From the sequence record OR805294.1: DNA of 64,000 bases. One strand, given 5' to 3'. Every line of letters starts with the position of its first letter. The stretch's first letter is position 1. The notes beneath the pieces were generated by a model. It did no database searches and was not told where the DNA came from. It saw only the letters and a list, made by a program, of their open reading frames with translations. Made by a program: the position numbers and the translations under genes. This document shows positions 1 through 64,000 of this stretch, piece after piece.

Positions 1-317
1 TAGTTTATCATTCTAGCTAAACGTATAATGCTATCCCTACGCTCAGCAGTATCCATAAAGTTTTCTCTAGAATTTAAATCCATTCTGAATGCAAGACTAG
101 TTCCTAGATATGCAAGCAATTCAATAATAGCAATAAATTCAGAGCTTTCTATGTAATCATTAAAATCTTCAGGATAATGAATTTGAACATAATTAACTAA
201 CGCAGTCTTTAAGGAATCAAAATCATATGCTTTGAAATCGACGTCCTTGAAACTTTTATATATTTTTCTATAATCTTCCGCTGCGAACAGATTAGATTGT
301 CTTACGTCTTGTGACAT
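1..317 (-). CDS. gp6: Baseplate wedge subunit, T4 gp6-like (5' part; runs off window edge)
   Basis: Translated by hand from ATG at 317: MSQDVRQSNLFAAEDYRKIYKSFKDVDFKAYDFDSLKTALVNYVQIHYPEDFNDYIESSEFIAIIELLAY...DTAERRDSIIRLARMIN. This is the typical gp6/gpJ N-terminus; it lies directly downstream of gp25. Confidence 0.85.
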   Translation of the reverse strand, partial: MSQDVRQSNLFAAEDYRKIYKSFKDVDFKAYDFDSLKTALVNYVQIHYPEDFNDYIESSEFIAIIELLAYLGTSLAFRMDLNSRENFMDTAERRDSIIRLARMIN

Positions 318-331
318 GAATTAATTCCTAC

Positions 332-724
332 TTATAATCTATCTATGTTAGAACTATTTTCTTGAGTAAAAATAGCAATAAGCCTTTCTGGGGTTTGGTA
401 TGGCAAAAATGTAAGTAATACTTCTATTCTTATTCCGTTGTGAAGTTGTATTACTTTTATATCGTCATCGCTATTTAATTGAACTCTCGGGTCAGAACCA
501 ATTACGTCCTTGACATCATCTACAACTATTCCTACTGTATATTCGTCTAGGGGATCCATTACATAGTCGTGTATGATACTTCCAAATTCGGGTAACATAA
601 CTCGTTCGCCCTTTCTTGTATAGAAATGATTCATTAAATCTACTTTAACTAAATCTATGTCATTTACTTGATACGGTGGCCTAACTTTACCTACCGTAGA
701 AAATCCAATAAACACTTTTGCCAC
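332..724 (-). CDS. gp25: Baseplate wedge subunit, gp25/gpW-like
   Basis: Motifs TRKGERVMLPEFGSII and DPRV typical of the GPW_gp25 family; 130 aa; upstream of gp6. Confidence 0.9.
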   Translation of the reverse strand: MAKVFIGFSTVGKVRPPYQVNDIDLVKVDLMNHFYTRKGERVMLPEFGSIIHDYVMDPLDEYTVGIVVDDVKDVIGSDPRVQLNSDDDIKVIQLHNGIRIEVLLTFLPYQTPERLIAIFTQENSSNIDRL

Positions 725-747
725 TTTATTATTCCTGTTTATTTCAA

Positions 748-755
748 TATTTATC
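748..755 (-). promoter_or_regulatory. Putative late promoter GATAAATA (gp25-gp6)
   Basis: GATAAATA on minus strand 24 nt upstream of the gp25 start; the same octamer recurs before most structural operons. Confidence 0.65.
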
Positions 756-860
756 TGGATATTTTTCTACATACTTAACTTGACGGATAACAGTAAAATT
801 AGTATACTGTGTGCATGTTAAGTAATTCCGCTTAACAGTAACCAAGCTAAGAAAAAGAAA

Positions 861-1103
861 ATGGCAAAAGAAAAAGTAACTTTCCCTATCTATAAATTCA
901 ACCGCATTGCAGAAATGGCTGACAAATATAATTCTAAAACTAAGACACAACGGTTTCAAGTTATGTCTAAGTTTAAAGGAACTCAGCTCATAGAAGTTGG
1001 ACTGTACGATACTAAAGATAAGAAATATGTACTAGTAGATACACGCCATTATACAATGGATGATTGTATAAAAGAAATGGAATCTATGATTTCAGGAAAG
1101 TAA
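861..1103 (+). CDS. Hypothetical protein (80 aa)
   Basis: ORF followed immediately by a terminator hairpin; the codon usage looks genic. Confidence 0.65.
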   Translation: MAKEKVTFPIYKFNRIAEMADKYNSKTKTQRFQVMSKFKGTQLIEVGLYDTKDKKYVLVDTRHYTMDDCIKEMESMISGK

Positions 1104-1117
1104 CTTAAACAGAAGGG

Positions 1118-1147
1118 AGGGGGTTAAGTAACTAACCCCCTATTTTT
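1118..1147 (+). terminator. Intrinsic terminator
   Basis: AGGGGGTTA-agtaac-TAACCCCCT stem followed by ATTTTT. Confidence 0.75.
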
Positions 1148-1432
1148 ATGCCCGGAAAATTAAAGTATCATAATAGCTATGACTTTATATACGGCGTCTA
1201 TGTTATCGCAAAAGATTCCCACAAAGGACAATATGTATGCATAGCTTTATCCGAAGACTTAGACGAAGAATATATATTTAATGAAATCAATTTTTATAGT
1301 GTACGCTATATAAAAGATAATTTCTACGATGTATATTGCAAATTCGATTTATTTACTTTTGCTAGAATGTTGGCAACACATTTAGAATTATTGTACGACA
1401 GAAGATACAATTATTTTAATGACGATTTATAA
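1148..1432 (+). CDS. Hypothetical protein (94 aa)
   Basis: Tyr/Phe-rich ORF ending at the bidirectional terminator shared with gp5. Confidence 0.55.
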   Translation: MPGKLKYHNSYDFIYGVYVIAKDSHKGQYVCIALSEDLDEEYIFNEINFYSVRYIKDNFYDVYCKFDLFTFARMLATHLELLYDRRYNYFNDDL

Positions 1433-1453
1433 AGGAGCATTATGCTCCTTTAT
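1429..1453. terminator. Bidirectional terminator between ORF1148 and gp5
   Basis: ATAAAGGAGCAT-t-ATGCTCCTTTAT palindrome; contains the gp5 stop codon. Confidence 0.75.
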
Positions 1454-2873
1454 TTTTGTGCTCAGGGCACGGTTCGAATGTATTAAATCTAGATACTATA
1501 GTAGTTACTCCTGGCTGAGACATTCTATTATATCTATTTGCATCACTAAACTCAGGCAATATATTAGTTTTGCCATTAGTAGTAGGTGTACTTGCTTCAG
1601 TAGGAGAATCAGGCGCAGGCGGCTGCGGACCGTTCATATGTATATTAGCACCTAACTCGATAATATCCCCGCCTGCACTTAACCCATATGTTCCGTTAGT
1701 AGCAGTTGCTATCTGTCCTGCAGCTTGTAAATTATAATTAGAACCTGCTTTTAAAGATATATCAACTCCGGCAGTGTTATGCAAACTGCCTCCTAATTGG
1801 TTTAGTAATGTATCTTTTTGTGATTGAATATTTAAATTATTATTAGCTTGTATAAATATATCTCCACCTTGACCTGTTAGTTCCGGTGCTATGCCTCCGG
1901 TAGAAACAGTAGTATAGTCTTTAGATGCTTTAATGTTTATATTTCTTCCTGCCTCTATATTAATATCTCTATCTGCTCGTATATTAAAATCTTCCATAAA
2001 ACGTAAAGATCCGGATTTTGCACCAAATACATCTACGTTGCCCGAGTTATCTAATTCTATCCAAGCAGTGCCCAATTTATTAATTATATAAATTATTCCA
2101 TTAGTTTCATCTAATCTTATTTGAGCACCAGATCTAGTTCTTAATGTGATATGTTCAGATGTGGGTGCATCATCCATAACGAACTGATGACCGCCATGCC
2201 TTCTTGCATTTGCACCGTCTATCACTGGACCCGGGGTAAGAATACCGAATACCTGACTAGGTGCTTCCCTGCGTGCAGATGATGAAGATACACCCCGTAT
2301 ATTATCGTTAATAAGCCCTTGCGTTTTTAATCCTTGGGCAAGACTAGCAACAGGTTTATTAATAGTTTGTGCATTTACTTTTTCTAGTGTGTTTTTATTA
2401 TATTCGCCTACAGGTAGAGATTTGCCTGCTGTCTCATAATTATTAACACTGCCAGCAACTGCAGGAATCATATGATTCATCTGTTGTTGCCATATACATC
2501 CAAACCAAAATCCCTTTGCAGGGTCGCCATTAGCAAACATTACAGCTACCTGATTTTCAAGATCCGGCGGAACTGCCCACATACCGTAAGATGTTTGTGT
2601 TTCGTGGAATGCAGATACATCTTGTGAGCCGCCGATTGTCATAGGATTAGTTGCGCCAGCAAATGGCGAACAGTATCCAACTAACAACCAACCAGATTCA
2701 TCGCTCGGATCAGTACCGAATTCCGGTACCCAAACCCTAAGTCTTCCCATTCTGTTGCTATCGACATTATCTTTGACAAACCCAATATACATTCCGTAAT
2801 ATTTTTGTGCTCTGCCTGTCGGTGTTTTGCTAGCAGACGGATTTACACCTACTGTTCTAGAATATGTACTCAT
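1440..2873 (-). CDS. gp5: Baseplate central spike, gp5/VgrG-like (OB fold + beta-helix, no lysozyme domain seen)
   Basis: N-terminal GFVKDNVD...GRLRVWVPEF OB-fold, FANGDPAKGFWFG, GHQFVMDD and LRTRSGAQIRLDE, then beta-helix-like repeats. Confidence 0.85.
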   Translation of the reverse strand: MSTYSRTVGVNPSASKTPTGRAQKYYGMYIGFVKDNVDSNRMGRLRVWVPEFGTDPSDESGWLLVGYCSPFAGATNPMTIGGSQDVSAFHETQTSYGMWAVPPDLENQVAVMFANGDPAKGFWFGCIWQQQMNHMIPAVAGSVNNYETAGKSLPVGEYNKNTLEKVNAQTINKPVASLAQGLKTQGLINDNIRGVSSSSARREAPSQVFGILTPGPVIDGANARRHGGHQFVMDDAPTSEHITLRTRSGAQIRLDETNGIIYIINKLGTAWIELDNSGNVDVFGAKSGSLRFMEDFNIRADRDINIEAGRNINIKASKDYTTVSTGGIAPELTGQGGDIFIQANNNLNIQSQKDTLLNQLGGSLHNTAGVDISLKAGSNYNLQAAGQIATATNGTYGLSAGGDIIELGANIHMNGPQPPAPDSPTEASTPTTNGKTNILPEFSDANRYNRMSQPGVTTIVSRFNTFEPCPEHKNKGA

Positions 2874-4897
2874 TATTGATTAAACCTTTGGATGTCTATG
2901 TCTGTTATATCAGTTAATTTATCTCTTACTGCTTGCAATTCTTGGCGGAATATGCCTTTGGAAAAAACATGCTTCACTACTATAACTTGATATATGCCAT
3001 TTATAATAGTATTTTGTTTCATAGAAGATGTTACTGTTCCTTCTATATAATTTAAATTAGGAGTCTGACTAGTAAACAAAAAGAATACCTGAGACGAAGT
3101 AGGATTAACATAAGATGTATTTGTACTGTTTATCCTATCTTCTACTGTACTTATTTTATTAGTTGTGGGCGGACCTAGCCAATAAGGATCTCCTTTTATA
3201 GATAAATCTATTTTAAGCAATTCGGCATTATCATCATACATTATTTGAGAAAATAATGAAGATAAAAAAGATTTACCTGCATGATAGTTGTCTTCTACAC
3301 CTATATCATCATTTGAAGTATCTGGGGTTTCTATAGTTGTAATAGGAAGTTTACTTAATGAATCTGCAGTAGCATCTTCTATAAATTGTATGGCATTTTG
3401 CCTTACTTCAGTTTCTTGATCTGTGTCGGGATCTGCATTTGTATTTTCTCTAATCCTTGCTTGCCTTCCTTTTGACACTAGAGACGATTGTTCTGTATTT
3501 GTATCTACAGTAGATACATTTCTAGGATCCTGGCGATCTGTACCAGGAGTAACTGTTGAATTAAATTTGCTTTTCACAGATGCACTTGTTGACATCTTCT
3601 GTTTTAATAATAACTGATCAGGAGACATTCTTCTACCTGGATCAACAGATGTATAAGTATCTACTGTTCCTGTTTGTCTAGGTAGCGTAGCATACCACAT
3701 GAAATTAAATTTCAAATTAAAATCTAATATTTGATCATTTAATCCAGTAAATAGATAATTATAATGCTTTCTTAGTACACTTCTGCCTAAATATTCATTA
3801 AATCTGTTTTCTGAAGACTCGGGTGTAACTCTAGATTCATCCTTCGATGCAACTATTGTCATTGTATCGTACGGTACGATAACATACCTAAAATTCCTAG
3901 CATAATCCCCTCTTCCTGGGTCATATTCTAGCGTGTCTACTTGAGACAAAACCCTATATAATTTTTTAACCATAGACCTATTTGGATCTGGATTAAATTG
4001 GGGGTGAGCCGGAACATCCGAACCTGCAATTTCCTTTTCAATAACTTCTGTAGAATTTATTATAGTTTCAATTATATACTGAATACTAGTATTATCATAA
4101 AATTGAACAGTAGTTACTGAGTTATCATCCACTACATAGTCAGATAGTCTGTCAATTGTTTGGTCGGAATTAGATATTTTTAACGGAGCATTTATTAATC
4201 TCTCATCCGAAATTATTATTTCGTACTTATCTGGCTTCAATTGTTTATTAGATGCTCGCTGTGGCTGTCTATCATTGAGTGATTGTTTTAATTTTTCTAA
4301 CATTTCGCCTACAGTTTTGCCAGAAAGAGATATACCTTGTTGCATATCGCCGTATTGGTTTGTATATCCTAGTTCACTGTATACTGCTCCTACAAAATCA
4401 TAAGTTGTACCCGATCCTGTAACAACCATATCCATTTTAGTTATAGTAATAGGAAATACCCATTTTGCCTTCATAACAGACGGCAACGAAGAAGTTGTTG
4501 TTCTACCTTTAAAAGTCAATTCCATAAAATATGGTGCTTTTAAGTAATTATCTATACCTAAACTAACAGCAGATGCATATAACTGATCTAACATACTACT
4601 GCCATGAGGTTCTTGAATTTTAAAAGATAATGTTGTAGACTCACCCGTGCCAGTTTCTACTGTCATTCCGGGAACAGTTGTTAATATGAAGTCATCTATA
4701 CCTAATCCAGTAACACCCGATTCTGCAATTGTTATTTGCCTGGACCTGTCTAATACATTATTGTTTACTATATCTTCTATAGAGCACATATATAGTCGCA
4801 AATGATAAGTAGTGCTAGTTATAGAATCTAATGGATTAGGTAAAAACGGATACATATTTGTATCCGTATTAGTAGGAGTAGGTTTGTTTAATGACAT
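2873..4897 (-). CDS. Probable baseplate hub protein (gp27/gpD-like)
   Basis: Lies between the gp53-like and gp5-like genes; C-terminal IKGDPYWL...GIYQVIVVKHVFSKGIFRQELQA resembles hub proteins. Confidence 0.55.
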   Translation of the reverse strand: MSLNKPTPTNTDTNMYPFLPNPLDSITSTTYHLRLYMCSIEDIVNNNVLDRSRQITIAESGVTGLGIDDFILTTVPGMTVETGTGESTTLSFKIQEPHGSSMLDQLYASAVSLGIDNYLKAPYFMELTFKGRTTTSSLPSVMKAKWVFPITITKMDMVVTGSGTTYDFVGAVYSELGYTNQYGDMQQGISLSGKTVGEMLEKLKQSLNDRQPQRASNKQLKPDKYEIIISDERLINAPLKISNSDQTIDRLSDYVVDDNSVTTVQFYDNTSIQYIIETIINSTEVIEKEIAGSDVPAHPQFNPDPNRSMVKKLYRVLSQVDTLEYDPGRGDYARNFRYVIVPYDTMTIVASKDESRVTPESSENRFNEYLGRSVLRKHYNYLFTGLNDQILDFNLKFNFMWYATLPRQTGTVDTYTSVDPGRRMSPDQLLLKQKMSTSASVKSKFNSTVTPGTDRQDPRNVSTVDTNTEQSSLVSKGRQARIRENTNADPDTDQETEVRQNAIQFIEDATADSLSKLPITTIETPDTSNDDIGVEDNYHAGKSFLSSLFSQIMYDDNAELLKIDLSIKGDPYWLGPPTTNKISTVEDRINSTNTSYVNPTSSQVFFLFTSQTPNLNYIEGTVTSSMKQNTIINGIYQVIVVKHVFSKGIFRQELQAVRDKLTDITDIDIQRFNQ

Positions 4898-5196
4898 TAA
4901 ATTATACCTTCTAACGATTCTATAGTGGGTGCATATATAGATTTTCCAGCAGTAAAATCGTATATAGGATCGATTAATTCATCCATATTTCTTACCGCAA
5001 ATACCCACCAAAGTTCTTCTGTTCCGTATAAATCATACGAAAGCAAATCAGGTCTTTGATCATATTTAGGTGCAATAACAATTAATTCATCAGTTATATT
5101 AGGTAATATTTTCCTAGGAACCCATAAATCTAAATAAAAATCTTTTATAGGTGTATCATAATATCGGCTTTTCGTAGAAGAAATGTTATTTGCCAT
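4897..5196 (-). CDS. gp53: Baseplate wedge gp53/LysM-like (gpX-like) protein
   Basis: YDQRPDLLSYDLYGTEELWWVFAVRN is the gp53/LysM signature; 99 aa. Confidence 0.8.
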   Translation of the reverse strand: MANNISSTKSRYYDTPIKDFYLDLWVPRKILPNITDELIVIAPKYDQRPDLLSYDLYGTEELWWVFAVRNMDELIDPIYDFTAGKSIYAPTIESLEGII

Positions 5197-5831
5197 TATA
5201 TAAATCCTTTATTATTCTTCAGTAACTCACCTGTCCTAAATTTACTTAGATCAAATGTCTGCCTAACTTCTTGTGGATTATATTGAGGTTCTAACGTTAT
5301 CGTCATAGTTAATTGAGTAGGAACATCTGTATTTTCACTTATGTTGTTAAATCTTACAGGGACATAATCTACTTTGTTGTCTAAAATAATACTGAAATTT
5401 TTAACAACCACTGGTACATTTTTGAACATGTATGTTCCTAAGTAATTAAATGATAAAATAGGCGGCGGCGTACCTGCTCTTACTAAATCTGTTTGTCCGA
5501 AGTAATTTTTTGTTACTGTTCGCATAAAATGCATTGCTGCTAATGTATATCTTGCCTCTACATCTGTTTGTGATGTAAATATTGCTTCTACTGATATAGG
5601 CTGAGGTGCAGATTTAACATATGCAAGGTATTTGTAGTTAGTATGAGTAAAATGAAAGGATTCATCGTATTCTGCATCTGCTGCTAATGTAACTATCGGT
5701 CTGAACGGAAATATCAAACCGCCTGTCTTTTTTAGAGGTGCAAGAATGTTAACAAGCTGGTCGTTACTTTCTCCAAATAAATCATTTGCAGCTAACGCAT
5801 TCTTTGGTTTTAAAATTGCTCTACTATCCAC
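5196..5831 (-). CDS. Baseplate-tail tube initiator, gp48/gp54-like
   Basis: Tube-fold motifs FPFRPIV, HTNYKY, GTPPPILSFNYLG..FKNVPVVVKNFSI; first gene of the baseplate operon. Confidence 0.65.
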   Translation of the reverse strand: MDSRAILKPKNALAANDLFGESNDQLVNILAPLKKTGGLIFPFRPIVTLAADAEYDESFHFTHTNYKYLAYVKSAPQPISVEAIFTSQTDVEARYTLAAMHFMRTVTKNYFGQTDLVRAGTPPPILSFNYLGTYMFKNVPVVVKNFSIILDNKVDYVPVRFNNISENTDVPTQLTMTITLEPQYNPQEVRQTFDLSKFRTGELLKNNKGFI

Positions 5832-5851
5832 GATATATAATCTCTTTTATA

Positions 5852-5859
5852 TATTTATC
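5852..5859 (-). promoter_or_regulatory. Putative late promoter GATAAATA (baseplate operon)
   Basis: Octamer about 20 nt upstream of the GTG at 5831. Confidence 0.65.
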
Positions 5860-5880
5860 AGTAGGTTTATATGCTAATAT

Positions 5881-5909
5881 TTGACTTTGAAAATATTTTG
5901 TTGTAAAAT
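5881..5909 (+). promoter_or_regulatory. Sigma70-type promoter for gp55-gp47-gp46
   Basis: TTGACT-17 bp-TAAAAT. Confidence 0.7.
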
Positions 5910-5933
5910 AATAATAAAAAGCATGGATGCACA

Positions 5934-6776
5934 ATGAATACAAAAATTGTAGTTAATTATATTAATAATAAAGAAATGTTAAAGGAAATACATCGTAGTA
6001 AAAATTCATTCTGCGAATATATTTCCCCAGAGTATAAAGATTACGATATTATCTTTACTTCAAAAGAAGACTGTCTGAAACAAGAAAATATAAACGCAGC
6101 AATACTTAAACGAGCAGAGCGTTTAACTCAAGTACAGATAGATGAATATGCATTAAGAACAAATACTAGTTCTAAAAAAGCAAAAGCATCTATAACCCAA
6201 GTAGATCCTGCAACAATAAATAAACATGATGTTGTTTTTCGTGTTATCACATACGAACATATTCCAGAAGATCATGATAGGAAAAAGACAAAAAAATCAA
6301 TTAAAGACTATCATGTTAAGTTAAATTTTACTCCTTTTAAGCATTTTATTATAGACGAAAATAATAACTTAGTAGAAGTAGGCAGAAGCCACAGCAAAAA
6401 AGGAGAGTTTTGCTTAACTGGAGGATCTATATCAGATAGATTAGCAAAAATGTTTATGTTGTTAATTGACAAATTCGGTCAAAAAAGCAACTGGCGTGGA
6501 TATTCATATCTAGATGAAATGAAGGGACAAGCTTTACTTCAGTTAGCGTCTATGGGGTTGCAATTCGACGAACATTTAAGTGATAATCCCTTTGCATATT
6601 ACACTTCGTCTATAAACAATTCTTTTACTAGGGTATTCAACATAGAAAAACGTAATCAAATAATCAGGGATGATTTATTACAAAATATGGGACAAAATCC
6701 TAGCCTTACTAGACAATTAGAACACGATGAGCAAATTCGGTTGCTCAGAGAATTAAATGATTCTAAAGATGATTAA
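5934..6776 (+). CDS. gp55: Late-transcription sigma factor, gp55-like
   Basis: NYINNKEMLKEI at the N-terminus; NWRGYSYLDEM...FDEHLSDNPFAYYTSSINNSF; directly upstream of gp47/gp46 as in T4-like phages. Confidence 0.85.
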   Translation: MNTKIVVNYINNKEMLKEIHRSKNSFCEYISPEYKDYDIIFTSKEDCLKQENINAAILKRAERLTQVQIDEYALRTNTSSKKAKASITQVDPATINKHDVVFRVITYEHIPEDHDRKKTKKSIKDYHVKLNFTPFKHFIIDENNNLVEVGRSHSKKGEFCLTGGSISDRLAKMFMLLIDKFGQKSNWRGYSYLDEMKGQALLQLASMGLQFDEHLSDNPFAYYTSSINNSFTRVFNIEKRNQIIRDDLLQNMGQNPSLTRQLEHDEQIRLLRELNDSKDD

Positions 6777-6787
6777 AAGGATTTAAA

Positions 6788-7801
6788 GTGGGTAATTTAT
6801 TTAAGAAAGTTGCATGTTTTAGTGATATTCACTTCGGATTGCATCATAACTCTAAAATTCACAATCAAGACTGTGAAGATTTCATTAAGTGGTTTTGTAA
6901 AACTGCTAAAGAAAAAAATGCAGAAACATGTATATTTTTAGGCGATTGGCATCATACAAGAAACACCATTAATGTATCTACACTAAACTACACCATGTCT
7001 AGTTTAGAACTACTAAACGATACGTTCGAAAAAGTATATTTTATCACTGGCAATCATGACCTTATGTATAGAGAAAAAAGAGAAGTACATTCTATTCCGA
7101 TGGGTCACAAATATCCTAATATAGTTATGATAGAAGATCCGTTCGAACAAGGAGATGTATCTATTCTACCGTGGTTAGTAGGAGATGAATGGAAAGACGT
7201 TCCTAAAATAAAAGCAAAATATTTGTTTGGGCATTTAGAAATTCCAGGATTTAAACTAAATGCAATGGTAGAAATGCCCGATGTAGGAGAAATAAAATCC
7301 GAACATTTTGTTAATCAAACATATGTATTTTCTGGACATTTTCATAAGAGACAAGTAAATGGAAAAATTAATTATATCGGCAATCCATTTGGTCACAACT
7401 ATTCTGATGTATGGGATTTTGATAGGGGTGCAATGTTTTTAGAATGGGGAGGGGAGCCTGAATATGTTAATTACGAAGACGGACCTAGATTCATATCCAC
7501 TACATTGAAACAAATACTAGAAAATCCAGATTATTATCTTAAGCCAAAAACTCACGTAAAAGCAACTATAGATGTAGATATAACATACGAAGAAGCCAAT
7601 TTCTTACGTGAAACATTCTTGTCTTCATATAAAGTTAGAGAATTTAAATTATTACAGTCTAAATATAGCGAACACGAAATAGAAAGTGATACTGAAACTG
7701 AATTCGAAACTGTAGATGAAATTGTTATTTCCGAACTAACTAATATCCAAAGTGATAACTTTGATAAAAACATACTTATAAGCATTTACACAAACCTATA
7801 A
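6788..7801 (+). CDS. gp47: Recombination nuclease, Mre11/SbcD-like
   Basis: Metallophosphoesterase motifs DIHFG, GDWHH, GNHD, GHLE and SGHFH. Confidence 0.93.
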   Translation: MGNLFKKVACFSDIHFGLHHNSKIHNQDCEDFIKWFCKTAKEKNAETCIFLGDWHHTRNTINVSTLNYTMSSLELLNDTFEKVYFITGNHDLMYREKREVHSIPMGHKYPNIVMIEDPFEQGDVSILPWLVGDEWKDVPKIKAKYLFGHLEIPGFKLNAMVEMPDVGEIKSEHFVNQTYVFSGHFHKRQVNGKINYIGNPFGHNYSDVWDFDRGAMFLEWGGEPEYVNYEDGPRFISTTLKQILENPDYYLKPKTHVKATIDVDITYEEANFLRETFLSSYKVREFKLLQSKYSEHEIESDTETEFETVDEIVISELTNIQSDNFDKNILISIYTNL

Positions 7802-9555
7802 TGTTAAAATTTAAATCTATATCAATGCGAAATTTTATGTCTGTCGGTAATAATACACAGACTATATTGCTAGACGAAAACGATCTAACATTAGTTTTAG
7901 GAGAAAATTTAGATCTCGGCGGCAATGACAGTAAAAACGGAACCGGTAAGACTGCAAAATTAAATGCACTTTCGTACGCACTCTTTGGTACAGCATTAAC
8001 TAATATAAGAAAAGAAAATCTAATTAATAAAACAAATGAAAAAAATATGTATGTTAAATTAGAATTTTCGTTGAATAATAAAGAATACAAAATAGAAAGG
8101 GGAAGAAAACCCAATATATTTAAAGTTATAATCAACAACAAAGAATTAGAAACAGACGAAACTGACGAAGCGCAAGGCGACAGCAGACAAACACAACTTG
8201 CATTAGAAAAGGAATTAGGTTTTAGTCATAATATGTTTAAAAACATAATTGCACTAAACACTTATTCCACTCCTTTTCTCTCTATGAAAACTACCGAACA
8301 AAGAGAATTAATAGAACAACTGCTAGGCATAACTAAACTAAGTGAAAAAGCAGATATTCTAAAAAATTTAGTTAAAGATACTAAAGATAGAATTAAAGAA
8401 GAAGAATTTAGAATTAAAGCAATCCAAGAAGCAAATAAAAGCATAGAACAAAACATTGCTTCTATGGAACTTAGAAGCAAAGCCTGGGATAAAAGACATT
8501 TAGATACTTTACAAGAATACAGAGAATCGCTAGAGCATCTAAATAAAATAGATATAGATACTGAAATAGAAATGCATAAAGTTTTAAAAGAGATTTCTAT
8601 TAAAGAAAGAGAAAAAAATGATATTTTAAAAGAATATAATATTGTAGAACGAGAAATACAGTCATTATCTACAACAGTATCTCACCTTTCGTCACAATTA
8701 CTAAAAACTACAGAACACAACGAATGTCCTACGTGCGGACAAGAATTAAATGATAGTCATACTTCATTAACTGAATCTTTAAAATTAAAGTTAGAATCTG
8801 CAACTAATTCACTTAAAGAAAAAGAAAATGAAAAAGAATTAATTTTAAATACATTAAATTCTATTTTTATACCGGAAAAACCATCTACGTTTTATTCGTC
8901 TTTAGATGACGTTTATAATCATAAAACTATGATCAATACACTAGAGCATTCTATAGAAAAAGAAGAAATGCTAACTAACCCTCACGTAGAAAATGTTTCT
9001 ATTTTACGGGATAGTATAAAACAAGTGGATTTTGAAACTATTAATACGTTAGTTTCGCTGCGAGATCATCAAGAATTTTTATTAAAACTGCTAACCTCAA
9101 AAGATAGTTTTATAAGAAAAAAGATTATAGATCAAAATTTATCTTATCTAAATACAAGACTTGCACACTACTTAATAAAAATAGGATTGCCACACGAAGT
9201 AAAATTTATGTCTGACCTAGAAGTTCAGATTACAGAACACGGCAGAGAATTAGATTTTGATAATTTAAGTAGAGGTGAACGCACCCGTTTAATTCTTTCA
9301 CTAAGTTGGGCATTCAGGGATGTATTTGAAAGTCTTAACTATAAAATAAATCTGCTGTATATAGACGAATTAATAGACAATGGATTAGATACCAGAGGTG
9401 TAGAATCTGCTCTAAGCATTCTAAAACAAATGTCAAGGGATTCTAGCAGAAAAGTATTTTTAGTGTCACACAGAGAAGAATTAATTGGACGAGTTGATGT
9501 TCAACTAAAAGCAGTAAAAGAAGGTGGATTTACTTCTTATACAATCGAAGGATAA
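7801..9555 (+). CDS. gp46: Recombination ATPase, Rad50/SbcC-like
   Basis: Walker A NGTGKT, zinc hook CPTC, signature LSRGE and Walker B LYIDE. Confidence 0.95.
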   Translation: MLKFKSISMRNFMSVGNNTQTILLDENDLTLVLGENLDLGGNDSKNGTGKTAKLNALSYALFGTALTNIRKENLINKTNEKNMYVKLEFSLNNKEYKIERGRKPNIFKVIINNKELETDETDEAQGDSRQTQLALEKELGFSHNMFKNIIALNTYSTPFLSMKTTEQRELIEQLLGITKLSEKADILKNLVKDTKDRIKEEEFRIKAIQEANKSIEQNIASMELRSKAWDKRHLDTLQEYRESLEHLNKIDIDTEIEMHKVLKEISIKEREKNDILKEYNIVEREIQSLSTTVSHLSSQLLKTTEHNECPTCGQELNDSHTSLTESLKLKLESATNSLKEKENEKELILNTLNSIFIPEKPSTFYSSLDDVYNHKTMINTLEHSIEKEEMLTNPHVENVSILRDSIKQVDFETINTLVSLRDHQEFLLKLLTSKDSFIRKKIIDQNLSYLNTRLAHYLIKIGLPHEVKFMSDLEVQITEHGRELDFDNLSRGERTRLILSLSWAFRDVFESLNYKINLLYIDELIDNGLDTRGVESALSILKQMSRDSSRKVFLVSHREELIGRVDVQLKAVKEGGFTSYTIEG

Positions 9556-9586
9556 TAAAAAAGAGGCTTAAGCCTCTTTTTTATTA
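9553..9586. terminator. Bidirectional terminator (perfect 34-bp palindrome)
   Basis: TAATAAAAAAGAGGCTTAAGCCTCTTTTTTATTA between convergent gp46 and ORF9568. Confidence 0.85.
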
Positions 9587-10317
9587 GTTTCTATTTTTGC
9601 TTTATCTAGTTGCTGTTTACTAATATATTTCGCATTAATTGTTATATTTTTGTTATCTCTTGCTTTAGTTAACCTATGAGCACCGTCTATTACATATAGT
9701 TTACCGTTGTCTTTATACACTATTATAGGGATGCTCACATCGGCAGCTTTTACTCTCGACGGCGCTAATTTGGTATATCGTAATATCCATGTTAAGTCTT
9801 TTATTTTAACACTTTCTACAGGAGCATGCTCTGTACTTCTAAAAATATCATCTAATCTATATTCATTACCATTATGCGTTAATGTACTATGTTTACCTTC
9901 TGTATAAGATTCAGAAATAGTATTAATGTTGTTGCCTATGTTAGATATTCTTGTTAAACTAGATTCAGTATCAGAAGCTATTATGTCTCTACTATCTCCT
10001 GATCCTTTAAAATCGTAAACAATTATTCTTACTACATTAGGGAATATAGAAGATTTATTTACTTTAAGTCTTTTTATACGGTTACCCTGGGTGTCGTATA
10101 ATGTTTCGTCAATTATATTAATATTAAAAGATTTTGCTAAATCCTTTGCAGTAATACCTACCTCTGCGGGTGATTCTCTAGAATATCTAGCCCTATTATC
10201 TATTACTAACTCGGTATTGTTGAAAAATGGATATTTATTCAATACATTGTTTAGTATTTTTTTAAATTTTGTATCTATAGGCTTAAACGGTAAAATCTCA
10301 CCTTCTATAAATCTCAT
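9568..10317 (-). CDS. Protein with C-terminal ParB/Srx-like domain
   Basis: PIIVYKDNGKLYVIDGAHRL is the ParB-N/sulfiredoxin motif. Confidence 0.7.
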   Translation of the reverse strand: MRFIEGEILPFKPIDTKFKKILNNVLNKYPFFNNTELVIDNRARYSRESPAEVGITAKDLAKSFNINIIDETLYDTQGNRIKRLKVNKSSIFPNVVRIIVYDFKGSGDSRDIIASDTESSLTRISNIGNNINTISESYTEGKHSTLTHNGNEYRLDDIFRSTEHAPVESVKIKDLTWILRYTKLAPSRVKAADVSIPIIVYKDNGKLYVIDGAHRLTKARDNKNITINAKYISKQQLDKAKIETNKKEA

Positions 10318-10319
10318 TA

Positions 10320-10817
10320 TTATTTACTCAGCTGTTTTACTTTCTCTTTATTCTCTTCTGTCCAGAAATTATTCCAACTACAGAATACCCAACCCTTGTA
10401 ATCTATACTATTATTTACTTTAATACCGGTTTTTTCTTCAAATACTACCCATTTGCCTTGCCGAGTTATTTTTATAAAAATAATATTAAAATCACCTTCG
10501 CTAGCAGTATCACGTACCTGTGATATCCATGTATCTAATTGTTTGCACTCTCCCTCGAACAACGAAGTAAATGAAAATTTTGCATACGATTTACATTCAG
10601 AATTAAAATGTTCCCATGTATCTGGAGGGAAAATATCACCTTTATAGGATTTGATTTGATTATTGCCTAGTGATGTTTTTCTGACAGAATTTTGTCCTCC
10701 TATAAAGGCACCTGAATGTGCTGTTCTAGTAAAGGGTTCGTTGTAAAATGAGGTAAGATCTTTTGCTACATCTCGTTCCCAGCTACTACCTTTAATTTTA
10801 CTTTTCGATCCAGACAT
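10320..10817 (-). CDS. Holliday junction resolvase, Hjc-like PD-(D/E)xK nuclease
   Basis: SKIKGSSWERDVAK ... GDIF ... ECKSY ... EGDFNIIFIK, the pattern of phage Hjc-type resolvases. Confidence 0.8.
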   Translation of the reverse strand: MSGSKSKIKGSSWERDVAKDLTSFYNEPFTRTAHSGAFIGGQNSVRKTSLGNNQIKSYKGDIFPPDTWEHFNSECKSYAKFSFTSLFEGECKQLDTWISQVRDTASEGDFNIIFIKITRQGKWVVFEEKTGIKVNNSIDYKGWVFCSWNNFWTEENKEKVKQLSK

Positions 10818-10948
10818 GTTTTGTTAACCTTTTATATACCTGTTAAATTTTACATTATTTAGTTAATTTTATACCCATATAATACTGTCGAGATAAATAT
10901 GTGTGTAGATAACTTATAGCATTATTTTTAACGATTTTAGTACAATGG

Positions 10949-10977
10949 TTGACAGTATTAATATCGTATGCTATAAT
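10949..10977 (+). promoter_or_regulatory. Perfect-consensus sigma70 promoter with extended -10, no ORF downstream
   Basis: TTGACA(10949-54)-17 bp-TATAAT(10972-77), with TG at 10969-70; predicted TSS about 10984. Confidence 0.85.
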
Positions 10978-10983
10978 CCGCAA

Positions 10984-11950
10984 CATAATAAAACTAAAGG
11001 ACGTATGTAACAAAACAGACGTTCTCCTAAGTGTTTTAAAGTTTTTGCTTAGGAAGACCCAGTTGTATGTTTAAAGGGTGAACGGTAACGGGCATTCTTG
11101 TTTAAGACTAGTTCTTATGAAGACATTGGCAACTAACATAGCAGCTTTGTTCCATCATTGGATATTGGTAGTAGAAACTATCCCCATCGTGCCTTTACTG
11201 TAGTACCGTTAGAGACGGAGATGACGCAGGAAAAAAGGTTATTTAAATTATGATTTTGGGTGCTGCAGAACACTTTCGTAAACAAAAGGAATATAGTTTA
11301 CGTATACACAACGGGAACGGGAAAAAGCTTTTTAAGCAAAAACGAGTCCCTGGTAATTGGTGTTTAACGGGAGTGACGTCCCAAATGTTATTCATCGATT
11401 AACACTGTAAGAAGGTTGTAAGGGTTATTGTGTTCGAAGTGGTTTACACAACTGTTCTTCCTACATTTATGTACAGAAGTGTAAACGAAAGGATGTTGCT
11501 CTGGTAGAAAAAGATCAACGTACTTTATGACACTATCCTTGTGACATATGTACTTGTACCAACAACAGCCGCAGGTTACGGATATGGTATTACAAACTGT
11601 ACTGCGGTTCCGGGAGTTGAAAGTGGATGTTAGCTTAGGTGGCTGTTTGCTTAATTATAATGTTTAATTTAGGCAATATAAGCGTCGGGTGAGGCTTTCG
11701 TAGGTTGCGTGTTTATGCTACGGTGTAAATGGGCTAGACTACTGGCGCATACATGAGTATTGTAGGATTGGCGCTTTAATAAAGAAATTTGTTAAAGTTT
11801 GAGTTTAGCTCCCCGCTCATTAGCAATAAACGTTGCTAGTCGATAGTATACCCACGCCTAAATAATGCCGTCATTGTTTAGTTTTTTTAAAAAATATAAT
11901 TGTCAATTATATGTCGTACGCATCTACCCCGAAAAGGGGTAGATGTTTAT
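10984..11950 (+). ncRNA. Candidate large structured non-coding RNA (~0.9-1 kb)
   Basis: No ORF of 60 aa or more in 10818-12330. Promoter upstream and terminator downstream; G>>C skew; many helices found by eye, including 5'/3' closing pairs and a cUACGg tetraloop. Confidence 0.6.
11921..11950 (+). terminator. Terminator-like hairpin closing the non-coding unit
   Basis: CATCTACCCC-gaaaa-GGGGTAGATG followed by TTTAT (10-bp perfect stem). Confidence 0.7.
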
Positions 11951-12178
11951 GACTTTCGTTTACACTCATGTCATAATCAGTACACGCCATTTTAGGCCAT
12001 TCTACATCAATACACTGCTTCTAGCAGTGTATTGGACATACAAAATGATCTTAAATTATATCAAATTTGTTTAATTACTTTAATTTTGTTACTTTAGTAA
12101 TTTGTATTTTGTTTATATGAGTTGTAGTTTACGAAAACGAATATAAACAAAATACATATGTGAACTGTAGTTCACATA
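11947..12178. repeat. Cluster of perfect inverted repeats in AT-rich DNA
   Basis: Arms: 11947-53/11970-76 (7 bp), 12008-19/12023-34 (12 bp), 12073-79/12096-102 (7 bp), 12103-18/12141-56 (16 bp), 12157-65/12170-78 (9 bp). Confidence 0.8.
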
Positions 12179-12290
12179 CTTACTAACGTTGTATATTACG
12201 GTAATTCTATAAAATATCTCTATATAATTATAAACGTTTTATGGCATACTACGACTGAACGAAATTGAAAATTAACTAGAGATTTAATTA

Positions 12291-12298
12291 GATAAATA
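12291..12298 (+). promoter_or_regulatory. Putative late promoter GATAAATA
   Basis: Octamer 32 nt upstream of ORF12331. Confidence 0.6.
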
Positions 12299-12330
12299 AT
12301 ATTGTAAAAATTGTATAGAGGTATACATCA

Positions 12331-12783
12331 ATGAACGATTACACACATTACACAGAGGAAGATTTCATATTTTTAGCATATGATTTAAATACTCAGCTTA
12401 TAAATGATGGATATCCTGACGCTGCTGTAAAATTTATTACTAATCAGTTTATTTTAGAGCATAGACATCCTGACGAAATAAAACGTTGTATAGGATGTAA
12501 TTCTAAAATGTACGAAGATGTTATTGCTACTAAGAGAAATTTATCTGGTAAATCGCATTGCAGACATTGCGAATCGAAACTTAGTATGTATAAGGAAGTT
12601 GTTAAAGAAGTAGCAAATACAACACAAATACTTCGCATACCAGAAAAACATTTAAATTCAGTTAAACGATTAATTAGAATATATAATGAGCAAAACAAAA
12701 CTAGTGCATATCAGAGTATATTAGTTAAAACAAAGAAACTTAACACAGGAGTTTCTAAAAAGTTAAAAAGAAAGGGACGTTAA
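12331..12783 (+). CDS. Hypothetical protein with CxxC...CxxC zinc finger and basic C-terminus
   Basis: CIGC-x19-CRHC; GAGG SD upstream; K/R-rich tail. Confidence 0.75.
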   Translation: MNDYTHYTEEDFIFLAYDLNTQLINDGYPDAAVKFITNQFILEHRHPDEIKRCIGCNSKMYEDVIATKRNLSGKSHCRHCESKLSMYKEVVKEVANTTQILRIPEKHLNSVKRLIRIYNEQNKTSAYQSILVKTKKLNTGVSKKLKRKGR

Positions 12784-12799
12784 TTGTCCCTTTCTTTTT
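12765..12799. terminator. Bidirectional terminator
   Basis: AAAAAGAAAGGGAC-gttaatt-GTCCCTTTCTTTTT. Confidence 0.8.
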
Positions 12800-13025
12800 A
12801 TAGGAAGCTTCTACCTGTTTCTGCTTCGATTTTTTGTTTAATAAATTCTCCTAAACGTACCCGCTCTTGATATGATAAAGACCAAGCAGTGTGCCAGTCA
12901 AATCCATTAATTTTATCACATATTTGGACTATTTCGCCTTCTAATCCCAGTGATTCTTGTTCATATTCTTGTATAACGTTCCTAATATCATCTGGGGTTC
13001 CCGATACTAGGATTCTCTGAAAAAA
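12798..13025 (-). CDS. Start-less -1 frame extension of the gp26-like chaperone (gpT/gp51-like part)
   Basis: Open frame FFQRILVSGTPDDIRNVIQEYEQESLGLEGEIVQICDKINGFDWHTAWSLSYQERVRLGEFIKQKIEAETGRSFL* contains no ATG/GTG/TTG. It is entered at T TTT TTC (13025-13019). Confidence 0.75.
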   Translation of the reverse strand, partial: FFQRILVSGTPDDIRNVIQEYEQESLGLEGEIVQICDKINGFDWHTAWSLSYQERVRLGEFIKQKIEAETGRSFL

Positions 13026-13861
13026 CTTACTGGGTTAAAATCTACAGGTACTACAAAACTTTTATTACAGTTGTCGCATACTGCATCAAAGTCGCCATTA
13101 ACTCCTACTTGATTTATTTCTTTTAAAAGACTATCTATTTTATTAACATCTGCTCTATCTATATTTGCTATAAATTCTTTTATATCAGCCAGTGTCTGAG
13201 GAGTATTATTAACTATATCTATACCGTTAGTTTCATCTACAATACGAACTATTGTTTTTGCAATTAATTCGAAATTTAATGATGACAGTTCATTTATTGT
13301 GTTAGAAAAGGCAGAAAGTTTTTCTTCATCTGAATACATATCGCTTTGCATTATTCTAATAAATTTTGCTTGTTCTAATGCAGTTTTTGCAACTGTCATA
13401 TTATCTGAAAAATCATATGGTCTAATAAATATAGATAGACCGTTATCGAGGTTCACGACGTATTGATCTTCTAAATAAGTGGACGTATTAATAACATTTA
13501 ATAAGTCTATTCCATATAAATTTTTATGATTACAATGCGGGCACGTAGAAGAAATATCTATTGTGTTACCGTATGATGCTGCTTTTATAGCAACACATAT
13601 CATATGAATGTCATTAATCAAGAGTTTATTTACATCTTTAATTCCCGGTACACAACTCTTAATTACTTCTTTTAAGCCTTCACCGTTCACTAATGCATCA
13701 GGATTTTTTATTAATACTTCATCTTTTCCTGTCATAGCATATACCCCTAGTTCTCCAGAATCGGTGTATTCTACAACATTTGATGGATAAAATGAATTTC
13801 CGCTGGGCAAACGAATATAAGATTTGAATGTTCTGTAATATTGATGTAATTTGTTGCTCAT
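13007..13861 (-). CDS. gp26: Baseplate hub/tail assembly chaperone, gp26-like
   Basis: YIRLPSG, VYAMTGKDE..L, IRAASYG-like IKAASYGN, CPHC and terminal CDNC...DFNPVSFF; divergent from the tape measure gene. Confidence 0.8.
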   Translation of the reverse strand: MSNKLHQYYRTFKSYIRLPSGNSFYPSNVVEYTDSGELGVYAMTGKDEVLIKNPDALVNGEGLKEVIKSCVPGIKDVNKLLINDIHMICVAIKAASYGNTIDISSTCPHCNHKNLYGIDLLNVINTSTYLEDQYVVNLDNGLSIFIRPYDFSDNMTVAKTALEQAKFIRIMQSDMYSDEEKLSAFSNTINELSSLNFELIAKTIVRIVDETNGIDIVNNTPQTLADIKEFIANIDRADVNKIDSLLKEINQVGVNGDFDAVCDNCNKSFVVPVDFNPVSFFRES

Positions 13862-13880
13862 AATGTGTATATGCTCTTTT

Positions 13881-13908
13881 GATAAATATGCTATATACCG
13901 TATTTATC
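13881..13908. promoter_or_regulatory. Face-to-face pair of late promoters (GATAAATA + at 13881-88; - at 13908-01)
   Basis: The two octamers form an inverted repeat between the divergent gp26 and tape measure genes. Confidence 0.65.
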
Positions 13909-13930
13909 ATAGCATTTTATAGAGGTTCTT

Positions 13931-16327
13931 GTGGCAGAAGATATTAGAATTGTTGGCGTTGATCCTAGTGTCCCTGGCTGGGCTAGAGAAGAAACTCTTA
14001 ATAAAATAGTATCTGAGTTAAAAAAACTCAATGGATCTAATACAAGAGAAAACGACGAACTAAAAGATGCAGTAGATGAACTAGTTAGGGTAACCCGTAG
14101 ATCTAACGAAGATACATCTAGAACAGATAATAACACTGAAATAAAAGAAGCATTAAATAGATTATCTTCTTCGTTAAAACAACAGAAAAAATCTGATAAT
14201 TCTTTATCTGCAAAGCAAGGTGGAAACAAACCTCCCGTATTGCCGCCTGACAATAAGAAATCTAAATTAGATACAGATACTATAGGCGCATTTATTACTG
14301 CCGTCGGTACTGCTTCAAAGGCAGTAGCAAAATTTACTTTAAGTATGGCATCTTTTGCAGTTGGCGGAAGTATATATGCTGCATTAAAGCAAGCTGCATC
14401 GTCGCAACTTACTTTATCTAGAGATTTATATAAATCAGGTTGGAACTTCGGAACGGTATTAGACGATGCATCTGGTATTATTAAATCTACCAACTTAGAC
14501 GGTATTTCGTATGCCATAAAAGGTTTAGGTATAAATTCATCTGCATTATCTGAAGTATTAAAAGGCAATGAATTAGCAATACAAAAATACGGAATAAAAT
14601 CGTTTGTAGATTTGTCTTCTAGCTTAAAAAGACAAGGCAATAGCTTAGGTATGTCTTTAAAAGAAACAGCAGATTATGTAGGAGAATATTTAGAATCTCA
14701 ACGTTTAATGGGTACATTTGATAAAATGCGCCAAGTAAACATGACTGCCCTTGCATCTAAAGCACTTAAAGATACCCAAGCATTTGCTACTGCATTAAGA
14801 ATGTCCACAGAAGACCTTCAGGCAAAAATGAATGAAAGTTTAAAAGATGTAGACTTTCGTGTAGCAATAGAATCAGTTAACGCAAATTCTAAAGAAGCCG
14901 CCGCCCAAATTTATGCCGCTTTGCCGGAACAATTGCAAACTATGTTTAAGGTAGCTCTTAAAGATACTCCGTCTTTTATGGCATCCAAAGAATACGCCGA
15001 TTTAATAAAATCCGGGCAAGGAGAATTAGCTAGACAAATAATTGCAGTATCATCTGGACTGAAATCTGGTAATATAACTAACGGTCAGGCAGATGATGCA
15101 ATGAAACGACTTATAAAATCTACTAGTTTTGCAGAAAGTACAATGCGTAGACTTGCTATGCTAGATGCTCGTGGACTAATAGATAGTAATGTTGCTGCTG
15201 CTGCGTATGGATTAAAAGACCTTAGAGATAAAATGGATGGTCATTATGAAGGAATCCAAAATACAGAAGCTACAAATTTAGCAAAAGTCGAAGATGTAAG
15301 AAATAGAGCATTAGCTGTATTAGATACGTTTGTATCATCTATAATGAGAGCAGGATTCGAATCTGATGAATTTGCTAAATTATTAGATAATGCAAATGAA
15401 ATGTTAAAAACAATTCATAATACAGCAGAAGACTTAGGTAAACAATTAGGTCCGGAATTATTTAAATTTGTTAACAATGCTATGGAATATCTAAATGGTT
15501 TATTTAGTAAAGATGTAGCAGGAAATATAAATGTAAATTATTCTAAAATAATAGGAGATATTTTAACAAGTTCCGGTGCTGCTATAGTAGTTGGCGTTCT
15601 TGCTATTATGACTACATTTAAAGGTGTTGTTATTTCTTCGTTATCGTCGTGGCTTAAAGGTGCATCAGGACCTATGTCATCATTAGGTGGCACCGTAAAA
15701 ACTATAGCAGGAAGATTAGGGGCATTTGCAGCACTAGCAGTATCGTTTACAAATGGAATAGGTAGATTAAGTCAATCAATTTCGGAAGGCGGCGATGCAA
15801 TAGAATCTGCATTGAATTTTTTATCGGGCGCCGGCGAAGGTATAATAGATCCTGTGTTTAAATCCCTTACATGGGCAGCTAACAAATTAGGTATAGTATC
15901 TGATGAAGCAGCAGATGGATTTAGTAAATACATCAGTGATACTAATTTGCAACAGTTCTTGGGTCTACAAGATATACCTATAAAAGTAGAAACTACTAAT
16001 AAACCTGCATATACACCGCCTGGACCTACTGCTACTAAAACATCTGCATACGGTAAAATAGAAACTCCGAAAGCTCCTGCTATAATTCCTACAGCTCAGC
16101 CAGATGTTGCAGACGCAGCAAAACAAAGTCCTACTCCTGTAGATCCTACTAGCAATATAAAGCCTATAGAAAATACAGGAATGAGTTCTCAAGACATGCT
16201 AAATAGAAGTACAGATAAACTTATACGTTTACAAGAAGAACAAATACGACAGTTACAAGAGCTTGTAGATATTCAGCGCAGAGCATTAGCTGCTACTAGA
16301 GAAACTGGATTTACAAGAACTAGGTAA
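13931..16327 (+). CDS. Probable tape measure protein (gp29-like)
   Basis: 798 aa, Ala/Leu/Ser-rich and helical, adjacent to the frameshifting chaperone and upstream of portal. Confidence 0.7.
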   Translation: MAEDIRIVGVDPSVPGWAREETLNKIVSELKKLNGSNTRENDELKDAVDELVRVTRRSNEDTSRTDNNTEIKEALNRLSSSLKQQKKSDNSLSAKQGGNKPPVLPPDNKKSKLDTDTIGAFITAVGTASKAVAKFTLSMASFAVGGSIYAALKQAASSQLTLSRDLYKSGWNFGTVLDDASGIIKSTNLDGISYAIKGLGINSSALSEVLKGNELAIQKYGIKSFVDLSSSLKRQGNSLGMSLKETADYVGEYLESQRLMGTFDKMRQVNMTALASKALKDTQAFATALRMSTEDLQAKMNESLKDVDFRVAIESVNANSKEAAAQIYAALPEQLQTMFKVALKDTPSFMASKEYADLIKSGQGELARQIIAVSSGLKSGNITNGQADDAMKRLIKSTSFAESTMRRLAMLDARGLIDSNVAAAAYGLKDLRDKMDGHYEGIQNTEATNLAKVEDVRNRALAVLDTFVSSIMRAGFESDEFAKLLDNANEMLKTIHNTAEDLGKQLGPELFKFVNNAMEYLNGLFSKDVAGNINVNYSKIIGDILTSSGAAIVVGVLAIMTTFKGVVISSLSSWLKGASGPMSSLGGTVKTIAGRLGAFAALAVSFTNGIGRLSQSISEGGDAIESALNFLSGAGEGIIDPVFKSLTWAANKLGIVSDEAADGFSKYISDTNLQQFLGLQDIPIKVETTNKPAYTPPGPTATKTSAYGKIETPKAPAIIPTAQPDVADAAKQSPTPVDPTSNIKPIENTGMSSQDMLNRSTDKLIRLQEEQIRQLQELVDIQRRALAATRETGFTRTR

Positions 16328-16356
16328 TAAACACAATATATATTGAGATAGAGTAC

Positions 16357-18072
16357 ATGTCTAGTTGGAAAAAACATTTTAAGCCTGCATCAAATTCAGC
16401 GCTGCCTATACAAACTAAAAATACATCTGGTTATGCTTCTGCTGTTTCAAAATATAACACATGGCTTCCTGAAGTTTATATGGGTCCGCCTAACAGATTG
16501 GAGCGGTACATTCAATATGAACAAATGGATCTAGATCACGAAGTAAACACTGCATTAGATACTATAGCAGAGTTTTCTACACAACCAGACGGTGTAACTG
16601 GATTACCATTAAATATAAAATTTACAGAAGAACCTACCGAAACAGAATTAAAAATTTTAACAAAAAGCTTAAAAAGATGGATACATCTTAATAAGTTTGA
16701 AGATAGGCTTTTCGGTATTTTTAGATCTACAATAAAGTATGGAGATCAATTCTTTATAAGAGATCCAGAAACTTACGAATTATATTGGGTAGACCCGCAC
16801 AAAGTAGAAAAAATAATTGTTAACGAAAGTAAAGGAAAAGAAATAGAGACCTATTTCATTAAAGATGTCGATTTAAATACTGCAGAGTTAGTAGGATCTA
16901 ATGTAACTAATAAAATACAAATAGGATACGGAAACACAGCATCTGCTTTCCCCCAAGCAACTATGGGAATAAATCCTGCAGGACCATACGCATCTGCAAA
17001 TAATCCTAGTCAGAATGGCTCGTTAGCTAACAGCGAAGCTATGCCGATAAATGCAACGCATATAGTTCATTTTTCTATGACAGAAGGTATGAATTCTGCG
17101 TGGCCATTCGGTACTAGTGAATTAGAGACTATATTTAAAGTATATAAGCAAAAAGAAATGCTTGAAGATGCAATGCTTATATATAGAATTCATCGTGCAC
17201 CGGAAAGACGTGTGTTTATTATCGACACAGGTAACTTGCCTCCTAACAAAGCTCAGCAAGTGTTAGAGCGCGTTAAATATGAAGTACAACAAAAAAGGAT
17301 TCCTAATAAAACTGGCGGCGGAAGTAATATTCTAGACTCGTCATATAACCCTCTTTCTACTCTTGAAGATTATTATTTTGCTCAATCAGCAGACGGCAGA
17401 GGATCGAAAGTAGATGTTTTACCAGGAGGTTCTAATCTAGGCGAAATAGATGATATGCGTTATTTTAATAATAAAATGATGCGTGCGTTAGGAGTTCCTA
17501 GTTCATATCTGCCTACAGGGCCCGATGATGGTACAGCAGGATATAATGATGGAAGAGTAGGAACTGCATATATACAAGAATATAGATTTAGTGAAAGATG
17601 CAAAAGACATCAACGCCAGATAGTAAAAACATTAGATAAAGAATTTAAACTATATCTTAAGTTTAGTGGCATTACTATAGACAATAGTATATTTAATATA
17701 ACATTTGTAGAGCCACAAAATTTTGCTAAATATCGACAAATAGATATGGATTCTGCTCAAGTTGCAGTTTTTAATGGAATTGCTGATGTCCCCTACATAA
17801 GTAAGCGGTTTGCATTAAAACGTTATTTAGGTTGGGGAGAAGCTGAAATTCTAGAAAACGAAAAAATGTATGCAGAAGAACAGAGTCTTAAAAACAAACG
17901 TGGTAAAAAAGCTGATGCTGGTATGAGACAAGTGGGTATTTCGCCGGCTGCGCTAGCTGGTGTTGGGGAGTTTGATACTAGTGCAGTTAGTGATAGTTCT
18001 GACTTTAGTGATGACGATATAGTCGATGATATTGATTTAGATCAAACAGTAGAAGACTTTGGGAAAGAATAA
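16357..18072 (+). CDS. gp20: Portal protein
   Basis: QYEQMDLDHEV..ALD.IAE, LEDAMLIYRIHRAPERRVFIID.GNLP, LEDYYF...GRGSKVDVLPGG.NLGEIDD. Confidence 0.97.
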   Translation: MSSWKKHFKPASNSALPIQTKNTSGYASAVSKYNTWLPEVYMGPPNRLERYIQYEQMDLDHEVNTALDTIAEFSTQPDGVTGLPLNIKFTEEPTETELKILTKSLKRWIHLNKFEDRLFGIFRSTIKYGDQFFIRDPETYELYWVDPHKVEKIIVNESKGKEIETYFIKDVDLNTAELVGSNVTNKIQIGYGNTASAFPQATMGINPAGPYASANNPSQNGSLANSEAMPINATHIVHFSMTEGMNSAWPFGTSELETIFKVYKQKEMLEDAMLIYRIHRAPERRVFIIDTGNLPPNKAQQVLERVKYEVQQKRIPNKTGGGSNILDSSYNPLSTLEDYYFAQSADGRGSKVDVLPGGSNLGEIDDMRYFNNKMMRALGVPSSYLPTGPDDGTAGYNDGRVGTAYIQEYRFSERCKRHQRQIVKTLDKEFKLYLKFSGITIDNSIFNITFVEPQNFAKYRQIDMDSAQVAVFNGIADVPYISKRFALKRYLGWGEAEILENEKMYAEEQSLKNKRGKKADAGMRQVGISPAALAGVGEFDTSAVSDSSDFSDDDIVDDIDLDQTVEDFGKE

Positions 18073-18293
18073 TGAAAATAAACGATATTATAACAGAAGG
18101 TTATTATAATCCTGCAGACGATTCTAGTGCAATTGCACATAAGTCAGACACACGTAGACCTAGACTAACATTTTCTCATTTAAATAAGCTTAGAAAAATG
18201 AGAGAATTGCGTAAAGTAGAAACAGAAGAACATTTAGTGTTAGTTAGACAAATGTATAGCCAGCCGACACAATCGGACGATGCATTTGGATAA
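18072..18293 (+). CDS. Small prohead-associated protein
   Basis: MKINDIITE N-terminus resembling a capsid-targeting/cleavage leader; DTRRPRLT; lies between portal and core genes. Confidence 0.65.
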   Translation: MKINDIITEGYYNPADDSSAIAHKSDTRRPRLTFSHLNKLRKMRELRKVETEEHLVLVRQMYSQPTQSDDAFG

Positions 18294-18316
18294 AATTTCT
18301 AAAAATGTTAGTTTTT

Positions 18317-18338
18317 GGGGCATAAATGCCCCTTTTTT
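18317..18338 (+). terminator. Intrinsic terminator
   Basis: GGGGCAT-aa-ATGCCCC-TTTTTT. Confidence 0.75.
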
Positions 18339-18359
18339 AATATTAAGTGTAAATACCGA

Positions 18360-18367
18360 TATAAATA
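18360..18367 (+). promoter_or_regulatory. Late promoter TATAAATA (T4 consensus)
   Basis: Upstream of the head core operon (AGGAG SD, ATG 18399). Confidence 0.65.
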
Positions 18368-18398
18368 ATATACAACGTTTTCCTAAAGGAGTAAAAAC

Positions 18399-19211
18399 AT
18401 GTCTCATCGTAAGGAACTAGAAAAAGTTCTAGATCTTCTACTAAATGAAAATGCAGAACAAGCTTCGGCATTATTACATCAAATTGTTGTAGCTAAAGCT
18501 CGTGATATTTACGAACAAGAATCTGCAGATTTTGAAGAAGATTTTGTAAATGAAGAAGTAGGTGGCGACAGCCGCGAATCGTTTATCGACGACATTAAAT
18601 CTGACGAAGAAGAAATCGATGCAGATGAAATGTTTGATGATCAGTCTAGCGAATTAAATTCTGAAGATGAAGAAGAAGCTGATGTTGATCAAGATATAGA
18701 AGATAAAGTAGAAGATCTAGAAGCTCAGTTAGCTGCATTAAAAGCAGAATTTGAAACTCTAGTAAGTCAAGAAGAAGATGAACCGTATCATCCTAATTTA
18801 GAACAAGATTTAGATGATGCTGCCGCTGATGCCCTAGAAAAATTTGAAAGTTTAGAAGAAGCAACTAAGTTTAGTGATTCTGTAAACGTAGATATGAAAC
18901 AAGAAGGTAAATTAGCAGGAACAGGTAATAAAAGTAAAACTGGTTCTGTAGATAAAGAATCACCTTTTAGCAAACCTACTCAAAAGAAAAATTACGGAGT
19001 AGATCCTGTTAAATTTGCTAAATCTACTAATCAAGGCGCTGAAGCTTCAAAGAAAGCAGACGAATCGTGTGATTTGAATACAGAAGCTACTCCTGAAAAA
19101 GTTAGCGATCCTGCAATGAAACAAGAAGGTAAATTAGCAGGAACAGGTAATAAAAGTAAAACTGGTTCTGTAGATAAAGAATCACCCCTATCTAAAGCAC
19201 CTAAGAAGTAA
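18399..19211 (+). CDS. Acidic prohead core protein (gp67/gp68-like position)
   Basis: Very D/E-rich; lies between portal and protease; carries an internal 24-aa duplication. Confidence 0.7.
   Translation: MSHRKELEKVLDLLLNENAEQASALLHQIVVAKARDIYEQESADFEEDFVNEEVGGDSRESFIDDIKSDEEEIDADEMFDDQSSELNSEDEEEADVDQDIEDKVEDLEAQLAALKAEFETLVSQEEDEPYHPNLEQDLDDAAADALEKFESLEEATKFSDSVNVDMKQEGKLAGTGNKSKTGSVDKESPFSKPTQKKNYGVDPVKFAKSTNQGAEASKKADESCDLNTEATPEKVSDPAMKQEGKLAGTGNKSKTGSVDKESPLSKAPKK
18894..19186 (+). repeat. Identical 71-bp direct repeat (18894-18964 and 19116-19186)
   Basis: Both copies encode MKQEGKLAGTGNKSKTGSVDKESP. Confidence 0.95.
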
Positions 19212-19229
19212 TTTAGGATAAGTATAAGT

Positions 19230-19862
19230 ATGGCTAGACAGCTTTACGAATATATGTCCCAATCTAAGGGATCGATAATAATAGAACACGGCACTGGACC
19301 TGACGGTGCCCGTGATCTATTTATGCGCGGAATATTTATTCAAGGTGATGTAAAAAATCATAATCAGCGCATCTATCCCCTACATGAAATATCTCATGCA
19401 GTTGAATCAGTAAAAGCAAAAATACAGGAAGGGTTTTCTGTTTTAGGAGAACTCGATCATCCAGAAGAATTAACTATTAATTTAGACAGAGTGTCTCATA
19501 TAATCACAGAAATGTGGATGGAAGGCAACTGCGGCTACGGCAAATTAAAATTATTAGATACTCCTACTGGAATTATTGCTAAAAGCTTATTAACTGCCGG
19601 AGCCAAATTGGGCGTAAGTTCTCGCGGCTCAGGTAATGTAGGTTATGACGGTGTAGTGAGCGACTTTGATATTGTAACAGTTGACATTGTTGCACAACCG
19701 AGCGCGCCTAATGCATATCCTAAACCTATATATGAAAGTTTATACAACATGAAAGGCGGCGAAATCATTATGGATTTAGCCCGTAACACACCACAGGATC
19801 CTAGTGCAGATAAATATCTCAGTAGGGAAATAATAAAACTTATATCCGAATTGAAAAAATAG
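19230..19862 (+). CDS. gp21: Prohead protease
   Basis: GIFIQGDVKNHNQRIYP, GELDHP, GVSSRGSG, DIVAQPSAPNAY. Confidence 0.95.
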   Translation: MARQLYEYMSQSKGSIIIEHGTGPDGARDLFMRGIFIQGDVKNHNQRIYPLHEISHAVESVKAKIQEGFSVLGELDHPEELTINLDRVSHIITEMWMEGNCGYGKLKLLDTPTGIIAKSLLTAGAKLGVSSRGSGNVGYDGVVSDFDIVTVDIVAQPSAPNAYPKPIYESLYNMKGGEIIMDLARNTPQDPSADKYLSREIIKLISELKK

Positions 19863-19874
19863 TAGGAGATTTAA

Positions 19875-20981
19875 ATGACAGTGAAGTTCGAACATATCCT
19901 AAACGAACAAACTTCTTTAAGTGCAGAAGTAAAATCTGCTATTACAGAAGCATGGGAAGCTCGTATAGGACAAGTAAAAGAAGAACTCACTGCTGAGCTT
20001 CGTGAAGAATTTGCTCGTAAGTTTGCACACGACAAAGAACAACTTGTCGAAGCAATGGACAAATTCTTAGAAGAAAAAATCCGCAGTGAAATCGAAGAAT
20101 TTGCTCAAGACAAACGAGAACTAGCTGCCGAACGAGTTCAAGCTAAAATGCAAGTAAAAGAACATATCGAAATGCTCGATAAGTTCTTAATAGATGCAGT
20201 TTCTAAAGAAGTCAAAGAACTTCGTGAAGATCGCCGTGCAATTAAAGGCAATCTAGAGAAACTAGAAGAGTTTGCACTCACTAATCTTGCAACCGAAGTT
20301 AAAGAGCTTCGGGAAGAAAAGCAAGCATTAGTTCGTCAGAAAGTTAAATTAATTAGTGAAGCAAAAAAACAATTAGCAGAAACTAAAAAGCAGTTCATAA
20401 AGAAAGCGTCGCAAATAGTAGACACAAACATTAATAGCGTATTGCAAGAAGAAATAAAGCAATATAAAGAAGATATTGATGCTGCTCGTCGAAATGACTT
20501 TGGACGTCGTTTATTTGAAGCTTTTGCTGCAGAGTACATGACTTCGCATCTAAACGAAGGTAGTGAACTTAAGAAACTCAAAAATATTCTTATACAAAAA
20601 GAAGAAGCCCTTAATGAAGCTTTATCTCATGTAGAAGAACGTGAAGCACTTGCAGAAAATCTACGCACTCGCATTTCTGTATTAGAAGAGCGTGTTAAAC
20701 GTAGCTCTGTAATGTCTGAATTGTTAGCTCCGCTAAATAAAGAAAAGCGTAGTGTAATGCAAGATCTTTTAGAGTCTGTAAAAACAGAACATTTAAAAGT
20801 TGCATATAACAAATATTTGCCAGCAGTGCTAGATTGTAGTGCAGCACCGGCAAGTAAAAAAGAAGCTCTAACTGAGTCAGCAAGAGCTGTAAAAACTGGT
20901 AACAGGGCGTCTAGCGTTGCCCAGCAAGATGACTCATCTGTAGGCGTTGAAGAATTAAGACGCCTAGCAGGCATTAAGTAA
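19875..20981 (+). CDS. gp22: Prohead scaffolding protein
   Basis: Coiled-coil, E/K-rich; NDFGRRLFEAFAAE; lies between protease and capsid. Confidence 0.88.
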   Translation: MTVKFEHILNEQTSLSAEVKSAITEAWEARIGQVKEELTAELREEFARKFAHDKEQLVEAMDKFLEEKIRSEIEEFAQDKRELAAERVQAKMQVKEHIEMLDKFLIDAVSKEVKELREDRRAIKGNLEKLEEFALTNLATEVKELREEKQALVRQKVKLISEAKKQLAETKKQFIKKASQIVDTNINSVLQEEIKQYKEDIDAARRNDFGRRLFEAFAAEYMTSHLNEGSELKKLKNILIQKEEALNEALSHVEEREALAENLRTRISVLEERVKRSSVMSELLAPLNKEKRSVMQDLLESVKTEHLKVAYNKYLPAVLDCSAAPASKKEALTESARAVKTGNRASSVAQQDDSSVGVEELRRLAGIK

Positions 20982-21000
20982 TTAGGAGAATAACTTAAAA

Positions 21001-22188
21001 ATGTCTAATCGTCTATTTGAAAGCAACTGGGCTGCTACTAAAAGCGCCCTCACTGAAGGTCTAAAAGGTCAACGTAAGTCGACCATGGACGCAGTAATGG
21101 AAAACACTAAGCGTTTCTTAGTTGAAAATGCTTCCGCCGGTGCAACCCAAGCCGGTAACATAGCTACTATCAACAAAGTGATGCTACCCCTAATCCGTCG
21201 TGTTATGCCTTCCGTTATTGCTAACGAAATTATGGGTGTACAGCCTATGACTGGTCCCGTAGGTCAGATACATACCCTACGTGTTCGTTATGCTGATACT
21301 GCATCTGGTGTTCAAGCTGGTACTGAAGCACTAAGCCCGTTCGATATTGCAAAAGCATATTCCGGTAACGAAGCTTTAAACAACAGCACTAACCCAGTTC
21401 CAGGCGCTGCCAACACTTCTCGTATGGAAGGTTTTGCTGGTAATCGCATGAACATTCAAATTCTAAAAGAAACCGTAGAAGCACGTACTCGTCGTCTAAG
21501 CGCTCGCTGGACCTTCGAATCTGCACAGGATGCTAACGCTCTTCACGGTATAGATATAGAAGCTGAAATCATGCAAGCTTTAGCTCAAGAAATTACCGTC
21601 GAAATCGACCAAGAAATGCTAAATCGTCTACGTATTTTAGCTGGTCCGGCTCCTGTAACTTATAACCAAGCTGCTGTATCTGGTACTGCTACTTATGTTG
21701 GTGATGAACATGCTGCATTAGCTGTAATGATCAACCAACAGGCTAACTTAGTTGCTGCTCGTACTCGTCGCGGCGCTGCTAACTGGGCTGTTATTTCGCC
21801 TAACGCACTAACTGTTCTACAGTCTGCAACTACTTCGACTTTTGCTCGTACTACTGAAGGTGTATTTGAAGCGCCTACTAACGTTAAATTTGCAGGTACC
21901 TTAAACGGAACTATGCGCATTTATGTAGATACTTATGCTGCTGAAGATGAAAAAGTTTTAATCGGTTATAAGGGTTCGACTGAAACTGATGCTGCTGCAT
22001 TCTTCTGCCCGTATATTCCGTTAATGAGCACTGGTCCGGTAATTGATCCTACTACTTTCGAGCCTGTAGTATCATTTATGTCCAGATACGGTTACTTAGA
22101 ACTCACCAATACTGCTAACTCGCTGGGTAACGGTGCTGACTATCTAAGTTCGATTGCTATAGATGCATCCACTCTTAAATTCTTCTAA
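21001..22188 (+). CDS. gp23: Major capsid protein
   Basis: LIRRVMPSVIANEIMGVQPMTGPVGQIHTLR, ARTRRLSARWTFE, EIDQEML, FFCPYIPL, TFEPVVSFMSRYG. Confidence 0.97.
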   Translation: MSNRLFESNWAATKSALTEGLKGQRKSTMDAVMENTKRFLVENASAGATQAGNIATINKVMLPLIRRVMPSVIANEIMGVQPMTGPVGQIHTLRVRYADTASGVQAGTEALSPFDIAKAYSGNEALNNSTNPVPGAANTSRMEGFAGNRMNIQILKETVEARTRRLSARWTFESAQDANALHGIDIEAEIMQALAQEITVEIDQEMLNRLRILAGPAPVTYNQAAVSGTATYVGDEHAALAVMINQQANLVAARTRRGAANWAVISPNALTVLQSATTSTFARTTEGVFEAPTNVKFAGTLNGTMRIYVDTYAAEDEKVLIGYKGSTETDAAAFFCPYIPLMSTGPVIDPTTFEPVVSFMSRYGYLELTNTANSLGNGADYLSSIAIDASTLKFF

Positions 22189-22223
22189 TAATAACAAGTT
22201 ATACTTGTTATTCGAAGAATACC

Positions 22224-22256
22224 AAAAAAAGTGTAGTAGAAATACTACACTTTTTT
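22224..22256. terminator. Terminator after capsid gene
   Basis: AAAAAAAGTGTAGTA-gaaa-TACTACACTTTTTT. Confidence 0.85.
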
Positions 22257-22257
22257 A

Positions 22258-22286
22258 TTGACTAGAAAAAAATAATTTGTTAGTAT
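22258..22286 (+). promoter_or_regulatory. Sigma70-type promoter of homing endonuclease 1
   Basis: TTGACT-17 bp-TAGTAT with TG extension. Confidence 0.6.
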
Positions 22287-22306
22287 TATAAAAAACTATT
22301 TTATAT

Positions 22307-23884
22307 ATGTCAGACTTAATAATACAAATAAAAGAATTGATAAAAAGTAAACCAAAGCATTTCAGTGTTTTGATTAAAAAAGATTTAAAATTAGCAGAAT
22401 TTGTAGAGCAACACTGCACTAATCCCTATAATACTGTGTATGCTGCTAAAGTGTATACTGCTATAACCGGCGAAAAAGAAGAATGCAAATACGGAAACAC
22501 AAAAAAATTTAATTCAATAAATGACGGGTTTAGATTTTGTGGTACTGCATCCTCGTGCAAGTGTTGTAAAGAAAGTGTATCTAATAACTTAGTGCAATCA
22601 AAAAAGATAGAAAATAAAGAAATATCAAAGAAAAAGCGTGAAAAAACTAATCTAAAAAAATACGGAGTATCAAATACTGGGCAATCTGCTATTGCTCTAC
22701 AAAATCATGCAAAATTTTACGAAAATAAACAAAATGTAGACAAAGTAACGTCTAAGATAAAGCACACTAAGTCAATAAAATACGGTAACAAAAATTTTAA
22801 TGGTAATAAATGGTATTCTAAAATATCGGAAAAACTAAAAGAAAATAATTTATCTTTTACTATACAAGAACATGAATATAAAGGTATGGCAGAAACATAT
22901 TGCATAAAATGTGGAACCTGTAATACCACTTTTATGTCTAAGGTTAGATATAGTAGTATACCGACTTGTGCAATATGTATGCCAGAATTGACAGTATGTA
23001 ATTCAACACAAGAACAAGAATTATTTAATTTTATAAGACAACATTATTCTGGAGAAATAATAACTGGATCTAGAAAAATATTAGATTCTGGAAAAAGTTT
23101 AGATATATACCTTCCTGAAAAAAATCTTGCGATAGAATATAATGAGCTTTATTGGCATGTAATGGATAACGATCGTTTACCGCACATAACCAAAACGTAT
23201 CATTATGACAAATATATAGGTTGTAAAGAAAAGGGAATATCGTTAATTACTATATATGGACATTTGTATAACTCTAAAAAAACTATAATAGAAAACAGAT
23301 TACTTCATAAATTAGGCTATACACAAGAGACGGTATATGCTAGAAAATGTATTATTAAAGATGTGCCTTCTGCAGAAGAAAAAGAATTTTTGAATAAAAC
23401 GCATATACAAGGTTATGTTCCGTCATCTATAAAATACGGATTGTATTTTAATGATGTATTAGTTGCATTAATGAGTTTTATAAAATCATCTAACAGAAAC
23501 ATTTCGGGAAATAACAGATACGACTACGAATTGCTTAGATATGCAACATCTTGTTCGGTACTAGGCGGTGCATCTAAATTGTTTTCTCATTTTGTAAAGA
23601 ATAATATTCCTAATTCTATAGTTTCATATTCACAAAACGAATGGAATACAGGCAATGTTTACCGTATATTAGGGTTCAAACAAGAACCTAAAATAAACAT
23701 AGGATATTGGTATGTAAGTCCGGATTTTTGTAAAGTATATCATAGGACTAATTATACTAAAAAGAAATTAATAGAACATGGCTTTAATTCAAATAAGTCA
23801 GAACACCAGATAATGGAAGAGCGTGGATTTAGACGACTATATGATTGTGGTAATACCAAATGGGTGTGGGAAAACAAAATATAA
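22307..23884 (+). mobile_element. Free-standing Hef-like homing endonuclease 1 (Zn-ribbon + Vsr/PD-(D/E)xK-like + C-terminal domain)
   Basis: NSTQEQEL, LDIYLPEKNLAIEYNELYWH, YARKC, YELLRYA, GGASKLF, YDCGNTKWVW; inserted after gp23. Confidence 0.75.
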
Positions 23885-23935
23885 GTTTTTAAAATACAGA
23901 GTTGTGTTATACTTTAAAAATAAAAGGGGTTTTTA

Positions 23936-24400
23936 GTGTCAGACATAGTTGATATACGTTTTGAGTTTGTAGGATACGATTCAGACATAAAATACGTAAA
24001 TAATTGCGAAAATAGTGGATGTTATGATGAGGGTATATGTCGTTGTGGACATTTTGAAGATACAGATATAAATGGTATACCAGATGATCCCGAATATATT
24101 TTTCCAACTAAAATGTCTGTATGGAGACGAGTAGGATATAATGGAATATATGATGATTACAAACATAGTTACTATGAAATCACTGAATCCGATAGAAAAT
24201 ATTTTGCAAAAATAATGCATTTTATCGGTTATACACTAGATTCTTTTTATTTTGATATCGAATCGGGGTACTATGGCGAAGAAGGCGGAGATCTAGTACA
24301 CGATAAACAGGGCTTGTTAAAATCTGCCATGATTGACATTTTAAACAGACCTGACGAAGAAGACAGATTGGTGTATTTATTATCTAAAACTTGGGAATAA
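23936..24400 (+). CDS. Hypothetical Cys-motif protein
   Basis: C-x4-C-x5-CRC and GYYGEE; paralogous to the next ORF. Confidence 0.7.
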   Translation: MSDIVDIRFEFVGYDSDIKYVNNCENSGCYDEGICRCGHFEDTDINGIPDDPEYIFPTKMSVWRRVGYNGIYDDYKHSYYEITESDRKYFAKIMHFIGYTLDSFYFDIESGYYGEEGGDLVHDKQGLLKSAMIDILNRPDEEDRLVYLLSKTWE

Positions 24401-24401
24401 T

Positions 24402-25100
24402 ATGGATACATTCATTACATTTTATGGCAGATACTATGCAACTTTAGATTACGAACTGCAACACAATTGTAATAACGATTGTATAGAAAGCGGAATATGC
24501 AGATGTTCTGTAATAACATCCCCTGTAGTGGTATCTATCAATAACTATAAAGTGTATGATATGGTCGAGGTGTTAGTAAATAAACCCGATTTAAACGGAA
24601 CACCTAGATGTGTTAGATATATGTATAGTCAAATAGAGCAATATTGTGTAGAAAGAATCATAACAAAACATAAAATTTTAGACGGTTCACTATATTATGT
24701 AACTGTAGAACGTGGTTATTACGGTGATGAAATCGGTGACATAATCCATGAAAATGAACAAAATGCAATGGATGATATATTAACGATGATTTCATTAAAA
24801 ACCGATATAGAAAAACTACATTATGTTTTAATGTTAGAATACGGGTATATTGCTCCTATAATTTCTGAGTGTAAAAACTTGGCTATTAAAAAAGTATGTA
24901 TAAACGATATAGTTCCTACTATTGCATATAAAAGTATGGAACCTCAGCATACCTATCATTTAGATGTATATGATGATATGATAATGGGTGTGCTAAAGGG
25001 AAATAAATTGATTGATGGTAATCATAGATATTCATTTTATATGAATAAAATGAGAGATAAAAATAAAGATAACTTTGTATATTATATAGAATTATCTTAA
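24402..25100 (+). CDS. Cys-motif protein with C-terminal ParB-like motif
   Basis: C-x3-C-x5-CRC, GYYGDE, LIDGNHRY. Confidence 0.7.
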   Translation: MDTFITFYGRYYATLDYELQHNCNNDCIESGICRCSVITSPVVVSINNYKVYDMVEVLVNKPDLNGTPRCVRYMYSQIEQYCVERIITKHKILDGSLYYVTVERGYYGDEIGDIIHENEQNAMDDILTMISLKTDIEKLHYVLMLEYGYIAPIISECKNLAIKKVCINDIVPTIAYKSMEPQHTYHLDVYDDMIMGVLKGNKLIDGNHRYSFYMNKMRDKNKDNFVYYIELS

Positions 25101-25110
25101 CGGTGTATAT

Positions 25111-25416
25111 ATGAAAACAATAGGCGTGGATTATGATGACACTATATCACAAGATGATAACGGATGGTTATCTGTATTACTTGCACTTGAGCATATTGGA
25201 TACAGGGTTGTTATTGTTACTTACCGTAATCCTACCTGCTATCCAGAAGATCTTCAATTTTTAATAGATAAAGGATATAAGGTATACTTTACAAGTCAAC
25301 ATGCTAAAAGAACGTATATGGAAAATCTTGGCATAGATATAGATATTTGGATAGACGATAGTCCTGAATCTATATTATATAATTATGATTCATATTTAGG
25401 TAAGTATATAAAATAA
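25111..25416 (+). CDS. Small HAD-superfamily phosphatase-like protein
   Basis: IGVDYDDT (motif I), VIVTYR (motif II), WIDD (motif IV). Confidence 0.75.
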   Translation: MKTIGVDYDDTISQDDNGWLSVLLALEHIGYRVVIVTYRNPTCYPEDLQFLIDKGYKVYFTSQHAKRTYMENLGIDIDIWIDDSPESILYNYDSYLGKYIK

Positions 25417-25443
25417 AAAAAAGGAGCATAATGCTCCTTTTTT
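25417..25443. terminator. Terminator
   Basis: AAAAAAGGAGCAT-a-ATGCTCCTTTTTT. Confidence 0.8.
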
Positions 25444-25446
25444 ATT

Positions 25447-25454
25447 GATAAATA
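25447..25454 (+). promoter_or_regulatory. Putative late promoter GATAAATA (long tail fibre)
   Basis: Immediately after the terminator, 24 nt before ATG 25479. Confidence 0.65.
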
Positions 25455-25478
25455 TATGCATCTTAAGGAATAAGGTGT

Positions 25479-28400
25479 ATGTCGAGTAAAATTAAATTCA
25501 CGGATCAATATATCCTATCTAGTGTTGGGCAAACTTCTAATAATATAGTATATTTGCAAGTAAATGATGATCAACAATTAGTTGTTACTCATCCTATGTA
25601 TGCAACTGAATGGTCTACATTAGGTGGGCTTAGAGTAACAGGTGATCAGTCTAAATTTGATGGATCATTAGAAGTTGGATATGAATTGCTAGTAGGACAA
25701 ACATCTACCTTTAACAACGACATGGTAGTAAACGGTTTAGTTACAGTAAACAGAGATTCTCTAGATGCAATGCTCATTCACGGGAATGTTACATTACATG
25801 GCAACTTAACTGTAGTAGGTAGCAGCTCAGGGACTACACCCGGGCAAGTAACTATTTCCGACAACATTATGGTCGTGAATACAGATGACGTAGGTCCGGG
25901 CGTCACTGCAACATATTCTGGTTTTGAAGTCCAGCGTGGAATTCCCGTAGGCGAAACTAATAGTCACGGTGAACCTGGCCAAGGTAAATTGCCTTCTGCT
26001 GGATTAGTTTGGAATGAAGTGCAAAAATCCTGGGATCTTAATTATAACCCTATTCTTTCTGAAAAATTACCACAAAATCCTAGAATAATTAACTTAGGGC
26101 AGCCAGTTGCTGACAACGATGCTTCTACAAAAAAATATGTGAATGATAGCATAACTGCTGCACTTGACGATGATATTTATTTAGATAGACTTACTGATGT
26201 AACAATTTCTTCTCCGGCTAATAAAAATATACTACAGTACGATTCTTCTACATCGCAGTGGAGAAATTTACCATATTCGTTTATACGATTAACGGATGTA
26301 ACTGGTGTATCTGTCCCGAGAGGATATGTAAGATGGAATGCAGCAGGAACACAGTTAGTATATGAAACCACTATAGATTATGCACAGTTAACTGGATTGT
26401 CTGATGTAGCTAAAGCAGGACAAGGGGCTCTAAGTTTTCTTAGTGATGTAACGTTATCATCGTTATCTAATACACAGGCATTATTTTATAATGGAACCTC
26501 TTGGGTTAATAGACTAATTAATTACTCCGACATTCAAAATACTCCTACTAACAATTCGTATAGTTTTATTGGATTAAATGATACAAATAATACAGTTGTT
26601 AATAACGGATATGTAAGATGGAATGCAGCAGGAACACAGTTAGTATATGAAACCACTATAGATTATGCACAGTTAACTGGATTGTCTGATGTAGCTAAAG
26701 CAGGACAAGGATCGTTAGATTATTTAACAGATGTTAGTATAGGAACTGCTAGCTCCGGTAATGTACTAAGATATAACGGAACTGATTGGGTAAACCAAGT
26801 ATTATCATATACTGATCTTTCTAATACCCCTACTAACAATTCGTATAGTTTTATTGGGTTAAATGATACTAATGATACTGCACTTTCGGGTGGTTATTTA
26901 CGATGGAATCCCACCGGAACACAGATAGTATATCAATCCACTATAGATTATGCACAGTTAACTGGGTTATCTTCTGTTGCTAAAGCAGGACAAGGGGCTC
27001 TAAGTTTTCTTAGTGATGTAACTATATCGTCACCTGGCGCTAGTAATACATTGCGATACGATACTACTTCATCTAAATGGGTAAACACTAGACTTGCTTA
27101 TTCCGATTTAACAGGTCAACCAACCTCTGCTAATTATCAACTAGTTGGGTTAAGCGATACTGCAAGCACATCTGTACCATTGGGATATCTTAGATGGAAC
27201 GCCGCTGGAACTCAAGTAACATATGCTACTACGATAGATATATCAGTTATATCTGGTAAATCTACTGTAGCTTCTGCTGGTTCAGCAACACTATCTAATC
27301 TAGAAGATGCTGCTGTTACAACGCCTGCTGCTGGGAATACTTTAATATGGAATGCGTCTACAAATAAATGGACAAACGGCATATTGGATGTATCTAATAT
27401 TACTAATGCTGTACCTGTTAGTAGAACAGTATCTGCAGGAACTGGTCTATCTGGCGGAGGAAATTTATCTAGTAATATTACGTTGTCGGTTAATAGAACA
27501 TTAACTGATACATGGTATGCTGCTGCATCACATACACATGATGCATCTAATATTACGTCTGGTGTTATTGCGAATGCTAGACTGCCAGTTGGAAGCACAA
27601 CAGCACAAGGTATTTTACAGTTAACAGATGGTGTTGCTAGCACATCTACAACTACTGCCGCTACACCTAATTCGGTAAAAACTGCATATGACTTAGCAAC
27701 GACAAAAGCTAATATATCACATACTCATGATGCATCTAATATTACTACTGGTACTATTGCTGTAGCCAGACTTCCGGTTTCGTCTACTACTGCACAAGGT
27801 ATAGTTCAGCTTACTGACGGTGTTGCCAGCACATCTACAACTACTGCTGCTACGCCTAATTCAGTGAAAACTGCATATGATTTGGCAACGACAAAAGCTA
27901 ATGCTTCTCACACCCATGATGCATCTAATATTACGTCTGGTGTTATTGCGAATGCTAGATTACCGTTTGCCTCGACTACTGTATATGGTATAGTAACTCT
28001 GTTAGATTCAGTTGCCAGTACATCTATATCTACTGCCGCTACACCTAATTCGGTAAAAACTGCATATGACTTAGCAACGACAAAAGCTAATATATCACAT
28101 ACACATACTCCTGCTCAAGTAGGTTTATCGAATATTTCTAATAACGGAAATACTATAACGGGAAATACAACTATATCTGGTGCATTGTCGGTAACAGGAA
28201 ATGCTGTTTTTAATACATCTGATATAAAATTAAAAGATAATATACAGCCTATTAAAAATCCAGTAGAACTTCTTAGCAAAATTTCAGGATATACCTATAC
28301 TAGAAATGATTGTAATAACGAAAAACAAACCGGTATTATTGCGCAGGAAGTTGAAACGATACAACCTGAAAGTGTAAGAGAAGTAGACGGTATAAAAACT

Positions 28401-28505
28401 GTAAACCATAATGGAATAATTGCACTGTTAGTTAGTGCAGTTAATGAACTTTCTAAAGAAATAGAAGAATTAAAACAACAACTTTCTTACAAAAAAAGGG
28501 ACTAA
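25479..28505 (+). CDS. Long tail fibre with repeat modules and C-terminal intramolecular chaperone (peptidase S74)
   Basis: Three G(I/L)VQLTDGVASTSTTTAATPNSVKTAYDLA fibre repeats; repeated YVRWNAAGTQ modules; TSDIKLKDNIQPI...GIIAQEVE...VNHNGIIALLVSAVNEL. Confidence 0.88.
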   Translation: MSSKIKFTDQYILSSVGQTSNNIVYLQVNDDQQLVVTHPMYATEWSTLGGLRVTGDQSKFDGSLEVGYELLVGQTSTFNNDMVVNGLVTVNRDSLDAMLIHGNVTLHGNLTVVGSSSGTTPGQVTISDNIMVVNTDDVGPGVTATYSGFEVQRGIPVGETNSHGEPGQGKLPSAGLVWNEVQKSWDLNYNPILSEKLPQNPRIINLGQPVADNDASTKKYVNDSITAALDDDIYLDRLTDVTISSPANKNILQYDSSTSQWRNLPYSFIRLTDVTGVSVPRGYVRWNAAGTQLVYETTIDYAQLTGLSDVAKAGQGALSFLSDVTLSSLSNTQALFYNGTSWVNRLINYSDIQNTPTNNSYSFIGLNDTNNTVVNNGYVRWNAAGTQLVYETTIDYAQLTGLSDVAKAGQGSLDYLTDVSIGTASSGNVLRYNGTDWVNQVLSYTDLSNTPTNNSYSFIGLNDTNDTALSGGYLRWNPTGTQIVYQSTIDYAQLTGLSSVAKAGQGALSFLSDVTISSPGASNTLRYDTTSSKWVNTRLAYSDLTGQPTSANYQLVGLSDTASTSVPLGYLRWNAAGTQVTYATTIDISVISGKSTVASAGSATLSNLEDAAVTTPAAGNTLIWNASTNKWTNGILDVSNITNAVPVSRTVSAGTGLSGGGNLSSNITLSVNRTLTDTWYAAASHTHDASNITSGVIANARLPVGSTTAQGILQLTDGVASTSTTTAATPNSVKTAYDLATTKANISHTHDASNITTGTIAVARLPVSSTTAQGIVQLTDGVASTSTTTAATPNSVKTAYDLATTKANASHTHDASNITSGVIANARLPFASTTVYGIVTLLDSVASTSISTAATPNSVKTAYDLATTKANISHTHTPAQVGLSNISNNGNTITGNTTISGALSVTGNAVFNTSDIKLKDNIQPIKNPVELLSKISGYTYTRNDCNNEKQTGIIAQEVETIQPESVREVDGIKTVNHNGIIALLVSAVNELSKEIEELKQQLSYKKRD
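26322..26710 (+). repeat. Identical 104-bp direct repeat in tail fibre (26322-26425 and 26607-26710)
   Basis: Encodes GYVRWNAAGTQLVYETTIDYAQLTGLSDVAKAGQG. Confidence 0.92.
27652..28102 (+). repeat. Identical 73-bp direct repeat in tail fibre (27652-27724 and 28030-28102)
   Basis: Encodes TAATPNSVKTAYDLATTKANISH; a diverged third copy lies between them. Confidence 0.9.
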
Positions 28506-28521
28506 CCTAAGTCCCTTTTTT
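28492..28521. terminator. Bidirectional terminator
   Basis: AAAAAAGGGACT-aaccta-AGTCCCTTTTTT between convergent genes. Confidence 0.8.
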
Positions 28522-29110
28522 CTGAAATTCCTAATAGCATTAAGCTAAAATCATTTAAGCAGTATTCTAGTTTATCTCTTATTTTATTTAATTCTTTTAT
28601 ATTTTTATTAAAATATTTGTAATCTTTATTATATTTTGATTTAAAAACACATATTTTATTTAAATCGCAGTTTATATCTGAAATTACAGATAATAAAAAA
28701 TATTCTGTATAGAATGTGGATATAATCCACGATGTTTTTAGAGTAACTAAATCAGACAACAATGCTGCCTGTAACTCTTGATGTATACTATAAACGGGAT
28801 TTATATTCTTTTTATAATTAGCAAGTATGGCAGGGTATTTATATTTAGATGTTTCTGTTTCTAGCGTGTTATATAATGTACATAATTCTGAATCGAATTT
28901 TATAGTTTCGTTATAATAATTTAACGCAATTTTAGTTGCTATATCTAATTCTAATTTTTTATATAATTCTTTTGTGCAAAGATTTTTTATATTAGAATTA
29001 ATACCTTTATTATTATATAATTCTTTGTTTATTATACCGGTTTTATTATATATGTTTAAATATTTTTTATATTTAAATTCAATTAAATTAGTTACTTCAT
29101 TGTGTACCAT
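28502..29110 (-). CDS. Hypothetical protein (K/N/Y-rich)
   Basis: 202-aa ORF abutting the NUDIX gene in the neck operon. Confidence 0.6.
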   Translation of the reverse strand: MVHNEVTNLIEFKYKKYLNIYNKTGIINKELYNNKGINSNIKNLCTKELYKKLELDIATKIALNYYNETIKFDSELCTLYNTLETETSKYKYPAILANYKKNINPVYSIHQELQAALLSDLVTLKTSWIISTFYTEYFLLSVISDINCDLNKICVFKSKYNKDYKYFNKNIKELNKIRDKLEYCLNDFSLMLLGISEKRDLG

Positions 29111-29112
29111 TT

Positions 29113-29604
29113 TTATACTTCTTTATGGTTTGACAATATTAATTTAAGTTTATCGATACTTTTAGCAGATTTAAAACTTTGCTTTGCACCATAGTGCATA
29201 GGATTCGGCCAAGTACCCAATGAAACCCAAGCATATCCTGACGATTCCGAATTAAGTATAGGAATGAATTCGTCTTCTACAACACAAACAAAACTGTAAT
29301 ATCTAAAATTTTTATCTTTACTTTCGTAAATATCAAACGGATAAATTTTATCTATATTGGGTACAAAACCCATTTCTTCTTGAAGTTCTCTTAGAAGTCC
29401 ATCCTTCGGTAATTCGTTATTTTCTAACATACCTCCCCATAAACTCCATGTAAGACTATATGTCTTGTGCTCTGCACGCAAATTATATAGAATTCTATTA
29501 GTTTTGCATGAAATAAAAAGAGTCCCCACAGCTATCTTTTTAGCTAATTGAGCAGATGTTATCGACGCGCCAATATCCTGCTTTATAATCCCCTGCGTAT
29601 CCAT
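29113..29604 (-). CDS. NUDIX hydrolase (start uncertain)
   Basis: Nudix box WGGMLENNELPKDGLLRELQEEMG; the nearest ATG (29604) overlaps the gp15 3' end. Confidence 0.8.
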   Translation of the reverse strand: MDTQGIIKQDIGASITSAQLAKKIAVGTLFISCKTNRILYNLRAEHKTYSLTWSLWGGMLENNELPKDGLLRELQEEMGFVPNIDKIYPFDIYESKDKNFRYYSFVCVVEDEFIPILNSESSGYAWVSLGTWPNPMHYGAKQSFKSAKSIDKLKLILSNHKEV

Positions 29605-30910
29605 ATTGCCATTCTCTATCTTTAAATTTGTATAATTCTTTATCGTATAAATTTCTAACATACACAGGACTATTATTTGTTACTCTTGCATTAAATGTAA
29701 CTATCCATTGTGTTCCTGTATATTCTATTATATCAGAATCGTATGCAACAAAACTATTACCCCATGGGTATGAATTTTTTATTGCAGGTTCTTCTCCTTT
29801 AGTTAACGAATTTAGTACCATGTATCTTTGGCCTATTTGTGCTTCTGGTAATTTATTTCCAGGAAACATTTTAGATGGATCTATAATTCTATTTATAGGC
29901 GGAATAGTAGCAGAAGGCAAAGTTTCGTCTATTGGGGTAAATGTAGTTGTATTTGTAGACGAAGGTTCTATATATCCTATTATTTCTATATCGGGATTAT
30001 CTATATTTCCCTGAATGAGTTTAACTGTAGTAACATTTTGTTCAACTGAACCGTATATATTAAGTAATTTGTCCCACGAATCGGATGATACATCTCCGTA
30101 TGTATTAAGTAATGTTAGTTTGTTATCAATTACTCTTAGACCATAGTTTCCGGGTGTCACACATAACTGTTCTTTAACTGTACCGGGAGTTACATTAAAG
30201 AAATCGGTCGTACTTTTTATATCAGAAAAACTATCTGTATAAATGTTACTTATGATTGTATTGATTATCTTTTGTTTTTTAACTTTAGCTGGTGGATTTA
30301 TATATACAATCATTTGAAATATAAGAGACGATATATCGTAGTCAGTAGATGTCCCCACAGGTATAGTCCTGTTAGACCATTGTGTTTCTTTTAATTCTAA
30401 TTCAAATATTCTAGACCAATCTAAGGGGTTTTGATTTTGTTCTAGCTGTATACTAGGGTTAAATAATACTAATATTTGTTCTAAAATTTGTAATTTATTA
30501 TCTGTATTAGAAGTCAATATATCTAATCGTGTTGTTAGTTTATAAGGCACAGGCATATATGCTTCAACTGTGTATCTATTTCCGGGTTTGTTAATATAAC
30601 TACCATTTGCATCTGTAGCTAATTCCGTAACATTAGATACTTTTACCCCTTGTGTATCAACCCGATAATCTGGTGCCAAATCTAAACCAGTGATATAACC
30701 TGCCATAATAGGCACAGGTATTACTGTATTTTGATTATTTCCGTTAATAATAGATGCAACTTGTCTAGACATATCTCCGTATATAACTGGGACTCTTTTT
30801 TGAATAGATACGCCGTTATCGTCAGGTGCAGTTCTTATGTTTATATCTGAAAAAACTCGTAGAAACTGTAAAAGATATCGTCTTAACTGCTCGTCGTAAA
30901 AATAGTTCAT
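29540..30910 (-). CDS. gp15: Tail terminator/sheath stabiliser, gp15-like, with C-terminal extension
   Basis: YFYDEQLRRYLLQF, RVPVIYGD, YMPVPYKL...KLQILEQILVLFNPS. Confidence 0.85.
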   Translation of the reverse strand: MNYFYDEQLRRYLLQFLRVFSDINIRTAPDDNGVSIQKRVPVIYGDMSRQVASIINGNNQNTVIPVPIMAGYITGLDLAPDYRVDTQGVKVSNVTELATDANGSYINKPGNRYTVEAYMPVPYKLTTRLDILTSNTDNKLQILEQILVLFNPSIQLEQNQNPLDWSRIFELELKETQWSNRTIPVGTSTDYDISSLIFQMIVYINPPAKVKKQKIINTIISNIYTDSFSDIKSTTDFFNVTPGTVKEQLCVTPGNYGLRVIDNKLTLLNTYGDVSSDSWDKLLNIYGSVEQNVTTVKLIQGNIDNPDIEIIGYIEPSSTNTTTFTPIDETLPSATIPPINRIIDPSKMFPGNKLPEAQIGQRYMVLNSLTKGEEPAIKNSYPWGNSFVAYDSDIIEYTGTQWIVTFNARVTNNSPVYVRNLYDKELYKFKDREWQYGYAGDYKAGYWRVDNICSIS

Positions 30911-32001
30911 TATTTTTTACCGTATATTTCGTTGAGTTTATCTTCGTTTAGATTTACTCTGGCTTTTACTGCTTTAGATAGTGCTTGTTTTTCTGGTGCT
31001 GTAGTACAATCATTATTTGTAACAATGTTTGTGTTATCAATGAATGTATCTAATAGCATATTTACAGGAGTCCATTTTCTCCTAGCATCATCTTCTATTT
31101 TTATATAGCGATTTCCTACTTTTCTAAATAATCTGTCTGGCTTGAAGTCTGTTCTTAAAAAGAATTCTCCCTCTTGCATATCATCTGGAAATTCTGTACC
31201 AGACCCTTTTAGTTTGTATGCATTTGGCGGCACACCAGTTCCAGTCCATAGTAATAATTCGAACGAACCGTTTTCTTTTTCTGCCATCCAGAGATGTGCA
31301 GCATCTGACCATGTAGGATCGAACATAACATTTTTTCTTGCTTCTTCTATTATACCTTCTGTTATGTCCTGATATTTGTCGTCGTTTGTTATAGGGCATT
31401 TATTATCATCATAACATCCGGCAGGACCTATTTCTTCTCCGTTGGGACCTATTGCTGTTCCGTCGGTTCCTATAATATCTTCGTATTCTTGACCGCCTTT
31501 TAGTTGTTGAGCTTTTACTCTCCATAAATGAGACCACCAGCCCGGACCATATCCTTCTGCAGAATGAGTAGCATCTTGAATTACATAATATCTATTTAAT
31601 ATAGGATCGTTAATATCTAGTGTATCGGGATCTCTTAAATGCGGTAATTCTAATACATCACCGGACATTAATTTTCTACCTATTTGATTTAGCATAGAAT
31701 TATAATGAAATGTTATGAAAATGGTATCGTTTGTTAAAAATATACCGAACTGTGATAAATCGAATTCAGAATTTTGCGGCTGATAACACCCCCTTAAGTC
31801 AAACAAACTACTATCATATTTTCTATTTCTATTTTCTAAAAATAAAATATCTTCTATTGTAGTTTCGTCGCCTTTACCTGTCCCTACATATTTGTGAACT
31901 ATAATTCCAGTACCGCCCATTTCGACAAAATCTTTTACAGTTCTGTCTACGAAACTATAGTCTTTTCCTTTGTTAGGATTCCAAAGTGATAACCGTGCCA
32001 T
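30910..32001 (-). CDS. gp14: Neck/head-closure protein, gp14-like
   Basis: IEDILFLENRNRKYD, FDLSQFGIFL, GRKLMSGDVLELPHL. Confidence 0.8.
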   Translation of the reverse strand: MARLSLWNPNKGKDYSFVDRTVKDFVEMGGTGIIVHKYVGTGKGDETTIEDILFLENRNRKYDSSLFDLRGCYQPQNSEFDLSQFGIFLTNDTIFITFHYNSMLNQIGRKLMSGDVLELPHLRDPDTLDINDPILNRYYVIQDATHSAEGYGPGWWSHLWRVKAQQLKGGQEYEDIIGTDGTAIGPNGEEIGPAGCYDDNKCPITNDDKYQDITEGIIEEARKNVMFDPTWSDAAHLWMAEKENGSFELLLWTGTGVPPNAYKLKGSGTEFPDDMQEGEFFLRTDFKPDRLFRKVGNRYIKIEDDARRKWTPVNMLLDTFIDNTNIVTNNDCTTAPEKQALSKAVKARVNLNEDKLNEIYGKK

Positions 32002-32020
32002 ATAAACTCCTAGTTATAGG

Positions 32021-32028
32021 TATTTATC
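32021..32028 (-). promoter_or_regulatory. Putative late promoter GATAAATA (neck operon)
   Basis: Octamer upstream of the AGGAG SD and ATG 32001. Confidence 0.65.
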
Positions 32029-32055
32029 TGATAAAATAAACAAAAATATCTCAAT

Positions 32056-32082
32056 AAAAAAGCAACCTTAGGTTGCTTTTTT
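32056..32082. terminator. Terminator after fibre operon
   Basis: AAAAAAGCAACCT-t-AGGTTGCTTTTTT. Confidence 0.8.
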
Positions 32083-32565
32083 TTCTCTTTGCTTTTTTCT
32101 TAAATCGTTGTATTTTTTTTCATAATTAACCGATAGTTCGGGGAATTCTATTTTTAATAAATCTTGTGCTTTTTTTATTTTAGAAAAATCTATTTTTTCT
32201 GGTAAGTCTCGTAAAATATCTTTATCTTTTTCTATAATAGATAATATATCGGGGTTAGTTATGTACTTAACTGCTTCTCTGTCGAGGGAAGCCAAAACCA
32301 TATTTCTTTCAGTTCTTATATTTTTTAATGTTTTATTTGCAGCAGAATCTAAATCTATTACTACTTTAGTTGGATTTTGTATTTTATCAAATTTTAATGA
32401 ATCGAAAAATTGTTGTTCTAAAGTGTCGGGAAGTTTATCGTATATAACATATTGGGTATTTTCGTTAAATATACCTAGCGTATATAATTCTTCTGTAGAT
32501 TTGTCTGTTATTAATTTAGCAACCCTTGTTTCGTCGATAGGGTTTGTATAAAAGATGGTTTTCAT
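32068..32565 (-). CDS. Probable tail-fibre assembly chaperone
   Basis: Last gene of the fibre operon; IRTERNMVLASLD...KDILRDLP resembles Tfa/DUF4376-type chaperones. Confidence 0.55.
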   Translation of the reverse strand: MKTIFYTNPIDETRVAKLITDKSTEELYTLGIFNENTQYVIYDKLPDTLEQQFFDSLKFDKIQNPTKVVIDLDSAANKTLKNIRTERNMVLASLDREAVKYITNPDILSIIEKDKDILRDLPEKIDFSKIKKAQDLLKIEFPELSVNYEKKYNDLRKKQREKKAT

Positions 32566-32578
32566 GTGTATCTATCCT

Positions 32579-34114
32579 TTAGTAGTATATTACAAGTGAG
32601 AAGAACGGTGCATCGAAATAATCTTCGCCGAATCTGTTAGTCCAACCCGATGGATTGTAATTTATTATGTGATCTGCTTTTGTTATTTTACAGTTAACAT
32701 CAAAATATGTGGTAGTTTTTGTTGTTACCCATTGTTCAGTTATATTTAGTTGATTATTCCATACCATTGCATCAGCGTTTCCTAATACAACTACATAATT
32801 TGTATCTGGCGCAGGCACAGATAGATATACTCTATAGCGACCCGATGCTAATTTACTAACTGTTAAATTCCAGGAATCTAGTCTACTGCCAGTAGGACCG
32901 GACCAAGATATCCATCCTTTTGATTTTTTTATTAAAGTGTTATATCCGGCCCATTCATTTAATGCTTGCGCCGGAGTAAATCTCATAGTATTGTTTGAAT
33001 TACTTCTTACAAAACCTATTTTGCTATTTCTAGTAAATTGATCACTAGTATTGTTGCCCGTAGATCTTAACAATCTACCAGTGATGGCACCCGAGGAATC
33101 TCGCTCTACTACAGTGCCCGGAGTAGCAAGTGTAGAGTTTATTCTACCGTCTAATGCAGCAGAATCTGATGCTTTACCGTTAACAGGAAGAGCCCCTATT
33201 TGTGCAGGCGTCGGTCTATATCCCAAATGAAATACTTGATTATTGCCAATGTATAGTTGATTTGGAGATAATCTATATTGTAATGCCAGAACAGGAGCTG
33301 TATTAAGTGAGCCTCTATTATACAGTTTAATAAAAACAGATGACGTACTAAGAGTAGTATTATTTAATTCTAATATAGTAGCTGATGAATTGTTAGTAGC
33401 TATTGTATTATTAATAGATAGACCGTTAGAAATACCCCTAGATTCTAAGTATGATTTTCCTGATCTAAACGACATTAATCCGTCAGATGGTGTTACATTA
33501 ATGGCTGCATTTGCTACAGGAGCAGCAACCTTCATAAATTTTGCAGCAGGTATTCCGTTTAAATTATTCGAGTTTGCTGCTTTATCTGTTTTCTTTAGAA
33601 ATAAAGCATCTGCTTCTGCTTTAGTGTAAGTAACATCCTTACCGAAAACACCTAAATTTGTTCTAGCAGAACTTGCGTTTAATACGTCTGCAAAATTTTT
33701 AGATTTATCGAATATAGGGTAATTTTCTAATTTATCTAGTTTTACTGAATATTTGTCTACTAAGTGAGGGTTATTATAGTTAGTAATATGAGCCCATACT
33801 GCATCTTCTTCGAATTTAGTAATAGGAACCCAGTTATTTATATTTGTACTATCTAATCCATTTGGTCCAGGGAATATGTACATTTGCCTTGTATTTTCTT
33901 TCCACCATAACTGCCCTGTTACGGCAGATACCGGCGGAAGATGATATGAGAAATTATTTAGTATATTAATTAAATTCTCACCAACATCTTGTACATATGA
34001 TTTTACATAAGTTCCTGTGAATACTAATGAAGTTTCTGTATTTTTTTTTAAATCTTTGACTAAATATCCGCCGTCGATTAATCTATATCGATAATGTTTT
34101 ACTCTGTAATTCAT
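32579..34114 (-). CDS. Tail fibre/spike paralog 3
   Basis: NNFSYHLPP...GQLWW anchor, NPHLV, ARTNLGV, KGWISW...NLTVSKLASGRYRV tip. Confidence 0.75.
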   Translation of the reverse strand: MNYRVKHYRYRLIDGGYLVKDLKKNTETSLVFTGTYVKSYVQDVGENLINILNNFSYHLPPVSAVTGQLWWKENTRQMYIFPGPNGLDSTNINNWVPITKFEEDAVWAHITNYNNPHLVDKYSVKLDKLENYPIFDKSKNFADVLNASSARTNLGVFGKDVTYTKAEADALFLKKTDKAANSNNLNGIPAAKFMKVAAPVANAAINVTPSDGLMSFRSGKSYLESRGISNGLSINNTIATNNSSATILELNNTTLSTSSVFIKLYNRGSLNTAPVLALQYRLSPNQLYIGNNQVFHLGYRPTPAQIGALPVNGKASDSAALDGRINSTLATPGTVVERDSSGAITGRLLRSTGNNTSDQFTRNSKIGFVRSNSNNTMRFTPAQALNEWAGYNTLIKKSKGWISWSGPTGSRLDSWNLTVSKLASGRYRVYLSVPAPDTNYVVVLGNADAMVWNNQLNITEQWVTTKTTTYFDVNCKITKADHIINYNPSGWTNRFGEDYFDAPFFSLVIYY

Positions 34115-34115
34115 A

Positions 34116-35714
34116 TTAGAAGAACCATGTAAATGTTATGTTGTTAGCGTCTGCATATACATTAGTAAACGAATCTAAAGAATAGTTATTATAATTAATA
34201 TTGTATGTTCTGAAGAATTCTAAATCTGTATAAGTAGTGCTTCTTAAATATACCAATGATGAATTGTAGCTAAGTCTCCCAGTGCCAGCAGCCATACCAG
34301 TAGATATTTGACCGTCACTAGTAACTCCTACAAACGGAACAACAGAACCCACAGCAGGCGTAGAAAATGAATTGTAATATATTCTATATTTCCCTGTACC
34401 TAGTTTAGTTAGTGTACAGTTATGTGACTTATAAGTAGAACCTGTTATTCCGTTAAATTGTATCCAAGCTTTAACTACACCTTTCGGTTCGTTAGCCCTA
34501 AACCACGACTGGAATGAAGAGACATTTGCTCGTCTAACATAGTTATCGCTTGTATTTGAATTTCTAAATAGAATTAAATTTCCTGTTTCTATATTTTCGT
34601 CTGGATTAGAAACTTGAATGTGTCTAGCATGTACATCTCCTGCACCATCTCTTAATACAACTGCATTGTCGTTTGGACTGCTAGATTGATAAATGCCATT
34701 TAATAATAGTGTATTAACAGCCTTTCCATTTAGTGGAAGTGAACCGACAGCAGCGTTAGACGGTATTCTTCCTGTATGATACATTTCACTAGGGTTAGTA
34801 TCGTAGTCTATTATTAAATTAGTTTTTGTAAATCTATATGATTTTACTGGTTGTGCTGTTTGATTGTTTGCAGTAGCACGATTAAATAAAACCATAGTAA
34901 CTATAGGATCACTATTATCGTTAATAAACGATAACATAGCACCAGTATCGTTTGCAGATGCAATTCTTCCGTCTGACCTTATTCCAGACAACAAATCTAT
35001 ATTTCCTGCACCTGTGTTAACTACTATAGAACCTTTAGAGTTATTATACGTTAACGCAGTATTAGTGATTATACTGGTTGTATCAAATGTTCTATAAACA
35101 ACAGGGTTGTCTACAAGGACAAAATCAGCACTAGTTAAGCCATCTAATCTGTCAGTATTATTTACTGTACCACCTTTTGTCATAAAAAGATTGTTTACAG
35201 TAGTTTTATTGTAAGTTTCTGAAGTCCCGTATACTTCTAAATTAGATCGGCATATAGATGCATCTAATACATCTGCAAGATTTAATGTTTTATTAAATGT
35301 GTAAACATTAGGAACATTTCCCAATCCCACTTGTTCTTTTGTTGTCTCGTGGGGATCGTTAATACCTGTTCTTGATTCGTGATCTGTTAGCTCATTTAAA
35401 ATAGTAGATCCTAGATTTTTCCAATCGGAAGAAACAGACGTAGGTTTATCATTACTTATGTAAACTTTAACACTTTTTTCATCTGGATTAAACCATAATT
35501 GACCTTCTATCGGATTTAACGGAGCAATAGTATGACTAAAATTTTCCATCTTCCATAGCATATTTTGGAAGAACTGACTTTTGTAAGATTCATTATACGA
35601 TCCTATTAGTCCAATAGAAGAGTACGTATTGTCTATTTGTATATCGTTAACGGTTTTATTTGGTTTAGAAGAGCCGCCGTTGACAGATGAATAACGTTTA
35701 ATAGTGTAAGGCAT
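34116..35714 (-). CDS. Tail fibre/spike paralog 2
   Basis: ENFSHTIAPLNPIEGQLWF, NDPHETTKEQVGLGNV, KAWIQF...NCTLTKLGTGKYRI. Confidence 0.75.
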   Translation of the reverse strand: MPYTIKRYSSVNGGSSKPNKTVNDIQIDNTYSSIGLIGSYNESYKSQFFQNMLWKMENFSHTIAPLNPIEGQLWFNPDEKSVKVYISNDKPTSVSSDWKNLGSTILNELTDHESRTGINDPHETTKEQVGLGNVPNVYTFNKTLNLADVLDASICRSNLEVYGTSETYNKTTVNNLFMTKGGTVNNTDRLDGLTSADFVLVDNPVVYRTFDTTSIITNTALTYNNSKGSIVVNTGAGNIDLLSGIRSDGRIASANDTGAMLSFINDNSDPIVTMVLFNRATANNQTAQPVKSYRFTKTNLIIDYDTNPSEMYHTGRIPSNAAVGSLPLNGKAVNTLLLNGIYQSSSPNDNAVVLRDGAGDVHARHIQVSNPDENIETGNLILFRNSNTSDNYVRRANVSSFQSWFRANEPKGVVKAWIQFNGITGSTYKSHNCTLTKLGTGKYRIYYNSFSTPAVGSVVPFVGVTSDGQISTGMAAGTGRLSYNSSLVYLRSTTYTDLEFFRTYNINYNNYSLDSFTNVYADANNITFTWFF

Positions 35715-38089
35715 TATAGATTTACCCAGGATGAAAAATATACTTGTAATGATGCTAATCCCGGATCGTCATATTCCCTCGAATAATCTTGATAACCGGT
35801 TCCGTCGTTGTTATTAAAATTACTGTTTAATGTACTAGCAACGTCAAAGTATGATAATGTTTTGTTATAGCAATATATAGACACTGCTCTAAATGCTTTA
35901 GAATAGTTAACAACATCTCCCTCTATGGCACCTACGTGCCCCTCTGACATACATTGTGTCATAACAACATAATTTGTATTTGTTGGACGCAAAGTAGTAA
36001 AATAGAATCTATATAATCCTGTTCCTAATTTTGTTATAGATAAGTTTAAAGTGTTTATTACAAAGAAGGAACCGCCCGTAAGGTTTGTGTCTGAGAATGA
36101 TGCCAGACCTTTTGGCATATCTATTTCTACTTTCCAGTCATATCCTAAATAAGTTACTAATTGGTCCCTGCTAGCAAAACGAACATAATTGTCATTAGTA
36201 TTATTGTTTCTAAATGTTACTTGGGCATTTACTGACATAGGGTCTGCATTAGTGTATGTCATACTAAATGAAGATGCAGACAGATACCCGCCGTTTGCAT
36301 CAGGAAGATTAGAAGGCGTATATCTTACTGCTATTGTGTTGGCACCCGGACTAGTTGAATTTATTTTACCGTTAAGTAAATATGAATCTACGGCAGTACC
36401 GTTCCACGCTAATGCTCCTACTTCGGCAGCAGTCGGCGGCCGTCTGTCGTGGAATGCTAAATTACCAGAACCTATATATAGATTGTCTGCTTTAAATGAT
36501 ATGATACTATTTGCTACTAATGGCGTATTTATTGCACCAGTATCATAGAAGACAAACTGTATTCCGTTATCTAATGTATTGTTAGTAACCATATTCATAC
36601 TAACAGCAGTAGTATTATTTTGAGAATGAATATCTGTAACAGTACCGCCTAGTATTAGACTAGTTCCATAATTAGGTTTATATGCTAATCTGAAACTATT
36701 ATCATTCATTACTATTACATCTCCTGATGTAACAGATGAAGTTATAGACGAAGTAACAAACGGTGTTTGTTTTTTAACGTAAGCTGTGCTATCTAACCCG
36801 CCTAGTAATTCTGAATCCGGAGAAGAACTATTTGATTTATCTACGAATAGATTATTATATTCTTGGGAATTGTATGTTTCGTTTTTACCATATATAGATA
36901 AATTATTTCTAGCGGCTGCCTTATTTAAAACATCTGCTAGGTTCAGTGTTTTATCGAATGTATTTACGTTATCTACTAACCCTAGACCTATTTGTTCTTT
37001 TGTAACTTGATGAGGGTCGTTTTTATCATTAATGTGAGCACTAAGTAAATCTAATGTGCCTTGAGTTAATGGATGCCATTTTGCTAAATTTGTAAATTCA
37101 CCGGGTTCTCCTACATATACATAAAATGATCCTTGTGTCCCGGGTCCCTCTGTTTTATACCATAGTTGTCCTTTTATAGCATTTTGGGGAGGAGAAGAAC
37201 TAGCAAAGTTTTCTACCATCCATATCATGGATTCACTAAATGCCTTTTCGTAACCTGCCGAATTATATCCTGGCATAGATATAGAAAGTAAGTTAGAAGA
37301 AATATAGTTATCAGGTACATTTAATCCTGGAATCTTGTTATAGCACTTTGCAGAAAAAGATAATACCTCGAAAGTACATAAATCCTGATTACCTGATACA
37401 AATCCAAATAATGCAGATGTTTTAAAATCGGTTAGTGTATCATCGTTTAGATCTATAGTAAATACTGAGTTATCTAATATTATGTTAGAATTCCAGTCGG
37501 AACACTTAGCTGTTATTTTATTATTTTCTCTAATTACATTAATAATTGTATATCTATTTGACCAACCAAGATATCCTGTAGATGATGTAGAAGTAGCCCC
37601 AGCAGGACTGTTAATTCCTATTGTTTTACTAGAAAGAATTGTTCTAGTTTTATTGTTATCTAAAATTAGTTCCCAATTCCTTTCAGACCCGCTGCTTGAT
37701 GTATTACCTAATGACCGGACAGCAGATATATATTTTCCTTTTTGTCCAGCAACACACAAACCTAACCTGTTATTTCTTATAGAACTACTAGATATTTTTA
37801 TTGTAATATTAAAATCACTAACTTGATCCATGTATAACGCATAGCTATATAACGATGCTGCATTAGTTGATATAGGATCGGGAGTTCTTGTGTAAGAAAG
37901 AATAGAAGTAGCTGACCATCCCGCAGTGATGCCGCCCATTGCTTTTCCTTCCCATGCATCATACAAGTTAACTGATGTAGCTTTTGACCAATCAGAAACA
38001 ACTTCTTGGTAACTAGGAAAAGAAGTTAGTTCTCTATTTTGGTAATAATTATTTGATAAACGTAATTCGTAACCCATGACAATGCTCAA
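35714..38089 (-). CDS. Tail fibre/spike paralog 1 with extra ~270-aa N-terminal domain
   Basis: ENFASSSPPQNAIKGQLWY, NDPHQVTKEQIGLGLV, NLSITKLGTGLYRF. Confidence 0.75.
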   Translation of the reverse strand: MSIVMGYELRLSNNYYQNRELTSFPSYQEVVSDWSKATSVNLYDAWEGKAMGGITAGWSATSILSYTRTPDPISTNAASLYSYALYMDQVSDFNITIKISSSSIRNNRLGLCVAGQKGKYISAVRSLGNTSSSGSERNWELILDNNKTRTILSSKTIGINSPAGATSTSSTGYLGWSNRYTIINVIRENNKITAKCSDWNSNIILDNSVFTIDLNDDTLTDFKTSALFGFVSGNQDLCTFEVLSFSAKCYNKIPGLNVPDNYISSNLLSISMPGYNSAGYEKAFSESMIWMVENFASSSPPQNAIKGQLWYKTEGPGTQGSFYVYVGEPGEFTNLAKWHPLTQGTLDLLSAHINDKNDPHQVTKEQIGLGLVDNVNTFDKTLNLADVLNKAAARNNLSIYGKNETYNSQEYNNLFVDKSNSSSPDSELLGGLDSTAYVKKQTPFVTSSITSSVTSGDVIVMNDNSFRLAYKPNYGTSLILGGTVTDIHSQNNTTAVSMNMVTNNTLDNGIQFVFYDTGAINTPLVANSIISFKADNLYIGSGNLAFHDRRPPTAAEVGALAWNGTAVDSYLLNGKINSTSPGANTIAVRYTPSNLPDANGGYLSASSFSMTYTNADPMSVNAQVTFRNNNTNDNYVRFASRDQLVTYLGYDWKVEIDMPKGLASFSDTNLTGGSFFVINTLNLSITKLGTGLYRFYFTTLRPTNTNYVVMTQCMSEGHVGAIEGDVVNYSKAFRAVSIYCYNKTLSYFDVASTLNSNFNNNDGTGYQDYSREYDDPGLASLQVYFSSWVNL

Positions 38090-38101
38090 TATTCTTTATG
38101 A

Positions 38102-38109
38102 TATTTATC
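38102..38109 (-). promoter_or_regulatory. Putative late promoter GATAAATA (fibre operon)
   Basis: Octamer just upstream of the first fibre gene. Confidence 0.6.
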
Positions 38110-38172
38110 ATAGTAATTTTAGGTAAATTTATGAAATTATATTTATTTTCTTTTATAAAACATAAAATATAG

Positions 38173-38201
38173 TTGTTTAATTTAACTGGGTGTAATATAA
38201 T
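38173..38201 (+). promoter_or_regulatory. Sigma70-type promoter ahead of a structured non-coding segment
   Basis: TTGTTT-17 bp-TATAAT. Confidence 0.55.
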
Positions 38202-38206
38202 TTGTA

Positions 38207-38475
38207 GTGTATGCAATACATTTGCATATATACCAAGCACTGTATGGTGAGTTGCATACAGCGATGGGCAATCGTAGTGCCGACATTGATCTAGTATGAT
38301 CTGAAATAGGTCCCTTACGCCGAGGTAAGGCTATCTGGCACGGATAGTAGTGGATGTGTATGTTCGAAATAACGATATCATATTTTAGACATACGCCGCC
38401 GTCAGCATTTTTAGTTTGCAACTGCTGATATCTTTGAGTTTTGTTGATGGCCGGGGGTGGTGCCCAGTGCATTTT
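38207..38475 (+). ncRNA. Candidate ~270-nt structured RNA with possible pseudoknot
   Basis: GC-rich island in AT-rich intergenic DNA with at least 7 hairpins/helices and complementary 5'/3' segments (see findings). Confidence 0.5.
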
Positions 38476-38672
38476 TATTGTAGAGTTAATGTGTAAAAGA
38501 AATAAACGTGCTTAAAGACGAGGTTCTTTTCTAAAACTGTTTCTAAAAATAATTGCGTTAAAACCTTGGGTTTAATTAATGTATTATATATGCTATATAA
38601 TTAGCCCTACATAAACATGTATGTTTAACTTGTTTAGTTAACAATAAAATATGCAAATTAAGGAATTAACTG

Positions 38673-38840
38673 ATGACCAAATTTAATAAAAAATCGTTAG
38701 ATACATATGAAGATAGAGAAGATTATAGAGATGAAGAAACTGGTGACAGGTTAAATAATAAGAAATCTGAACCTAAAAAAAATAATACTGATTATAAGCC
38801 GTTTGGTAAAATTACCAACCGCTATAATAATGATAATTAA
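38673..38840 (+). CDS. Small charged hypothetical protein (55 aa, not in ORF track)
   Basis: AAGGAA SD then MTKFNKKSLDTYEDREDYRDEETGDRLNNKKSEPKK...NNDN*. Confidence 0.5.
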   Translation: MTKFNKKSLDTYEDREDYRDEETGDRLNNKKSEPKKNNTDYKPFGKITNRYNNDN

Positions 38841-38868
38841 ATAGTAAATATTATTATCATTTACTACG

Positions 38869-39288
38869 GTGATAATAATGATAGAAACTATTTTAACCTC
38901 GAGAGTATTTGCTTATGTAGTTTGCATAGGTATAATATCGTTAGCAATAACGCTCTCATATCAAAAATATCAAAAGCTTATTAGTGTAAATAAATCTCTT
39001 GAACAATCTATAGAAACGTTAACTAATGATAATAATTCATTGCAGTTAACTATTTCTGAACAAAATAAAAAGATTGAAACATATATTCAACTTAGATTAT
39101 ATGAAGAATCTATAGCCAAACAAAAAGCAGAATCACATGCTGCTTTAGAAAAACAATTACAAGATACTAAATCTCAGTTAAATGAATTAATAGAACGTAG
39201 AAAGAATGAGGCACCAAATGATCAAAGTGTGTTATGCTCTACTGTCAGGATTGATCCTGCTTTACGCAACTGGATGCTCGCAAACTAA
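38869..39288 (+). CDS. Inner-membrane spanin (Rz-like)
   Basis: N-terminal TM helix, long coiled coil, C-terminal CS...IDPALRNW; overlaps a lipoprotein gene. Confidence 0.75.
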   Translation: MIIMIETILTSRVFAYVVCIGIISLAITLSYQKYQKLISVNKSLEQSIETLTNDNNSLQLTISEQNKKIETYIQLRLYEESIAKQKAESHAALEKQLQDTKSQLNELIERRKNEAPNDQSVLCSTVRIDPALRNWMLAN

Positions 39289-39535
39289 ACCAGTTAAGTC
39301 TGTAGTGATAGAAAAGGAAATAGTTCCTGTTCTTCCGCCAGATTCTCTTATAGTATATTGTTACGAAAATGAAAATCCCGATACGTATGGCGAAGCGGTA
39401 GGTTCGGTTAAAAAACTAAAATCTATAATTAAAAATTCTTGTAATAAAAATATGAAAGATATAGAACTTTGGAAATCTGAAGTTAAAAAACTATATCCTA
39501 CTGCGAATGACTTAGAAACAAAAAAGCAGCCTTAA
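39206..39535 (+). CDS. Outer-membrane spanin lipoprotein (Rz1-like)
   Basis: Lipobox LYATG-C, then Pro-rich VPVLPPDSL and a second Cys; overlapped with the i-spanin. Confidence 0.75.
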   Translation: MRHQMIKVCYALLSGLILLYATGCSQTKPVKSVVIEKEIVPVLPPDSLIVYCYENENPDTYGEAVGSVKKLKSIIKNSCNKNMKDIELWKSEVKKLYPTANDLETKKQP

Positions 39536-39546
39536 GCTGCTTTTTT
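39520..39546. terminator. Bidirectional terminator between spanins and holin
   Basis: AAAAAAGCAGC-cttaa-GCTGCTTTTTT. Confidence 0.8.
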
Positions 39547-39795
39547 ATTGTCCGAGTCGCATGGGTTTATTTTATCTTTTATATTCTGTTTTATATAACT
39601 TCCTGCAATACCTAGTATACTAAACAAACATACTAATCCTATAAATACGTGAGTTTCTATCAAAGAACTAAATCCAATAATTGCTGGAACACCGTATTGT
39701 GCAATAGCCATTAATAAATTCACTACATGGAAAATATAAGAATATCTTTTATATATTTTAGTCCAATTATCTGTTAATTTAAGTTTCCTAAACAT
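39532..39795 (-). CDS. Holin
   Basis: 87 aa with two hydrophobic segments and a charged tail; KLTDNW..IYKRYS N-terminus; overlaps the endolysin end. Confidence 0.7.
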   Translation of the reverse strand: MFRKLKLTDNWTKIYKRYSYIFHVVNLLMAIAQYGVPAIIGFSSLIETHVFIGLVCLFSILGIAGSYIKQNIKDKINPCDSDNKKAA

Positions 39796-40289
39796 ACATT
39801 CCTCTCTTCAGTTCTTCGTTTTACTAATCCTTTTAAAACAACTCCTCCTGCTTTAGTCCATTTTAGCAATTCGTTGCATGCTCCTACTTTATCGCCTGCA
39901 TTTAATTTTCTAAGCATTGTGGATTGATTTCCATTTTTTAATGTGACAAATCCGTCTTTAACCCCTTTTTTCCCTGGTCCTACGTTATATAAGAACGAAA
40001 GAAACGCAGCATGTTCGTATGGCGTTAATTCTACCTTTACTACATTTGTTAAGATTTTATTATGTTCTAAAAGATCTTTTGCTAATTGATCCAAACATTG
40101 GCTGTCTGTAAATTGTTGTCCTTTTTTTAGCTCAGGTCCGGTGTGACCGTAGCAAGATGTTAAAATTCCTACTGGATCTACATATACCTTGTTTACTTTA
40201 CCTTCAAACGGAGCCAATAGTGCTCCTCCTAGTGCAATTGCACCGGATAATCCCATTGCAATTAATTTTTTTCTAATATTATTATCCAT
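39774..40289 (-). CDS. SAR endolysin, GH24 muramidase (R21-like)
   Basis: Gly/Ala-rich SAR helix LIAMGLSGAIALGGALL, then catalytic E-8aa-D-5aa-T (FEG...YVDPVGILT) and GLVKRRTEERNVC. Confidence 0.9.
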   Translation of the reverse strand: MDNNIRKKLIAMGLSGAIALGGALLAPFEGKVNKVYVDPVGILTSCYGHTGPELKKGQQFTDSQCLDQLAKDLLEHNKILTNVVKVELTPYEHAAFLSFLYNVGPGKKGVKDGFVTLKNGNQSTMLRKLNAGDKVGACNELLKWTKAGGVVLKGLVKRRTEERNVCLGNLN

Positions 40290-40409
40290 ACTAATCCTTT
40301 ATAAAATAAAACGTGTTAACATATATGTCAACTATATGTATAACGGCAGCTTTGCAATAGTAGCATTATGCTATATACTGTTTTTATAACATAAACCGTT
40401 GGAGTATAT

Positions 40410-40841
40410 ATGACACTTATTTCGCAAATAAAAGCAGATCAACTTTCTGCTCGTAAATGTAAAAATAAAATAGCTACATCTCTCCTTACTACACTACTTT
40501 CAGAAGCATCTCAACCCGGCATAAATGACGGAAAGAGAGAATCTACAGATAACGAAGTAATAAGTGTAATTAATTCGTTTATCAAGAATAACAAAATAGC
40601 ACAAGAAAATGCTAGCAAAGATATTCTTTGCGTATTACAAGAAGAATTAGCTATCTTAGTTTCTTATCTACCCGAACAATATACAAAAGATAAATTAACT
40701 GAGATTATATCTAAATATATAAATAATAATCCTGATTTTACTATTTCGTCTGTTATGCAGTATTTACGACAAAATCATTCAGGAAAATATGAAGGTAGAA
40801 TGGCAAAAGAAATAATTGATACGTGTATGCAGGGAGTTTAG
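40410..40841 (+). CDS. GatB/YqeY domain protein
   Basis: LISQIKADQLSARK...SLLTTLLSE...LQEELAILVSYLPEQ...VMQYL..HSGKYEG. Confidence 0.8.
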   Translation: MTLISQIKADQLSARKCKNKIATSLLTTLLSEASQPGINDGKRESTDNEVISVINSFIKNNKIAQENASKDILCVLQEELAILVSYLPEQYTKDKLTEIISKYINNNPDFTISSVMQYLRQNHSGKYEGRMAKEIIDTCMQGV

Positions 40842-40842
40842 T

Positions 40843-41055
40843 GTGAAAATTTTAGAAATGGCAGAATCTAGTTGGATAGAATTTGTAGAAAGAAAAGACA
40901 ATGATGTTATATTGCAGACAAAGTCTGGATATACATATCTTATAAAACGAGTTCCAGATGACGTGTGGCTTGAATGGAATATAGCTCCTTCTGCAGGGGC
41001 GTATTTTGTTGCAAATATAAGAAACAAATATCAAATTAATAAAGTTGTAGGATAA
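40843..41055 (+). CDS. KTSC domain protein
   Basis: GGGAG SD + GTG 40843; SSWIE...G.TY..KRVPDDVW..W..APSAGAYF..NIRNKY. Confidence 0.75.
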   Translation: MKILEMAESSWIEFVERKDNDVILQTKSGYTYLIKRVPDDVWLEWNIAPSAGAYFVANIRNKYQINKVVG

Positions 41056-41525
41056 TGATAGAAATAATAGCAGCAATTGGACCTAAATTAGAAATAGGAC
41101 TCAATGGACGATTGCCATGGAATTACATATCGGAGGATATGGCTCATTTTAAAAAACACACAATAGGGAAATGTGTTATAATGGGTAAGACGACGTTTGA
41201 GAGTTTAAATAAAATACCTCTGTCTGGTCGTACTAACATTGTGATGTCTACTAATGAAATTTACACAGGCGTATGCAACGTAAGATCGGTTAAAGATGCG
41301 TTAGATACAGCAATGATAAAAGACAAAGGAATTGCAGTGATCGGCGGCGCCAGCATCTATAAACAATTTGAAGGTATAGCAACTAAACTTGTAATAACAC
41401 ATATACCGGATAAGTATATATCGTCTGCAGATACTTATTTTCCAATAGATCTAAATAACTGGAATGTTTTTAACGAATATAATATAACATCTGATATAAT
41501 TGTTAAGGAATATGTTAAAAAATGA
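41055..41525 (+). CDS. frd: Dihydrofolate reductase
   Basis: IGLNGRLPW..SEDMAHFK, IMGKTTFESL, LSGRTNIV, IGGASIY, DTYFP. Confidence 0.95.
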   Translation: MIEIIAAIGPKLEIGLNGRLPWNYISEDMAHFKKHTIGKCVIMGKTTFESLNKIPLSGRTNIVMSTNEIYTGVCNVRSVKDALDTAMIKDKGIAVIGGASIYKQFEGIATKLVITHIPDKYISSADTYFPIDLNNWNVFNEYNITSDIIVKEYVKK

Positions 41526-41767
41526 TATTTTTTCATATTTTAGGGGTTGTAGGTACAGTATGTGTATTATTCTGTTATTGGATGATAGCAGAAGGTAAAT
41601 GGACAAATAAAACTAAAAAATATTATTTAATTAATGGAATCGGCGCGTTATTTTTGTTAGCTAGTTTGATTGTTAATTTTAATTTAGGATCTGTAATTCT
41701 GGAGATATTCTTTTTGATTATTACTGTTCGTGGATATTTAAAGGCAATAAAAGAAAACAATGTATAA
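41522..41767 (+). CDS. Small three-helix membrane protein
   Basis: Hydrophobic 81 aa; YYLINGIGALFLLASL; resembles CBU_0592-type membrane proteins. Confidence 0.65.
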   Translation: MIFFHILGVVGTVCVLFCYWMIAEGKWTNKTKKYYLINGIGALFLLASLIVNFNLGSVILEIFFLIITVRGYLKAIKENNV

Positions 41768-42029
41768 CGAAATAATAAACCTTATAAATTCTGAACAAGA
41801 ATTCAAGAGATTATTAAAGGCGTCTGATACTAATTTTCCTGTAAAAATATCTAAACATTTTATATTTGATAAATCTTCTAATGTTTCTCTAAATATGAAA
41901 GATATAATTTATCCTGTTGCATGTATAACTGTGTTTTCATTTGTACAAAATACAGATATAGGTGTATGTAATCATCATGTATATCCATTAGAGTGCATTA
42001 AAGCTAAATTGTTTACTGAGGAAAATTAA
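41760..42029 (+). CDS. Hypothetical protein
   Basis: Tightly coupled ORF in the operon. Confidence 0.6.
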   Translation: MYNEIINLINSEQEFKRLLKASDTNFPVKISKHFIFDKSSNVSLNMKDIIYPVACITVFSFVQNTDIGVCNHHVYPLECIKAKLFTEEN

Positions 42030-42584
42030 ATGGGATCTCATTTAATAAAAACTGGTGTAAAAAATATAAAAAATAATTCTCAACAGATAGAATTTGACGA
42101 TATAGTTAAGTTAGTATCTGATTCGTATAACAGATGTGTAAATGAAATAAACAAATCAAAAATAGAATCCGATCTGTTATTAGAAACAACGTATTCTGAA
42201 GAATTAGAATACGTCGAACGGATAATTAATTTTTATAGGAAAAAAAATACAAAATTATTGTTAAATGCAATGAAAATTACTAAAACAAAACATTTACTTT
42301 TTTCTATTAAGTCTGCACCTGGTCGCCTTGCTCACGGCGAAGTGCTATGTATTGGTAGATATAAAGGTTGGCCATCTGCTTGGGCTATACTTGAAAATGT
42401 AATAGGTATACACACATCTTGTGGTAATTCTAATCAACAACAATTTCAACTATTAAATATAAACTTAATAGACAAAAAATTTATTAATAACGTAGTGGAT
42501 GAAAATGGAAATATAGTTAATGATTCCGAAATTCGTAAGGAATTAGAAGAATACGCTGTAGTAACCAGGAAAAATTGGTATTAA
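42030..42584 (+). CDS. Hypothetical protein
   Basis: Tightly coupled ORF, 184 aa. Confidence 0.65.
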   Translation: MGSHLIKTGVKNIKNNSQQIEFDDIVKLVSDSYNRCVNEINKSKIESDLLLETTYSEELEYVERIINFYRKKNTKLLLNAMKITKTKHLLFSIKSAPGRLAHGEVLCIGRYKGWPSAWAILENVIGIHTSCGNSNQQQFQLLNINLIDKKFINNVVDENGNIVNDSEIRKELEEYAVVTRKNWY

Positions 42585-42599
42585 TAATAGGGGTAAAAC

Positions 42600-43163
42600 A
42601 TGAATATTTCCTTGCGCCGCGCTAGAAAATTAGAAATTAAATTAAAGAATTTTTTAAATGAATCTGCAAATTATAAAGCACAGATTAGGGTAAATTCTAA
42701 TAGTGAACAAATCATAGAAACACTACATGTATCTAGGGTAAAATTTGAAACTGAATTAGAAAATAAAAGAAAACTAATATCTGCTAGATTTAAAATAAGA
42801 GAACTAATTGGTAAAAATAATCACAACGTAGGCATCGATAATCTTATTACCCAGAGAGAGCACATAAAAGAACAAATAGTTCTTCTGCAAACTATGTTAC
42901 TTAATGATACTGTAGAAGATTGTATTGCATGTGATATAATAGAAGCAGAACGAAAACTCAATGAATCTATGGGTAAGAAAACTACTGTAGTTCCTGTTTC
43001 TATTATAAATTCTAATTTAAAATCAAAATACTTATTAGAAAAAAATTCATTAAAAGCACGTTTAGACGAAATTGATGAAAAGATTTTATCGTTAAACAAT
43101 TCTACTACTATAACAATTGATGACGATATAAAAGAATTATTGCTAGATAATAGGCTTATTTAA
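42600..43163 (+). CDS. Hypothetical coiled-coil protein
   Basis: GGGG SD; MNISLRRARKL...LLSLNNSTTITI. Confidence 0.7.
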   Translation: MNISLRRARKLEIKLKNFLNESANYKAQIRVNSNSEQIIETLHVSRVKFETELENKRKLISARFKIRELIGKNNHNVGIDNLITQREHIKEQIVLLQTMLLNDTVEDCIACDIIEAERKLNESMGKKTTVVPVSIINSNLKSKYLLEKNSLKARLDEIDEKILSLNNSTTITIDDDIKELLLDNRLI

Positions 43164-43234
43164 TAATCATATATAACTATTGACGTTATATTTTAATTGT
43201 GTTTTACTATGTAAAAAATTTAAGGAATAAAAAT

Positions 43235-43486
43235 ATGAAAGTAGAAATTTACGGTAAAGAAAATTGTCCGCATTGTAAAAATGCAGTTCAGTTATGTGAA
43301 ATGAGGGGATTAGAATACCATTATTACGATGTTAGTGATCAAGAAACCGGACCGGAATTAATAACAGAATTAACTAATCGCATAGGAACTAGACCGAAAT
43401 CTGTTCCTCAAATTTTTATCGATAATCAACATGTGGGGGGATATACTCAGTTTCATTGTGCATTAGATGCAGCAAGGAATATGTAA
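43235..43486 (+). CDS. Glutaredoxin
   Basis: AAGGA SD + ATG 43235; CPHC active site, SVPQIFID..HVGGY. Confidence 0.93.
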   Translation: MKVEIYGKENCPHCKNAVQLCEMRGLEYHYYDVSDQETGPELITELTNRIGTRPKSVPQIFIDNQHVGGYTQFHCALDAARNM

Positions 43487-43636
43487 ATAAAACTATTGTA
43501 TGTTTTTGTGTAAAGATGTAATACTTCGTTTTATCGGTTAAATTTTAAAAATTTTCTAATTCAGTAAACATAAAGGTCTTGTTAGAAACATTTTGTAAAA
43601 ATTTCTTTAAAATTTATATAGATATTTGGTTATTAT

Positions 43637-44167
43637 ATGTCTAGCATATATAGTAAGTTAAAAGATATAATAATTATCGATGTGGAAGCTAGTGGATCGT
43701 ATCCTATAGAGATTGGATTTATAACTAGTTCGGGCAAAATAGAATCTAATTTAATAAGAAGACACCATTCTTGGTTATCTTGGGACTATAGAGCAGAAAG
43801 AAAAGTCCATAAAATTTCTAAGAATATGCTTAGCTCGCACGGAATAAGTGTCAGGAATGCTTGCACATGGTTAAATGAGTCGTTATGCGGAAAGACTGTA
43901 TATTCTGATTGCGCACAAAATGATAATAAGTGGTTGCGTGCATTATTTTCTGCAGGAAACTGCGGGCAGAATTTTAGAGTATTAGATACTAACAATCTAA
44001 TGCCGCAGTATCCGAAACGGTTTTATAATGAAAAATTTTTAGAATTTAAGAGAAAGAATTATAAATTAACTCAACAACACAGAGTAGATTCAGATGTTTT
44101 AGTAATTAAAGATTCTTTATTGGAACTAGCAGAATTGGAAGAGTTTATTAATGAGCAGTTTAACTGA
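43637..44167 (+). CDS. DEDD-family 3'-5' exonuclease
   Basis: IIDVEASG..PIEIG, YSD...ND.KWL, QHRVDSDV. Confidence 0.8.
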   Translation: MSSIYSKLKDIIIIDVEASGSYPIEIGFITSSGKIESNLIRRHHSWLSWDYRAERKVHKISKNMLSSHGISVRNACTWLNESLCGKTVYSDCAQNDNKWLRALFSAGNCGQNFRVLDTNNLMPQYPKRFYNEKFLEFKRKNYKLTQQHRVDSDVLVIKDSLLELAELEEFINEQFN

Positions 44168-44330
44168 TATAAAAGAATTGATAGAAAAGAAGAGCATTAA
44201 TATAACCATACTAGAATTTTCTGGCTGGTACTTAAAGACTAATATTGGTATTTTTACATTAATAGGAGACCAGTATTATAAAGATGGAACACCTATTTCT
44301 AAAAAAGAAATTGAGGAACTTCTAAAATGA
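44151..44330 (+). CDS. Hypothetical protein (59 aa, below ORF-track cutoff)
   Basis: MSSLTDIKELIEKKSINITILEFSGWYLK...KKEIEELLK*; fills the gap and overlaps the next start (ATGA). Confidence 0.6.
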   Translation: MSSLTDIKELIEKKSINITILEFSGWYLKTNIGIFTLIGDQYYKDGTPISKKEIEELLK

Positions 44331-44614
44331 AACGAGTTGCATTATTGATACCATTGTGTGTTTTATATGGTTGCAGTTCTAATCCATACGAAAACAATAT
44401 AGTCAATAATGCAACTCGTTATGTAACAGTAGAAACACCAGAAACAATAAGCAGAAACATTGCAAACCGATATGTATTAAATACCGATGAATTTCCTGCA
44501 AAACCCCACGACACATATAAAATGTATGGCGAACAAATTAAATCTACCTTTAGGGGAAATGCAAGAAGATTAATAGAATCTACTATTATTTCTATATTTA
44601 GAAATAATAGATAA
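44327..44614 (+). CDS. Putative lipoprotein
   Basis: MKRVALLIPLCVLYG-CSS lipobox. Confidence 0.7.
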   Translation: MKRVALLIPLCVLYGCSSNPYENNIVNNATRYVTVETPETISRNIANRYVLNTDEFPAKPHDTYKMYGEQIKSTFRGNARRLIESTIISIFRNNR

Positions 44615-44616
44615 TA

Positions 44617-45045
44617 TTATTTCTTTCTTTTCTTAGATGCTACAGGTTTTATTTCGTCTGCTGTATGTTCTGTTTTGGATTCGTTATTAAATGTAGTTTC
44701 ATTAGAAACAATTGCTTTATTTGTCGGTTTCTCTTCTATTTTAGAAAAATCTTTACATGCATCCCATTCAAATTCTTTAAAATGTGCAGGACCATCGTAT
44801 ACAACTACTCTTACTTCTTCGATTTTTAAAGTAGGATATACTACACCATCTATTTCTACTAAGCCGCAAATTTCAAACTCCTTTAAGAGCGAAGGATCGG
44901 TTTGATTAGTTAACACACATCTTCCGGTGCATTTACCTACCTCTACATTAAATTTTCTATTGCTGATTTGGGATAATATTGTTGCTTTTCCTGCAGGTTC
45001 ATAAGGAACTTTGGCAAAAAATTTTACTTTATTAAGAAATATCAT
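44617..45045 (-). CDS. Hypothetical late protein, antisense to its neighbours
   Basis: AGGAG SD and GATAAATA (45076-45069) upstream; basic C-terminus. Confidence 0.7.
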   Translation of the reverse strand: MIFLNKVKFFAKVPYEPAGKATILSQISNRKFNVEVGKCTGRCVLTNQTDPSLLKEFEICGLVEIDGVVYPTLKIEEVRVVVYDGPAHFKEFEWDACKDFSKIEEKPTNKAIVSNETTFNNESKTEHTADEIKPVASKKRKK

Positions 45046-45068
45046 AATCTTCTCCTAAGTTTATTTAA

Positions 45069-45076
45069 TATTTATC
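45069..45076 (-). promoter_or_regulatory. Putative late promoter GATAAATA
   Basis: About 24 nt upstream of ORF44617-45045. Confidence 0.6.
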
Positions 45077-45156
45077 TGCTAATACATTTGACGAAATACA
45101 TTGAATATTTTAAAATATTGCAAATAAACACGTATAATTCAGTTTGGGAGTGTAGC

Positions 45157-47340
45157 GTGAAATTAGAATCGGATAATTCTGTAACAATAGAATCTACAAA
45201 CATGGTAGGTGGAAAATCTTTCACTATTAAAAATAGTCCGAAAGCCTTTTCTATTCTATCTAACGGGTTATATAAAGATAAAATTCGTGCAATTGTAAGA
45301 GAAATTGGGTGTAATGCACGAGATAGTCATGTTGCAGCAAATAAATGTGATGTTCCTTTTGAATATCATGTTCCTACTGATTTAGAGCCGTTTTTTAGCA
45401 TAAAAGACTTCGGTGTAGGTTTAGATTACAACGAAGTAATGAATATTTATACTACTTATTTTGATTCTACAAAAACACAATCAAATGATTTTATTGGTGC
45501 TTTTGGGCTCGGATCAAAGTCACCGTTTTCCTATGTAGATAATTTTTCTATAATTTCTACAAAAGATGGAATAACAAGAACTTTCGCTGCATTTATAAGT
45601 GAATCTGGTGTTCCGGATATGCTTATGCTAAGCGAAATAAAAACAAATGAGCCCAACGGAGTTGAAGTAAAGATTCCTGTATCAAATCGGGCTGATTACA
45701 AAATTTTTGATAAAAACTGTGTAGATGTATATTCGTGGATGAATGTGTTGCCAGTAGAAGTAAATGGCCACCATGTATTAAAAACCCCAGAAGTTTTTCT
45801 ATCTGTAACAAACAGAGCTACAATATATAAAGGCACTAACGAATCACATAAACTATACGCAAGACAGGGCGGAGTATTATATCCAATTGATATAGAATCT
45901 ATATCCGAAGAATATCTTGATGATAGCTATGTCCGTAAATTAGATAATAGAAACTTTTATTCATATTTTGTTGTAATAGATTTTAGTATAGGAGAATTAG
46001 ATGTATCTGCATCTAGGGAAGAATTATCTTATATTCCGTTAACTCAGAAAAATTTATCTACTGCATTAATTGATTTCGTATGTTCCTTTACTAAAGCTAT
46101 CACAGATGATATAAATTCGAATATAGACGCAGTAACGAAAACAAAAGTGTTATATGAATATAAACAGAAATCATTTAATATATTTGTTCCTGATATAAAA
46201 ACATTAACCAATATCATATATGCCAATATTTCGGATTCTGTAGAGATAGGTCAAGTATATATACCGATATCTGAAGTAAAAGCATTGTTTACCAATGTTA
46301 ACTATTATACACTGGATTATGGTATTTTTAGGAAGGCAAGATTTTTAGTTACATACTATAAACATCTAAGTACAGGTGAAATAAAAAGGTATAGAAATTA
46401 TACTTCCAGTGCCTCATACGAAGGTATAACATATATTTCTGATAATATAGCAATTGACGATAGTAATACTGTAAAATATTTTATAATAGATGATAATACA
46501 TCGACAAGAGCAATAAGAGACTATATATCGAATATTTACAGAGCACGGTGTAAAGTTATAATTTGTAAAAATAAAAATGGAAAAATAAAAAGAAACGATA
46601 TATATAATTTCGCAAGAAAATATTATATTTCTAAATCGCAAATTATATTTTCGTCTGATCTAAATATTCCTGTTATTCCTAAGCAAAATAACAGAATCAA
46701 AAAAGAAGATGAAGAATGTATTTTGTTATGCAGAAGTTTTAATATATGGAAAGAATCGATAGTAAAGCTGTCTGATATAAAGGATGATTGCTATTATGTA
46801 GAATTTTCTGGATGGAATATGACTACTGATTTGTCTGATTCGGATATTACTGCACTTACATTATATCATTCTAAACCGATATACGGGGTAAGAAAGATAA
46901 CCTTAGAACAAGTCAAGAAAAATAAACATTTTATTCCTATTACTGATCATGTAATAGATGAAATGTATAATAATGTTAAGGATGTTATAAAACAGTGTAG
47001 ACCAGATTCTACTTATTCCGATGTAGACAAATTGCTTTATTATATAAATTCTGCAAACTTAAAGGACTCATTAACAAATACTGAAATAAAAGAATATGAA
47101 AAATACAAAAATACTTATAAACCGATTAGTGAGTCGTCGATTAAAAATATCATACGACATTTAGATACAGAAAAACTAGATAATCAATTAAAAATAATAC
47201 ATAAACGCGCCAGCCGGTACGAAAATATTCTATCTAAGTATCCGCTTATTGAACACGTCAATTTAAGTGAAGTAGGTATAATACACGTAGTGAATTATAT
47301 GAATATGATAGATAACAACGGAGAATCTAAAAATGACTAA
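45157..47340 (+). CDS. rIIA: rIIA-like protein (GHKL/Hsp90-type ATPase N-terminus)
   Basis: LYKDKIRAIVREIGCNARDSH, IKDFGVGL, STKTQSNDFIGAFGLGSKSPFSY; GGGAG SD before GTG 45157. Confidence 0.9.
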   Translation: MKLESDNSVTIESTNMVGGKSFTIKNSPKAFSILSNGLYKDKIRAIVREIGCNARDSHVAANKCDVPFEYHVPTDLEPFFSIKDFGVGLDYNEVMNIYTTYFDSTKTQSNDFIGAFGLGSKSPFSYVDNFSIISTKDGITRTFAAFISESGVPDMLMLSEIKTNEPNGVEVKIPVSNRADYKIFDKNCVDVYSWMNVLPVEVNGHHVLKTPEVFLSVTNRATIYKGTNESHKLYARQGGVLYPIDIESISEEYLDDSYVRKLDNRNFYSYFVVIDFSIGELDVSASREELSYIPLTQKNLSTALIDFVCSFTKAITDDINSNIDAVTKTKVLYEYKQKSFNIFVPDIKTLTNIIYANISDSVEIGQVYIPISEVKALFTNVNYYTLDYGIFRKARFLVTYYKHLSTGEIKRYRNYTSSASYEGITYISDNIAIDDSNTVKYFIIDDNTSTRAIRDYISNIYRARCKVIICKNKNGKIKRNDIYNFARKYYISKSQIIFSSDLNIPVIPKQNNRIKKEDEECILLCRSFNIWKESIVKLSDIKDDCYYVEFSGWNMTTDLSDSDITALTLYHSKPIYGVRKITLEQVKKNKHFIPITDHVIDEMYNNVKDVIKQCRPDSTYSDVDKLLYYINSANLKDSLTNTEIKEYEKYKNTYKPISESSIKNIIRHLDTEKLDNQLKIIHKRASRYENILSKYPLIEHVNLSEVGIIHVVNYMNMIDNNGESKND

Positions 47341-48076
47341 TGCAATTCCATATATTATTAGAAAAGATAGTGTAACGGTGGTATTAACTGATACTCCGTA
47401 TATCATAAGGGAATCTGATAAAAAATATAAAAAAGCAATTAAATTTATAAAAGCCGAACAGTGGGATGAATTAAAGAAATTAATTGATGTTAAAAATCAT
47501 ATTTCTGAATTCCTGAATGGTAAAATTAAAGTAGTCCGCGGTCGGTTTGAGTATAATGGTCAGGTAATTCATAATTCCTTAACTAAACGGATTATGCAAA
47601 TGCATTCTGACGGTTTTCCAGTAGACCCGATGATTAATTTCCTTGTAAATTTAATGGAAAATCCTAGTTTTACTGCGGTTAATGGTTTGTATGATTTCTT
47701 AGAAACAAATAATCTTCCTATTACTACTGACGGATTCTTTTTAGCATACAAACGAATTCGTGAAGATTATACTGATGTAAGAACTGGCACAATAGATAAC
47801 AGCGTAGGTAAAGTTGTTTCTATGCCAAGAAATGAAGTACAAGATAACAGCAATATTACTTGCGCTCCTGGATTGCATGTATGTTCGCGCGAATATCTAC
47901 AACATTTTAGTGGTGAAAAGGTAATATTAGTAAAAGTAAATCCTAAAGATGTGGTGTCTGTTCCTAAGGATTATAATTTTTCTAAAATGCGTACTTGTAA
48001 ATACGAAGTAATATCCGAGCTGTCGTTAGAAGATGCGTTTGAAGATATTGCATCTAACAAGCCAGTTCACAGTTAA
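47333..48076 (+). CDS. rIIB: rIIB-like protein
   Basis: FLVNLMENPS..AV..LYDFL, ITTDGFFLAYK, CAPGLHV, KVNPKDVVSVP.DY...KMR.CKYEV. Confidence 0.9.
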   Translation: MTNAIPYIIRKDSVTVVLTDTPYIIRESDKKYKKAIKFIKAEQWDELKKLIDVKNHISEFLNGKIKVVRGRFEYNGQVIHNSLTKRIMQMHSDGFPVDPMINFLVNLMENPSFTAVNGLYDFLETNNLPITTDGFFLAYKRIREDYTDVRTGTIDNSVGKVVSMPRNEVQDNSNITCAPGLHVCSREYLQHFSGEKVILVKVNPKDVVSVPKDYNFSKMRTCKYEVISELSLEDAFEDIASNKPVHS

Positions 48077-48088
48077 TAAAACTGTACA

Positions 48089-48117
48089 TAAAAAGGGATG
48101 CATTGCATCCCTTTTTA
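48089..48117. terminator. Terminator
   Basis: TAAAAAGGGATGCA-t-TGCATCCCTTTTTA. Confidence 0.8.
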
Positions 48118-48159
48118 TTTTATTATAAAATATGTTACTATCCTTTAATGGTATAAAAT

Positions 48160-50181
48160 ATGAAAAATTATTTGTTAACTGTACCTGTCAATTCTAATGT
48201 AGATTATACTAAACTAGATATACGCGATTTTGTTCCTGCAATAAAAGAATTAACAACTAGATTATTTTATAACACAGGTGTAACACTTCAAAAAGAAACT
48301 ATTTTGTTTAATGATTTGGTAGTATCCGAAGATGCTAGTCGATTAGCATTTATTAATAGCATTTTGCATAATCTATTGAATACCTGCTCTACTACTGAGT
48401 TAGAAAATATTGCAGATGAGTGTGATACTATTTGCACAGAATACTATAATAATTCTAGAATCGCATATTCTGAAAGAGAATACAATGCATATAAAAATAT
48501 AAAAAATAATGAATCTTATTTTTCAAGTCTAAAATATTATGAACAAAAATATGTGATTGATGCCATAGAATATTACGAAGAAGAATCTGATATTAATTTC
48601 TCGCATGATACAAAAATATACCTATCATCTTTATATTCAAAACTTAATAAAGCACAGCAGAATTTTTCTAATAATATAATAAAACATACTGCAAAAAACA
48701 GGTATTACTTTGAACACGATTTTCAAGTTGAAGGTATACCAGATAACATAAAAGATATAATGCGGGAGAATGCAAGGGTAGACGGTCATGAATCTGGATA
48801 TGTAGCTACAACTGAACACTACATCTACACAGCTATAATGCAATATTGTTCGTACGAGTATACTAGAAAAACAATGTTAGAAGCTTTTTATGTAGCTAGT
48901 AACGGCGAATATAGCAATACAACTAATATAACAGATATTGTATCTATTAAATCCGAAATAGCAAAATTGTTTGGGTTTAGTACGTTTGCAGAAAAATCAT
49001 TAAAGCATAAAATGGCAAAAACACCCGATAATGTATTTTCTGTATTAAATAAATTGAAAGACTTAGTAGTAGATAAAGCATTAGAAGAAGAAAAAGAACT
49101 TTTAACTTTCGCTAAATCTAAAGGATACCAACGACCTTCTGTCCGCGCCGCTGACAGAAATTATTATTCTACTATGAGATTAAAAGAAGAATATAATTTA
49201 GACAAAAAGGTTATAGAAGAGTATTATACATATGCCGGTGTTCTTCCTTGTATATATGGTGTTATAAAAAAACTTTTTGATGTTACATTTGTAGAAGACC
49301 CTAATGCATCTGTGTGGCATGAAGATGTTAAATGCTATAAGGTATTCGAAGATAGCAAGCATATTGCATATATTTTTATAGATCCGTTTTCTAGGAACGG
49401 AAAACAATCCGGGGCATGGATGAATGGTATTATTAAAAGGGATTTTGCTTATAATACTACTCTACCGGTTGCAGTAATAGTGACTAATCTGTCAAAAACA
49501 TCTATTACGTTAGATGATGTACGTACACTCTTGCATGAATTTGGTCATGCATTACACCATGTACTTACTAAAGTAGAATTTCCTAATTATAATGGAATTT
49601 CTGTAGAATGGGATGCAGTAGAATTGCCGAGCCAGTTATTGGAAAATTGGATTAATGATAAAGAGCTTTTAATTGAAATGTCGTCTCATTATTCTACAAA
49701 AGAAAAAATTCCAGAATATATAATTGATAACTGGTTGGCTATAGATAATTATATGGCTGCGTCTTCTTTAAGAACACAGTTATTATATTCATTAGTAGAT
49801 ATGAAAATTTTTAATAGCAATGCAAAGACAGATAAAGATTGTATAGAAATTTTTAATGAAGTAGCAAAAGATTTAAAATTAAACACAGAAGATAATCCGT
49901 TTATGCATTTGTTTTTATATTCGTTTTCTCATATATTTTCCGGAGGATATACAGCAGGTTATTATAGCTATTTGTGGGCAGAAATTATGTCAAGTGATGT
50001 TTATTTAGAATTTAAAAATAAAGGAATGTATAATATAGAATTTGCTAATAAAATTAAAAAAGATATTCTATATGCAGGTTCTATTAATGACTTTGATGTA
50101 ATGTATAGAACATTAATGGGTAGAGATCCTGACCCAGAATCTCTGCTAATAGTTAGGGGATTGCAGAATAGCAAAAAATAA
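48160..50181 (+). CDS. M3-family oligopeptidase A (OpdA/PrlC-like)
   Basis: KQSGAWM, HEFGHALHH zinc motif, WDAVELPSQLLENW, FSHIFSGGYTAGYYSYLWAE, GRDP. Confidence 0.92.
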   Translation: MKNYLLTVPVNSNVDYTKLDIRDFVPAIKELTTRLFYNTGVTLQKETILFNDLVVSEDASRLAFINSILHNLLNTCSTTELENIADECDTICTEYYNNSRIAYSEREYNAYKNIKNNESYFSSLKYYEQKYVIDAIEYYEEESDINFSHDTKIYLSSLYSKLNKAQQNFSNNIIKHTAKNRYYFEHDFQVEGIPDNIKDIMRENARVDGHESGYVATTEHYIYTAIMQYCSYEYTRKTMLEAFYVASNGEYSNTTNITDIVSIKSEIAKLFGFSTFAEKSLKHKMAKTPDNVFSVLNKLKDLVVDKALEEEKELLTFAKSKGYQRPSVRAADRNYYSTMRLKEEYNLDKKVIEEYYTYAGVLPCIYGVIKKLFDVTFVEDPNASVWHEDVKCYKVFEDSKHIAYIFIDPFSRNGKQSGAWMNGIIKRDFAYNTTLPVAVIVTNLSKTSITLDDVRTLLHEFGHALHHVLTKVEFPNYNGISVEWDAVELPSQLLENWINDKELLIEMSSHYSTKEKIPEYIIDNWLAIDNYMAASSLRTQLLYSLVDMKIFNSNAKTDKDCIEIFNEVAKDLKLNTEDNPFMHLFLYSFSHIFSGGYTAGYYSYLWAEIMSSDVYLEFKNKGMYNIEFANKIKKDILYAGSINDFDVMYRTLMGRDPDPESLLIVRGLQNSKK

Positions 50182-50272
50182 TAAATTTTGCTACATATAT
50201 AAAAAGCTATGTAACGCTATGCTATTTGGCTTTTGTTGCATTTTATAGCACAAAAACCCCATAAAAATAGCC

Positions 50273-50301
50273 TAGACAAGCAACTGTAAACACTGTATAA
50301 T
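50273..50301 (+). promoter_or_regulatory. Sigma70-type promoter
   Basis: TAGACA-17 bp-TATAAT upstream of ORF50329. Confidence 0.65.
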
Positions 50302-50328
50302 TGCTTTATTATAGTAAGGGATAAAATA

Positions 50329-50625
50329 ATGAACATTCATTTATCTTTTAAGGAACAACTTTCTAAGCTAATTGATGAAAACATAAATAAATACCCCGAT
50401 GCTATAGATTGGATAGTATCTCAAATGGCTTTAATAGATATTGAATCTAAAAAGACAAAAGCAGAATCTATTATGGAAGCTCTTATAGGTGATACTGAAT
50501 TTTTTAATAACCCTATAGAACAGGGTGGAAGTAATAAAGATTTTATAGTGTGGTATGTAACTAAATATAATTGTACTACTAAATACGCTATAGAACGGTT
50601 ACTTCATTATTGTAAACAGAATTAG
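50329..50625 (+). CDS. Hypothetical protein
   Basis: AAGGGA SD, promoter upstream. Confidence 0.7.
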   Translation: MNIHLSFKEQLSKLIDENINKYPDAIDWIVSQMALIDIESKKTKAESIMEALIGDTEFFNNPIEQGGSNKDFIVWYVTKYNCTTKYAIERLLHYCKQN

Positions 50626-50712
50626 CCCTTAGGACCGCCAAATGTTTTGGCTTAAGGCGCACCGGTGCTGTATCGGAGCTTAGTGATTCGCTACCACAAA
50701 AGCATAAGCAGC

Positions 50713-50740
50713 TAGGAGACTTAAAACGTCTCCTATTTTT
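50713..50740 (+). terminator. Intrinsic terminator
   Basis: TAGGAGAC-ttaaaac-GTCTCCTA-TTTTT. Confidence 0.8.
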
Positions 50741-50761
50741 ATATATACAGGAGTAAAGTAT

Positions 50762-50947
50762 ATGAATAGCGATTATGCCTCTATGTTTATAGTAATATTT
50801 GCCATATTAGTTGTGTTTATTTGTAAACCGACAACATTTAATGAGCCTAAAAACACCATCGATACAAACAAAAGCAATGTAGCGAACGACAGTATTCCAC
50901 TTACAGGAAACATTTCTAGAACACCGGGTATAGGTACAGGATTATGA
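50762..50947 (+). CDS. Small membrane-anchored protein
   Basis: CAGGAG SD; N-terminal hydrophobic helix; TGA overlaps the ATG of the next ORF. Confidence 0.65.
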   Translation: MNSDYASMFIVIFAILVVFICKPTTFNEPKNTIDTNKSNVANDSIPLTGNISRTPGIGTGL

Positions 50948-51096
50948 AAAAGAAAAACCCAATCGAACGCAATCCAGTTGCACATCATGTAAACACATTT
51001 AACAAACCTAAAGTAGAAAAAGACAAGACAAAATACTCTAGGAAACAAAAACACAGGACTAGGAATAGTCCTGATTTTTTATGTATAATATATTGA
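50944..51096 (+). CDS. ArfA-like small basic protein (50 aa, not in ORF track)
   Basis: MKKKNPIERNPVAHHVNTFNKPKVEKDKTKYSRKQKHRTRNSPDFLCIIY*; F..VEK.K.K.Y.RK.KH resembles the ArfA core. Confidence 0.6.
   Translation: MKKKNPIERNPVAHHVNTFNKPKVEKDKTKYSRKQKHRTRNSPDFLCIIY
51054..51080 (+). terminator. Intrinsic terminator inside the ArfA-like ORF, upstream of its stop
   Basis: CAGGACTA-GGAA-TAGTCCTG-ATTTTTT; the in-frame TGA is at 51094-96. Confidence 0.75.
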
Positions 51097-51122
51097 CAGA
51101 TATTGTATTTGGAATATACAAT
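51093..51122 (+). promoter_or_regulatory. Sigma70-type promoter
   Basis: TTGACA-18 bp-TACAAT. Confidence 0.6.
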
Positions 51123-51144
51123 ATGCATAACAAGGAGTGTTATT

Positions 51145-52263
51145 GTGGCAAAAACGAAACATATTTTTAAAGTTCCAGATTATTCTCTTTTAAAATTAGA
51201 TTCTAAGACATATACTAAGGATTATAGGAATGCAATTTGGTATTTGCATTATGAAGCATCTGCTGCTACTCTTAAATCTGCAACACTAAAATGGATTAAA
51301 AATAATACATCTTATGATGTAAAAGATTTATCTTCGTTGAGTGATTCTGATTTTTCTATTATCGGAAAATATTGTACTATACTAAATGCCGGCGGACAAC
51401 TTCCTAGTCATGCTAATTTCGTCGAATCACACATAGACAAGATATTTCAATCTATTAAAAAAGAAGAAATTACAGAAATTGTCGAAGAACCAGAACCTAA
51501 AATAGAGCATGATAGTTGCAAAGTTAAAAAAATAAGTATACAGGATAGAATTAAGAGCCAGGCATATAAAGCTTGCGGAGAAATTGAAGGATTAATAGAT
51601 CAATTTTATAGTAATCCTAGTGAGTTTGTAGTATCCCAGCAAGAAATAGAATCCTTATTTAAAAAATCAGAAATAAAATCCCATCATGTAAAATATATTA
51701 CTGAAATATATAGCACTAATAAAAAAGAATTAGAGGAGCTTTCGGCAGGAAAATCCGAACAGTTAAACGAAGGTTATAATTTTTTAACTAAACGGGATAT
51801 AAACAAAGCCATAAAGCTATTTAATTTAATTATAGAAACTGCGTCTAGTAGTAAAATAGTTACTGTTAAAAAACGAGCTAAAAAACAAAAGCCATTGGAT
51901 ATTTCTAAATTAGTTAAATCATTTAAATATTTAGAAAAAAGCACAGATCTTAACTTAGAAAGTATTAATCCTGTCCATATTGTTGGTGCAAAAGAAGTAT
52001 GGGTGTTTAATACAAAAAGTAGAAAGTTAGGAAAATATATTGCTTTAGACACTACAGGTCTATCAATAAAAGGAACTACTATAACTAATTTTTCTGAAAA
52101 AAGTATAGAAAAAACTATTCGTAAACCAGAAGAATATTTTAAAAATATTAAGAAAATTTCTAAAAAGGCAAAAGAAAAATTATTTGTAGATACTAAATCT
52201 GTCGAAACTAAACTAAAAGGAAGAACAAACGAGCATTGTATCATTCTTGAGGTTATAAAATAA
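51145..52263 (+). CDS. Conserved hypothetical phage protein (true start GTG 51145)
   Basis: AGGAG SD before GTG; INPVHIVGAKEVWVFNTKSRKLGKY...KTIRKPEE...GRTNEHCIIL. Confidence 0.75.
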   Translation: MAKTKHIFKVPDYSLLKLDSKTYTKDYRNAIWYLHYEASAATLKSATLKWIKNNTSYDVKDLSSLSDSDFSIIGKYCTILNAGGQLPSHANFVESHIDKIFQSIKKEEITEIVEEPEPKIEHDSCKVKKISIQDRIKSQAYKACGEIEGLIDQFYSNPSEFVVSQQEIESLFKKSEIKSHHVKYITEIYSTNKKELEELSAGKSEQLNEGYNFLTKRDINKAIKLFNLIIETASSSKIVTVKKRAKKQKPLDISKLVKSFKYLEKSTDLNLESINPVHIVGAKEVWVFNTKSRKLGKYIALDTTGLSIKGTTITNFSEKSIEKTIRKPEEYFKNIKKISKKAKEKLFVDTKSVETKLKGRTNEHCIILEVIK

Positions 52264-52298
52264 ATAGTGTTATCTATATATAGAGGCACTTTATAAAA

Positions 52299-53051
52299 AT
52301 GGCTACAAGTACAGCAAGAACAGAAATAAAGAAACAAATAATGCGAAGACTGGGAAATAGTATGACTGATGTAGAACTAGACCCAGAAGATTTAGATTTA
52401 GCAATAGATTTTGCAATAGATAGATACCGCCAGCGCGCCGAAAATGCTTGCATGGAAAGTATGCTGTTTATAACTCTGCAAAGAGATGAAACTGAATACA
52501 CTTTACCTACTGAAGTTCAAGAAGTAAGACGACTATATCGTAGATCTGTTGGATCGGGAACATCTGGCGGTACTAACTTTGATCCGTTTGAATCTGCATT
52601 TTCGAATATATTCTTTTTACAAGCAGGTCGAACCGGCGGTCTAGCAACATGGCATCTATTTTCCGAATACCAAGAAACCTTAGGAAGAATATTTGGATCT
52701 GAAATAAACTTTACATGGAACTATGCAGATAGAAAACTTACTATCATGCGAAAATTCCAAGGTGCCGAAACAGTATTGGTAGTTGTGTGGGTAGCAAAAT
52801 CTGAAGATGTGCTTTTGACTGATGTATATAGTAGACCGTGGTTAAGAGATTATGCTATTGCCCAGTCTAAATATATGTTAGGTGAAGCACGTAGTAAATT
52901 TACTAATGGCTTACCAGGACCGAACGGTAGTGTTACTTTAAACGGCGATCAGTTAAAACAAGAAGCATTTGCTGAAATGGAACGTTTAGAAAACGAAATT
53001 ATAAATTATACAACCGGGACATCGTTTGGTATGCCATTCATTATTGGATAA
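52299..53051 (+). CDS. gp13: Neck protein, gp13-like
   Basis: RLGNSMTDVELDPEDLDLAID, LGEARSKF..GLPGP.G.VTLNGD.LKQEA..E. Confidence 0.9.
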   Translation: MATSTARTEIKKQIMRRLGNSMTDVELDPEDLDLAIDFAIDRYRQRAENACMESMLFITLQRDETEYTLPTEVQEVRRLYRRSVGSGTSGGTNFDPFESAFSNIFFLQAGRTGGLATWHLFSEYQETLGRIFGSEINFTWNYADRKLTIMRKFQGAETVLVVVWVAKSEDVLLTDVYSRPWLRDYAIAQSKYMLGEARSKFTNGLPGPNGSVTLNGDQLKQEAFAEMERLENEIINYTTGTSFGMPFIIG

Positions 53052-53055
53052 ATGG

Positions 53056-53697
53056 ATGATTATAGGGACGTTAGGATTTATTGGGTCAGGAAAAAATACT
53101 GTAGCAAAATATTTAGTTGAAAATCATAATTTTATACAGGATAGTTTTGCGGCAGCGTTAAAGGATTTACTGTCATCTACTTTTAGTTGGGATAGAACGT
53201 TATTAGAAGGTACCACACCTGAATCTAGGCGTTGGAGAGAAACTACAGATACATGGTGGGCGACAAAGTTAGGTATACCTAATTTTACTCCTAGGTATGC
53301 AATGCAATATATAGGAACTGATGTATTACGGATGCATTTTAATGATAATTTATGGATATTAACATTAGAAAAGCGATTAGAATCATTTATACAAAATAAT
53401 AAGAATGTAGTAGTATCAGATGTAAGATTTAAAAATGAATATAATATGCTAAAGCAATATGGTACAAAGTTCATATATGTAGAAAACGTTATCCCAGAAT
53501 GGTATAATATTGCATTAGACTTAAATACATCAGATTATACTGATAAAGAAAAACAAAATATTATTGAGAATTCGACATTAAACGGTGTCCATATATCCGA
53601 ATGGGACTGGGTAGGATTGGGTTACGATGAAAAAATTATTAATAATAGTACACTGGAAGAACTGTTTCTAACTGTAGATAGTATTATTAATAAATAA
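53056..53697 (+). CDS. gp1: Deoxynucleoside monophosphate kinase
   Basis: IIGTLGFIGSGKNT, SFAAALKD, TPRYAMQYIGT, VVSDVRFKNE, HISEWDW. Confidence 0.92.
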   Translation: MIIGTLGFIGSGKNTVAKYLVENHNFIQDSFAAALKDLLSSTFSWDRTLLEGTTPESRRWRETTDTWWATKLGIPNFTPRYAMQYIGTDVLRMHFNDNLWILTLEKRLESFIQNNKNVVVSDVRFKNEYNMLKQYGTKFIYVENVIPEWYNIALDLNTSDYTDKEKQNIIENSTLNGVHISEWDWVGLGYDEKIINNSTLEELFLTVDSIINK

Positions 53698-53700
53698 TAT

Positions 53701-53726
53701 AAATAGGGGCAATGCCCCTATTTTAT
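53701..53726. terminator. Terminator
   Basis: AAATAGGGGCA-a-TGCCCCTATTT. Confidence 0.75.
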
Positions 53727-53760
53727 TGAGTGTTATATCTGCAATGATTATTAAGTATGC

Positions 53761-53768
53761 GATAAATA
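53761..53768 (+). promoter_or_regulatory. Putative late promoter GATAAATA (sheath)
   Basis: Upstream of the GGGAG SD and ATG 53815. Confidence 0.65.
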
Positions 53769-53814
53769 CTGATATCGTAATACTGTATAATTCATAAAGG
53801 GAGATTATAACACA

Positions 53815-56454
53815 ATGGCAACTCTCATTTCTCCGGGTGTAAGTGTAACTATAACAGACGAATCTTTTTATGCATCGTCTGGTCCGGGAACTGTACCGCT
53901 TATAATCATAGCAACTGCTCAAGATAAAACTGATAGTGCCGGTACTGGAATTGCACCGGGAACCACTAGACAAAATGCAGGTAGACTATGGCTAATTAGT
54001 TCTCAAAGAGAACTACTACAAACGTTTGGTGTCCCGACTTTTAAAACAGTCGGCGGAACTGCATTACACGGATATGAACTAAATGAATATGGATTGTTAG
54101 CAGCACATTCGTATTTAGGAATATCTAATAGAGCATATGTTGTGCGGGCAGATGTAGACACATCTCAGTTAGAACCGTCTGATACTGAGCCCACTGCTAA
54201 TCCTGCAGACAACACCTATTGGTTAAACCCTACAAAAGTTGTGTCGGGGTTGTATGAGTCTAACGGCACTGACTGGGTAAAAGCAAATGTATTCTATGCA
54301 ACTGAATTTGACGCAGCTGGTCGCCCAGCAAATGTTCCGTCTAGTTACAAATATGCAATGTCAGTAGGACAAGCTGCTCCTAACGTAGAAAATGCAATAT
54401 ATAGACGCAATATATCCGGCGCCTGGGTTTTAATTACTGCTAACGATAATACAGTTGTATATAATAAGGTATATCCTGTAGTAGGTGCTGTAGGGAATCT
54501 ATGGGTAAACCTAAGGGAAACTTCATATGCATTGTCTAGATTCGATGCAAATGTAGGAAGTTTTGTATCCGTATCTACTCCTTTGTACAAAACAAGCGAT
54601 GATGCTACCGACGGTTTCGGAACTACACTACGCCAGGGCTCGGTGTTTGTGCAATATAATGCAAAAGGAACATTATCTAGTGCAGTTAATCCTGCAGTAA
54701 CTGAACTACAACATAAGGTAAAAATACACAACGGTAACACTTTCACTGCTGTTTCTGTAACCTTAGCAGCAACTGGTCCTTATAGCGATACATTAGTATT
54801 AGGACGCTATAACGGAACATCAGTGACAGTTAACGCATCTGGTTCTAGCGTAGAGGCATTTGCTCAATCGTTAGGACAAGCTTTAGTTTCTAACGGTGTT
54901 ACTGATATTTCAGTTAATTACAATACTGCCTCTAGAATGGTAGCGTTAGTTAACGATAGTGGAAAAGATATAATAGTTACATCATCTACTATGTTTAGTG
55001 CCGGCATATATTCTAATTGGGTTCCACTAGAATATAGTTCTGCTGTAAAACAACCGTCCGGTCAATTAGATAACGGTACATTGTGGTACAGCACAGATTA
55101 TAAAGTTGACATTCTAGTTAATGATGGCGTAGGAGCATGGACTGATTTAGCTGGCAGTTTATTTGTACAAAGTGCTGAACCTACTACTAACGTAGCTGAC
55201 GGCGATGTATGGGTAAGCACTTCGTCTGCAGGCAATTATCCGGTTATATATCGTAGGGTAAATAACCAGTGGAGATTAGTAGATAATACTGATCAAACAA
55301 CACCTAACGGTGTAATATTTGCTGATGCAAGACCTGTAAATTCCGGAGCATTAGATGCAGACGCACCGGACGCACTTGCATATCCGCAGGGAATCTTACT
55401 ATTTAACACTCGCTATTCCACACGTAACGTTAAACAATGGCAAAATAATTATACCTTTGAAGGTAACGTTATAGGAGATAGATGGGTATCTGTTAGTGGT
55501 TTAAGATCGGATGGTTCTTTATACACCGGCGGCGAAGCAGTTAAACAAGTAGTCGTTCGTTCTATTGCTAGCACAATACAGGCTAATGAAGATATTCGTT
55601 CTGAAAACGTGTTTTATAACCTAATTGCTGCGCCTGGCTATCCTGAATTAATAGACGAGTTAGTAGCATTAAACGTTGATAGAAAACAAACTGCATTTGT
55701 TATAGGCGATTCGCCATTTACTTTGAGTGCAACTGGTACTAATTTACAAGAATGGTCTTCTAATTCTAAATTAGCAACAGAAAACGGTTCAGATGGATTA
55801 GTTACTGCTGATCCGTATTTAGGTGTATATTATCCGTCCGGTCTAAGTACAGATCTAAATGGTAATAATGTAGTTGTTCCTCCTAGTCATATGTTACTTC
55901 GTACTATCGCGTATAATGACCAAGTTGCATATCCGTGGTTCGCCCCGGCAGGATATCAACGCGGTATAGTGTCTAACGCAACTTCGGTAGGTTATATAAA
56001 CAGCGAAGGTGAATTCGTTGCAGTTTCGTTAAATGAAGGGCAGCGGGATACTCTGTATACTAATAATGTTAACCCAATATCGCAAGTGCCTAATAGAGGT
56101 ATAGTGGTATGGGGTCAAAAATCTAGAAATCCAGTTACTTCGTCATTGGATAGAGTTAACGTAGCAAGATTGGTAAACTATGTTAGATATCAATTAGATT
56201 TGTTGCTAAAACCGTTTGTATTCGAGCCAAACGATTCACGTACTCGTCAAGCAGTACAGGTAGCAGTAGAGGCTTTCTTAAGCGAAATAGTAACATTACG
56301 CGGTATCACTGATTTCGTTGTAGACTGTTCTGATTCTAATAATACTCCGGATCGTATAGATAGAAACGAATTGTGGGTTGACGTTGCAATAGTGCCCACC
56401 CGTGCAGTTGAATTTATTTATGTTCCGATTCGTTTGCAAAATACTGGATCTTAA
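53815..56454 (+). CDS. gp18: Tail sheath protein (with large insertion domains)
   Basis: LISPGVSV, NLIAAPGYP, VPPSH, YPWFAPAG..RG, RDTLYTNNVNPI, WGQK, SLDRVNVARL, FEPND, AVEFIYVP. Confidence 0.95.
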   Translation: MATLISPGVSVTITDESFYASSGPGTVPLIIIATAQDKTDSAGTGIAPGTTRQNAGRLWLISSQRELLQTFGVPTFKTVGGTALHGYELNEYGLLAAHSYLGISNRAYVVRADVDTSQLEPSDTEPTANPADNTYWLNPTKVVSGLYESNGTDWVKANVFYATEFDAAGRPANVPSSYKYAMSVGQAAPNVENAIYRRNISGAWVLITANDNTVVYNKVYPVVGAVGNLWVNLRETSYALSRFDANVGSFVSVSTPLYKTSDDATDGFGTTLRQGSVFVQYNAKGTLSSAVNPAVTELQHKVKIHNGNTFTAVSVTLAATGPYSDTLVLGRYNGTSVTVNASGSSVEAFAQSLGQALVSNGVTDISVNYNTASRMVALVNDSGKDIIVTSSTMFSAGIYSNWVPLEYSSAVKQPSGQLDNGTLWYSTDYKVDILVNDGVGAWTDLAGSLFVQSAEPTTNVADGDVWVSTSSAGNYPVIYRRVNNQWRLVDNTDQTTPNGVIFADARPVNSGALDADAPDALAYPQGILLFNTRYSTRNVKQWQNNYTFEGNVIGDRWVSVSGLRSDGSLYTGGEAVKQVVVRSIASTIQANEDIRSENVFYNLIAAPGYPELIDELVALNVDRKQTAFVIGDSPFTLSATGTNLQEWSSNSKLATENGSDGLVTADPYLGVYYPSGLSTDLNGNNVVVPPSHMLLRTIAYNDQVAYPWFAPAGYQRGIVSNATSVGYINSEGEFVAVSLNEGQRDTLYTNNVNPISQVPNRGIVVWGQKSRNPVTSSLDRVNVARLVNYVRYQLDLLLKPFVFEPNDSRTRQAVQVAVEAFLSEIVTLRGITDFVVDCSDSNNTPDRIDRNELWVDVAIVPTRAVEFIYVPIRLQNTGS

Positions 56455-56474
56455 CATAAATTAGTAATGCAAAA

Positions 56475-56499
56475 TAAAAAGGCACTTAGTGCCTTTTTA
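56475..56499. terminator. Terminator after sheath
   Basis: TAAAAAGGCACT-t-AGTGCCTTTTTA. Confidence 0.8.
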
Positions 56500-56500
56500 T

Positions 56501-56529
56501 TTGACTATAAATTATATCTATAGTATACT
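56501..56529 (+). promoter_or_regulatory. Sigma70-type promoter of homing endonuclease 2
   Basis: TTGACT-17 bp-TATACT. Confidence 0.7.
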
Positions 56530-56555
56530 ATTGTTTAAAACTAAGGATTGCTTTT

Positions 56556-58172
56556 ATGTCTATTGTATGTAAAATTTGTAATAAATCATTTCCTAGTATG
56601 ATTACAAGTACACATCTAAAAACACATAACATCACTACTGCAGAATACAAAGATCTTTATGGAAAATATTCTCTTGTATCAGATGAATATAGATCAAAGC
56701 GGTCAGAACAGTCATCTGGCATTAATAATCCTAATTATGGAAATAAATGGTCAGACAGCATGAAAGAATCTATGTCTAATAAAAAATCTGGAACTATTCC
56801 GTGGAATAAAGGCATAGAGTTACACGATACTACTATGTATGTGAAATCTGCAGAACAGAGAGAACTAAAGTACAAAGAAGGGATACTAACTAGGAAATCA
56901 TATGTCAGAACTGTAGAAATAAATAAAAAAATTTCTGATAGTGTGAAGAAGTATGCTGCAGAAAATAAAGAAGAAGTAAAACAGAGAAGTGCCAAAGCAA
57001 AAGATACATATAGTACAAAGAAAACGTTAGGGTTAGTGCAAATACGAAAAGGATATAAGTTAACCAAATCACATAAAGAAATAGCTATACAAACATTAAA
57101 CAATTATAGGGCTTCTAAAATAGCTGAATCTAATAAACAAATAGAAAGTAATATATCTCTTGCAAATCTAACATTATTAAATGACATAAATGAAAACAGC
57201 TTAGTGTTAAGGTGTAATATATGTAATAATGAATGTTCTTTTACAAAACAATATTTTAGAGCTAGTAAATTTAAAATAGAATTATGTCCTGTGTGTTATC
57301 CTAGAAATAGTAATAGATCTGAAAAAGAAAAAGAATTAGAATATTTTATAACAAGTTTAGGTATTTCATGTATAAATTCTGCACGTATAAACAATAAAGA
57401 AATAGATATATTTTGTAAAGAATTAAATATTGGATTTGAATTTAACGGATTATACTGGCATAGTGAGGATGTGTTAGAGTATTCTGGGTACAGTAAAACA
57501 AAAGATTACGAAAAGAAAATATTTTTTAGAGATAAAGGAATTAGATTAATTCAAATATTTGAAGATGAGTGGGACTTAAAGCAAGATATAGTAAAGAGTA
57601 GAATAAGAGCTATATTAGGAAAAACAGAACACAAAATATATGCAAGGAAATGTACTGTTAAAGAAATAAATTCTAAAGTTGCAAATGATTTTGTAGAAAA
57701 AACACATTTACAAGGTAAAGGTAGAGCAAATGTAAGATTAGGGTTGTATTATAACAATGAACTAGTTTCTGTAATGACATTTTTAAATAAAGATATTACT
57801 AATAAAACATCGAGCTGTCAGATAAATCGTTTTAGTGTAAAACATAATACATCTATCCCCGGCGCCGCGGGAAAATTATTTGCTTACTATATAAATAACT
57901 ATAATCCATCTAGTGTTATTTCGTATGCAGATTCTCGCTGGTCTGACGGTAATTTATATGAACAGCTAGGATTTAAATTAGATAAACAGACACTCCCTAA
58001 TTACTGGTATATAAAAGATAATGATCTTAAAAGATATCATAGATACAATTTTAGAAAAGATAAGTTGCCCGAAACTTTACTAACAGAAAAAGAATATATG
58101 GATAGTTTGGGATGGAATAGAATATGGGATTCGGGATCTACTAAATGGGTTTGGACAAATAAAGGGGCATAA
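56556..58172 (+). mobile_element. Free-standing Hef-like homing endonuclease 2 (C2H2/MucR-like N-terminus, NUMOD-like repeats)
   Basis: CKIC..HLKTH, NNPNYG, PWNKG, CPVC, RSEKEKEL, IDIF...GFEFNGLYWH, IFEDEW, YARKC, IWDSGSTKWVW; inserted between sheath and tube. Confidence 0.78.
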
Positions 58173-58187
58173 TGCCCCTTTATTTGT
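58155..58187. terminator. Terminator after homing endonuclease 2
   Basis: ACAAATAAAGGGGCAT-a-ATGCCCCTTTATTTGT (16-bp arms). Confidence 0.8.
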
Positions 58188-58215
58188 ATCCTATAATGAA
58201 AAATTGTTAGTTACT

Positions 58216-58223
58216 GATAAATA
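58216..58223 (+). promoter_or_regulatory. Putative late promoter GATAAATA (tube operon)
   Basis: Upstream of the AGGAG SD and ATG 58261. Confidence 0.65.
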
Positions 58224-58260
58224 TGTTTATCGTAATAACGAGACATTAATAGGAGAATGT

Positions 58261-58881
58261 ATGGCAACATTAGACAAATTTGGGGTACCAAGTTCGGCAG
58301 GTTCAGAACGCGGTATTTTGCAACCCAAGCTCCAGTACAAGTTTCGCGTGAGTTTTGATGGTTTTGGCGATGGATCTAATTCTCGCCAGTTAACCCAGAG
58401 CGTAGTTTCTGTCGAAAGACCGAAAATAAACCATGCGTCGACTGCTGTTCATTCGTATAACTCTGTAGCATATGCTATGGGGAAACACGAATGGCAAACT
58501 ATCGAAATTGTATTGCGTGACGATATTCAAAACTCAGTTGTTAATGTAGTTGGTAAACAATTGCAGAAACAAATGAACCATTTTGAACAATCTAGCCCAG
58601 TAGCTGGTAGAAACTATAAATTTACTATGAGAATAGAATCTCTAGACGGAAACAACAATACTGCACCATTAGAATACTGGGATGCAGAAGGTTGTTTTTT
58701 ACTTGATGTAAACTATGGTTCTCGTGCATATGATAGCTCTGAACTTACCTTAATAACCCTTACTGTTCGTGCAGATAACTATACTCATCATGCAGGCGGC
58801 AACGAAGTTGCACTTGGCGGCGATCCGTTTACTGACGACGATGCCGGATTACGCGGTGCACCTGGTGCTCGTGTAAACTAA
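58261..58881 (+). CDS. gp19: Tail tube protein
   Basis: MATLDKFGVP...QPKLQYKFRV, VERPKINH, GKHEWQTI, W..EGCFL...Y, ITLTVRADN; follows sheath. Confidence 0.88.
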   Translation: MATLDKFGVPSSAGSERGILQPKLQYKFRVSFDGFGDGSNSRQLTQSVVSVERPKINHASTAVHSYNSVAYAMGKHEWQTIEIVLRDDIQNSVVNVVGKQLQKQMNHFEQSSPVAGRNYKFTMRIESLDGNNNTAPLEYWDAEGCFLLDVNYGSRAYDSSELTLITLTVRADNYTHHAGGNEVALGGDPFTDDDAGLRGAPGARVN

Positions 58882-58889
58882 TAAGAAAT

Positions 58890-58928
58890 CTGCAAGCTAT
58901 TTTACTTAGCTTGCAGTTATTCTTTTTA
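58890..58928 (+). terminator. Terminator/processing hairpin after tube gene
   Basis: CTGCAAGCTA-ttttact-TAGCTTGCAG followed by TTATTCTTTTT. Confidence 0.7.
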
Positions 58929-58940
58929 TTGGATTTATAT

Positions 58941-60419
58941 ATGGCATTTGATGATATATTCGGTACAATAGCCGGCGCTGCCGGTGATATATTTGGGGCA
59001 ACAGTGGGAGAAGCAGGAAATATTTTGTCTTCTGTTGCTACCCGGTCTGCTAAGAAATTTTTAGGCGGTTTAATTGGCGATGGACATGGCGCATATCTAA
59101 GAGATAGTAGACATGCAACATATAATTTTGGTCTTAGGGGTTCGTATATACAGCAGAACTATCCTAGGTCTAAGTTTCAATATCTTGTAAAAATAAACTA
59201 TAATACTATAGATCCAGTAAAATCGTTTGTTGATACTTATTTAAATAGAGATGAACAAGATATGATAGTTCCTCTAATAAAACGTATTGATATGCCATCT
59301 ATGCAAATAGATACAGAAAAATTAAATCAATATAATAAATGGCGTATTTCTCAAACAAAGATAAAATTCCAGCCTATTACAATGGTGTTACACGATGTAG
59401 TAGATGGAAAAACATTACGTTTTTGGGAAATGTATTATGAATATTATTTTAATGATGGTGTTTACGCTAAGAAAACATCAGATTCTATAAGTAATTTTGA
59501 TCCCATTAGAAATACATTAAGAAGGGGCGAGTTAAACGTATCTGAGTTTTATAATGATATTATCTCTAAAGAAGGTGTTTTTAAACGAGATTTTGGATTT
59601 AGGTTAGATACTCAAGTGTTTAATACAACTTCGTTTATAGGAAAATATAGTAGATATTTGTTTGACTCTATTGATATATATCAGGTTCACGGACAATCAT
59701 ATTCTAGAGCAAGATTAGTAAATCCCAGAATAACAGATTTTAGACATGATGCATTAGCATATGACAATTCTAGCGATTTAATGGAATTAACATTTACATT
59801 TGAATACGAAGATGTAGTGTATGATAACTTTGTTAGGCCATTGGCTGAAACTGAACTTGAATTTTATGATAATGCTAATAATTTAGAATTAGATTATCAA
59901 CCCGCCCGGCCACCAGTTAGTGTCAGGGTAAGAAACGACAGTACTGAGGGTGGTTTCGGCAGATCTTCGTCTGGATTAGGTAATGTATTAGGTGATATTA
60001 CAGGAGATATATTCGGCGGAATTCGGTCTGGTGTATCTACAGTTTTAGATGCAACAGGTGTAAATGGTGTGTTAGATAATATAGGAGTAGGTGCAGTATT
60101 AGGAAGTGCTGCTAATAGCGTATTAGGAAATATTGAGCGAAATGTAACAGACTATGTTACTACTTTTCCTGAAAATGCAGCAAGGGCAGTAGGTGAAAGT
60201 ATATTTACAGGAGAAGTAGAATTCCCGGTAGATCCGAAAGGTTCTATGAGAAAAATATTAGATCAAGCAAAATCAGAAACTACTGGAACTATACGAAGAA
60301 CATTTGAAACTGGTGTAAATACTGCTATAACTGGTGTTTTAAATGGCGCAGGAAAAATTATAGATAATCCTAGGGGATCTAGAAATACAAACGTATCTAA
60401 CAGGAGTGTTGGATTATAA
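58941..60419 (+). CDS. Tube-fold baseplate-tail junction protein (gp54-like)
   Basis: PRSKFQYLV, KRIDMPSMQID...NQYN, FQPITMVLHD, LVNPRIT.F.HD.L.Y, TFTFEYE; Gly-rich tail. Confidence 0.7.
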   Translation: MAFDDIFGTIAGAAGDIFGATVGEAGNILSSVATRSAKKFLGGLIGDGHGAYLRDSRHATYNFGLRGSYIQQNYPRSKFQYLVKINYNTIDPVKSFVDTYLNRDEQDMIVPLIKRIDMPSMQIDTEKLNQYNKWRISQTKIKFQPITMVLHDVVDGKTLRFWEMYYEYYFNDGVYAKKTSDSISNFDPIRNTLRRGELNVSEFYNDIISKEGVFKRDFGFRLDTQVFNTTSFIGKYSRYLFDSIDIYQVHGQSYSRARLVNPRITDFRHDALAYDNSSDLMELTFTFEYEDVVYDNFVRPLAETELEFYDNANNLELDYQPARPPVSVRVRNDSTEGGFGRSSSGLGNVLGDITGDIFGGIRSGVSTVLDATGVNGVLDNIGVGAVLGSAANSVLGNIERNVTDYVTTFPENAARAVGESIFTGEVEFPVDPKGSMRKILDQAKSETTGTIRRTFETGVNTAITGVLNGAGKIIDNPRGSRNTNVSNRSVGL

Positions 60420-60874
60420 TGGCACTTGATAGATTTAGTATAGACATGTTGAAGCGCAGAGGAGCTTCTAAGAAAGTAATACAAACGGGTTCGTCTTTAG
60501 TTAACACATTTGAAAATGGATCTGGTTTTGATAATGCTTTGGATGCTACTAGTCTTATTCTAGACAATTACGGAAATTCTTCAGTTGGCGCCGTTAATTC
60601 GAATATGTTTTTTGCTCTACGATCATTCTTTGTAAGTAAACATACTTCTTTACCTAACGCAGAAACCCTAGCATTGATGATGTTAGATGCAGCCAAGTTA
60701 CTAAATAAACCGCCGATGACATTAGCAGAAGAAGTGGCAAGTACGGGACAATTAATGTTAGGAAATGACACATATACTGTATTAAATTTTTTAAGACCTG
60801 CCGGCGAAAAGCAAAATCTATTAATAATAAACGATAATTCTGGGAAATTCAGAGGAAGGAATGTCAAGTTATAA
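60419..60874 (+). CDS. Hypothetical virion-operon protein
   Basis: Translationally coupled between the gp54-like gene and gp4. Confidence 0.7.
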   Translation: MALDRFSIDMLKRRGASKKVIQTGSSLVNTFENGSGFDNALDATSLILDNYGNSSVGAVNSNMFFALRSFFVSKHTSLPNAETLALMMLDAAKLLNKPPMTLAEEVASTGQLMLGNDTYTVLNFLRPAGEKQNLLIINDNSGKFRGRNVKL

Positions 60875-61302
60875 TGGGTAGTTACAAGCAAGGAACGTAT
60901 ATTCCGAAGAATCCTGGAAAATATATAGGAAAAAAATTACCATACTATAGATCTGCATGGGAATATAAATTTATGCAGACAGTTGACGAGAATATGGCTG
61001 TAATTGAATGGGCTAGCGAACCTATTTCTATTCCTTATTTTAATCCAGTTACAAACAAACAATCGTTATATGTGCCAGATTTTTTGATGGTATACGTTGA
61101 TAGTAAGGGCAACAAACACACCGAAATAGTCGAAATAAAACCGAGAAAAGAAACATTTTTAGAACATGCTAAAACTAAACAAGATAAATATCGGTTAGCA
61201 ATGAACGCAGCAAAATGGCAAGCTGCCGCCAAGTTTTGCTCTGCACGGGGTATAAGATTTAGAGTAATTAACGAAGACCATATTTATAGGAATCCTAAAT
61301 AA
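60874..61302 (+). CDS. gp4: Head completion nuclease, gp4-like
   Basis: Y.PKNP.KY.G...YRSAWE..FM, WASEP..IPY, YVPDF, EIKP, N.AKW.AA, F..INED. Confidence 0.92.
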   Translation: MGSYKQGTYIPKNPGKYIGKKLPYYRSAWEYKFMQTVDENMAVIEWASEPISIPYFNPVTNKQSLYVPDFLMVYVDSKGNKHTEIVEIKPRKETFLEHAKTKQDKYRLAMNAAKWQAAAKFCSARGIRFRVINEDHIYRNPK

Positions 61303-61303
61303 C

Positions 61304-61810
61304 ATGACTAAAAGATTAGAAGAAGTATTTGATTTTGCTTCGTTTGACGAAGAAGCGCCGGCAGAAATTATAGAAACTACTAACGAAGAGGATGTTTCTG
61401 GCCAAATAGTAGACATAAATTCTCAATCGGATAAAATTGATGCAGCATTAGTTGGTGTAACTCAATTAGATAGTCATGACAGAGATATGGATGAAATTGC
61501 AAAAACTGCAATGGATGCATACCGCGATTTGTGGGATATAAGTCAAAACATACATGATGCCCAGGTAGGTAAAGTGTTAGAAGTGGCACATAATATGCTT
61601 AAAACTGCCCAGGACGCCAAGGAAGCAAAAAATTATAGAAAATTAAAAATGGTAGAGTTACAAATTAAAAAAGCAAGATTGGATTGGGAAATGACTCATA
61701 AAAAAACGTCCACTGATGCCCCTGCCGGATCTAATGGTGTATATTTTGATAGAAATGAGCTAATCGGTCTTCTTTTAAATAAGGATAATGATAACTCTGC
61801 AGATAAATAA
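61304..61810 (+). CDS. Probable terminase small subunit (gp16-like)
   Basis: MTKRLEEVF, helical core, C-terminal GVYFDRNELI..L; follows gp4. Confidence 0.5.
   Translation: MTKRLEEVFDFASFDEEAPAEIIETTNEEDVSGQIVDINSQSDKIDAALVGVTQLDSHDRDMDEIAKTAMDAYRDLWDISQNIHDAQVGKVLEVAHNMLKTAQDAKEAKNYRKLKMVELQIKKARLDWEMTHKKTSTDAPAGSNGVYFDRNELIGLLLNKDNDNSADK
61802..61809 (+). promoter_or_regulatory. Putative late promoter GATAAATA
   Basis: Upstream of ORF61835. Confidence 0.55.
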
Positions 61811-61834
61811 CATAAACTATAAAGGAAGATATAA

Positions 61835-62437
61835 ATGAAATCTTTCAGAGATTATTACGATGCGTCAAAACGCAAATATTCGTTTGTAATTAAAATAGCT
61901 ACAGACGAAATAAATTCTGAACAAAAATCTGTATTAGAATCTAGTTTAGTAAAATATGATATACTTTCATTTTCTAATTTTAAAGAAACTCCTTATCAAT
62001 TAAATCCGTTAGATTTTCCTAATATACCTTGTTCTAAAGTATTCATAGCAGAAATAGAGATGGTATATCCAGCTACACCAGATTTATTAAGAAATTATAT
62101 ATCTAAAGCACTCTGCATAAAAGAAAGCAATGTTCTGGTATTTACTTCTGAAGATCCTAGATTAGAAGACGCAAAAGAATTTGTGTACAGACAAAGTAAA
62201 GAATATAAAGATAATTATAAACCAGTATTAGGTTCGGAAGAAATATGGAAAACTGAAGCACCATATGGCGACGAATCAGTTAAAGAAGCACTAGCGGCAG
62301 CTCCTGCAAAAGAAGATAGTTATGTAACTAACAATCTAATTCCGGCGCAAAAACTAGATAAAATAACCAATAAAGAAGTTGTAGTTCCTAATAACAATGC
62401 TGTTATAGGTACTAATGATTATAGAAATAAAAGATAA
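61835..62437 (+). CDS. Hypothetical head-associated protein
   Basis: MKSFRDYY N-terminus resembling T4 capsid-targeting leaders; TPYQLNPLDFP. Confidence 0.65.
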   Translation: MKSFRDYYDASKRKYSFVIKIATDEINSEQKSVLESSLVKYDILSFSNFKETPYQLNPLDFPNIPCSKVFIAEIEMVYPATPDLLRNYISKALCIKESNVLVFTSEDPRLEDAKEFVYRQSKEYKDNYKPVLGSEEIWKTEAPYGDESVKEALAAAPAKEDSYVTNNLIPAQKLDKITNKEVVVPNNNAVIGTNDYRNKR

Positions 62438-62466
62438 AGGGCCCAGGGTCCTAGATAGGAGAAATC

Positions 62467-63972
62467 ATGTTTAATATTAATGACATTCTGCGTCTAGCAG
62501 GAGTTCAGGCAGTTAAAGAATCAGAAATATGCGATGATAAAGACTGCACTGATGCCGAATGCCCTGTGCATGGCAAAGACAAAGTAGAAGAAACTGCATC
62601 TGCAGGCGCATCATCGGCAGGCGGAATAGCTTCTGTTGCAAAACCATTTACTGAAGATGACGACGATAGTTATGATTGGTTGGCAGCCCAACAACGTCGT
62701 TCTCGTCAATATCGCCCGGGTGAATTTGAATTCGACGAAGTTAATATATTAGATGAAGAAAAGGATGAAGATGGAAATAGAATTTTCCACACATTTAAAT
62801 CTTGGGTCCGCGCATGTAAAGCATTAAAACCTGGTGTTAGATTTGAGGGTGACGAAGACATATGTCAGGCGTTCGGCTGCGGCGAATGGGATGGAGAAAC
62901 CGGATATATTTCTAAAGATGCTCCGTATCCTACTAAATGGGATAATTCAGTTAATGAAGATTCTGCGTTTGATGAATTAGCAGGAACTGCAGATGATTAT
63001 TCTGATGATATTTCATTTGGCATAGATGATAACGATGACGTTACACATTACAGAAATAACTTTGAAGTAACTGATGTCGATGATATGATACAAGATATAC
63101 TTGCATATAGTGATATATATAGGGATCAGGCAAAACTAGAAACTTTACCATATGCAGTTATAAAGCGAATTCACGATAAAGTTATGGGTGAAACATTCGA
63201 ATCTACTTTAGATGAAATATCTAAATTGGCTGGAATATCTAATGTAGAAGAAAGTGTGCATGATATGGATATTCCTAAGACCGGATATGCATTTAATGAT
63301 CCTAAAAAAGACCCGACATTAGATGATGATTACAAAGCTGTTTCTTTAGAAGAATTAGAGAATGCATATAGAATTCTTAAAAACGCAGGTCTTAATGTAT
63401 CTGCAGAAGAAATAAAAGCAGTAATAGATAGAAGAAAAAATGTGTCAGAAGCATCGCCCAATTTAGATAAAGCAGCTAGTGATTATACTTTAAAAAATTT
63501 CGGTGACTTCGATAACGACGACGAAGACGACGAAGACGACGAAGACCTAAATGATTTAGAAAATTCGGAAGATTTTGAAGATATACCTGTAGATTTCGAT
63601 ATAGATCTCGGACCCGGAACAGTCGGGAGCGAAGTTGCTAATTCAGTAGATGATATTGCAGAAATTATAGCAGATATATTGATGACTAGTAACAAGTATA
63701 ATAGCGAGCAAGAATTAGTCAATATGCCAATTCAGAGACTCCGTGCTATACATAAATCATTAATGGACGAAGGTGCAGTCGCTTCAATAAATACTAATAC
63801 AGTAGATGCTAACGACTATTTCCCTAACGGATATGATGGAAATGTAGTAGGCGCCGCCGGACCGTCTAGTGCAAAATCTGGCGATAATGCTTTACAAAAA
63901 GCATTTGCATCCGAGAGTATAGATGATATAAGAGCGTCGTTGCATGAAGCCCTTAATAAATTTAAAGGTTAA
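62467..63972 (+). CDS. Highly acidic internal-head/core-like polyprotein with many hydrophobic-X-E sites
   Basis: Repeated V/L/I/M-x-E motifs, two LAG(V/I) motifs like the gp22 C-terminus, poly-D/E tracts. Confidence 0.65.
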   Translation: MFNINDILRLAGVQAVKESEICDDKDCTDAECPVHGKDKVEETASAGASSAGGIASVAKPFTEDDDDSYDWLAAQQRRSRQYRPGEFEFDEVNILDEEKDEDGNRIFHTFKSWVRACKALKPGVRFEGDEDICQAFGCGEWDGETGYISKDAPYPTKWDNSVNEDSAFDELAGTADDYSDDISFGIDDNDDVTHYRNNFEVTDVDDMIQDILAYSDIYRDQAKLETLPYAVIKRIHDKVMGETFESTLDEISKLAGISNVEESVHDMDIPKTGYAFNDPKKDPTLDDDYKAVSLEELENAYRILKNAGLNVSAEEIKAVIDRRKNVSEASPNLDKAASDYTLKNFGDFDNDDEDDEDDEDLNDLENSEDFEDIPVDFDIDLGPGTVGSEVANSVDDIAEIIADILMTSNKYNSEQELVNMPIQRLRAIHKSLMDEGAVASINTNTVDANDYFPNGYDGNVVGAAGPSSAKSGDNALQKAFASESIDDIRASLHEALNKFKG

Positions 63973-64000
63973 TATTATGTTAAGGAAATAAAAGGGTGTT

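Follow-up and report, generated by a model that had tools for sequence, protein, structure and literature searches.

ncRNA003 of PA5oct-like jumbo phages: a non-coding RNA gene with a conserved core and a predicted compact fold upstream of spanin genes

The window analysed here, a stretch of DNA of 64,000 nt, corresponds to positions 223741–287740 of Ettore, a Pseudomonas jumbo phage of the PA5oct group (Wroclawvirus, Arenbergviridae). Within it, a GC-rich island stands out from AT-rich surroundings: in 100-nt windows the GC content is 0.40–0.48 at 38200–38450, compared with 0.15–0.25 in the flanks, and a whole-genome scan places the edges of the island at Ettore 261944–262211, that is, window 38204–38471. 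Both scans thus recover the GC-rich island that had been noted in a preliminary description made from the letters alone, and the minus-strand 791-aa fibre gene adjoins it, in the back-to-back arrangement with the fibre operon described there. The features around and downstream of the island are the following.

38173–38201, plus strand: promoter P1, sigma-70-type, with TTGTTT (38173–78), a 17-nt spacer and a perfect -10 box TATAAT (38196–201), read from the sequence
38182–38472, minus strand: 96-aa ORF, annotated as hypothetical protein ETTORE_0486, spurious by stop, codon usage and RNA coverage
38480–38672, plus strand: AT-rich, fast-evolving spacer with a second promoter-like site (-10 TATAAT, 38596–601) and the ribosome-binding site of orf55
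38673–38840, plus strand: orf55 (gp169 of PA5oct), 55 aa, hydrophilic, rich in K, D, E and N, with gene-like codon usage and no PHROG family
38869–39288 and 39206–39535, plus strand: overlapping Rz-like and Rz1-like spanin ORFs, which match Rz-like spanin PHROGs
39532–39795 and 39774–40289, minus strand: holin-like ORF and endolysin, which converge on the spanins

A blastn search of 50,697 phage records with a 561-nt query around the GC-rich stretch matched 11 GenBank phage records at 97.5–100 % identity, all of them from the PA5oct group. The Ettore copy is 100 % identical to the query. The copy in PA5oct (MK797984) is 98.9 % identical over 561 nt and syntenic, lying between a YomR-like fibre gene and gp169, and is annotated as ncRNA003 or 'putative lncRNA' (EST35_0168, 103065–103668, plus strand, 604 nt). 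The stretch is therefore the gene of ncRNA003, a published non-coding RNA that PA5oct-like jumbo phages make from the plus strand. The Ettore and PA5oct RNAs share locus, strand and gene, and since they come from sister phages no biological difference separates them. The match to an annotated RNA means that the RNA is real but already known since 2020, and the 'new sRNA' of the preliminary description has to be given up as new.

ncRNA003 was defined by RNA-Seq, with coordinates 103065–103368, plus strand, 304 nt in Table 1 of that study; its share of the phage reads is 0.01 % in the early, 0.05 % in the middle and 0.03 % in the late stage, and no promoter, structure or function was given for it (Lood et al. 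2020, PMC7318152). We found no later literature on its function. The annotated RNA begins at PA5oct 103065 (window 38220) and ends at window position 38523 or so (paper) or at about 38824 (GenBank). Exactly 300 nt lie between these two 3' ends, and by the GenBank coordinates the RNA would run into the gp169 CDS; a typing error in one of the two sources is probable.

Promoter P1, claimed before as TTGTTT-17-TATAAT, can be read directly in the sequence. It is constant across eight phages of the PA5oct group, which form our conservation set, except for spacer positions 38185 and 38188. A consensus scanner does not list it because its -35 box fits at just three of six positions. Two public RNA-Seq runs that carry the exact variants of PA5oct gave contigs beginning at 38215 and 38227, about 14–26 nt past the -10 box. 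There is zero contig cover over 38055–38207, and low-depth contigs of the fibre gene stop at 37926 and 38052. A transcript start at about 38206–38209, with coverage lost at the extreme end, would fit these contig edges. Two further RNA-labelled runs assembled the core alone (38250–38401 and 38266–38449), and the public runs holding the stretch contain near-identical copies throughout. The contigs hold neither strand nor local-depth information, and the assignment to the plus strand comes from the stranded data of PMC7318152. The preliminary description depended on a plus-strand transcript, and one is on record as ncRNA003; the contigs start just 3' of the promoter. The contig starting at 38227 carries 30 foreign nt in front, identical to PA5oct 234073–234102 and resembling a gene start (ATGGCTAAAAAAG...), with the junction inside the first hairpin described below. 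Most likely, two abundant RNAs were joined into a chimera during library preparation or assembly.

Pharokka-type annotations place a hypothetical protein opposite the RNA, of 96 aa in Ettore and of 79 aa in Cassandra, PAC2 and Deifobo. We consider a minus-strand gene of either length barely conceivable. The 96-aa frame is open in Ettore and MIJ3, but six of the eight phages have a TAA at codon 13, and what remains, the only part annotated in Cassandra, PAC2 and Deifobo, is a 79-aa frame with a TTG start and without a ribosome-binding site. GC3 is 0.41 for the 96-aa ORF and 0.37 for the 79-aa remainder, against 0.17–0.27 in nine neighbouring genes, and the codon log-likelihood ratio per codon is -0.17 for the 96-aa ORF, against +0.13 to +0.33 in the same nine genes. 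The ORF has no PHROG match, RNA coverage ends inside it at 38215, and the published strand is the opposite one. In favour of a gene, its third codon positions hold four of the five variable sites in 38182–38421 (chance p about 0.045). We take this excess to be a coincidence, since the promoter spacer accounts for two of the sites and hairpin loops for another two, and the remaining one changes a G-U pair to A-U. Judged from its sequence, the 96-aa ORF is not a gene, and the protein calls opposite ncRNA003 look spurious. A protein conserved on this strand would have spoken against the RNA, as the preliminary description had pointed out; what we find is a frame that is not conserved, closed in most of the phages and atypical in GC3 and codon usage. 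Small ORFs on the plus strand were rejected as well: the longest has 30 aa, and both variable sites in a 27-aa ORF with an ATG start would be non-synonymous.

The core of the RNA varies much less than its surroundings. Among the eight phages only one of 160 columns varies in the core (38237–38396) and eight of 273 in the whole RNA, compared with 16 of 193, including two 1-nt indels, in the spacer 3' of it (core versus spacer, Fisher p = 6e-4). About 7.5 % of third codon positions vary in the fibre gene and about 7 % in orf55. Variability of the core is thus more than 10x below that of the adjoining spacer and of synonymous sites and is comparable to that of non-synonymous codon positions. The alignment shows the mark of strong purifying selection on the RNA core.

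Thermodynamic folding gives a predicted structure of about 273 nt (38207–38479) that consists of a 5' hairpin, a multi-helix domain and a U-run. Its elements, all on the plus strand, are as follows; probabilities are those of pairing.

38207–38231: H1, 5'-terminal 10-bp hairpin (38207–16/38222–31, loop UACAU), found by MFE and alifold, probability 0.89
38237–38470: multi-helix domain, found by MFE, alifold and pair probabilities, closed by helix P1 (38237–41/38466–70, probability about 0.65)
38242–59: H2, probability 0.89–1.0
38262–88: H3, probability about 0.65
38289–38355: H4, a 67-nt rod with the tip 38313–18/38325–30, probability 0.89–1.0
38356–96: H5, probability 0.89–1.0
38398–38451: H6, probability 0.89–1.0
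38454–65: H7, a marginal 3-bp helix, probability 0.27
38471–38479: U-run AUUUUUAUU, directly 3' of helix P1, where the GC island and the conservation end

The plus strand has an MFE of -90.7 kcal/mol (z -2.97; none of 200 dinucleotide shuffles was as stable), the minus strand one of -65.1 kcal/mol (z -1.97). The plus-strand RNA reached z -3.95 when scored alongside 60 pieces of 278 nt drawn at random from this phage's DNA, whose z values had a mean of -0.88, an sd of 1.32 and a minimum of -3.8. Since the value of the RNA is the lowest and yet lies within the tail of the background, folding energy alone is suggestive and not decisive, and background windows reaching -3.8 have to be counted against the structure. 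Among the 86 predicted pairs, 15 are G-U pairs, which would be A-C mismatches on the other strand, so that the plus strand is favoured. The hairpins form sequentially in folds of the growing chain, and they persist in the fold of a 494-nt long transcript.

Complementarity holds for every helix listed in the preliminary description, but the thermodynamic ensemble contains just four, with probabilities of 0.89–1.0: 38210–16/38222–28 (in H1), 38241–46/38255–60 (in H2), 38313–18/38325–30 (the H4 tip) and 38358–63/38389–94 (in H5). The others (GCAC/GUGC, CGAU/AUCG, 38331–35/38343–47, 38402–07/38423–28 and 38396–400/38456–60) have probabilities of at most 0.06, and enforcing the local three-way junction built from such helices costs +5.5 kcal/mol. 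The GGGCA/UGCCC pairing proposed as a pseudoknot has a probability of 0.24, as a nested alternative, and does not demonstrate a pseudoknot. A tertiary or kissing contact may more plausibly be sought between the apical loop of H5 (38371–38380) and the large internal loop of H6 (38426–38435): both hold the palindrome GAUAUC, and the two segments are complementary at nine of ten positions. The inner hairpin loop of H6 holds a second palindrome, UUGCAA. For the ribozyme that had also been suggested, we found nothing pointing to one. What stands of the first observations is the GC island, the promoter, the position and the lack of a tRNA or tmRNA, together with the reading as a non-coding plus-strand RNA gene; several helices, the pseudoknot, the ribozyme and the newness of the RNA do not.

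Variation is compatible with the fold. The sole variable site in H1 (38218) is in its loop. Among the eight variable columns of the RNA, five are unpaired, two form the pair 38401:38448 and one breaks just the marginal H7, in MIJ3. At 38401:38448, six phages have G-U, PAC2 has A-U and MIJ3 has G-C, so that the two positions pair in all three states. None of the 86 pairs shows changes on both sides among the eight phages. As the known copies are all at least 97.5 % identical, no compensatory change is available, and the homolog search, proposed earlier as a check, did not demonstrate covariation. The predicted structure draws its support from folding energy, the uneven occurrence of G-U pairs on the two strands and a single pair that has changed twice, each time on one side. 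In MIJ3 only, four substitutions are clustered within 11 nt (38448–38458; 649–659 of the MIJ3 locus L003). Two of them add pairs to the hairpin before the U-run and one makes the G-U of H6 into G-C. The cluster may be either a recombination patch or the result of selection on the 3' hairpin.

Chance folding in a functionless transcribed relic, a GC-rich remnant of an older element with a promoter-like site upstream, has to be considered at this point. The very low abundance of the RNA, its lack of relatives in the databases searched and the stable background windows would be expected of such a relic, and the Ettore genome contains 100 stretches of at least 45 % GC. The constraint on the core is not what a relic would show, nor are the match of the island edges to fold and transcript start, the strand-specific G-U bias and the GC content of only 15–25 % in other non-coding DNA of the region. 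We regard a relic as improbable.

The U-run is likely a weak terminator or a processing point that forms the 3' end of a discrete RNA. A scanner called no canonical intrinsic terminator at ncRNA003; in seven phages just a 3-bp GGG/CCC hairpin and the 5-bp helix P1 stand ahead of AUUUUUAUU, while MIJ3 has a stronger hairpin (five pairs in the MFE fold) that ends a few nt short of the U-run. The PA5oct RNA-Seq contigs run unbroken from 38215 past 39297, spanning the 38480–38672 spacer and continuing through orf55 and the spanin genes. Because of these contigs and of the differing lengths on record (604 nt in GenBank, 304 nt in the paper), a discrete 3' end is something that we infer. The coincidence of the island edges (38204–38471) with the fold counts in favour of a discrete RNA; the unbroken contigs, the lack of a canonical terminator and a share of at most 0.05 % of phage reads count against it.

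Since the contigs continue into orf55 and the spanins, they agree both with a stand-alone RNA and with a cis-acting leader, which is the main rival to the former. As a leader, fold and U-run would be an attenuator, an antitermination or a stability element in a 5' UTR of about 465 nt, would set how much transcription from promoter P1 reaches orf55 and the spanins and would hence contribute to the timing of lysis. The RNA indeed lies directly upstream of these genes in the same orientation, its 604-nt GenBank version reaches into orf55, the U-run follows a closing helix, and the assembly of the leader part alone in two runs is what one would expect if the leader outnumbers the body of the transcript. 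Against this, the terminator is weak in seven of eight phages, and contig continuity is no proof of a single transcript. Between the fold and orf55 lie 193 nt of fast-evolving spacer that hold a perfect -10 box of their own, and folding of the long transcript leaves the orf55 ribosome-binding site unpaired. Matches to riboswitch or leader families were absent, and we found no support for an alternative antiterminator fold, the alternative fold costing the same +5.5 kcal/mol at a probability of at most 0.06. A leader is a possibility that we rate as serious, though on the unlikely side. We also considered that H1 might pair over a long range with the segment just 5' of the orf55 ribosome-binding site and rejected this, since a match of 10 nt is no more than chance would give and does not form in the long-transcript fold.

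The gene that such a leader would precede is probably real, as all four variable sites of orf55 in the eight phages fall at third codon positions. The two spanins behind it are annotated in PA5oct as 'structural proteins' from mass spectrometry. Plus-strand read-through past them would run antisense to the holin and endolysin genes.

Searches for relatives left ncRNA003 an orphan. No Rfam 15 family matched at gathering thresholds across the window, and a permissive search returned just two chance-level matches (E 8–10), neither within the fold, where nothing matched at E<=10; the comparison with Rfam that had been advised thus assigns no family at either threshold. No tRNA or tmRNA was found at the stretch, in agreement with the first impression. 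The phage's own 288-kb genome contains neither a paralogue nor an extended antisense match to the RNA, and a covariance model built on the RNA found only its own locus in Ettore. The same model found nothing in HRDY3, Hallingskeid, EJP2, RaK2 and GAP32 or in eight IMG/VR loci carrying relatives of the endolysin, the best of which (L038) has about 50 % GC and is not syntenic. Neither IMG/VR nor JGI metagenome contigs nor GTDB genomes contain exact core words of the RNA. The neighbouring proteins are hardly more widespread: for the fibre protein, IMG/VR gave no relatives, GenBank phages gave local matches that were all short, and a set of 5.8 billion proteins gave a single one at 26 % identity, encoded on a contig that is not syntenic; no relatives of either spanin were found outside the PA5oct group. 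ncRNA003 is an orphan that is confined to a phage group with identities of about 97.5–100 %.

A discrete RNA that depends on its fold and that ends at the U-run by leaky termination or by processing is our best reading of these data, and we give it an even chance of being right. Start site, 3' end, fold and any function of ncRNA003 are used here as we infer them. The host sigma-70 RNA polymerase would initiate at about 38207 from TTGTTT-17-TATAAT, and the nascent chain would fold hairpin after hairpin, from H1, H2 and H3 through the H4 rod to H5 and H6. The 3' strand AGUGC would then shut helix P1 and gather the hairpins into one junction just 5' of the U-run (38471–79). Part of the transcripts would stop at the U-run or be trimmed to it, yielding a compact RNA of about 265–273 nt whose 5' hairpin would be protected, and the remaining transcripts would read through into orf55 and the spanin genes. 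The constraint on the core and the lack of an extended antisense match in the phage genome make an action through the fold most likely: the RNA would bind a phage or host protein, as a scaffold or decoy, and not act by base-pairing.

Taken further, ncRNA003 might found a new class of RNAs, compact, structured and acting in trans, that is restricted to Wroclawvirus. It would bind and divert a protein of the host or the phage, such as a factor in RNA decay, defence or lysis timing, or would possess an unrecognised catalysis. We regard this extension as tentative and rather doubtful.

Another role would be that of a primer or R-loop RNA at a replication origin, as in T4 oriF/oriG or ColE1 RNA II, where a G-rich RNA enters an AT-rich unwinding region. 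The RNA strand has a positive GC skew (+0.13 to +0.37), an AT-rich stretch follows 3' of the fold, the abundance is low and a phage RNase H-like protein has been reported (PMC7318152). The tight self-folding of the RNA would compete with hybrid formation, and an origin at this place was rejected on GC skew, as the cumulative curve has no turning point at the locus; the primer role is very improbable.

Several known systems resemble parts of this arrangement. In lambda, the PR'-tR' '6S RNA' is a promoter-proximal short RNA upstream of the lysis genes S-R-Rz, with read-through on the same strand. ncRNA003 would share with it the short promoter-proximal RNA ending at a U-run and the read-through into lysis genes of the same strand. 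However, there is no sequence relation, neither a Q-like antiterminator nor a qut site was identified, and ncRNA003 is much more GC-rich and structured, with a weak terminator. With riboswitch and attenuator leaders, HK022 put and EAR it has in common a predicted folded domain, a closing helix of the P1 kind next to a U-run and downstream genes on the same strand; in contrast to them, it has no Rfam match, and 193 nt of unconstrained spacer and a second promoter-like site come before the gene. GOLLD and ROOL are likewise GC-rich multi-helix non-coding islands in AT-rich phage genomes, but ncRNA003 is far smaller (about 270 nt), matches no model and occurs in a single phage species group.

PA5oct is under consideration for phage therapy and serves as a model of jumbo phages, and its four RNA-Seq-defined ncRNAs have been without characterisation so far. 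ncRNA003 can now be tied to a promoter, a predicted start site, a predicted fold and a strand, which makes it a concrete target for deletion, pull-down and structure probing, and a spurious protein annotation can be flagged in at least four GenBank records. The discovery is a modest one because the RNA was on record, is scarce and, as an orphan, has no relatives that would reveal its function.

A few other ideas were followed and dropped. A sponge for Rsm/Csr proteins is not supported, as the RNA has just two GGA motifs, both within stems, and no tandem repeats or ToxI-like array were found. H1 does not represent a genome-wide operator: the perfect TATGCAA-N5-TTGCATA occurs once, and the other 24 sites are mismatched in one or both halves and variable in spacing. 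T-box-like tRNA sensing was rejected as well, since RF00230 has no match at E<=10 in the whole phage genome and MIJ3 alters the key U (U to C in the UGGU at 38458). The segment UGGUGCCC (38458–65) shows full complementarity to the 3'-terminal 8 nt (GGGCACCA) of one tRNA-Leu gene of the phage, tRNA-Leu(UAA) (Ettore 139351–139435), a match that is near chance level.
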